Source: Dickeya solani IPO 2222 (GTDB lineage: Bacteria; Pseudomonadota; Gammaproteobacteria; Enterobacterales; Enterobacteriaceae). From it: 32,000 nt of DNA. Position 1 is the stretch's first letter; each line of letters opens with the position of its first letter. Below are positions 1 through 32,000 of this stretch, one piece after another. Position numbers and translations under genes: made by a program. Below the pieces are notes generated by a model, which was given only the letters and a program-made list of their open reading frames with translations, was not told the DNA's origin and ran no database searches. The stretch is taken from assembly GCF_001644705.1 (NCBI RefSeq), contig NZ_CP015137.1, positions 2,010,001-2,042,000 of the forward strand, written 5' to 3'.

Positions 1-1230
1 GGCGCGTACATCGCCCACCCGGACAAAACGCGCATCTCCAAAAAGCTGGAAGGCGACCCGCCGCTGATGGACAGCATTACCGCAGGCAAACCCTATACCC
101 GGCAGCGTTTCAACAGCTTCACTAACGCCGAGATGATGAACGCCTACGTGCCTGTCACCATCGGCAATACCGGCACGCCGTGGATGCTGGGGGTGAGCGT
201 GCCGGAGCAGGTGGTGATGGCCGAATCGGTGCGGCTGCGTTACATCGGCGCCCTCATGACCCTGTTTAGCATTCTGGTGGTGTCCGGGGTGATCGGCCTG
301 ATCTTCACCCGTAAGGTGCTGCGCCCGGTGGGCGGCGAACCGGCCGACGCCGCGGCGATCGCGCTGGCGGTGGCGCAAGGCGACCTAACGCTCCACATCC
401 CGGTACAACCCAAGGATACCAGCAGCATTTTCTACGCGATGTCGGAAATGCAGCAGCAGCTGCGCACTATCGTGGAACAACTGATGAGCACCAGCGAATC
501 GGTCAGTCACGGCGCGGTGGAGATTTCAGCCGGCAACGTCGACCTGGCGTCCCGTACCGAACAGCAGGCGGCAGCGCTGGAAGAAACCGCCGCCAGCATG
601 GAACAGATCACCGCCACCGTGAAGCAGAACGCCGATAACGCGCACAGCGCCACCCGGCTGACGCAAAACGCGGCGCACATCGCCCAGCGCGGCGACGAGA
701 TCGTAAGCCAGGTGGTCACGGTAATGGGCAGCATTGATGAAAGTTCGAAGAAAATCAGCGAGATCACCAGCATCATCAGCAGCATCGCGTTCCAGACCAA
801 TATTCTGGCGCTCAACGCGGCGGTGGAAGCAGCCCGCGCCGGCGAGCAGGGTCGCGGTTTCGCCGTCGTGGCCGGCGAGGTGCGCAGTCTGGCTCAACGC
901 AGCGCCAGCGCGGTGAAAGACATCACCGCGCTGATTGGTGAATCCGCCGAACGGGTCAGTCATGGGGTCGGGATGGTGGAAAACGCCGGGAAAACCATGC
1001 GGGATATGCTGACCGCCGTTACCTCGGTCAACGACATCATGAGCGAGATTGTCGCCGCATCCGACGAGCAATCCCGCGGCATTAGTCAGGTGACGCAGGC
1101 GGTGCATGAAATGGACGGCGTCACCCAGCAAAACGCCGCGCTGGTGCAGCAAGCCACCGCCGCCGCCGCGTCACTGGAAGATCAGGCCCGGCAACTGGCG
1201 CAGCTGGTGCAGGTGTTCCGTATTCATTGA
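1..1230 (+). CDS. Methyl-accepting chemotaxis protein, C-terminal part (5' end lies off-window)
   Basis: Frame 1 is open from base 1: [15 protein letters not shown] precedes the first Met at 67. There is a TM helix ([21 protein letters not shown]) and a HAMP-like linker. The conserved MCP signalling core is present: [21 protein letters not shown] ... [39 protein letters not shown]. Confidence 0.95.
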
Positions 1231-1253
1231 TAACGATAACGGGTCGTCATAAC

Positions 1254-1281
1254 GCAAAAGGCATAGCCGATGGCTATGCCT
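1254..1281 (-). terminator. Rho-independent terminator between the convergent MCP gene and uspA
   Basis: Perfect 10-bp stem aggcatagcc/ggctatgcct (1259-1268 with 1272-1281) and a 3-nt loop. On the minus strand it is followed by TTTTG. It sits 49 nt downstream of the uspA stop. Confidence 0.6.
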
Positions 1282-1329
1282 TGGTATCCGCCTAATCATC
1301 CGACCCATATCAGAGCCGCTTCAGGCGGC

Positions 1330-1764
1330 TTACTCCTCTTCTTCACGCAGCGGCACAATCAGCATGTCGATGTGGACGGTATTGATCAGCTGGCGCGCGG
1401 ACGACATCAGTTTGCTCCAGAAATCCTGATGATGACCGCACAACACCAGGTCGACATCATACTTGCGGATAGCGTCAACCAGCACCTGGCCCAAATCACC
1501 GCTGCCGCTCAGGGTTTCCGAGATCGGATAGCCGGCGTTGTCCGCCAGTTCCTTCAGGGCGTTCTGGGTTTCTTCGGAAATACGTTGCTGCATGTCGCCC
1601 AGGTTGACATCGATCAGCCCGGTGTAGAGATCGGAGTAATTCACATCAACATGGATCAAAGAGACTTTGGCATCATACGGCCGCGCCATGGAGACCGCTT
1701 TTTCCACTAACACCTTACTTTCCGGTGACAGGTCAACCGCGATAAGGATGTGTTTGTAAGCCAT
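1330..1764 (-). CDS. uspA: Universal stress protein A
   Basis: The 144-aa product [30 protein letters not shown]...[33 protein letters not shown] is nearly colinear and near-identical to E. coli UspA as I recall it. Confidence 0.97.
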
Positions 1765-2340
1765 GATAAGCTCCTTCCGTAATGACTAACTGATGGGTCA
1801 GCAGATATTTCTCCTGCCAGTCTGATAACCGATGGCTGCGATGAGCATAACACCCCCCCGATTCAGGGTTATGTTCAACAGATCACAACGCCACATATTT
1901 TGTAACGGTTCTGCAGGTACTGGTAACCACTTGCCCTGAAGCGACCGTTCATCCACGCCGATACTATCTACAACGGTGAAACTATCTACAATGGTGACAC
2001 CTCTCGCCCGTACATAAAGTGTAGTTGAAAAGGACAGAGCCTACGGCGAAGAAAGCCGGTGTCAGATCAAAAGAAGTCGTGATGTTTTTTGCTTGCAGGA
2101 ACCTTTCGTCAGATATGGAAAAAAAACGCAAGGCTCTTCTACAATGAAATTGAGGGGGACCCTGTAGGCTCCTCTCCAGGCAAGGATACAGCGGTGAAGA
2201 AGAACACCCGGGCAACTCGCCATGGCCTGGCAGCCCCATAACATCGCGTGAATAACGTGTGGCATAAATATCCACAGATGTGATGTCGGCAGGACCCGAC
2301 ACATCAAAGCATCTGATGGGTCATAATCCGGGAGGGAAGC

Positions 2341-2679
2341 ATGATGATGAGTACATTTGCGCTTTTCTGGGCTTTATGTGTCGTCTGTGTCATCAATATG
2401 GCGCGATATTATTCTTCGTTACGAGTGCTGCTACTGATACTGAGAGACTGCGATCCGCTACTGTACCAGTATGTGGACGGAGGCGGCTTTTTCACCTCCC
2501 ACGGGCAGCCCAGTAAACAGTTGCGGTTGGTTCGCTACATCTACGCACAACGTTATCTTGATCATCACGACCCCGAGTTCATCCGTCGCTGCGCGCGGGT
2601 GCGCGGTCAGTTTCTGCTGACCTCCGCCTTGTGCGGGCTGATTGTGGTCAGTCTCATTGCCTTGATCATCTGGCACTGA
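2341..2679 (+). CDS. uspB: Universal stress protein B
   Basis: The 112-aa product contains [17 protein letters not shown]...[21 protein letters not shown]...[20 protein letters not shown], matching E. coli UspB. GGAGG at 2331-2335 lies 5 nt before the ATG. The gene is divergent from uspA as in E. coli. The start could be any of three consecutive ATGs (2341, 2344, 2347). Confidence 0.93.
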
Positions 2680-2747
2680 GGCGCCACGGTAGCCCGGCGG
2701 CGGAAACCGGTCGTGTTTCCTTCAACCCCAACCCTATGCGCTAACAG

Positions 2748-2780
2748 CAGAAAGGCGGCCTGGTGGCCGCCTTTCTTATA
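2748..2780. terminator. Bidirectional rho-independent terminator between uspB and pitA
   Basis: Hairpin aaaggcggcc-tggt-ggccgccttt (2751-2774). A/T arms give a U-tract in either direction. It lies between convergent genes. Confidence 0.7.
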
Positions 2781-2814
2781 CTGGTACTCGCTACGGTTTT
2801 ATCACCGTGCCGAT

Positions 2815-4323
2815 TCAGATCAGCTTCAACGACAGCCAGTACAGTATGCCGGACAGCAGCATCGATACCGGCAGGGTAAACACCCAGGCCAGCAGAATAC
2901 TTTTCACGGTTTTCCCCTGCACGCCGCCGCCGTCCACAATCATGGTTCCGGCCACAGCGGACGAGAGTACGTGAGTCGTGGAAACCGGCATGCCGGTATA
3001 GCTGGCGATACCGATGGACATCGCCGCCGTCACCTGCGCCGAAACGCCTTGCGCATAAGTCATGCCTTTTCTGCCAATCTTCTCGCCGATGGTCACGGCC
3101 ACACGCTTCCAGCCCACCATAGTGCCGAGCGACAGCGCCAGCGCCACCGCAACGATAATCCACAGCGGCGCGTATTCCACCGTATACAGCAGGTCGCTAC
3201 GCAGGTTGTTGAGCAGGCGTTTGTCGTCAGACGACGTTTCCGGCAGCTTGACGACGCGATCCAGGGTATCGGCCATGCACATCAGCAAGCGACGAGCGCG
3301 GGCGCGGTCATCCGTAGCCAGTTCATCGTAGCTTTTGATGTTATTCAGCAATCCCTGCATGCGGTCGATGGCGATCATCGCCCGAGAGGTATCACAGTGA
3401 AAATCCGGTTTGTTGCCGGTGGACGGAATGACGTTTTCCGGCGCCGGAATCACCGGGGGCGACAGGTCGATCACCTGCGTCAGCGCCGCACTGTGAGACT
3501 GGTAGTACGTCTGCAGGTTCACCACCGCGTCGCGGGTGCGGCTGATATCGTAACCAGACGCATTCATGTTCAGCATAAATCCGGCCGGCGCCACGCCAAT
3601 CAGCACCAGCATGATCAGACCGATGCCTTTCTGTCCGTCGTTCGCGCCGTGGGAGAAGCTCACGCCCACCGCAGACAGGATCAGTGCGGTACGGGTCCAG
3701 AACGGCGGCTTGCGTTTACCGTCCTGTTTTTCGCGCTCGGCCGGCGTCAGATGAACGCGCTGACGCTTCTTATTATTGCTCCAGTAACGGCGCAGCAGGT
3801 ACACCATCAACCCGGCGATGATCATGCCGACAACCGGCGAAATCAGCAGCGACAGGAAAATACTGACCATTTTGGGAATATTGAGCGCATCCACCATCGA
3901 CGTATGGGTCACCAGCGCATTGGTCAGGCCGATACCGATGATAGAACCGATCAGCGTATGCGAACTGGAAGCCGGCAGCCCGAAATACCAGGTGCCCAGG
4001 TTCCAGATAATCGCCGCCAGCAGCATGGAAAACACCATCGCCAGACCGTGGGTAGAGCTAACGTTCAGCAGTAAATCGGTCGGCAGCAGGTGAACAATAG
4101 CGTACGCGACGCTCAGGCCGCCCAGCAATACCCCAAGAAAGTTGAAAACCCCGGCCATGACAACCGCCAGTTGGGCACGCATCGCACGGGTATAGATAAC
4201 AGTGGCTACCGCATTGGCGGTATCGTGAAAGCCGTTAATGGCTTCGTAGAACAGAACAAACAGCAGGGCGAGAACCAGCATCAGACCGGTGTGGAAATCA
4301 AGCCCGGCAAGTAAATGTAGCAT
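2815..4323 (-). CDS. pitA: Low-affinity inorganic phosphate transporter PitA
   Basis: The 502-aa product is colinear with E. coli PitA. Shared stretches: [14 protein letters not shown]...[25 protein letters not shown]...[11 protein letters not shown]...[14 protein letters not shown]. Confidence 0.96.
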
Positions 4324-4615
4324 AAGTGTTAGGCCATGTAGTGGTCATGAACGCGGCGCATTATCGGCGACAAGCGGAAACGGGAAAAGCAAAATATGAC
4401 ATTATTTTGACTTAATTTACGCCATTCCTGCCGGTGACAAGGATTTAGTTAATTAAAATCAATATATTATTGTTCTCATCTATCCACACACTTTGTTACC
4501 GGCAAACGGCGCCCACTCCAGCGGCGGCACGGCATGGCACAAAGGGCAAGGCTCACCTGGGCGATGACCGGCGTCGGGACATCGCCTATAATCGGCCGCC
4601 CTGTGGGGCGATGAC

Positions 4616-5824
4616 ATGGCGGAACAACGGGAGAGTAATGTGGAACAGTTTGACGTAATCATCATTGGCGCGGGCGCGGCCGGGCTGTTCTGTGCGGCGC
4701 AGGCAGGCCAGAAAGGGCTGCGGGCGCTGCTGGTGGACAACGGCAAAAAACCGGGCCGCAAGATTCTGATGTCCGGCGGCGGGCGCTGCAATTTCACCAA
4801 TTTGCACGCCGAACCCGCGGCCTACCTGTCGAACAACCCGCACTTCTGCAAATCCGCCCTTGCCCGCTACACCCAATGGGATTTCATCGATCTGGTAAAC
4901 CGTCACGGCATCGCGTATCACGAAAAAACCCTCGGCCAGTTGTTCTGCGACGACTCCGCGCAGCAGATCGTCGATATGCTGATGAAAGAGTGCGAGGCCG
5001 GTAAGGTGACGCTGCGCCTGCGCAGCGAGGTGCTGTCGGTGGAAAAGAGCGAACAGTTCCAGGTGACGCTCAACACCGGGATGGTGCAGGCGCCGGCGGT
5101 GGTGATCGCCACCGGCGGGCTATCAATGCCGGGGCTGGGTGCCACCCCGTTCGGTTATCAACTGGCGGCGCAGTTTGGCCTCAACGTGTTGCCGACCCGC
5201 GCCGCGCTGGTGCCGTTTACCCTGCACAAGCCGCTGCTGGAACAGTTGCAGACGCTCTCCGGCGTGTCGGTTCCGGCAGTGGTCACGGCTGAAAACGGCA
5301 CCACCTTCCGCGAAAATATTCTGTTTACTCACCGCGGCCTGTCCGGCCCGGCGGTCCTGCAGCTGTCCAGCTACTGGCAGCCGGGGGAATTCGTCACCAT
5401 CAATCTGTTGCCCAACCTTGATCTGACCGAATGCCTTAACAACGAACGTCTGGCACACCCGAATCAAAGCCTGAAAAACACGCTGGCGCAGTGGTTGCCG
5501 AAACGGCTGGTGGAAAGCCTGCAAGCGCTGGGGCAATTACCGGACGTCACGCTGAAACAGCTCAACAAGCCGCAACAGGCCGAAGTGGAAGCCACGCTGC
5601 AACAGTGGCGGGTCCAGCCTAACGGCACCGAAGGCTACCGCACGGCGGAAGTGACGCTCGGCGGCGTTGATACCCGCGAGCTGTCGTCAAAAACGATGGA
5701 AGCCAACAACGTGCCGGGCCTGTATTTCATCGGCGAAGTGGTGGACGTCACCGGCTGGCTCGGCGGTTACAACTTCCAGTGGGCCTGGAGCTCCGCCTGG
5801 GCGTGCGCGCAGGCGCTGGGGTAA
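4616..5824 (+). CDS. yhiN: YhiN/BaiN-family (HI0933-like) FAD-dependent oxidoreductase
   Basis: Dinucleotide-binding motif FDVIIIGAGAAGLFCA. The stretch KILMSGGGRCNFTN ... YFIGEVVDVTGWLGGYNFQWAWSSAWACAQ is colinear with E. coli YhiN. It is adjacent to pitA, as in E. coli. Confidence 0.9.
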   Translation: MAEQRESNVEQFDVIIIGAGAAGLFCAAQAGQKGLRALLVDNGKKPGRKILMSGGGRCNFTNLHAEPAAYLSNNPHFCKSALARYTQWDFIDLVNRHGIAYHEKTLGQLFCDDSAQQIVDMLMKECEAGKVTLRLRSEVLSVEKSEQFQVTLNTGMVQAPAVVIATGGLSMPGLGATPFGYQLAAQFGLNVLPTRAALVPFTLHKPLLEQLQTLSGVSVPAVVTAENGTTFRENILFTHRGLSGPAVLQLSSYWQPGEFVTINLLPNLDLTECLNNERLAHPNQSLKNTLAQWLPKRLVESLQALGQLPDVTLKQLNKPQQAEVEATLQQWRVQPNGTEGYRTAEVTLGGVDTRELSSKTMEANNVPGLYFIGEVVDVTGWLGGYNFQWAWSSAWACAQALG

Positions 5825-5918
5825 GGCTTGATCCCCGCAATGAATCCCGGAAATGGATGTATCATTGCCAGAAGATTTGTACACTGCGCAGGCGACTCAA
5901 CGTTTACCTAAGGAACGG

Positions 5919-7382
5919 ATGATGAAAATAAAGCAATTCAGGTTGCACAACGTCGGGCGCTTTACCTCTCTTGATGCCCTCATCGCGCCAACGGCTGATT
6001 ATCCTTCCAATGTAACGGTGCTGGTCGGTAACAATGGCGCTGGGAAAACCTCCATTTTGCAGGCTCTGGCGACCTCTCTCAGTTGGCTGGTGGCGCGGGT
6101 ACGCAGTGAAAAAGGCAACGGCAGCGGCATTAGCGAAGACGCCATAACCAACGCGCATACTTCCGCCGCGATTGAGATCATGGCACAAGATACTCCTCCA
6201 TTCTCAGGTCATGCTGCTGACAACGACGCTGAATATCATTGGACGCTGGCAAAAACTCGCAGCGGCAAAAAAGGGCAGCACACCAGCCAGCTTAATGCCG
6301 TTTCCACACTGGCGGACCATTACCGTACCGAGTTAACGCAAAACGAACAAAGCAGCCTGCCGTTAATCGCCTTTTATCCGGTCGAACGCAGCGTGCTGGA
6401 TATTCCACTAAAAATAAGAAATAAACACCATTTTCAACAGATAGATGGGTATGACAACGCACTCAATCAAGGGGTGGATTTCCGGCGTTTTTTCGAATGG
6501 TTTCGTGAGCGGGAAGATATTGAAAACGAAAATGATGGAGTCGTACTAACAAATCTATTTGAAAGTGACCCTGAAGGTACTCTGAAGGTTTTTGAAGATA
6601 TCGAAAATGCCAACTATCGCGTAGATAAATTGAAAGAATTTGACTTTACAGGGCTATCAGAAGAATTAAAAAAGCTCACTAACACCATGAAATTCATGCA
6701 GGATATTCGGGATAAGGCCAAAGATCCTCAACTCAACGCGGTACGCTCAGCCATTACCGCTTTTATGCCGGGCTTTTCTAATTTAAAAGTACGCCGCAAA
6801 CCCCGCCTGCATATGTCCATCAATAAAGAGGGAAGGCCGCTTAACGTGCTGCAACTGTCGCAGGGCGAAAAATCGCTGATGGCGTTGGTAGGCGATATTG
6901 CGCGTCGTCTGGCGATTATGAATCCGACGCTGGACAACCCGCTGCACGGGCAAGGCATTGTGCTGATCGATGAAGTGGATATGCACCTGCATCCGTCGTG
7001 GCAGCGCAGCATTATCGAACGGCTGACTACCACCTTCCCCAACTGCCAGTTTATTCTAACCACCCACTCGCCGCTGGTGATCAGTGATTACAAGGACGTG
7101 TTGGTGTATTCACTGGATAACGGTGAATTGACCGTGGTGCCATCCCAATACGGTCAGGATGCCAATAGCGTGTTGCTGGAGGTGATGGATACCCATATCC
7201 GTAACGCGCGAATCGCGGAAAAATTTGGTGACCTGCTGGACATGATCCAGCGCCAGCAATTAACGCCAGCCAAAGCGTTATTGGATGAACTGACCGCTGA
7301 GTTGCCCGCCACCAATCTGGAACTGACCAAAACCCGCCTATTACTGCGCAAACAGGAGTTACGCGGTGAGAAAAATCACTAA
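5919..7382 (+). CDS. ptuA: ABC/AAA15-21-type ATPase, PtuA-like (Septu ATPase component)
   Basis: Walker A is VGNNGAGKTS. The ABC signature-like motif is LSQGEKSLMALVGDIARRL. Walker B/D-loop is VLIDEVDMHLHP and the H-loop is LTTHSPLV. A charged helical insertion separates the two half-sites. AAGGA at 5910-5914 precedes ATG 5919/5922, giving MKIKQFRLHNVGRF, a typical N-terminus for this fold. The ORF-track start at 5853 is possible but has no clear RBS. Confidence 0.7.
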   Translation: MMKIKQFRLHNVGRFTSLDALIAPTADYPSNVTVLVGNNGAGKTSILQALATSLSWLVARVRSEKGNGSGISEDAITNAHTSAAIEIMAQDTPPFSGHAADNDAEYHWTLAKTRSGKKGQHTSQLNAVSTLADHYRTELTQNEQSSLPLIAFYPVERSVLDIPLKIRNKHHFQQIDGYDNALNQGVDFRRFFEWFREREDIENENDGVVLTNLFESDPEGTLKVFEDIENANYRVDKLKEFDFTGLSEELKKLTNTMKFMQDIRDKAKDPQLNAVRSAITAFMPGFSNLKVRRKPRLHMSINKEGRPLNVLQLSQGEKSLMALVGDIARRLAIMNPTLDNPLHGQGIVLIDEVDMHLHPSWQRSIIERLTTTFPNCQFILTTHSPLVISDYKDVLVYSLDNGELTVVPSQYGQDANSVLLEVMDTHIRNARIAEKFGDLLDMIQRQQLTPAKALLDELTAELPATNLELTKTRLLLRKQELRGEKNH

Positions 7383-7998
7383 AGGTACGGAACCTGCCAG
7401 CCTGACAGCCTGGAAACGCGCCAATCCCACAGGCCGGTACGACGATTTGACAGAAACCGAGCGGCAGGACATCCGTGATGCCTGCGCCAAAGAGCAGTTT
7501 TACCTGTGTGCCTACTGCTGCAAACCTATCAGCGGTGATAACAGCGACACCATGAACGAGCACGTGCAGGCACGAAAACTGGCGCCTCACCGTAGCCTCG
7601 ATTTCACCAATATTGTCGCCAGTTGCACCACGCCAAACCAGTGCGATGCCGCCCACGGTTCACAACCGTTTTCGCTTACCCCGCTGATAACGGCATGTGA
7701 AACGGAATTGCAATTTATGATTAGCGGACGCGTCAGCGGCACGACAGCACGCGCGCAGGATGCCATCCGGGTGCTTAACCTTGGCGACAATGAAACCCAT
7801 AACAAAAAGCTGATTGAGATACGTAAACAGTTTCTCGATAGCCTGTTATGGACTAACGGTATCGATCCTGACGAAGGGTTGGAAGACGACGATCTGCTAA
7901 CAGCCGTCATTAACGATTTCAGTTCCCCGCAAAACGGCAGGCTGGCGCCTTACGCACCGGTGCTGGTCAACATCCTGAGAGGATGGCTGTCGGCATAA
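7366..7998 (+). CDS. ptuB: Small HNH-type nuclease, TIGR02646-like, PtuB-like (Septu nuclease component)
   Basis: GTG start at 7366, preceded by AGGAG (7354-7358) with a 7-nt spacer. It overlaps the upstream ATPase stop (7380-7382) by 17 nt. The Cys/His-rich core is FYLCAYCCKPISGDNSDTMNEHVQARKLAPHRSLDFTNIVASC..QCDAAHG, followed by AIRVLNLGDN....L.E.R, which matches my memory of the TIGR02646 family. Confidence 0.65.
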   Translation: MRKITKGTEPASLTAWKRANPTGRYDDLTETERQDIRDACAKEQFYLCAYCCKPISGDNSDTMNEHVQARKLAPHRSLDFTNIVASCTTPNQCDAAHGSQPFSLTPLITACETELQFMISGRVSGTTARAQDAIRVLNLGDNETHNKKLIEIRKQFLDSLLWTNGIDPDEGLEDDDLLTAVINDFSSPQNGRLAPYAPVLVNILRGWLSA

Positions 7999-8034
7999 AA
8001 AATCCACAACCATTTCCCCCATTACTCTTCTCTA

Positions 8035-8061
8035 AAAACAACAAAGCCGCCCGAAGGCGGC
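8035..8061 (-). terminator. Rho-independent terminator of bhsA-like gene 1 (also follows ptuB)
   Basis: The minus strand reads GCCGCC-TTCG-GGCGGC followed by TTTGTTGTTTT. The stem is at 8046-8051 with 8056-8061. Confidence 0.8.
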
Positions 8062-8120
8062 CATTGCGTACGTGATACTGGTGTTAGCGAATATCGGCGT
8101 TATTTTTTATATTGATGGGA

Positions 8121-8372
8121 TTAGTTGTACAGTTCAGCCACGCCGTGCATCTGGTTTTCGCCGGAGGTAGCGGAGATGATGCGGAACGATTTGGCGCCGG
8201 CGGCACCCGCTTTTTCAGACAGGCTGGCCTGCAGACCGTCCAGCGTAGCGGCAGTCGCGCTGACGGTGCCGGCGGACAGGCTGGCGGATTGCTGTACTTC
8301 TGTCGCCGCGAAAGTGCCGAAAGAAACGGTAGCCAGGGCGATAACTGCAACAATATTTTTGATAGCGTTCAT
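8121..8372 (-). CDS. YdgH/BhsA/McbA-family (DUF1471) small secreted stress protein, paralogue 1
   Basis: MNAIKNIVAVIALATVSFGTFAA signal peptide. The C-terminal GAKSFRIISATSGENQMHGVAELYN resembles E. coli BhsA (GAKSFRITSVTG..LHGTAVIYK). I take the ATG at 8372 with AAGGA upstream. The track start at 8378 is a TTG. Confidence 0.85.
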   Translation of the reverse strand: MNAIKNIVAVIALATVSFGTFAATEVQQSASLSAGTVSATAATLDGLQASLSEKAGAAGAKSFRIISATSGENQMHGVAELYN

Positions 8373-8532
8373 GGTCAATATCCTTCACGTTGAATTCGGT
8401 TGGTTTTCTTTTTTGAAAGCGTCTTCGCTTTCGATGGAAGTGATAATAGACCTGTTAACCCGACGTTAAAACCGGGTTTATTTGCAGATATCTTTCAAAA
8501 AAAATGAATAAAAAATAACCATAAATCGACTA

Positions 8533-8558
8533 TCACCCGCAGACCTCGCCGCGGGTGA
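8533..8558 (-). terminator. Candidate terminator of the ABC/EEP operon
   Basis: 8-bp stem tcacccgc/gcgggtga with a 10-nt loop, 13 nt downstream of the EEP stop. On the minus strand a T-rich stretch follows after 8 nt. The geometry is not ideal. Confidence 0.4.
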
Positions 8559-8570
8559 CAGACGTGTCGG

Positions 8571-9434
8571 TTATTGCAATTCGACCCACAGCGGGTGGTG
8601 ATCGGAGCCCTGATTCTCGGTATCCGCCCAGCAACGGCGCACCGTCAGCCCCAACGATGGCGTCAACAGGCAGTGATCGATACGGCCGCCGACATTCGGA
8701 TGGGTAGAACCGCTGTTCTCCGCCTGACCGGCGGCGACCCAGGCGTCCATCAGCCCACGGTGGCGAACCAACCGGCCGTGATGCGGCGACACCGGCCCAA
8801 CCAGACGGCTGTACTCCTCGCTGTCCGGCAGGCAGTTCAAGTCCCCCATCAGGATCATCTCCAGCGGCATCAGCGGCATCCGGCCTTCGGTCCAGCCCGC
8901 GCTCGGGTCGGGATGTCCGCCGCACCAGGCACCGCCTTCATCCGGGGCGCGGGCGAAAAGCGCCAGCATCGCCTCCACCTGCGGCAAGCGGGTGTCAGCG
9001 CACAGATGACTGAGATGGGTGTTATAGACGCGGATCGCCCCGACATCGGTGTCGATCACCGTTTCCAGCACGCCTTGCTGAATAGAGTGCTGGGTCAGGG
9101 TGCCGAATTTCGGCAGCGGAAAATTGCGGCTGGAGAGAATCGGCCAGCGGGACAGCGTCAGGGTACCAAACTGGCGACGACGATTGACGACCCGGCCATC
9201 CGCCGCCACGGTGCTGGCGTCCATGTCCAGATTAGCGCCGTAGACCCAGTGGTACTCGCCCAGCAGCGCCGCCAGCTCCGCCGGTTGATCCATCATGCCG
9301 GAGCGTTGCCAGAAGCATTCCACTTCCTGCATACAGATGATATCCGCACCGCGCACTTCATCGGCGATGCGAGCCAGATCGTAGCGGCCATCGCGGCCAA
9401 GACCGTATTGAATGTTGTAGCTGACAATATGCAT
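8571..9434 (-). CDS. Endonuclease/exonuclease/phosphatase (EEP) family hydrolase
   Basis: N-terminal IVSYNIQYG and ICMQEV, and C-terminal GSDHHPLWVEL, are the hallmark EEP catalytic motifs. It is the last gene of the ABC operon. Confidence 0.85.
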   Translation of the reverse strand: MHIVSYNIQYGLGRDGRYDLARIADEVRGADIICMQEVECFWQRSGMMDQPAELAALLGEYHWVYGANLDMDASTVAADGRVVNRRRQFGTLTLSRWPILSSRNFPLPKFGTLTQHSIQQGVLETVIDTDVGAIRVYNTHLSHLCADTRLPQVEAMLALFARAPDEGGAWCGGHPDPSAGWTEGRMPLMPLEMILMGDLNCLPDSEEYSRLVGPVSPHHGRLVRHRGLMDAWVAAGQAENSGSTHPNVGGRIDHCLLTPSLGLTVRRCWADTENQGSDHHPLWVELQ

Positions 9435-9461
9435 GAGGCAACCTATTGGTAGTGGTGGATA

Positions 9462-10568
9462 TTAACCTGCCGTCCGGCAGGCGGAAACGGCATCGACGGG
9501 CAGTGCCACGTCGACATCGGGCAGACGATTGCCATCGGCGTCAAACAGCAGCAGGGCATCAACCGACAGCGATACCCCAACGAGCATCCCCGCGTCATAC
9601 TGCGCCGTAGAACCGGCCGCCAGCGCCTGCAACGGGCCGAGCGGTGTGTGCAGTCGGTACAGTATCTCCCGCCCCATCGGCTCAATGTGTTCGATGCGCC
9701 CGGACAGCGGGCCGGCGCCCAGCCGCATCAGAGTGACGTCTTCCGGCCGGATGCCGAGCGTCAGCGCACCGTGATACGTCGATGACAACCCCCAGCTCGT
9801 CTCGCCCACCGTCAACTGATGGCCGCTGGCCTGCCCCGGCAGCAGGCAGATCGGCGGCGAGCCGATAAAGCTGGCGACAAAGGTATTGGCGGGCTGGCGA
9901 TAGAGCTGTTGCGGGGTACCGATCTGCTCCACTCGCCCCTGATTCATACAGATAATGCGGCCGGCGAGCGTCATGGCTTCCAGCTGATCGTGCGTCACCA
10001 TTAGCGTGGTGGCGCGCGAACGGGCGTGAATCGCTTTCAGTTCGGTGCGCATCGTCATACGCAAGGTGGCGTCGAGATTGGATAACGGCTCGTCCAGCAA
10101 CAACAGCGACGGCCGCTTCACCAACGCCCGCGCCAGGGCCACCCGTTGCTGCTGGCCGCCGGACAGCGCCGACGGCTTGCGATCCAGCAGTTCCGTCACC
10201 TGTACCAGCGCCGCCGCTTCCCGCACCCGCTGGTCGCGTTCGGCACGTTCCGCGGGTTTGAAACGCAGCGGAAACGCAATGTTGTCGTACACGCTCAAAT
10301 GCGGGTACAGCGCGTAAGACTGGAACACCACGCCAACGTTGCGGTCGCGGGCATCCACACCATTCACCCGCTGACCGTCGAACAGAATATGCCCTTGCGT
10401 CGGCGCATACAGCCCGGCCAGCAGAAACAGCGTGGTGGATTTTCCGCAGCCGGACGGCCCGAGGATCGCCACAAATTCGCCGTCAGCCAGCGTCAGATTA
10501 ACCGGGTGTAGCACCGGCGTATCGCCCCAGGCTTTGGTTACTCCGTCAAGTACAATCTCCGCCATCAT
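9462..10568 (-). CDS. ABC transporter ATP-binding protein (MalK/UgpC-type, CUT1)
   Basis: Walker A is GPSGCGKST, the signature is [15 protein letters not shown], and Walker B is [12 protein letters not shown]. There is a MalK-like C-terminal regulatory domain. I take the ATG at 10568, 1 nt after the upstream permease stop. The track start at 10586 is a GTG. Confidence 0.92.
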
Positions 10569-10569
10569 T

Positions 10570-11616
10570 TCAGCCTTTAATTCCACCGACGCTCATTTGC
10601 GTCAGGTATTTTTGAGTTAACAGGTACAGCGCCAGCACCGGAAGGATGTAGATGACGCCCACGGCGGCAATCAGCCCGGAATCCGCGCCCATGCTGTCCT
10701 GCGATGCCCAGAACAGGTACAGACTCATGGTCATCCTGCCGCTGTCGATCAGCAGGGTGCGCACAAAAATGTACTCCTCCCAGCCGCGCAGAAAGGCAAA
10801 GGTGGCGATGGCGATAATGCCGCCGGTCACCTGCGGCAACACCACCAGCCGGAATGCCTGAAAGCGGCTGGCGCCGTCGGTAATGGCGCTCATTTCGATA
10901 TCCCACGACACGCCGTCAAAAAAACTCTTCATCACGAAGATGGCGAACGGCAGCTCAAGCGCGCACATCACCAGCATTACGCCCCACAGGCTGTTGAGCA
11001 GCCCCATCCAGTAGATCTGAATAAAGATCGCCACCGTCAGCGCCATCACCGGAAAGGCGTGCAACAACAGCAGAGTTTTCAGCACCCCTTCGCGCCGTCG
11101 GAAGCCGAGCCGGGACAAGGCGTAGGCGGCGGGCACCGCCAGCAGCGTCACCAGCAGCGTGTGGCCGCTAGCAAACAGCAGCGAGTTGCCAAGCGCGGTC
11201 CAGACAGACGGCAGCGTACCGCTCTGCATACCGGTAGCCTGCACATCCGGGTTCCACAGAAAACGGTAGTTGTGCAACGTGAGTTGCGGAGCAACCCACA
11301 GGCCGAAGACCAGCAGCGCCGCCAGCCCAACCAGCCACCGCAAGCGGCGGGCTCGTTGTTCGGTACGCGCCCGCCAGGCAACGGCAAGCAGCACGCCATA
11401 CGCCAGCGCGGCGATCGTCAGCAACCGCCACAGTACCTGATACTCGCTGTCGCCATCCCGATGGGTAAACGAGATAGCCAGCAGCCACAGATAAGGCGTC
11501 ACAATCGGTATTGATACCAACGTCAGAAACAGCACCACGCTCGCCAGAAAACCCACCCGATTCCAGCGCGAGCGCGCCGCCTGACGCGCCCAGTCGACAG
11601 CGGTCATCGTCGTCAT
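10570..11616 (-). CDS. ABC transporter permease (MalG/UgpE-type) with extended N-terminus
   Basis: EAA loop SAITDGASRFQAFRLVVLPQ with multiple TM helices. The ATG at 11616 overlaps the upstream permease stop as ATGA. The remaining 114 codons of the 462-aa track ORF run inside the upstream gene and are rejected. Confidence 0.88.
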   Translation of the reverse strand: MTTMTAVDWARQAARSRWNRVGFLASVVLFLTLVSIPIVTPYLWLLAISFTHRDGDSEYQVLWRLLTIAALAYGVLLAVAWRARTEQRARRLRWLVGLAALLVFGLWVAPQLTLHNYRFLWNPDVQATGMQSGTLPSVWTALGNSLLFASGHTLLVTLLAVPAAYALSRLGFRRREGVLKTLLLLHAFPVMALTVAIFIQIYWMGLLNSLWGVMLVMCALELPFAIFVMKSFFDGVSWDIEMSAITDGASRFQAFRLVVLPQVTGGIIAIATFAFLRGWEEYIFVRTLLIDSGRMTMSLYLFWASQDSMGADSGLIAAVGVIYILPVLALYLLTQKYLTQMSVGGIKG

Positions 11617-12530
11617 CGCATCACCTCGATACGCGGCGGAGTAAACTGCGCGCGCATGTTCATCATCCGCCACTGCAACAGCGTCAGCAGCACCCCGAAC
11701 ACCATCAGCCCCAGCGCCAACATGGCGCCGTAGCCATAAGCGCCGGATTCGAAAGCGCGCCGGTAAATATAGAGCGCATAGGTGGTGGTGTCGTACACCG
11801 GGCCGCCGCCGGTAATCAGCAGGATGTACTCGTAAGTCACCATCAGCGACAGCGCCTGATACAAGGCGATAAAGCACACCGGGCTTTTCAGCGCCGGCAG
11901 CACCACATGGCGAATCACCGACCACTCCCCGGCGCCGTCTACCCGTGCGGCATGCCACAGGTGGGCCGGAATGGCGCGAATGGTCGAAGCGAGAATCACC
12001 ATCGCAAAAGAGGCACCGACCAGGCCGTTAGCCACCACAATCAGTATCATCGGATGGTCGTTGCGCAGATTAAGCGGCGGCAGCCCGAACACACCGACCA
12101 CCACCTGATTGATCAGGCTGTGGGGCGATGGGTCCGCCGCCCAGATCCACAACAGCGCATATAGCACCGACGGCGAAATGCGCGGCAGAAACCAGATGCC
12201 GCGAAACAGCGCCCCCAGCGCCGGCGGCACCGCGGTGGTGGCGATCGCCAGCACGATGCCCAGCCCCAGATTGAACAACAGCAGCGTACTGACCACGTAC
12301 ACCAGTGTGGTCAGCAGGATCGCCGGCAGGCGTTTGTCCGCCACCAGCAACCGCATCAGGTTGTCGGCGCCAAAGGCGCTTATCTGCAAATTGCTGCCCA
12401 TGTCGCTGAAGGCAATCACCAGATTGAGCAGCATCGGCGCGACAAAAAACACCGCCAGCACCGAGATTGCGGGGGCCAGCCAGCGCGCGGGATGCACACC
12501 GGCCGGGCGATTCGGGAACGTCACAGGCAT
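11613..12530 (-). CDS. ABC transporter permease (MalF/UgpA-type)
   Basis: EAA loop WHAARVDGAGEWSVIRHVVLPALK. I take the ATG at 12530, preceded by GAGGTGG with a 2-nt spacer. The track start at 12587 is a TTG with no RBS. Confidence 0.88.
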   Translation of the reverse strand: MPVTFPNRPAGVHPARWLAPAISVLAVFFVAPMLLNLVIAFSDMGSNLQISAFGADNLMRLLVADKRLPAILLTTLVYVVSTLLLFNLGLGIVLAIATTAVPPALGALFRGIWFLPRISPSVLYALLWIWAADPSPHSLINQVVVGVFGLPPLNLRNDHPMILIVVANGLVGASFAMVILASTIRAIPAHLWHAARVDGAGEWSVIRHVVLPALKSPVCFIALYQALSLMVTYEYILLITGGGPVYDTTTYALYIYRRAFESGAYGYGAMLALGLMVFGVLLTLLQWRMMNMRAQFTPPRIEVMR

Positions 12531-12583
12531 AGCCACCTCGCTCGTCAGGGCCGGAGAAACGCGCTCTCCGGCCGCGTTCTTAA

Positions 12584-13963
12584 TCAATGCAGGCTATCCA
12601 CGATTTCCACGTCCTTGCCCAGTTGGGTTTCCAGCTCGTCGGCGATAAAGTCCACCGCCTGCGCCGGGGTCATGCGTTTGGTTTCCACCGCCTGCAAGCC
12701 TTTGAACAGCACCCGGTTATAGTCGCCAAAGCGGGCGTGATTCGGCACAAACGTGATGTTTTTCATCATTTTGCCGGCTTCACTCAACGCCCAGTTGTCG
12801 GTGTACTGCGGCATCGCGGTCTGGGCATAGCTGATGGCGGTGTGATAGGAACTAACGGCGTGGCGATTGTTGTAGTACGGCAGGCTGGCGATAGCCACCA
12901 GTTGCGCCGCCAGATCTTTGTACTGACTCTTGTTGCTGACCACGTAGGCGATGGGGTGCGACAGGTTGGCGGGTTTGCCGCCCTTCACCGCCGCCGGTGC
13001 CGGTATCCAGCCAATCTTGTGGGTGTAACCCGCTTTATCGGCGGGCCACGCCGGGCCAAAGTTATCGCCCACCTGCCAGGCCATCGCCCAGATGCCCTGA
13101 TGGAACAGGAAGGCTTTTTCCTGCTTGAACGCGGTCTGGATGGTGTCCCAGCTCATGGCGGTGTTATCGGTCGGCGTCACGCCGGCCGCCACATTACGGG
13201 CGTACCAGCTCAGCGCCGTTTCAACCTCTTTCTTCGCAAATAGCAGTTTGCCGGTTTTCTCATCCATGAATTTCGCGCCGCAGGCGGCAAACACCATCAG
13301 GTAATCGATGCCGACATTCGGGCGATGCAACATGCCGATCGGCGCGGCGCCGCGGTCTACCACCTCTTTCGCCAGCGCCGTCAGGTCATCCATAGTAAAT
13401 TCGCCGCTGTCCACGCGGGCGGGCAGGCTATCGATAAAAGCCTCGTCCTTGCCGATCTTACGCAGCATGTCCTTGTTATAGAAAAACATGCGGATCTCGG
13501 CATCCTGCGGGACGCCGTACACCTTGCCCTGGTATTTCATCGCTTCCCACAGCACCGGCAGAATATCGGCGTACACCCACGGATTCGCCTTGATTTGTCC
13601 GTCCATCGGCATGGCGTAACCGTTGCGGGCAAACTCGCCGATCCACTCGTGCGGCAGCAACACGATGTCCGGCCCCTGATTGACGCCGAAGGCTTTCAGC
13701 GTATCCAGCGCCAGATCGTCCCAGCCCTGCACCGCGCTGGCATGGGTATCGATAACGATTTTGCGATCCACCCCCGCCGCGGCGAATTGCTGATTGAGCA
13801 CCGCGGCCGCCGCCTCGATGTTGACGGTGCGCATCGGCGCATTTCTGTCATTCAAGGTCCAGAGCTTGAGTTTGATGACATCCGCCACCGCACTGTGGGC
13901 TATCAGCCCGCTCGCCAGCAACGCCGACAGGGATAACGAAATAAGTTTACGCACGAGTACCAT
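12584..13963 (-). CDS. ABC transporter periplasmic substrate-binding protein (family 1 SBP)
   Basis: Signal peptide MVLVRKLISLSLSALLASGLIAHSAVA. The size (459 aa) and its position as first gene of the SBP-permease-permease-ATPase operon fit. The substrate cannot be told from sequence. Confidence 0.85.
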   Translation of the reverse strand: MVLVRKLISLSLSALLASGLIAHSAVADVIKLKLWTLNDRNAPMRTVNIEAAAAVLNQQFAAAGVDRKIVIDTHASAVQGWDDLALDTLKAFGVNQGPDIVLLPHEWIGEFARNGYAMPMDGQIKANPWVYADILPVLWEAMKYQGKVYGVPQDAEIRMFFYNKDMLRKIGKDEAFIDSLPARVDSGEFTMDDLTALAKEVVDRGAAPIGMLHRPNVGIDYLMVFAACGAKFMDEKTGKLLFAKKEVETALSWYARNVAAGVTPTDNTAMSWDTIQTAFKQEKAFLFHQGIWAMAWQVGDNFGPAWPADKAGYTHKIGWIPAPAAVKGGKPANLSHPIAYVVSNKSQYKDLAAQLVAIASLPYYNNRHAVSSYHTAISYAQTAMPQYTDNWALSEAGKMMKNITFVPNHARFGDYNRVLFKGLQAVETKRMTPAQAVDFIADELETQLGKDVEIVDSLH

Positions 13964-13985
13964 CCTGTTATTGAGGTTGACGAAT

Positions 13986-14004
13986 TAATTAAGTAACTTA
14001 ATTA
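13986..14004. promoter_or_regulatory. Perfect 19-bp palindrome, candidate operator in the divergent SBP/ROK promoter region
   Basis: TAATTAAGT-A-ACTTAATTA has 9-bp arms with no mismatches, within the 91-bp intergenic region. It overlaps a possible sigma70 promoter for the ROK gene (TTGACG 13977-13982, 16-nt spacer, TAATTA 13999-14004). Confidence 0.45.
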
Positions 14005-14054
14005 TATTGCAGACGTATGAAGGAAACCGGACAGAACCGGGACAAGGGATATCC

Positions 14055-15158
14055 ATGGAAAAGCGAGAACTCACCGCCACCCACCGCAAACTGCTGGGGT
14101 TGCTGCGCCGTTCGGGCAGCCTGTCGCGCAGCGCGCTGGCCGCCGCCAGCGGCCTGACCACCGCCGCCGTCAGCATGATGACGCGGGACATGCTCAATCT
14201 CGGTCTGCTGGAAGAGAGCGACCGGGCGCAGGGGCGACGCGGCCCGCCGCAAATCAACCTGCGACCGGCGGCGCACGCGGGCTATGTGCTGGGGGTGTAC
14301 GCGGAATACGACCTGATTTGCCTGGTCCTGATGGACTACGCCGGGCAGTGCGTGGCGGAAACCACCCTGCGCGGTGATTTCCGGATCGTGAGCTCAGTGG
14401 CGGATACGCTGGCCGATGCTATCCGTACCCTGCTCGACACTCAGCCGCAGGCCCGCGGCCGGCTGCTGGCCGTCAGCCTGGCGCTGCCCGCCCGGTTTGA
14501 CGGCGGCGCCATGCCGGTGTGGATCGCCCCCGGTCTGGCGGCCTGGCGCGGGGTTGATATCGCCCGGCAGTTGAGCGACCGGCTGGGCTGCCCGGTGCTG
14601 GTGGAAAACGACGCCAACTGCGCCGCCATCGGCGAGCTGCATTTTGGTTCCGCCGCCCCGGACGACAGTTTTTTCTACCTGTACATCGGCAAGGGCATTG
14701 GCGGCGCGTTGATCCTGAATGGCGAACTCCATCGGGGGAAACAAGGCAACGCGGGGGAGATTGGCGCGCTGCGCACCCGCGCGCAGTCACGCCCGTCGTT
14801 TGACGACTTGCATAACTGCCTGCTGGCGGCGGGCGAGCCGTTGCCCTCCACGGCCGCCGACGCGGACTGGCAGGCGCTGGCGGCCTCGCCTGCCGGAGAA
14901 GGCTGGGTCCAACGCGCGGCGGGCGAACTGTATGGGCTGCTCTATACCGTCACCGCACTGCTCGACCCGCCCTGTCTCTACCTCGGCGGCACGCTGCCTG
15001 CCCCCTTCATGGCCGGGTTGCAGGCCGTCGTTATGGCTCAAACGCCCGCGCCGGACGACGACGCGCCGCTGACGCTACCGCCGGTGCGCCTCTCAACGCT
15101 ACCGACACAAAACAGCGCCGCTTTCGGCGCCGCCGCGCTGGCGCTTAATCAGTACTGA
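14055..15158 (+). CDS. ROK-family transcriptional regulator (NagC/Mlc-like)
   Basis: N-terminal winged-helix region HRKLLGLLRRSGSLSRSALAAASGLTTAAVSMMTRDM. Sugar-kinase-like body with VENDANCAAIGE and GNAGEIG. The ATG at 14055 is preceded by AAGGGA. The gene is divergent from the ABC operon. Confidence 0.88.
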   Translation: MEKRELTATHRKLLGLLRRSGSLSRSALAAASGLTTAAVSMMTRDMLNLGLLEESDRAQGRRGPPQINLRPAAHAGYVLGVYAEYDLICLVLMDYAGQCVAETTLRGDFRIVSSVADTLADAIRTLLDTQPQARGRLLAVSLALPARFDGGAMPVWIAPGLAAWRGVDIARQLSDRLGCPVLVENDANCAAIGELHFGSAAPDDSFFYLYIGKGIGGALILNGELHRGKQGNAGEIGALRTRAQSRPSFDDLHNCLLAAGEPLPSTAADADWQALAASPAGEGWVQRAAGELYGLLYTVTALLDPPCLYLGGTLPAPFMAGLQAVVMAQTPAPDDDAPLTLPPVRLSTLPTQNSAAFGAAALALNQY

Positions 15159-15184
15159 AAACAACAAAGCCGCCCGAAGGCGGC
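15158..15184 (-). terminator. Rho-independent terminator of bhsA-like gene 2 (also follows the ROK gene)
   Basis: Sequence identical to the hairpin and T-tract at 8035-8061. Confidence 0.8.
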
Positions 15185-15225
15185 CATTGTTCACATGGAT
15201 AATTTTTGCGCAAATAAAGGTTTTA

Positions 15226-15498
15226 TCAGTTGTACAGTTCAGCTACGCCGCGCATCTGGTTTTCGCTGCCGGTGGCGGAGATGATGCGGAACGACTTGGC
15301 GCCGGCCGCGTTCGCTTTTTCATACAGGCTGACCTGCAGACCATCCAGCGTATTGGCAGTTGCGCTGACGGTGCCGGCGGACAGGCTGGCGGATTGCTGT
15401 ACTTCAGTCGCAGTGGACGTGGACGTGGTAGCGGCGAAGGTGCCGAAAGAAACGGTAGCCAGGGCGATAACTGCAACAATATTTTTGATAGCTTTCAT
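15226..15498 (-). CDS. YdgH/BhsA/McbA-family (DUF1471) small secreted stress protein, paralogue 2
   Basis: MKAIKNIVAVIALATVSFGTFAA signal peptide and GAKSFRIISATGSENQMRGVAELYN C-terminus. It carries 7 extra residues (TTSTSTA) relative to paralogue 1. The ATG at 15498 has AAGGA upstream. Confidence 0.85.
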   Translation of the reverse strand: MKAIKNIVAVIALATVSFGTFAATTSTSTATEVQQSASLSAGTVSATANTLDGLQVSLYEKANAAGAKSFRIISATGSENQMRGVAELYN

Positions 15499-15675
15499 GG
15501 TCAATATCCTTCACGTTGAATTCGGTTGGTTTTCTTTTTTGAAAGCGTCTTCGCTTTCGATGGAAGTGATAATAGACCTGTTGCCACGACGTTAAAATCG
15601 GGTTTATTTGCAGATATTTTTCAAAAAATATGAATGATATTTATCCATTTCTCTTTGCCTTTTCCCCCGCCGAAT

Positions 15676-15957
15676 TTACTGCGGCGGGCACACCCACAGC
15701 GTGTTGGCGCACGAACTGGGCTTGCCGTTGCCGCCCGCCGGATGCACCGGCATACATCCGTCGATCGCCGGCGTCTGCCCTATCGCCTGAATCCTGTCCG
15801 GGTGCGCCAGCAAATATTCCGTCACAATCCGGCGGATCTCCGCCCGCTGCGCCTCAGTAAATTCACGATTGCCATCCGCCGGATAAGGCGCAATGGCCAA
15901 CCCACATAACGGCAGCATCAGCAACACCCCGCCTACCGCCAGCTCGCTTACCTTCAT
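15676..15957 (-). CDS. Hypothetical small exported protein (93 aa), Cys-containing
   Basis: Strong SD (GGAGG, 5 nt before the ATG at 15957). Hydrophobic N-terminus VGGVLLMLPLCGLAI. The segment FTEAQRAEIRRIVTEYLLAHPD resembles the N-terminal helix of COG1651 DsbA/DsbG-like proteins, but no thioredoxin domain follows. The C-terminus has three Cys. Confidence 0.5.
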   Translation of the reverse strand: MKVSELAVGGVLLMLPLCGLAIAPYPADGNREFTEAQRAEIRRIVTEYLLAHPDRIQAIGQTPAIDGCMPVHPAGGNGKPSSCANTLWVCPPQ

Positions 15958-16045
15958 GATTGCCTCCTCCCCTCGGGAGACCCGCTATGGCAGGCTCACT
16001 CCCCCATGAAATGGGCCTGCTGCACAGCGTATCTGAGCCGTGCCA

Positions 16046-16090
16046 CGATCGATTGCCCGACGATCGATTGCCCGACGATCGATTGTCCGA
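16046..16090. repeat. Intergenic 15-bp tandem repeat x3, each unit containing CGATCG (a GATC Dam site)
   Basis: cgatcgattgcccga at 16046-16060 and 16061-16075, and cgatcgattgtccga at 16076-16090. Confidence 0.95.
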
Positions 16091-16377
16091 AGCCCTCAAC
16101 GATGCGCTACCCGCATTCAGTTAGCACCACCATCCGGGGACACGCAGTCAGGTTATCGGTCAGGCGGTAAATTTGTCGTAAAAGCCTTTTATGCGGGTAT
16201 AAAAATTCTGTATAGGGAAGAAAAACAAATATCTATATGATTATAAAAATAAAATCTTCATCATCCGTTATCAGAGCAGCCATGACGGTAGGCAAGTTCC
16301 CGCCAATGCGAGCATGATGAACAGCGGTGACTGACAACGGGCGACCACGCCCGCGGTTTATGTTTACGGAGACGAGG

Positions 16378-16845
16378 ATGATGTCCCTTATCGATTTTAC
16401 GCCGGCGGATTACCCGCGCCTGATTCGCTGGATAGACAGCGCCGAACTGAATCTGCTGTGGGGCGGCCCCACCTACTCGTTCCCGCTCACTACCCCCCAG
16501 ATTACCCAGCATCTGGCTAACCCGCAGTTTGTGCCTTATCTGTTTGAGCATCAGGGCGACATCGTGGGGTTTGTCGAGTTGTCTCAGGTGGAACCACGCC
16601 ACAGTCGGCTGTGCCGGGTGTTTATCGACCCGACGTACCGCGGGCGCGGGCTGGCGCGCGCGATGTTGCAGGCTGCTATCCGACAGGCGGTGGAGCGATT
16701 TGAGGCGCACACCGTATCGCTGTCGGTGTTTAGCCATAACCGCAGCGCGCTACGCTGTTACCAGTCGCTCGGCTTTCATATCACCGCCGCCGCCCCTTTT
16801 GGCGATCAGGGGCTGGAACTGACGACGATGCGCCTGATACTGTAA
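16378..16845 (+). CDS. GNAT-family N-acetyltransferase
   Basis: Acetyl-CoA binding motif A is IDPTYRGRGLARAMLQAAI, followed by NRSALRCYQSLGF. I take ATG 16378/16381 after GGAG/GAGG. The track start at 16327 is a GTG. Confidence 0.85.
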   Translation: MMSLIDFTPADYPRLIRWIDSAELNLLWGGPTYSFPLTTPQITQHLANPQFVPYLFEHQGDIVGFVELSQVEPRHSRLCRVFIDPTYRGRGLARAMLQAAIRQAVERFEAHTVSLSVFSHNRSALRCYQSLGFHITAAAPFGDQGLELTTMRLIL

Positions 16846-16866
16846 TTTGCCTGACGCGGTAATGCC

Positions 16867-17922
16867 TCAGCTTTTCGACGTTTCGGCCGGTTCGCCGCAG
16901 TCCGGGCAGTAGTGGTAGAAAGCGTTTTTACGCAACCCGCAGGACGGGCACGGCGACAGCAGCTGTAAACCACAGTGCATACAAAACGCCGGGGTAACGC
17001 CGTTGTGCAGGATCAACGGACGATCGCAGCTGGGGCATTGATTGCGCGCCAGCGACGTCAACGCTGCTTCGTAATGAATCGATTCTTTGCGTTCTTCCTG
17101 CGACGCCGCCTGCTCCTGTTTCTTGCGTTCCAGATACGCCTGCAACCAGCGCAGCAGCGCCCGCCCGCCGAAATAGGTCAGCACCACCCCGACGCCGTAG
17201 CGGATGTAGCCGCCGAAACTCGGCAGATACGGCACCAGTTCGACAAAGAAGCCGAACAGGGCAAACAGAATAAACCCCCACACAAACGGCCATTGGTTGC
17301 CCTTGCGGTAACGACGAAACAGCCATAACGCCGCCAGCAGCAGCGGGCCGACAAACGCCAGCCGGATGAAAAACGCCTGCAACTCCGCCTTACGCAGCGC
17401 CTCGCCATAGCGCGCGTCCGCGTCGCCGTACAACCGGCTGACCGCCAGCGTTATCGGCGCCAGTTGAAGCCGCAACTGCGTGTGCTGTTTTTGCAGATCG
17501 GCGAGTTGTCCGTCGAGTTGCTGCTGGAGCGCCAGCAGACGATCCAGCTCATGGTTGCGCTTGATCACCTCCGGGTTCTGGTCGGACAGCTCGGTGCTGC
17601 TGCGGGTGGCGCGCCAGTTGTCGAAGCTGGCCTTGGCTTTGGCGTAATCGTTAGTCGCCATCTCGCGCGCCTCCCGCTTGTCCGCCAGCGCGTTATCCAG
17701 CGTTTCCTGCGCGGCCTGAATCGGCGCCATGCGCGCTTTCTGGGCGTCCACCGCCGTCTGGTCGATAAAGCTGCTGTGCTCCGGCTCACGGGTCAACAAC
17801 GGCAGGTCTTCCAGCACCGCGGCGCTGATCATCACCAGAAAATAGGCGAACAGCAGCGCGACAGCCCACTGCCCCATTCGAATCAGCCGTTCCGGCCCGC
17901 GTAATGGTTTGAATGCTTGCAT
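16867..17922 (-). CDS. Membrane protein with long coiled-coil segment and C-terminal double zinc ribbon (function unknown)
   Basis: TM1 is WAVALLFAYFLVMISAAVL. A helical, charged region of about 140 aa follows (QLDGQLADLQKQHTQLRLQL), then about 3 TM helices, then four CxxC pairs: CPSC..CMHC..CPSC..CPDC. GAGGG precedes the ATG. The upstream gene ends 12 nt away. Confidence 0.6.
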   Translation of the reverse strand: MQAFKPLRGPERLIRMGQWAVALLFAYFLVMISAAVLEDLPLLTREPEHSSFIDQTAVDAQKARMAPIQAAQETLDNALADKREAREMATNDYAKAKASFDNWRATRSSTELSDQNPEVIKRNHELDRLLALQQQLDGQLADLQKQHTQLRLQLAPITLAVSRLYGDADARYGEALRKAELQAFFIRLAFVGPLLLAALWLFRRYRKGNQWPFVWGFILFALFGFFVELVPYLPSFGGYIRYGVGVVLTYFGGRALLRWLQAYLERKKQEQAASQEERKESIHYEAALTSLARNQCPSCDRPLILHNGVTPAFCMHCGLQLLSPCPSCGLRKNAFYHYCPDCGEPAETSKS

Positions 17923-17934
17923 GGTTCCCTCTTG

Positions 17935-18942
17935 TTATTTTCCGGATGGCGCGCTGGAGTGCGGCTGTCCGCCGGCAAAACGCAGGCGCGGCACCCAGCG
18001 TATATAGACCAGTTCCGCCAACAGCTCTACCAGCGTTTGCGTCACCACCACCGCCGGGATGACCGGCAACGCATCCGGTATCGCCAGCGCCAGCGGCAAA
18101 ATCACCAGCGCGTTGCGGGTAGCGCCGCTGAACACCAGCGCCCGCCCCGACGGCGCGGGCAGCGACCATAGCCTCGCCATCAGCCAGCTCAGCGCCGGCG
18201 CCAGCACGGCAAACAGCAGATAAACAGGCAACGCCTGCCGCACTGCGTCGGTCGCCAGCCCCAGCCGCGGCACCACAAACGCGATGATCAGCGCCAGTAC
18301 CAACGCGGTAGCCGGCACCGGCAACAGCCCGAGCCAGTTGGTCACCGCCGCGCCGACCGCATATCGCGCCGCCCAGCGCTGAACGACGGCGGCCAGCAAC
18401 AGCGGCAGCGCCATCAGGACGATGAACGCGTGCAGAAACGGCGCCATCCCGATGTCGACCGCCGTTGTTTGCGGCAACAGCAGCGGCAACCACAACGGCA
18501 GCAGCAACATCTGCAACACCAGCAATACCGGCGTCGCCGCCAGCAGTAAGCGGGAGTCCGCGCCGCCCTGATGCGAAAAGGTCACCACATAATCGACGCA
18601 GGGGCACAGCAGTACGATGGCGACGCCCACCGCCACCAGCGGTTCCAGCGGCCATAGACGCAGCAGTGACGCCACCAGCAGCGGTATCGCCACAAAATTC
18701 GTCGCCACCAACGCCAGCATAAAGCGCAGGTGGGTCAGCGCCGCCAGCAGACGGGACAGCGGCAATTGCAGAAAGGTAACGAACAACATTAGCGCCAGCG
18801 CGGGGTTAATCGCCGACGCCAGCGCGTCCGATGGCGGCCAGCGCCACGCCAGCACGGCGGCGACCAGCAGGGTCAGCAGATAAATGACGGTCTGGCGGCG
18901 TTCCAGCCAGCCGCTCCAGCGTGATAATAATGAGGTTGGCAT
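17935..18942 (-). CDS. ACR3/BASS-superfamily transporter (the type annotated as 'arsenic resistance protein' or bile acid:sodium symporter-like)
   Basis: 335 aa with about 10 predicted TM helices. The N-terminus LERRQTVIYLLTLLVAAVLAW...LMLFVTFLQLPLSRL matches my recollection of this family. No ArsR or ArsC gene is nearby. Confidence 0.55.
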   Translation of the reverse strand: MPTSLLSRWSGWLERRQTVIYLLTLLVAAVLAWRWPPSDALASAINPALALMLFVTFLQLPLSRLLAALTHLRFMLALVATNFVAIPLLVASLLRLWPLEPLVAVGVAIVLLCPCVDYVVTFSHQGGADSRLLLAATPVLLVLQMLLLPLWLPLLLPQTTAVDIGMAPFLHAFIVLMALPLLLAAVVQRWAARYAVGAAVTNWLGLLPVPATALVLALIIAFVVPRLGLATDAVRQALPVYLLFAVLAPALSWLMARLWSLPAPSGRALVFSGATRNALVILPLALAIPDALPVIPAVVVTQTLVELLAELVYIRWVPRLRFAGGQPHSSAPSGK

Positions 18943-19074
18943 CAGGCGTCGTTGATGTTTTTCGTCCGACAGGTGGCGCTGACTATGCCATTAATCACGG
19001 CGAGGCACCACCCGCCGCCAGGGGTTCCCTTTTTTCATTACCCGGTACGGTAACGCCGACAGCGCGCTCCGGCG

Positions 19075-20505
19075 TTATTTCGGCAGGCGCGCCACCGCTT
19101 CGCCCCAGGTGGTGAAGGTCTGGCAGGAGAAAATCGGGTGAGCACCGTTATACAGCGGGTTGATCAACCCGGCAAAGTCGCCACCCGGCGCGCGGATATC
19201 AATGCGGCACCACGGCCAGCTCGCCAGCGGCAGCGCAACGCTCACCTCGTCGCGCCCCAGCGCATGGCGCGAAATCACCGTTCCACCCGCCACGCACTCC
19301 GCGACGTAACCCGGCCGATCGTCTTCGATGGCGAGGGTCGCCTGAACCGTGCGCGCGCCGACATTCTGCCCCGGCAGGACGTCGCCGTCGTCGAACCGGA
19401 AACGCAGGCCGCACTGCCGGTCGATATACACCCGGCCTTGCCGCAAGCCATGCAAAATGGCGTCACCGCTCAGGCCGTGGGCAAACACCAGCGTCGTCGG
19501 ATCGCCGTACACCGAAGGTTGGGTGGCGCCGTCATAGCGTTCGTCCGGTCGCAGATGGCAATCGCTGCCGCCGACGGCGGCGATGCGCCAGCCGCCGTTC
19601 CACAACGTGCTCAGCAGCTGCAACGCCCGCTCGGTGGCGGCGGCCGACGTCGGCCAGGTCGGGTCGCAGCACACCTCCAGCGTGTTAATGCGCGCCAGCG
19701 GCATCGCCGCATACTGCCAGTGCCACGGCGGCATCATCGGATGGTTGATGCTGATGTTGCCGTCGCCCGTCACATTCAGCGACAGCCCCTGGCGGACCAG
19801 CGTTTCCGGCGCCATGTCCCCGTCTTCCGGCGTCAGCACCCGGCGCGGGCCGTGCACATTGAAGTGGCCGATATCGGTGGTCACCTCCAGCGCGGGCAGG
19901 AACAGGGTACGGCCTCCGGTCGGCAGCGCCGGGTGGCACAGGTTATGTTCGGTCAGGAACAGAAAATCAAGCTGCTGCTCTTGCGCCAGCGCCACCGCCG
20001 CCGCCAGGCTGTTGTGCCCGTCCGACAGCCGGGTGTGAGCGTGCAGGTCACCGCGATACCAGCGGGAAGCCGGTTCAAAGCAGGCGGAATAGTCGAAACA
20101 CACCTGATGATCGCCGCGCAGCGCCACCGTCAGCAGCATCTCATCCGGCGGCGGCAACGGCGGGTCGAACGCCACCGTGATCTGGTAATCCGCTTGCGTC
20201 GGATGACTGGCCTGCGCCGGAATGCTGCACAGCACCAGCCGCCACGCCCCCGCAGGCAGCGGTCCCGGTATGCCGCCCAACGGCAGCGCCCGCCGTGCGG
20301 CGATGGTTACCGACTTGGCGGCCGGCTCCATCAGCAGGTTGGCGCGCAGTTGCTGGCGGGCATCGTAGACAAACGCGTACAGGTAGCTTTTGTTGCGGTT
20401 GTGCGCGGTCAGGGTCAGGCAGTCGATCCCTTCCGGCACGGTAAACGCCACCTGCCCGCGGCCTGTCGTCAGGCAACCGGCAAGGGTCAGCTCCGGCTTA
20501 TTCAT
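19075..20505 (-). CDS. PHP-domain metallohydrolase (CehA/McbA-like) with N-terminal beta-rich domain
   Basis: PHP signature WYRGDLHAHTRLSDGHNS...FLFLTEHN...GGSDCH. Its ATG (20505) overlaps the upstream SBP stop (20498-20500) by 8 nt, so it is co-transcribed with the ABC genes. Confidence 0.8.
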   Translation of the reverse strand: MNKPELTLAGCLTTGRGQVAFTVPEGIDCLTLTAHNRNKSYLYAFVYDARQQLRANLLMEPAAKSVTIAARRALPLGGIPGPLPAGAWRLVLCSIPAQASHPTQADYQITVAFDPPLPPPDEMLLTVALRGDHQVCFDYSACFEPASRWYRGDLHAHTRLSDGHNSLAAAVALAQEQQLDFLFLTEHNLCHPALPTGGRTLFLPALEVTTDIGHFNVHGPRRVLTPEDGDMAPETLVRQGLSLNVTGDGNISINHPMMPPWHWQYAAMPLARINTLEVCCDPTWPTSAAATERALQLLSTLWNGGWRIAAVGGSDCHLRPDERYDGATQPSVYGDPTTLVFAHGLSGDAILHGLRQGRVYIDRQCGLRFRFDDGDVLPGQNVGARTVQATLAIEDDRPGYVAECVAGGTVISRHALGRDEVSVALPLASWPWCRIDIRAPGGDFAGLINPLYNGAHPIFSCQTFTTWGEAVARLPK

Positions 20506-21778
20506 TAATGCGGTCCAGCGCTTTCTGCGCTTTGCGGGCCGCCTCGGTTAATACCTGTTGCGCCGGTTTGTTTTCGATTTCCACCTGATCGGCGGCAACG
20601 GTCAGCGCGTCCAGAATTTTACCTTTGGTCGGGTCGATGAAATCCATGCTGGCGGATTTCGCCTGCTGCACCGGCACGGCAGCCTGCGGGTTAGCGGCGA
20701 CGTATTTCTGATAGTCCGCGTCCTGCAACACGCTTTCACGCACCGGAATATAGCCTGTGAACATCGACCAGCGTGCGGTATTGGCCGCATTGGTGTAGAA
20801 ACGCATAAAAGCAAAAGCGCCCTTCGCCGCCGCGTCCGGCGTGCCGGTGGGCATCACGAAAATCAGCGCGCCGGCCTGCGGCGCCGCCGGATGGTTGCCC
20901 CAGCCCGGCTGAGGCAACGCCGCCAACCGCTGGAAGTCGAGATCGCCCTGATCGCCGGACGAACCGGTATACCCCAGCGCCCGGTCTTTCATCACGTCAT
21001 CAATGGTTTTATACCAGTACTCCCAGCCCTGACCGCCGTGGTAGATACGCATGATGCGCTCTTCATGAATCCAGCGGCGGAAGCTGTCCCAGACTTCCAC
21101 CCACGCAGGCGAATCGATCAGCACTTTTTTGCCGTCTTCGCTGAGAATGCGCCCACCGTTGGACAGCGCCGCGTCAATCAGGTTGCCCGGCCCCCACATC
21201 GGCTCCCAGCCGTAATAGAGGGTGTTGCCGCCGGCGTCTTTTTGGGTGACCGTCGCCGCCACTTTCGCCAGCCCCTGCCAGGTTTTCAGGTCGTCCGGCG
21301 TAAAGCCATGCTGCGCCAGCACCGCCTTATTGTAGTAAAGCACCTGCGTGGTGCCGTAGGCGGGCAAACCGTAAACGCTACCGTCCGGCCGGGTGACCTG
21401 ACGGCGGAACGCGCCGATAAAATCGGTGAAATGGAAGCTGTCATCCATGTACGGGCGCAGGTCGCGCAGCAATTTGCGCTCCGCCAGCGCCGTTCCCTGC
21501 GAAGCGGTCAGCAGCGCGAACGCCGGGGCGTTTTGCGCCGCCATGCCGGCCTGCATTTTTTGCCAGGTTTCATCGTAATTCCCCTGCAACGCGCCTTTCA
21601 CCACGTATTGATCCTGACTACGGTTAAATTCGTCGATCAGCGTCAGCATCATCTTTTGCGGCTTGGTGCCGCCGGAATACCAGAAGTTCACCTCGGTGGC
21701 GGCCTGCGCCTGCGCGGTCAGCAGCAGCGCGCACAGCGCGCCGCCCACAGCTCGCAACCCTTTGCGTACGGTCATCAT
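20498..21778 (-). CDS. ABC transporter substrate-binding protein, UgpB-like
   Basis: Signal peptide MMTVRKGLRAVGGALCALLLTAQAQA. GNYDETWQKMQAGMAAQNAPA, VLYYNKAVLAQHGF....KTWQGLA and TGYIPVRESV parallel E. coli UgpB (GNYEQNL..GIAAFRTGNAPA, VLYYNKDAFKKAGL....KTWQDLA, TGYLPITKAA). The start overlaps the permease stop as TAATG. Confidence 0.8.
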   Translation of the reverse strand: MMTVRKGLRAVGGALCALLLTAQAQAATEVNFWYSGGTKPQKMMLTLIDEFNRSQDQYVVKGALQGNYDETWQKMQAGMAAQNAPAFALLTASQGTALAERKLLRDLRPYMDDSFHFTDFIGAFRRQVTRPDGSVYGLPAYGTTQVLYYNKAVLAQHGFTPDDLKTWQGLAKVAATVTQKDAGGNTLYYGWEPMWGPGNLIDAALSNGGRILSEDGKKVLIDSPAWVEVWDSFRRWIHEERIMRIYHGGQGWEYWYKTIDDVMKDRALGYTGSSGDQGDLDFQRLAALPQPGWGNHPAAPQAGALIFVMPTGTPDAAAKGAFAFMRFYTNAANTARWSMFTGYIPVRESVLQDADYQKYVAANPQAAVPVQQAKSASMDFIDPTKGKILDALTVAADQVEIENKPAQQVLTEAARKAQKALDRINE

Positions 21779-22719
21779 TATTCTTTCACTCCATTATCGG
21801 AAAAGCCGGACAGGATGATTCGTTGGCACAACAGGAATAAAAACAGCATCGGCATCACGACAATGGCGCTGGCCGCCATGATATTCGACCAGTTAAAGCC
21901 ATAGTCTCCCCCGGAAATAAAATACTGTCGGATGCCAATGGAAATTAAATTCAGCGACGGCGAGGTAATCACCAGACTGGGCCACATATAGCTGTTGTAA
22001 TTGGTGATGAAAATAAGCAGAAACAGCGTAGCCAGCACCGGTTTTATTTGCGGCAGCACAATGGTGCGTAGCAAAACCCATTCTCCGGCGCCGTCAATGC
22101 GCGCCGCTTCCATTAATGACGGATGAATTTTTTTCAGCGCCTGATGTAAATAAAACACCCCCATCGCACTTACCGCGTTGGAAAAAATCAGGCCGATATG
22201 GGTATCCAACAAATGCAATTTAGCCAGAATGATGTAACAGGGAATATAGGTCACCGCGCCGGGCAACATATAACAGGCCATCACCACGCCATACAGCAAA
22301 CGGCTGGTTTTACCGCGCCACTGCACGATGGCGTAGGCAAACAGCACGCTGTTGACCACCACCAACAGCGACGTCAGCAGCGCCACCGTCAGGCTGTTGT
22401 ACATGAATAGCCCGAAATGCGTCTCGCGCCATACCGCGGCGAACGAGGAAAAATCGGGATGCGACGGCAGCAGTTGCAGCGGGTGGCGGAAAATTTCGTC
22501 ATTGGTTTTCAGCGCGCCGGACAGCATCCACACAAACGGGAATACCATCAGCAGACCGGCCATCATCAACAGTAGATGTTTTAGCAACAGTAGATGTTTT
22601 AGCAACAGTAGATGTTTTAGCAACAGTAGATGTTTCAGCATCCCCCGTCCGCGAAAGGCCGGGCGACGGGCGGCAGTGAAAACAACCGGTTCGGCAAGCG
22701 CTATCGGTGACGACACCAT
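21778..22719 (-). CDS. ABC transporter permease (UgpE/MalG-type) carrying an in-frame N-terminal tandem repeat
   Basis: EAA loop MEAARIDGAGEWVLLRTIVLPQIKP. FPFVWMLSGALK is typical of this type. AAGGAG lies 7 nt before the ATG at 22719. Confidence 0.88.
   Translation of the reverse strand: MVSSPIALAEPVVFTAARRPAFRGRGMLKHLLLLKHLLLLKHLLLLKHLLLMMAGLLMVFPFVWMLSGALKTNDEIFRHPLQLLPSHPDFSSFAAVWRETHFGLFMYNSLTVALLTSLLVVVNSVLFAYAIVQWRGKTSRLLYGVVMACYMLPGAVTYIPCYIILAKLHLLDTHIGLIFSNAVSAMGVFYLHQALKKIHPSLMEAARIDGAGEWVLLRTIVLPQIKPVLATLFLLIFITNYNSYMWPSLVITSPSLNLISIGIRQYFISGGDYGFNWSNIMAASAIVVMPMLFLFLLCQRIILSGFSDNGVKE
22567..22638. repeat. 18-bp tandem repeat x4 inside the permease gene (encodes LKHLLL x4)
   Basis: caacagtagatgttttag at 22567, 22585 and 22603, and caacagtagatgtttcag at 22621. 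It is in frame on the minus strand. Confidence 0.95.
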
Positions 22720-22730
22720 CCCCGTGCTCC

Positions 22731-23639
22731 TTAAAAATAGACCCAGCGGCGGGCAATCAGGGTGTTGACCAGCGACAGCGAACCCGCCAGCAGCAGGATC
22801 ATTACCGCGGTGGCCGCCGCCGGCCCCACGCTGAACTGCTGAAACGCCTGCTGGTAAAACAGGTACATCAGCGTGCGGGTGCTGTTGCCGGGACCGCCCT
22901 GCGTCAGCATTTGAAATTGATCGAACGCCTGAACGGCATTCACCAGATTGACGATCAACAGGAAAAAGGTGGTGGGAGAAATCAGCGGTAAGGTGATGGT
23001 TAACAGGCGTCTGGCGCGGCTGCCGCCGTCCAGCCGTGCGGCTTCATATAACTCGGCGGGGATACGGTTGAGCGCGCTGATGAAGAACATCATCGTCCAG
23101 CCGATGCCTTGCCATACCGTGACGACGACTACCGCCAGCATGGCGCTGCCCGGCCGCTCCAGCCAGGGCACGCCCGCTACGCCGAACAGCCCGAGCAGTT
23201 GGTTCGCCAGCCCGGCGCGGGAATCGAACACCCATGACCACACCACGGAAACCGCCACCGTCGGGGTAATCCACGGAGAGAAGATCATCGCCTGATAACA
23301 GCGCTGCCCGCGACACTGGCGGTGCAACAACAGCGCAAATCCCAGCCCCAGCACCACCACCGGGACTACCACCGCGATGGCGAACGTCAGCGTGTTCACC
23401 AGCGCGCCGGCAAAATCGTCGCTCTGCAGCAAATCGCGATAATTATCCACACCGACGATATGATAGTCCGGCGAAATATAATCCCAGTCGGTAAGGCTGA
23501 TATAGAGGCTGCAAAAAAACGGAATCACCCAAAATAGCACTAACGGGATCAACAACGGGGCAATAAACCCGATGCCAATAAATCCTGAGCCACCAAACCC
23601 ACCGCGGTTAAATAGCGTCGGTATTTTATTGGCCTTCAT
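22731..23639 (-). CDS. ABC transporter permease (UgpA/MalF-type)
   Basis: EAA loop YEAARLDGGSRARRLLTITLPLISP. I take the ATG at 23639 with GGAG 5 nt upstream. The track start at 23675 is a TTG. Confidence 0.88.
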   Translation of the reverse strand: MKANKIPTLFNRGGFGGSGFIGIGFIAPLLIPLVLFWVIPFFCSLYISLTDWDYISPDYHIVGVDNYRDLLQSDDFAGALVNTLTFAIAVVVPVVVLGLGFALLLHRQCRGQRCYQAMIFSPWITPTVAVSVVWSWVFDSRAGLANQLLGLFGVAGVPWLERPGSAMLAVVVVTVWQGIGWTMMFFISALNRIPAELYEAARLDGGSRARRLLTITLPLISPTTFFLLIVNLVNAVQAFDQFQMLTQGGPGNSTRTLMYLFYQQAFQQFSVGPAAATAVMILLLAGSLSLVNTLIARRWVYF

Positions 23640-23769
23640 GACGTCTCCGTAAATCACACCCCGGTTAATCCGCAAAGCCTAAAAGCGCTCTGTGACAACT
23701 GGCCGGCAAAAAGAAGACAGTTTTATGATTCAGACTTTTCTTTTTTCATTTCACTGTGTTCAGAATGAA

Positions 23770-23785
23770 AGTGATACCGCTCACA
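23770..23785. promoter_or_regulatory. CRP-like site in the divergent ABC-operon/appA promoter region
   Basis: AGTGA-taccgc-TCACA matches 9 of 10 positions of the TGTGA-N6-TCACA consensus. Confidence 0.35.
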
Positions 23786-23939
23786 TCATTGCACGGCTCA
23801 AAAAGATATTTTCTCTTCAACAAACTTGCTTACAGATTGAAAAAAATCCCACGATTCTTACATAGAAAAACTATTCTTCCCGCTACCGCCATCGCTTAGC
23901 CTTGGCGGTAGCCAAAAGGCATGTACCCGAGGATCAATT

Positions 23940-25217
23940 ATGTTATTCACACGCAAGACCGTCGCCGGGCTGTTGCTGTCGGCGTTACCCTGGCTGGGCG
24001 CGCAGGCGGAAACTGCCCCGTCAAACTGGGCGCTGGAAAAAGTGATAGAGGTAAGTCGCCACGGCGTACGTCCGCCGACCGAAGGCAACGTCAAAACCAT
24101 TCAGGAAGGCACCGGACGCGACTGGCCGACCTGGCTGACCCATTACGGCGAACTGACCGGTCACGGTTATGCGGCAGCGGTACTAAAAGGACAGTACGAA
24201 GGGCAGTACCTGCGCCAGCACGGACTGCTGACCCACCATTGCCCGGCGTCCGACGACGTATTTGTCTGGGCCAGCCCGCTGCAACGCACGCAGGAAACCG
24301 CCATGGCGTTGATGGATGGCGTATTTCCCGGCTGCGGCGTTGTAATTCGCGGCCCGGAGAGTGAAGACAACGACCCGCTATTTCATGCCGAAACCGCCGG
24401 CGTACCGGTGGATCAGGAACAGGTGAAGGCCGATCTGCAAAACGAGATGCAGGGCAAAAGCGCCGGACAGATTCAGGCGGAGTGGCAACCGGCGATCGAT
24501 CGCCTGAAACAGGCGCTCTGCCTGCCGGATAAACCCTGCCCGGCGTTCAGCGCCAAATGGGAAGTAAAAGAGAGCAAAAAAGGGAATATCTCGCTGCAAG
24601 GTCCGGAGGCGCTGGCCAACATGGCGGAAACCATCCGGCTGGCCTACAGCAATAACAACCCGCTCGGTCAGGTGGCGTTCGGCAACGCCAGAACAGCCGC
24701 CGCGGTGGGCTCGCTGATGTCGCTGCTGACCGCCAACTACGATTTCACCAACGACCTGCCCTACGTGGCGCGGCGCGGCGGTTCGGTACTGATGAATCAG
24801 ATAGCCCTGGCGCTTAACCCGGAACATCAGGCGGACGCCCCACCCGACGCCAAATGGCTGCTGTACGTGGCGCACGATACCAACATCGCCAAACTGCGCG
24901 CCATGCTGGGCTTCACCTGGCAGATGGGCGACTACCCTCGCGGTAATATTCCGCCCGCAGGCAGCCTGATCTTCGAACGCTGGCGCAACCCGCAGGGCCA
25001 ACGCTTCGTGCGCATCTACTTCCAGGCGCAGTCGCTGGACCAGATTCGCGGGCTGACCGCGCTGGATAACGACCATCCGCCGCTGCGCAGCGAATTCTCG
25101 ATGGACGGCTGCCAGAAAACCGACGTCGGCACCCTGTGCCCGTACAACGCGGTGATGAAACGCCTCAACGGCTCGGTCGATCGCACCGCGCTGCTGCCGG
25201 TGCGCTACACGCTGTAA
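23940..25217 (+). CDS. appA: Periplasmic histidine acid phosphatase, AppA/phytase family
   Basis: Signal peptide, then the RHGVRPPT motif (RHGxRxP) and the HDTN motif. PPAGSLIFERWRN and C-terminal Cys residues are colinear with E. coli AppA. GAGGA lies 6 nt before the ATG. Confidence 0.85.
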   Translation: MLFTRKTVAGLLLSALPWLGAQAETAPSNWALEKVIEVSRHGVRPPTEGNVKTIQEGTGRDWPTWLTHYGELTGHGYAAAVLKGQYEGQYLRQHGLLTHHCPASDDVFVWASPLQRTQETAMALMDGVFPGCGVVIRGPESEDNDPLFHAETAGVPVDQEQVKADLQNEMQGKSAGQIQAEWQPAIDRLKQALCLPDKPCPAFSAKWEVKESKKGNISLQGPEALANMAETIRLAYSNNNPLGQVAFGNARTAAAVGSLMSLLTANYDFTNDLPYVARRGGSVLMNQIALALNPEHQADAPPDAKWLLYVAHDTNIAKLRAMLGFTWQMGDYPRGNIPPAGSLIFERWRNPQGQRFVRIYFQAQSLDQIRGLTALDNDHPPLRSEFSMDGCQKTDVGTLCPYNAVMKRLNGSVDRTALLPVRYTL

Positions 25218-25247
25218 TTACCCGTCATACCAGGGTATACATTGCCG

Positions 25248-25271
25248 TCACGGGCGGGGTTCCGCCCGTGA
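25248..25271. terminator. Hairpin between convergent appA and MFS genes (possible terminator, no U-tract)
   Basis: Perfect 10-bp stem tcacgggcgg/ccgcccgtga with a 4-nt loop, directly abutting the MFS stop codon. Confidence 0.4.
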
Positions 25272-26441
25272 TTACCGACGACTGGCCGCCACCAGCGCCA
25301 GCAGCGTCACGCCGCCGGCAAACAGCGTTACCGGCATCCAGCCGCCCGCCTGCCAGGCCGCCATCGCACCGCTGGAACCCAGCGCCCCGCCGAGGAACAT
25401 CCCGCCCATGAACAGCGTATTGATGCGGCCGCGCGCCGTCGGCTGCAAGCCGTAAATCACATGCTGGTGAGCGATCAACGCGCTCTGCACCCCAAGATCC
25501 AGCAGTATCACCCCGACAATCAGGCCCGCTACCGCGCCCCACAGGCCGAACACACCCCACGCCAGCAACGTCAGCAAGGCACCCAGCAGAATCACCGGTC
25601 GGCTACCGATGCGATCCGCCAGGCGTCCAGCCACCGGCGCGGCGTTAATGCCCGCCACGCCAATCACGCCGAACAGACCGGCCGCCGCCGCCCCCAGAGG
25701 ATGGCTGCCGCTGGCGAGGTACAACGCCAAAATGCTCCAGAATGCGCTAAACGACGCGAACAGCGCGCCCTGAATCCAGGTGGCGCGACGCAGTGCCGGT
25801 TCCGCGCGCCACAGCGTCAGCAGCGAACGCATCAGTGAACGCCAGGACAGCGCCGATGACGGCGGCAACGCAGGCAGCATGCGCCCCATCAGCGCCGCGC
25901 CCGCCAACGCCAGCGGCACGCTCAGCCAGAACATGGCGCGCCAGCCGGCGGCGTCCGCCACCAGTCCGGCCAACGTCCGGCTGAGCAGAATGCCGCTCAG
26001 CAGCCCACTCATCACGGTGCCGACCACCGCGCCGCGCTGACCTTCGCCCGCCACCGTCGCCGCTACCGGCACAATTTGCTGCGCTACCGTCGCGCCGACG
26101 CCAATCAATACCGACGCCGCCAGCAGCACCGGGGCCGACGGTGCCAGCGCCGCCAGCACCGAGGCCAGCGCCAGCAACAAAAATTGCCAGACGATCAGTC
26201 GCCGCCGCTCGAACTTGTCGCCCAGCGGCACCAGCATCAGCAACCCCAGCGCATAGCCGAGCTGGGTGGCGGTGGGGATCATGGATGTCGCGCCGCTGCC
26301 GGGAAAGCTGGCGGTCATCAGGCCGAGCATCGGCTGGTTGTAATAGATATTGGCGACCGCCACACCGCTGGCGGCCGCCATGGCAAAAATCAGCGGTTTA
26401 CCCGTCCGTACGCTGTCATCGCTGTAAGATAACGTGCTCAT
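25272..26441 (-). CDS. MFS transporter (12-TM, substrate unknown)
   Basis: Hydrophobic 12-TM pattern with the loop motif LGDKFERRRLIV between TM2 and TM3. I take the ATG at 26441 with GGAG 7 nt upstream. The track start at 26510 adds an Arg/Pro-rich extension with no RBS. Confidence 0.85.
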   Translation of the reverse strand: MSTLSYSDDSVRTGKPLIFAMAAASGVAVANIYYNQPMLGLMTASFPGSGATSMIPTATQLGYALGLLMLVPLGDKFERRRLIVWQFLLLALASVLAALAPSAPVLLAASVLIGVGATVAQQIVPVAATVAGEGQRGAVVGTVMSGLLSGILLSRTLAGLVADAAGWRAMFWLSVPLALAGAALMGRMLPALPPSSALSWRSLMRSLLTLWRAEPALRRATWIQGALFASFSAFWSILALYLASGSHPLGAAAAGLFGVIGVAGINAAPVAGRLADRIGSRPVILLGALLTLLAWGVFGLWGAVAGLIVGVILLDLGVQSALIAHQHVIYGLQPTARGRINTLFMGGMFLGGALGSSGAMAAWQAGGWMPVTLFAGGVTLLALVAASRR

Positions 26442-26609
26442 GGTCATTCTCCGTGGTTGCCTGTCTGAAGGTGGTGTTCCCCTCCGGCCGGAAGCACCAT
26501 CACACGGCACGACGTGGGGGACAGGGTCAGCATAGGCCAGGCGACTTCACCGCAGAAGAGCGCTATCAGCCATAATATTTATTCCAGAATGGAATGGATG
26601 AAAGGAGCG

Positions 26610-27500
26610 TCAGGCAGGCACAGGCAGATGGCAGAGCACAAACTCGGTAAACGCCCGGGCGCGGGCCGACGTTAACCGGCCGCCGGGGTAAACCGCCCAC
26701 AGATCCATCACGCCGATATGCCAGTCGGTCAGCGCCGTCGTCACCGCGCCGCTCGTCAACTCCGGCGCAAACATCCACGCCGACGCCACCGTCAGGCCAT
26801 TGCCCGCCAGCACCGCTTCCCGTACCCCTTCCGCCGCGCTGGTGCGGATGCGTCCCGACAGCGTGACCAGACACTGCCGGTCATCCCGACGAAACAACCA
26901 GTTGCCCGGCGCATCGGCCTGCAGGTAGATCACGGCGTCATGGTTTTCCAGCGCCTCGGGCGAAGCCGGTGTGCCGCGGGCGGCGAAATACGCCGGCGTG
27001 GCCAGCAACCGCATCGGCGCCGAGCCGATCTTCCGGGCGGTCAACCTGGAGTCTTTCATCTCACCCAGCCGCAACGCCACATCAATGCCTTCGGCGATCA
27101 GATCCACCGGGCGGTCATCCAGAATGATGTCCACCTTCAGTTGCGGATGCTGCGACATAAACACATGCAAACGAGGCAGCACATGCAGTCGGGCGAAGGT
27201 CACCGGCGCCGATACCCGCAAATAACCGCTCAGCTCGCCGTTGCCGCCGCGCACCCCGTCCTGCGCCTCGTGCAACTGTTGCAACGCCGGGGCAACCTGC
27301 TCGTAAAACCGCTGCCCGGCTTCGGTGGGCGTCAACCCGCGGGTGGAGCGCAGCAACAGTTTGACCGCCAGCTGTTGTTCAAGCTGCATGATGGCTTTAG
27401 AGATAGCCGGCTGCCCGATGCCCAGACGGCGCGACGCAGCGGAAAAGGAGCCGCACTCATAAACACAGATAAACGTTTCCAGCGTTGCCAGACGATCCAT
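26610..27500 (-). CDS. LysR-family transcriptional regulator
   Basis: HTH region MDRLATLETFICVYECGSFSAASRRLGIGQPAISKAIMQLEQQL. The length is typical of LysR regulators. GGAGG lies 5 nt before the ATG at 27500. The gene is divergent from the 27917 operon. Confidence 0.92.
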   Translation of the reverse strand: MDRLATLETFICVYECGSFSAASRRLGIGQPAISKAIMQLEQQLAVKLLLRSTRGLTPTEAGQRFYEQVAPALQQLHEAQDGVRGGNGELSGYLRVSAPVTFARLHVLPRLHVFMSQHPQLKVDIILDDRPVDLIAEGIDVALRLGEMKDSRLTARKIGSAPMRLLATPAYFAARGTPASPEALENHDAVIYLQADAPGNWLFRRDDRQCLVTLSGRIRTSAAEGVREAVLAGNGLTVASAWMFAPELTSGAVTTALTDWHIGVMDLWAVYPGGRLTSARARAFTEFVLCHLPVPA

Positions 27501-27916
27501 TTTCTCCTCCGGTAATTCACCACCCAATACACGCCGGTCGGGCTACTCCGCCATTTCCGGGCCGTCTGCCCGGCCGGAAGCGCATTGGCCGCCAGAAACA
27601 GCAGCCCCAGCAGAAAGACCCGCCCACATCCAGCGTGTCGGAAACCCAGCCCAGCGGCACCTGCAACAACGCATCGCCGATAAACAGCACCGTCACCAGC
27701 AGCACCGGATTCCGGCGCCGAACCCGACGCCGATGCATACCATCGCCACAGGCTGATGGCTATAAATTTCATTATTTATCAAAAAATTAAACTAACACAC
27801 CGATATTAAGATTATTTTTTAACCGTCTTAAGTCTCTCTTAATGCTCCCCCGTTAGCATGACACCATCGCACCCAGAGGCGACCCCGACGGTCAACGCAC
27901 CATTCAGGAGTAAGAC

Positions 27917-28567
27917 ATGAGTTTTTACCAGCAACTGCAATCCGCAACATCAACATCGCAACAACTGATGATGTCCGCTCCGGTCATTGACGCCTGCCGT
28001 CAGGGAACCATCACCGGGGACATGTACATCGCCTTTCTGACGCAGGCCTACCACCACGTCAGTTATACCGTACCGCTGCTGATGGCGGCGAGCGGCCGTC
28101 TCCCCCGGCATCAGGCGTGGGTGCGTGAAGCCATTGAGGAGTACATTAACGCCGAGTACGACCACAAGGCCTCGATTCTCCACACGATTCGCGCCTGCGG
28201 CGGCGAAACGGAAACCCTGAGCCAGAACGCCTCCGCTCAGTGGATTGAACTGATGGCGGCGTACCTTTATGACCAGATCCAGCGTGACAACCCGATGAGC
28301 ATCTTCGGCCTGATACACGTACTGGAAGGTATCCAAGCCAACATCGCGTCCGAGATGGTCAGGCAGATAGAAGCGGAGCAGGGCCTGCCTGTCAGCGCCA
28401 TCAGCGGCCTGCAGGCGCAGGCTCTGGCGGATAAGACATGCCCGAACGTCTTCGCCGCCCTGATGGACAACATCAGCGATGACGCCGATCAGACCGCGAT
28501 TATTCATGCCGCTCACGTGGTTTATCAGCTGTACGGCGATATGCTGCGCAGCCTCACGGAGCACTAA
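27917..28567 (+). CDS. Haem-oxygenase-like fold protein (PF14518/TenA/PqqC/CADD-like 'iron-containing redox enzyme' family)
   Basis: All-helical 216-aa protein. EEYINAEYDHKASILHTIRACG fits the family pattern E..E..H..lw..f..alG, and LIHVLEGIQANIA fits the second ligand helix. The third helix (LQAQALADKTCP) lacks the usual H...D..H ligands. AGGAG lies 6 nt before the ATG. Confidence 0.55.
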   Translation: MSFYQQLQSATSTSQQLMMSAPVIDACRQGTITGDMYIAFLTQAYHHVSYTVPLLMAASGRLPRHQAWVREAIEEYINAEYDHKASILHTIRACGGETETLSQNASAQWIELMAAYLYDQIQRDNPMSIFGLIHVLEGIQANIASEMVRQIEAEQGLPVSAISGLQAQALADKTCPNVFAALMDNISDDADQTAIIHAAHVVYQLYGDMLRSLTEH

Positions 28568-28571
28568 TGTC

Positions 28572-29366
28572 ATGAAGCTAAAAAATAAACGTATCCTTCT
28601 GACGGGCGCCAGCAGCAGTACCGGCCAAGAACTGGCGTTGTCGCTGGCCGCCAGAGGCGCCAGGCTGTATCTGGTCGGTCGCAATGAAAAGGCGCTGCTG
28701 GCGTTACAGAATCGGTTACCCGACGCCGGTCATCATAATATTTTGCTGGCGGATCTCTATGACGAACAGGATCGCGACGCGCTGGCGGAGTGTTTCCCGG
28801 AAAACGCCAGGCTGGACGTGCTGATTAACAACACAGACACATCGACCTTCGGCCTGTTTGAAGAACAGAGCCACGACGTCATCCGTCGGCAGCTCGCCCT
28901 TAATACCGAAGTACCCATGCTGCTGACTCACTCCTTGCTCGACTGCATCAGCACGCCCGGTATCATCATGAATATCGGCTCCACCCTGGACGGGATCGGC
29001 TATCCGGGATACAGCGCCTATTGCGCCAGCAAATTTGCCTTACGCGGATTCAGCGAAGCGCTGCATCGCGAATTGTCATCTAAAGGGATTAAAGTACTGC
29101 ATCTGGCTCCCAGAGCCATCGATACCGGCCGTAACGCCCCGAAGACCCATGCTCTGACCCAAGCGCTGGGCTACCACAGCGACAACCCAGCCTGGGTGGC
29201 GGATCAGGTGGTCAACGCGCTGGAGCAGGAAACCGTGCGTCGTTGGCTGGGTTGGCCGGAAAAACTCTTCGTGCGGCTTAATGCGCTGGTGCCTGCCGTG
29301 GTGGATAATGCCATCCGTCGTCAGCTTGCCGCTATCCAGCATTATGCAAAGACGCAGAAAAAATAG
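28572..29366 (+). CDS. Short-chain dehydrogenase/reductase (SDR)
   Basis: Cofactor motif ILLTGASSSTG and catalytic YCASK, with LINNTD in place of NNAG. The ATG at 28572 is 4 nt after the upstream stop. The track start at 28479 lies inside the previous gene. Confidence 0.88.
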   Translation: MKLKNKRILLTGASSSTGQELALSLAARGARLYLVGRNEKALLALQNRLPDAGHHNILLADLYDEQDRDALAECFPENARLDVLINNTDTSTFGLFEEQSHDVIRRQLALNTEVPMLLTHSLLDCISTPGIIMNIGSTLDGIGYPGYSAYCASKFALRGFSEALHRELSSKGIKVLHLAPRAIDTGRNAPKTHALTQALGYHSDNPAWVADQVVNALEQETVRRWLGWPEKLFVRLNALVPAVVDNAIRRQLAAIQHYAKTQKK

Positions 29367-29377
29367 GGAAATCACGC

Positions 29378-30094
29378 ATGGCTCTTCGAGCACACATGAC
29401 TATCCGCTTACATATGACTATCCGCTCGCATATGACTACCCGCTCGCATATGACTATCCGCTCACACATGATTCTCCGATCGACGCTGTTATTGCTCAGC
29501 GGGCTGCTGACGGTCAACATGGGTCATGCCAGCGATATGTCGATGGATATCCACCGGCAATGGTCAGTCTGCCAGTACAAGACGCTGGCATCCCGTAAAG
29601 AGGAGTGTTTCGCCGCCTTGAGCCAGCAGGCGCAGGAGCAGGCGGAAAGCCACCCTGCCCGCGCGGATTATCTGATCTGGTCGGCAATGGTGGACAGCAG
29701 CTGGGCTGGCGTCAAAGACGGCATGGAAGCGCTCAATCTTGCCGGACAGGCCAAGAGTACGCTGGAAAAGGCCATCGCCCTTGATCCGCATGCGCTAAAC
29801 GGCGCGGCTTACACCATCCTTGGCGTGCTCTATTATCAGGTGCCTGGCTGGCCGCTGGGGTTTGGCGATGAAAAAAAAGCGGAGCAGTACCTGAAAACCG
29901 CGCTGAAAATGAACCCTGCCAACATTGATGCAAACTTCTTTTACGGCGACTTTTTGCTGAAAGCGGGACGCAAGAGCGAAGCCAGACAATACCTGACCGC
30001 TGCACTGAATGCCGCGCCCCGCCCGGGACGCGAAATCGCCGATCTGGGTCGCCGCGCGGAAGCCGGAAAGGCGTTGGTGCAACTGAAATATTGA
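29378..30094 (+). CDS. Secreted TPR-like protein with a repeat-encoded N-terminal extension (true start between 29378 and 29468)
   Basis: The Sec-type signal MILRSTLLLLSGLLTVNMGHA-SD begins at ATG 29468. The helical body has TPR-like pairs (AEQYLKTALKMNPANIDANFFYGDFLLKAGRKSEARQYLTAAL). Upstream in-frame ATGs are supplied by the tandem repeat. Confidence 0.7.
   Translation: MALRAHMTIRLHMTIRSHMTTRSHMTIRSHMILRSTLLLLSGLLTVNMGHASDMSMDIHRQWSVCQYKTLASRKEECFAALSQQAQEQAESHPARADYLIWSAMVDSSWAGVKDGMEALNLAGQAKSTLEKAIALDPHALNGAAYTILGVLYYQVPGWPLGFGDEKKAEQYLKTALKMNPANIDANFFYGDFLLKAGRKSEARQYLTAALNAAPRPGREIADLGRRAEAGKALVQLKY
29393..29482. repeat. 18-bp tandem repeat x5 at the 5' end of the TPR gene (each unit ca(c/t)ATGact.. 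encodes H-M-T-I-R-S/L)
   Basis: Units start at 29393, 29411, 29429, 29447 and 29465. Units 2 to 4 differ from one another by 1-2 nt. The last unit is more diverged and contains the signal-peptide ATG. Confidence 0.95.
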
Positions 30095-30454
30095 TAAAAC
30101 CGCACCCGCCATGAGCAGTGCTTCTGCCTGGCGGAAAATCACCGCCTATCCGTGTTGTTTTTTTCACCTTTTATCATCGCACTCAGATTAAAACCCCTAA
30201 TATTTTCATGACGAAACTGATTGCCGGCCGACCTAAATGTAAAAAAAGGTAAAAGATGGGAGAAATACGTCATTGCGGATAAAAAAGCAAAACTAAACAA
30301 AAAATTAGCGAGTCAGACAGGGAAAAATATTCGCAAAGAAAAAGCATTATCCCTCAACAAAACGTCAGAGAAACAAAGCCCGAAGCAGGATTTGGCATGA
30401 CTATGCCTGAAAAGCTGGGAGAGAGGCGAAAAAATCGCCACACCGAACCACAGA

Positions 30455-30490
30455 AACAAAAAAACTCGCGATCCAAAGGATGCGAGTTTC
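30455..30490 (-). terminator. Rho-independent terminator of proK
   Basis: The minus strand reads AAACTCGC-atcctttggatc-GCGAGTTT followed by TTTTGTTT. The stem is 30462-30469 with 30482-30489. It lies 37 nt downstream of the tRNA 3' end. Confidence 0.75.
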
Positions 30491-30526
30491 ATGTTAACGG
30501 CAACCGGGTTTTACCGTTTTAAAATT

Positions 30527-30603
<77 letters not shown>

Positions 30604-30615
30604 AATGCGGGGCGC

Positions 30616-30644
30616 ATATTACTGCGCCCCTAACATAGCGTCAA
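30616..30644 (-). promoter_or_regulatory. Sigma70 promoter of proK with GC-rich discriminator
   Basis: The minus strand reads TTGACG (30644-30639), a 17-nt spacer, TAATAT (30621-30616), then GCGCCCCGC immediately before the mature tRNA 5' end. This is a classic stringently controlled tRNA promoter layout. Confidence 0.7.
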
Positions 30645-30751
30645 TCCCTTTTTCATAAAAGCCAACAGGTTGACGACAAAGTGTCCGGGCGTGTGGGGAA
30701 AACCACCATCGCCACCTGAATGCGCGCCGTCCCGGCCCGCCAGCGACGGTG

Positions 30752-32000
30752 TTATCCGCGCCCCGGCGCATTGCACCAGTTATTTTTTTCCTGAATGCCG
30801 CCATCCGGCGAGGTATATCCCAGACACCCCAGCATGGAGTCGAAAATCTCCTCATGCCGCAGTACCTTTCCTTGTTGCTGTTGCGCCCGCAGTTGCTCAA
30901 ACGCCTGTTGATTACGCGGCTGCGCCAGATACTTGTCCGAAGCCCACAGCATAATCGGCGAACGGAACTGCTCCGGCGGCGCCATCTGACGCGGCGTGCC
31001 ATGCAAATGGTAGTTGTCGTCAATCGATTCACCGTGGTCGGAGGCATACACCAGCAGCGCCTTCTTGTCGCGCAATTGGTCAATAACCCGTTTGATAACG
31101 GCATCGGTATACAACACGCTGTTATCGAAGGCATTGATCAACTGTTCACGGGAGCAGGACGCATCCACGCCCATACATTCCGGCTGATAACGGGCATAGC
31201 TGCGCGGATAGCGCATCGAGTACAGATAGTGGGAACCTTTGGTGTGCAGCACCACCAGGTGCTTGCCGTTAGGGTAACGCATCAGCGACTGCGACATTTC
31301 ATCGACCAGCAGCATGTCGTCCACCGGTTTACCCTCATTACGCTTTTCCGAGGCAATCATTTCACGAAAGGCGTAATTGTCAGCCTGAATGTTGTTATAG
31401 AACCAGACCTCGCTCTGCATCGCGAACAGTTCGGACGAGAACCCCAGCGACTTCATGACGGCAAAGATATTTTTTTCCCGCAGCGTACGTTGCGGATTAT
31501 CGGAGGTGCCGCCTTCCCGCACGAACATGCAACGCATCGACAGTTTGGTGGAGGTGTCGCAGGACTGACCGCGAAACGCCAGCAAATTCTTTTCCTTCGC
31601 CAGCTGCGGCGTAGTATCACGCTCGTAGCCCAGCAGCCCCATATGGTCCCAACGGGTGGTTTCACCGATGATGAAGACGACGTAAGTGTCATCGATTCCC
31701 GGCGGAGCCTGATAGGTAAACTGCTTGCTGGGATCAATGAGCTCGTCGTCATCTTGATTTTCATCATAACGGGCATAGGCAAACAAACCGAATGCCGATA
31801 ACCAGTTGGCCGGCAGATAAGAATGAGCCACCACCCCGCCGTAACTTGGTAAATCCTGATTAGACAGCTTCTCCGCCGAGGTATTTATCTGAGCCAGATA
31901 GCGTAGCGGCAACCATACCAGTGCGGCAGACGCCACCAGCCCCAACAGCGCGATATGTCGGCGTCCCGAAGTACGCAATTGTTCGATCAGCGTTTGCTGC
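30752..32000 (-). CDS. eptB: Phosphoethanolamine transferase, EptB-like (N-terminus off-window)
   Basis: Sulfatase-type domain with FIIGETTRWDHMGLLGYERDTTP, VLHTKGSHYLYSMRYP and YASDHGES. The frame stays open past 31978 to the window edge (..QQTLIEQLRTSGRR). It is adjacent to proK, as in E. coli. Confidence 0.78.
   Translation of the reverse strand, partial: QQTLIEQLRTSGRRHIALLGLVASAALVWLPLRYLAQINTSAEKLSNQDLPSYGGVVAHSYLPANWLSAFGLFAYARYDENQDDDELIDPSKQFTYQAPPGIDDTYVVFIIGETTRWDHMGLLGYERDTTPQLAKEKNLLAFRGQSCDTSTKLSMRCMFVREGGTSDNPQRTLREKNIFAVMKSLGFSSELFAMQSEVWFYNNIQADNYAFREMIASEKRNEGKPVDDMLLVDEMSQSLMRYPNGKHLVVLHTKGSHYLYSMRYPRSYARYQPECMGVDASCSREQLINAFDNSVLYTDAVIKRVIDQLRDKKALLVYASDHGESIDDNYHLHGTPRQMAPPEQFRSPIMLWASDKYLAQPRNQQAFEQLRAQQQQGKVLRHEEIFDSMLGCLGYTSPDGGIQEKNNWCNAPGRG

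Follow-up and report, generated by a model that had tools for sequence, protein, structure and literature searches.

A probable stand-alone type I Septu anti-phage system of the Ec-B88 subfamily downstream of yhiN in Dickeya solani

The 32,000-nucleotide stretch of Dickeya solani IPO 2222 DNA analysed here (the window; contig NZ_CP015137.1, positions 2,010,001 to 2,042,000 of the forward strand) carries an intact two-gene Septu pair, ptuA and ptuB, in the same orientation as the yhiN gene upstream and convergent with a small bhsA-like gene downstream. The features on which the following account relies are, in window coordinates:

4640-5824, plus strand: yhiN, FAD oxidoreductase of the BaiN/RdsA family (Pfam HI0933_like/FAD_binding_2), the conserved upstream flank
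5851-5885, plus strand: conserved non-coding block AAATGGATGTATCATTGCCAGAAGATTTGTACACT upstream of ptuA, a candidate promoter or operator
5922-7382, plus strand: ptuA, ABC/SMC-type ATPase of 486 aa (PADLOC, Pfam and PDB matches)
6027-6050, plus strand: Walker A motif GNNGAGKT with Lys42 (aa 36-43), invariant in 45 homologues
6528-6719, plus strand: hypervariable helical insert (aa 203-266), class alpha, the core of an AT-rich stretch
6855-6869, plus strand: ABC signature LSQGE (aa 312-316), invariant in 45 homologues
6969-6980, plus strand: Walker B motif DEVD with Asp350 and the catalytic Glu351 (aa 350-353), invariant in 45 homologues
7065-7073, plus strand: H-loop HSP with His382 (aa 382-384), invariant in 45 homologues
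7354-7358, plus strand: AGGAG ribosome-binding site of ptuB, read in the sequence, inside the 3' end of ptuA
7366-7998, plus strand: ptuB, HNH nuclease with a C-terminal helical domain, 210 aa, GTG start (PADLOC, AF2, Foldseek)
7507-7656, plus strand: HNH/zinc-finger core of PtuB (Cys48, Cys51, His66, Asn82, Cys87, Cys93, Asp94, His97), invariant in 58 homologues
8045-8062, minus strand: GC-rich hairpin terminator, with a T-run on the minus strand and no T tract on the plus strand
8127-8378, minus strand: bhsA/ydgH-like gene for a small secreted protein (Pfam YdgH_BhsA-like), the downstream flank

An earlier reading made from the letters of the window (the sequence-only reading) had described an ATPase open reading frame of 487-509 aa followed by one of 210 aa, and both are as described. 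The longest ptuA frame runs from 5853 to 7382 (509 aa) and offers an alternative ATG at 5919. The true start is likely ATG 5922 (or 5919), giving a protein of 486-487 aa, because an AAGGA (5910-5914) precedes 5922 by 7 nt, the PADLOC alignment begins at that methionine, and forms of 486 and 487 aa both exist in databases. Direct reading confirms the GTG start of ptuB at 7366 with AGGAG upstream, and the reported 17-nt overlap of the two genes, which arises because the ptuA stop codon TAA occupies 7380-7382. The two genes are predicted to be translationally coupled within one operon, and their adjacent, co-oriented arrangement recurs in every related locus.

Only about 95 nt separate yhiN from ptuA, and about 120 nt lie downstream of the pair. 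The 5851-5885 block in the upstream gap is nearly invariant between Dickeya and Pectobacterium, whereas the neighbouring intergenic DNA differs, and it is missing upstream of the E. coli homologue. A consensus scan for a sigma-70 promoter upstream of ptuA gave no match, and the block was accordingly rejected as such a promoter; a role as an RNA structure found no support either (fold z=+1.2). The hairpin at 8045-8062 is kept in D. zeae and in the remnant site of D. lacustris described below. Its T-run lies on the minus strand, which makes it a terminator mainly for the convergent bhsA-like gene, although it possibly acts in both directions. Of the proposed setting of the pair between yhiN and a strong terminator, the yhiN side stands, whereas the terminator belongs in the first place to the neighbouring gene.

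The analysis shows to which family the two proteins belong and how they fold, that their catalytic residues are intact and under purifying selection, that retron parts are lacking, and how the locus has evolved. PtuA matches the PADLOC PtuA profile (PDLC00271) with E=2.6e-167 over profile positions 1-420 of 421, and Pfam AAA_21, AAA_23 and AAA_15 all score above their gathering thresholds. The top 50 Foldseek matches of its AF2 model (pLDDT 79) are all PtuA chains, the closest in the PDB being those of retron Ec83, retron Ec78 and Septu. All four ATPase motifs noted previously (Walker A, signature, Walker B and H-loop) are found, and dN/dS of ptuA is 0.15-0.20. Some database records label this protein 'recombination protein F'.

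PtuB matches the corresponding PADLOC profile (PDLC00344) with E=1.9e-100 over positions 1-212 of 213, and a Pfam search of this protein returned no match. Its AF2 model (pLDDT 91.9) retrieves PtuB chains as the top 11 PDB matches (9n69_F, 8eea_G, 9nnh_K, 9e90_B; TM 0.6-0.69) and then Cas9 HNH domains, in agreement with a beta-beta-alpha-metal fold. The dN/dS of ptuB is 0.09-0.16. The proposal that the locus belongs to the Septu PtuA/PtuB family, which the sequence-only reading had suggested checking by a PADLOC/HMM search, is thus borne out by the profile matches and by the predicted folds.

The motifs listed earlier for PtuB (CAYCC, NEH, ASC...C..AH and VLNLGDN) are likewise all present; H66, N82 and H97 are the HNH residues, and C48, C51, C87 and C93 the zinc-binding cysteines. 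For the family to which they had been likened, TIGR02646 (retron system putative HNH endonuclease subfamily), the score of 48.1 bits (E=1.2e-12) falls just under the curated cut-off of 52.15 bits. The identical protein is still listed by NCBI and UniRef as a 'TIGR02646 family protein'. The suspicion of a divergent subtype, based on the tail of the HNH region (C87...C93-D94...H97), has to be given up: this tail is invariant across the subfamily, including the experimentally validated E. coli system Ec-B88, and is therefore no mark of an odd subtype.

Ec-B88 is the Septu system of E. coli JBBDAGI-19-0041 (PtuA WP_000981116.1; PMC13096335, Supplementary Data 8). It protects against Demerecviridae and T4/T6, cuts tRNA-Tyr in its variable loop, and needs PtuA K43 and D316 as well as PtuB H75 and N91, the substitutions K43A (Walker A) and D316A (Walker B) abolishing defence (PMC13096335). 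The D. solani proteins share 65.8% (PtuA) and 61.4% (PtuB) identity with it over their full length, are encoded by two overlapping genes lacking a reverse transcriptase (RT), and match the same PADLOC models. Lys42, the Walker B Asp, His66 and Asn82 align with the essential residues of Ec-B88 (His66 with His75, Asn82 with Asn91). The E. coli pair is likewise chromosomal: 276 out of 5426 complete genomes of this species carry it, flanked by smrB and the yfc fimbrial operon. Differences also exist. In D. solani, the insertion of PtuA has 31-32 additional residues and no sequence relationship to that of Ec-B88 (variable segment of 63 versus 32 aa), PtuB lacks 9 residues near its N-terminus, and the pair occupies another chromosomal site, with an upstream block that E. 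coli lacks.

We therefore regard the locus, with a probability of about 0.85, as a type I Septu that stands alone, is functional against phages and belongs with Ec-B88 in one subfamily. Septu as such is already well known, a system of 66% identity has been characterised, and PADLOC would flag the locus; a literature search combining Dickeya and Septu returned no evidently relevant title. What is gained is that the Septu of Dickeya and Pectobacterium can be placed in the clade of Ec-B88, a tRNA-Tyr-cleaving clade that lies nearest to the type I-A retron effectors; this placement bears on the use of phages for biocontrol of these pathogens of potato and crops.

In such a system, oligomers of PtuA would hold PtuB through the C-terminal helical domain of PtuA. 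The C-terminal helices of PtuA and the C-terminal helical domain of PtuB are present and conserved in alignments and AF2 models, and the same elements mediate binding in solved complexes (PMC12819146), so that a PtuA-PtuB complex may be expected here as well. Phage infection would then provide the presumed trigger, activating the complex, and the PtuB nuclease would halt phage growth; both ATPase and HNH activity would be needed. By homology to Ec-B88, the most likely target would be the variable loop of host tRNA-Tyr, with translation arrest as the outcome, a call that comes from the relative, as sequence alone cannot reveal a target. The behaviour of the D. solani system may differ from that of Ec-B88, given 61-66% identity and a helical insert longer by 31-32 aa.

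The alternative that survives best concerns the target. The Septu system of strain ATCC 25922 (PDB 8EE4/8EE7/8EEA) and the original Bacillus Septu resemble the D. solani pair in being stand-alone combinations of an ATPase and an HNH protein with the same folds, and the ATCC 25922 system is described as a DNase that ATP inhibits and whose PtuA is a hexamer devoid of a helical flap (PMC12819146, PMC12475279) that nicks or degrades DNA (PMC12819146). The D. solani pair could act in the same way, a PtuA hexamer with PtuB being held inactive by ATP and nicking or degrading phage DNA as ATP falls. Apart from the shared layout and folds, with 8eea and 8ee4 among the structural matches, this would fit the structural proximity of the PtuB HNH to the DNA-cleaving HNH domain of Cas9 and the nicking of plasmid DNA in vitro by retron-released Ec78 PtuAB (PMC12819146). 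Known PtuAB modules do vary in target, as that of retron Eco7 hits tRNA-Tyr and that of Eco4 has no tRNA target (PMC11555353). However, ATCC 25922 PtuA is a distant relative, with 22-24% identity in fold alignments (22% for the chain ranked 48th by fold) and a phmmer match of 105 bits restricted to the C-terminal 170 residues, whereas the 66%-identical Ec-B88 cleaves tRNA-Tyr. Moreover, a long helical-flap insertion is reported to block hexameric assembly in retron PtuA (PMC12819146). DNA cleavage is thus unlikely, if still a serious competitor to the Septu of Ec-B88 type favoured here.

Within ptuA, the segment encoding aa 203-266 stands apart. Relative to D. zeae it shows 17-36% amino acid identity and pS of 0.65-0.82, as opposed to 90-100% identity and pS of 0.2-0.45 in the flanking parts of the gene. 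Three unrelated classes of the segment occur across Dickeya and Pectobacterium; classes coexist within single Dickeya species, and two of the three are found in both genera. D. solani has class alpha, D. zeae and P. versatile have class beta, and P. carotovorum has class gamma, whereas the form in Ec-B88 is short. The AT-richer centre of the gene noticed previously at about 6400-6720 is real, with GC falling to 0.40-0.43 between about 6300 and 6750 from a flanking level of about 0.6, yet it reflects this intragenic hypervariable segment and is no sign of a foreign cassette. An effect of Lys/Asn/Glu-rich composition was rejected because GC3 is low too (0.34 in the segment, 0.57-0.63 in the cores of ptuA).

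The segment is helical in the AF2 model and aligns with the helical-flap region of Ec78 PtuA (PMC12819146). A second variable loop of PtuA lies at aa ~60-120. Both variable elements map to parts with which retron PtuA grips msDNA, namely the helical flap and the m loop, which suggests that stand-alone systems could read a phage-derived ligand in the same groove. The insert may thus be a specificity or sensing element. It is tempting, though tentative and on balance rather doubtful, to go further and see in the insert and the aa ~60-120 loop a surface for trigger or ligand recognition, whose classes would represent an ancient balanced polymorphism selected by phages and recombined across species and genera. 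If this is true, a segment swap would re-target Septu to other phages, and such a short, naturally swappable segment makes phage sensing by stand-alone Septu directly testable. A literature search for a described hypervariable region in PtuA found none.

The flanking pitA-yhiN arrangement is kept in at least 16 other Enterobacterales loci. Comparison of the junction downstream of yhiN, another check proposed at the outset, places the pair at this site in most Dickeya and Pectobacterium species, whose loci were located through exact protein matches, whereas it is absent in Musicola, Lonsdalea and at least 16 other Enterobacterales. The D. lacustris site, considered as a pristine empty site, was rejected in this role, as it retains the last ~70 nt of ptuB and hence is a deletion scar. 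The two genes are thus dispensable and no universally conserved core genes. Their dS values of 0.49-0.59 are close to that of yhiN (0.61), and their protein-level evolution is about twice as fast as that of their neighbours. GC3 of ptuA and ptuB is 0.55-0.61 versus 0.74-0.80 in the flanks. Foreign origin of the whole cassette on grounds of AT-richness was nevertheless rejected, since in each host the extreme is confined to ~130 codons in the middle of ptuA, and a phage-borne origin found only weak matches (31-35% identity in three phage records). Because dS matches that of yhiN and the AT-rich extreme is confined to the centre of ptuA, recent acquisition was rejected: the pair is an old resident of this bacterial family that co-diverged with yhiN. 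The horizontally acquired cassette of the sequence-only reading is therefore true only on a deep time scale, in view of this co-divergence and of the D. lacustris scar.

Long vertical retention at a site outside any defence island is less typical of defence genes. Distant members of the clade are found in typical defence contexts, i.e. inside type I restriction-modification (R-M) operons or next to an OLD-family nuclease and an integrase. Persistence at a fixed chromosomal site would be accounted for if the pair were a domesticated housekeeping module, for instance in DNA repair or tRNA turnover, a notion also compatible with its presence in many species of both genera, its yhiN-like dS, purifying selection, the conserved upstream block, and the 'recombination protein F' label. 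This explanation is improbable, however, for genes that have been deleted in D. lacustris and are absent from Musicola, Lonsdalea and at least 16 other Enterobacterales, that evolve about twice as fast as their neighbours at the protein level, that carry trans-species allelic classes typical of immune genes, and whose close relatives reside in R-M operons and defence islands, one of them having been shown to defend. With the locus taken as Septu, it exemplifies how genes for defence can stay at one fixed place in the chromosome and be inherited vertically over long times, up to a clean deletion scar in one species.

Type I-A retron effectors (Ec78/Eco7, Ec83/Eco4, 9N69) provide the closest solved structures for both proteins. 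Retron Ec83 and 9N69 share the LSQGEK-type signature, a helical insertion of similar length is found at the helical-flap position, and Eco7 PtuAB targets tRNA-Tyr (PMC11555353), as does Ec-B88. The D. solani system differs in having no RT, no msr-msd and no PtuA N-terminal extension, the part that binds RT and ncRNA (PMC12819146), and identity is only 26-32%. Type I-A retrons also go by the name of 'Septu type II', and it is the absence of RT and ncRNA that sets type I Septu apart. The stand-alone nature proposed earlier is upheld, as no gene with an RVT domain is present among the called genes within 10 kb on each side, and Rfam gave no match, whether searched at the gathering threshold or relaxed to E<=1. 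Retron identity was rejected on these grounds together with NCBIfam equivalogs below cut-off (NF041760 for PtuA, 363.5 vs 500 bits; NF041761 for PtuB, 133 vs 150). The pair as what is left, namely the effector module, of a type I-A retron that decayed and lost its RT and ncRNA, to which the Ec83 and Ec78 PtuA matches (E=1e-62; Foldseek ranks 1-47), the additional hits to PADLOC models ATPase_I-A and HNH_I-A and the retron-like length of the insertion might point, is very improbable, considering that alignments begin at retron residues 63-86 against query residues 3-29, so that the RT/ncRNA-binding extension is missing, that the NCBIfam scores fall short, that neither RT nor ncRNA occurs here or at nine related loci, distant ones included, that only ~95 nt lie between yhiN and ptuA, and that the whole subfamily, functional Ec-B88 included, is stand-alone.

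PARIS (AriA/AriB) and OLD/Gabija-type systems also combine an ATPase of the same broad ABC family, as sensor or scaffold, with a nuclease, and AriA and OLD are weak PDB matches to PtuA. They differ in that their nuclease is of the Toprim and not of the HNH type, and their profile scores are far weaker than those of PtuA. Xenorhabdus carries a PARIS system at its site downstream of yhiN.

The two genes proposed for this locus by the sequence-only reading, an ABC-type ATPase gene (ptuA) and an HNH nuclease gene (ptuB), are present as described, and all the motifs quoted for their products were found:

5853-7382, + strand, long ptuA open reading frame, 509 aa
7366, + strand, GTG start of ptuB, preceded by AGGAG at 7354-7358

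The ptuA stop codon (7380-7382) leaves an overlap of 17 nt with ptuB. The probable start of ptuA is ATG 5922, with a second ATG adjacent at 5919, since AAGGA at 5910-5914 can be read 7 nt 5' of ATG 5922, the PADLOC profile alignment of PtuA begins at the Met encoded there, and 486- and 487-aa forms both occur in public records. A ~35-nt block upstream of ptuA (5851-5885), which overlaps the spurious ATG at 5853, hardly differs between Dickeya and Pectobacterium; it has no counterpart in E. coli and no match to the sigma-70 consensus, and the RNA structure looked for within it was not supported. Downstream, the supposed strong terminator is a real hairpin (8045-8062), but its T-run lies on the minus strand, so that it primarily serves the convergent bhsA-like gene (- strand).

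Profiles and folds support assignment of the pair as a stand-alone Septu PtuA/PtuB locus, and every test run agrees with it. Both proteins match PADLOC profiles over their full length (PtuA, PDLC00271, E=2.6e-167; PtuB, PDLC00344, E=1.9e-100). Pfam domains AAA_21, AAA_23 and AAA_15 were found in PtuA and none in PtuB, which scores 48.1 against TIGR02646 (cut-off 52.15). The PtuA model (pLDDT 79) has PtuA chains as its PDB matches 1-50. For PtuB, an AlphaFold2 model built from a 58-sequence alignment (pLDDT 91.9) has as its 11 best PDB matches the PtuB chains of E. coli Septu (8EEA) and of type I-A retrons (TM 0.6-0.69), followed by Cas9 HNH domains. This result speaks for the beta-beta-alpha-metal fold that the sequence-only reading required. 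Residues C48, C51, N64, E65, H66, N82, S86, C87, C93, D94 and H97 are invariant in the 58 homologues. The TTPNQCDAAHG tail, previously taken as a possible sign of a divergent subtype, is thus the norm of its subfamily, comprising a second zinc-ligand pair and the final His of the HNH motif. The HNH domain is not that of a divergent subtype; the D. solani system is a member of the subfamily of Septu Ec-B88, a characterised E. coli pair.

This subfamily is nearer to type I-A retron effectors than to canonical Septu. The solved structures nearest to PtuA in both sequence and fold are the PtuA proteins of retrons Ec83 and Ec78 and of 9N69 (E about 1e-62 to 1e-50; Foldseek ranks 1-47), whereas the canonical Septu PtuA of ATCC 25922 is far more distant (105 bits, C-terminal part only; Foldseek rank 48). 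The NCBIfam retron-Ec78 equivalogs also match, below their cut-offs (363.5 vs 500 for PtuA, 133 vs 150 for PtuB). A retron at this locus is nevertheless rejected. As already noted from the sequence, reverse transcriptase and msr/msd-like elements are lacking: no reverse transcriptase domain was found in called genes within 10 kb either side of the pair, and a search of the locus against Rfam gave no match, including at E<=1. There is little flanking space (~95 nt upstream, ~120 nt downstream), and PtuA is devoid of the N-terminal extension through which retron PtuA binds reverse transcriptase and ncRNA (PMC12819146).

Of 5426 complete E. coli genomes, 276 proved in a DNA search to carry a pair with ~70% DNA identity, located in each case between smrB and the yfc fimbrial operon (protein identity to D. 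solani 65.8% for PtuA, 61.4% for PtuB). This pair has K43, D316, H75 and N91 exactly where Septu Ec-B88 was mutated, and its identity with Ec-B88 is confirmed by the sequence of Ec-B88 PtuA (WP_000981116.1, beginning MMNIRTLKLTNLGRFEELEVHL; Supplementary Data 8, PMC13096335). Given the activity of Ec-B88 and 61-66% identity, an Ec-B88-type mechanism is by analogy the most likely one for D. solani, in which PtuAB would cleave tRNA-Tyr within its variable loop. A caveat is that targets differ between PtuAB systems: Eco7 acts on tRNA-Tyr and ATCC 25922 Septu on DNA, and no tRNA target was seen for Eco4 (PMC11555353, PMC12819146). The D. solani pair thus adds a member to a known Septu type, and its interest rests mainly on an old, scar-documented history and on a hypervariable PtuA segment that occurs in three classes.

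The AT-rich centre reported for ptuA is evident (GC 0.40-0.43 around 6300-6750, vs ~0.6 in the flanks). In an alignment of 45 PtuA sequences, the ATPase core and C-terminus are strongly conserved and the central segment is variable, in its sequence as well as its length. Between D. solani and D. zeae, residues ~200-265 show 17-36% amino-acid identity and saturated pS (0.65-0.82), with a GC content of 0.35 in D. solani, vs 90-100%, 0.2-0.45 and 0.5-0.58 in flanking windows. GC3 is also low in the segment (0.32-0.42, vs 0.53-0.63 in cores, in 4/4 hosts examined), so that its composition is more than an amino-acid effect. Core identity follows taxonomy (85-97% in Dickeya, 90-93% in Pectobacterium, 78-85% between them), whereas the segment falls into three classes across Pectobacteriaceae with only 14-34% mutual identity:

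Classes of the hypervariable PtuA segment
alpha: D. solani, one D. dadantii sequence, one D. chrysanthemi sequence
beta: D. zeae, D. oryzae, D. fangzhongdai, D. dianthicola, another D. dadantii sequence, several Pectobacterium
gamma: another D. chrysanthemi sequence, P. polaris, P. carotovorum

Different classes are found in a pair of D. dadantii PtuA proteins whose cores are 97% identical; balancing selection or recombination may maintain the classes. In the PtuA model the segment is helical, as part of an all-helical insertion (residues 187-281), and aligns nearly gap-free with Ec78 PtuA residues ~250-305. These span the helical flap (261-274), which in the retron wraps around msDNA and brings about the tetramerisation of PtuAB once released, and which is reported as deleted in canonical stand-alone PtuA (PMC12819146). 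A second, milder variable region (aa ~60-120, positions 6099-6281; pN 0.35-0.38 vs P. versatile) has raised pN with normal pS, includes a low-confidence loop of the model (aa 94-100), and falls where the msDNA contacts of the retron m loop lie (Lys119, Arg126 and Arg163 of Ec78). Both elements would line the groove and could form a recognition surface of PtuA. No description of such a hypervariable region was found in the papers searched.

Although accessory at the family level, the pair has long been resident, passed on vertically and maintained by selection. It follows yhiN in D. zeae, P. versatile and P. carotovorum, all contigs examined with an identical YhiN carry it, and homologous proteins are recorded for D. 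dadantii 3937, D. dianthicola, D. fangzhongdai, D. chrysanthemi, D. oryzae and several other Pectobacterium species. No such pair follows yhiN in Musicola paradisiaca, Lonsdalea quercina or, among the matches listed, 16 other Enterobacterales. The cassette of the sequence-only reading would be an ancient insertion; the pair is not a recent one. PtuA and PtuB identities (83.2% and 87.6% to D. zeae, 73.1% and 79.9% to P. versatile) track the host tree as do those of PitA and YhiN (92.4% and 91.9%, 84.4% and 84.5%), with about 2x faster divergence. Synonymous divergence from D. zeae is alike for ptuA (0.59), ptuB (0.49) and yhiN (0.61), and dN/dS of the pair is 0.09-0.20. In D. lacustris (CP114280.1, comparison locus L098:5686-5760), ~70 nt aligning to the last ptuB codons (positions 7927-7998) directly follow the yhiN stop; next come the terminator seen in D. 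solani and the bhsA-like gene. The junction is a ~2.1-kb deletion scar, with loss of ptuA and most of ptuB, indicating that the pair was already in the Dickeya ancestor.

Distant members of the clade (59-65% identity) are likewise stand-alone, in classic defence contexts. In Psychrobacter (locus L101:536-11373) and Nitrosomonas (L102:2492-12892), PtuAB lies between hsdS and hsdR inside type I restriction-modification operons; on Enterobacter plasmids (H13-H15) the match overlaps a gene annotated as a type I restriction S subunit; and in Burkholderia the pair adjoins an OLD-family nuclease, and an integrase lies a few kb from it. ABC-ATPase defence systems may repeatedly settle at the site downstream of yhiN, since in Xenorhabdus sp. 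PB62.4 (L007:9422-11402, minus strand) PARIS AriA/AriB (PADLOC E=4.9e-42 and 1.5e-19) lies ~1.2 kb downstream of yhiN, with one 312-aa ORF of no given family in between.

In D. dadantii subsp. dieffenbachiae, WP_081642532.1 (P0132) joins PtuA(1-486) and PtuB(6-210) in frame in a single 691-aa chain, present on 2 contigs. Its junction (...GEKNH|KGTEP, equivalent to ~7378-7385) is consistent with loss of the one T in the TAA stop codon of ptuA within the 17-nt overlap, and the protein may represent either a natural single-chain Septu or an error in sequencing. Elsewhere in the window, tRNA-Pro (CGG; 30527-30603, - strand) is the sole RNA gene found, with no integrase-like neighbour among the ORFs scanned. 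Two ORFs (16867-17922 and 19075-20505, both - strand; 351 and 476 aa) have no Pfam (E<=1e-5) or PADLOC match, and the remaining genes encode transporters, regulators, a histidine phosphatase and a sulfatase. A second bhsA/ydgH-like paralogue (~15226-15498, - strand; L001:19374-19646) is 84% identical to the copy flanking Septu (8127-8378). Beside bhsA, an exo/endonuclease-phosphatase-family gene (8571-9434) is split into 89- and 198-aa ORFs in D. solani CP051459.1 (L084:9932-10794), probably through a frameshift or as a pseudogene.
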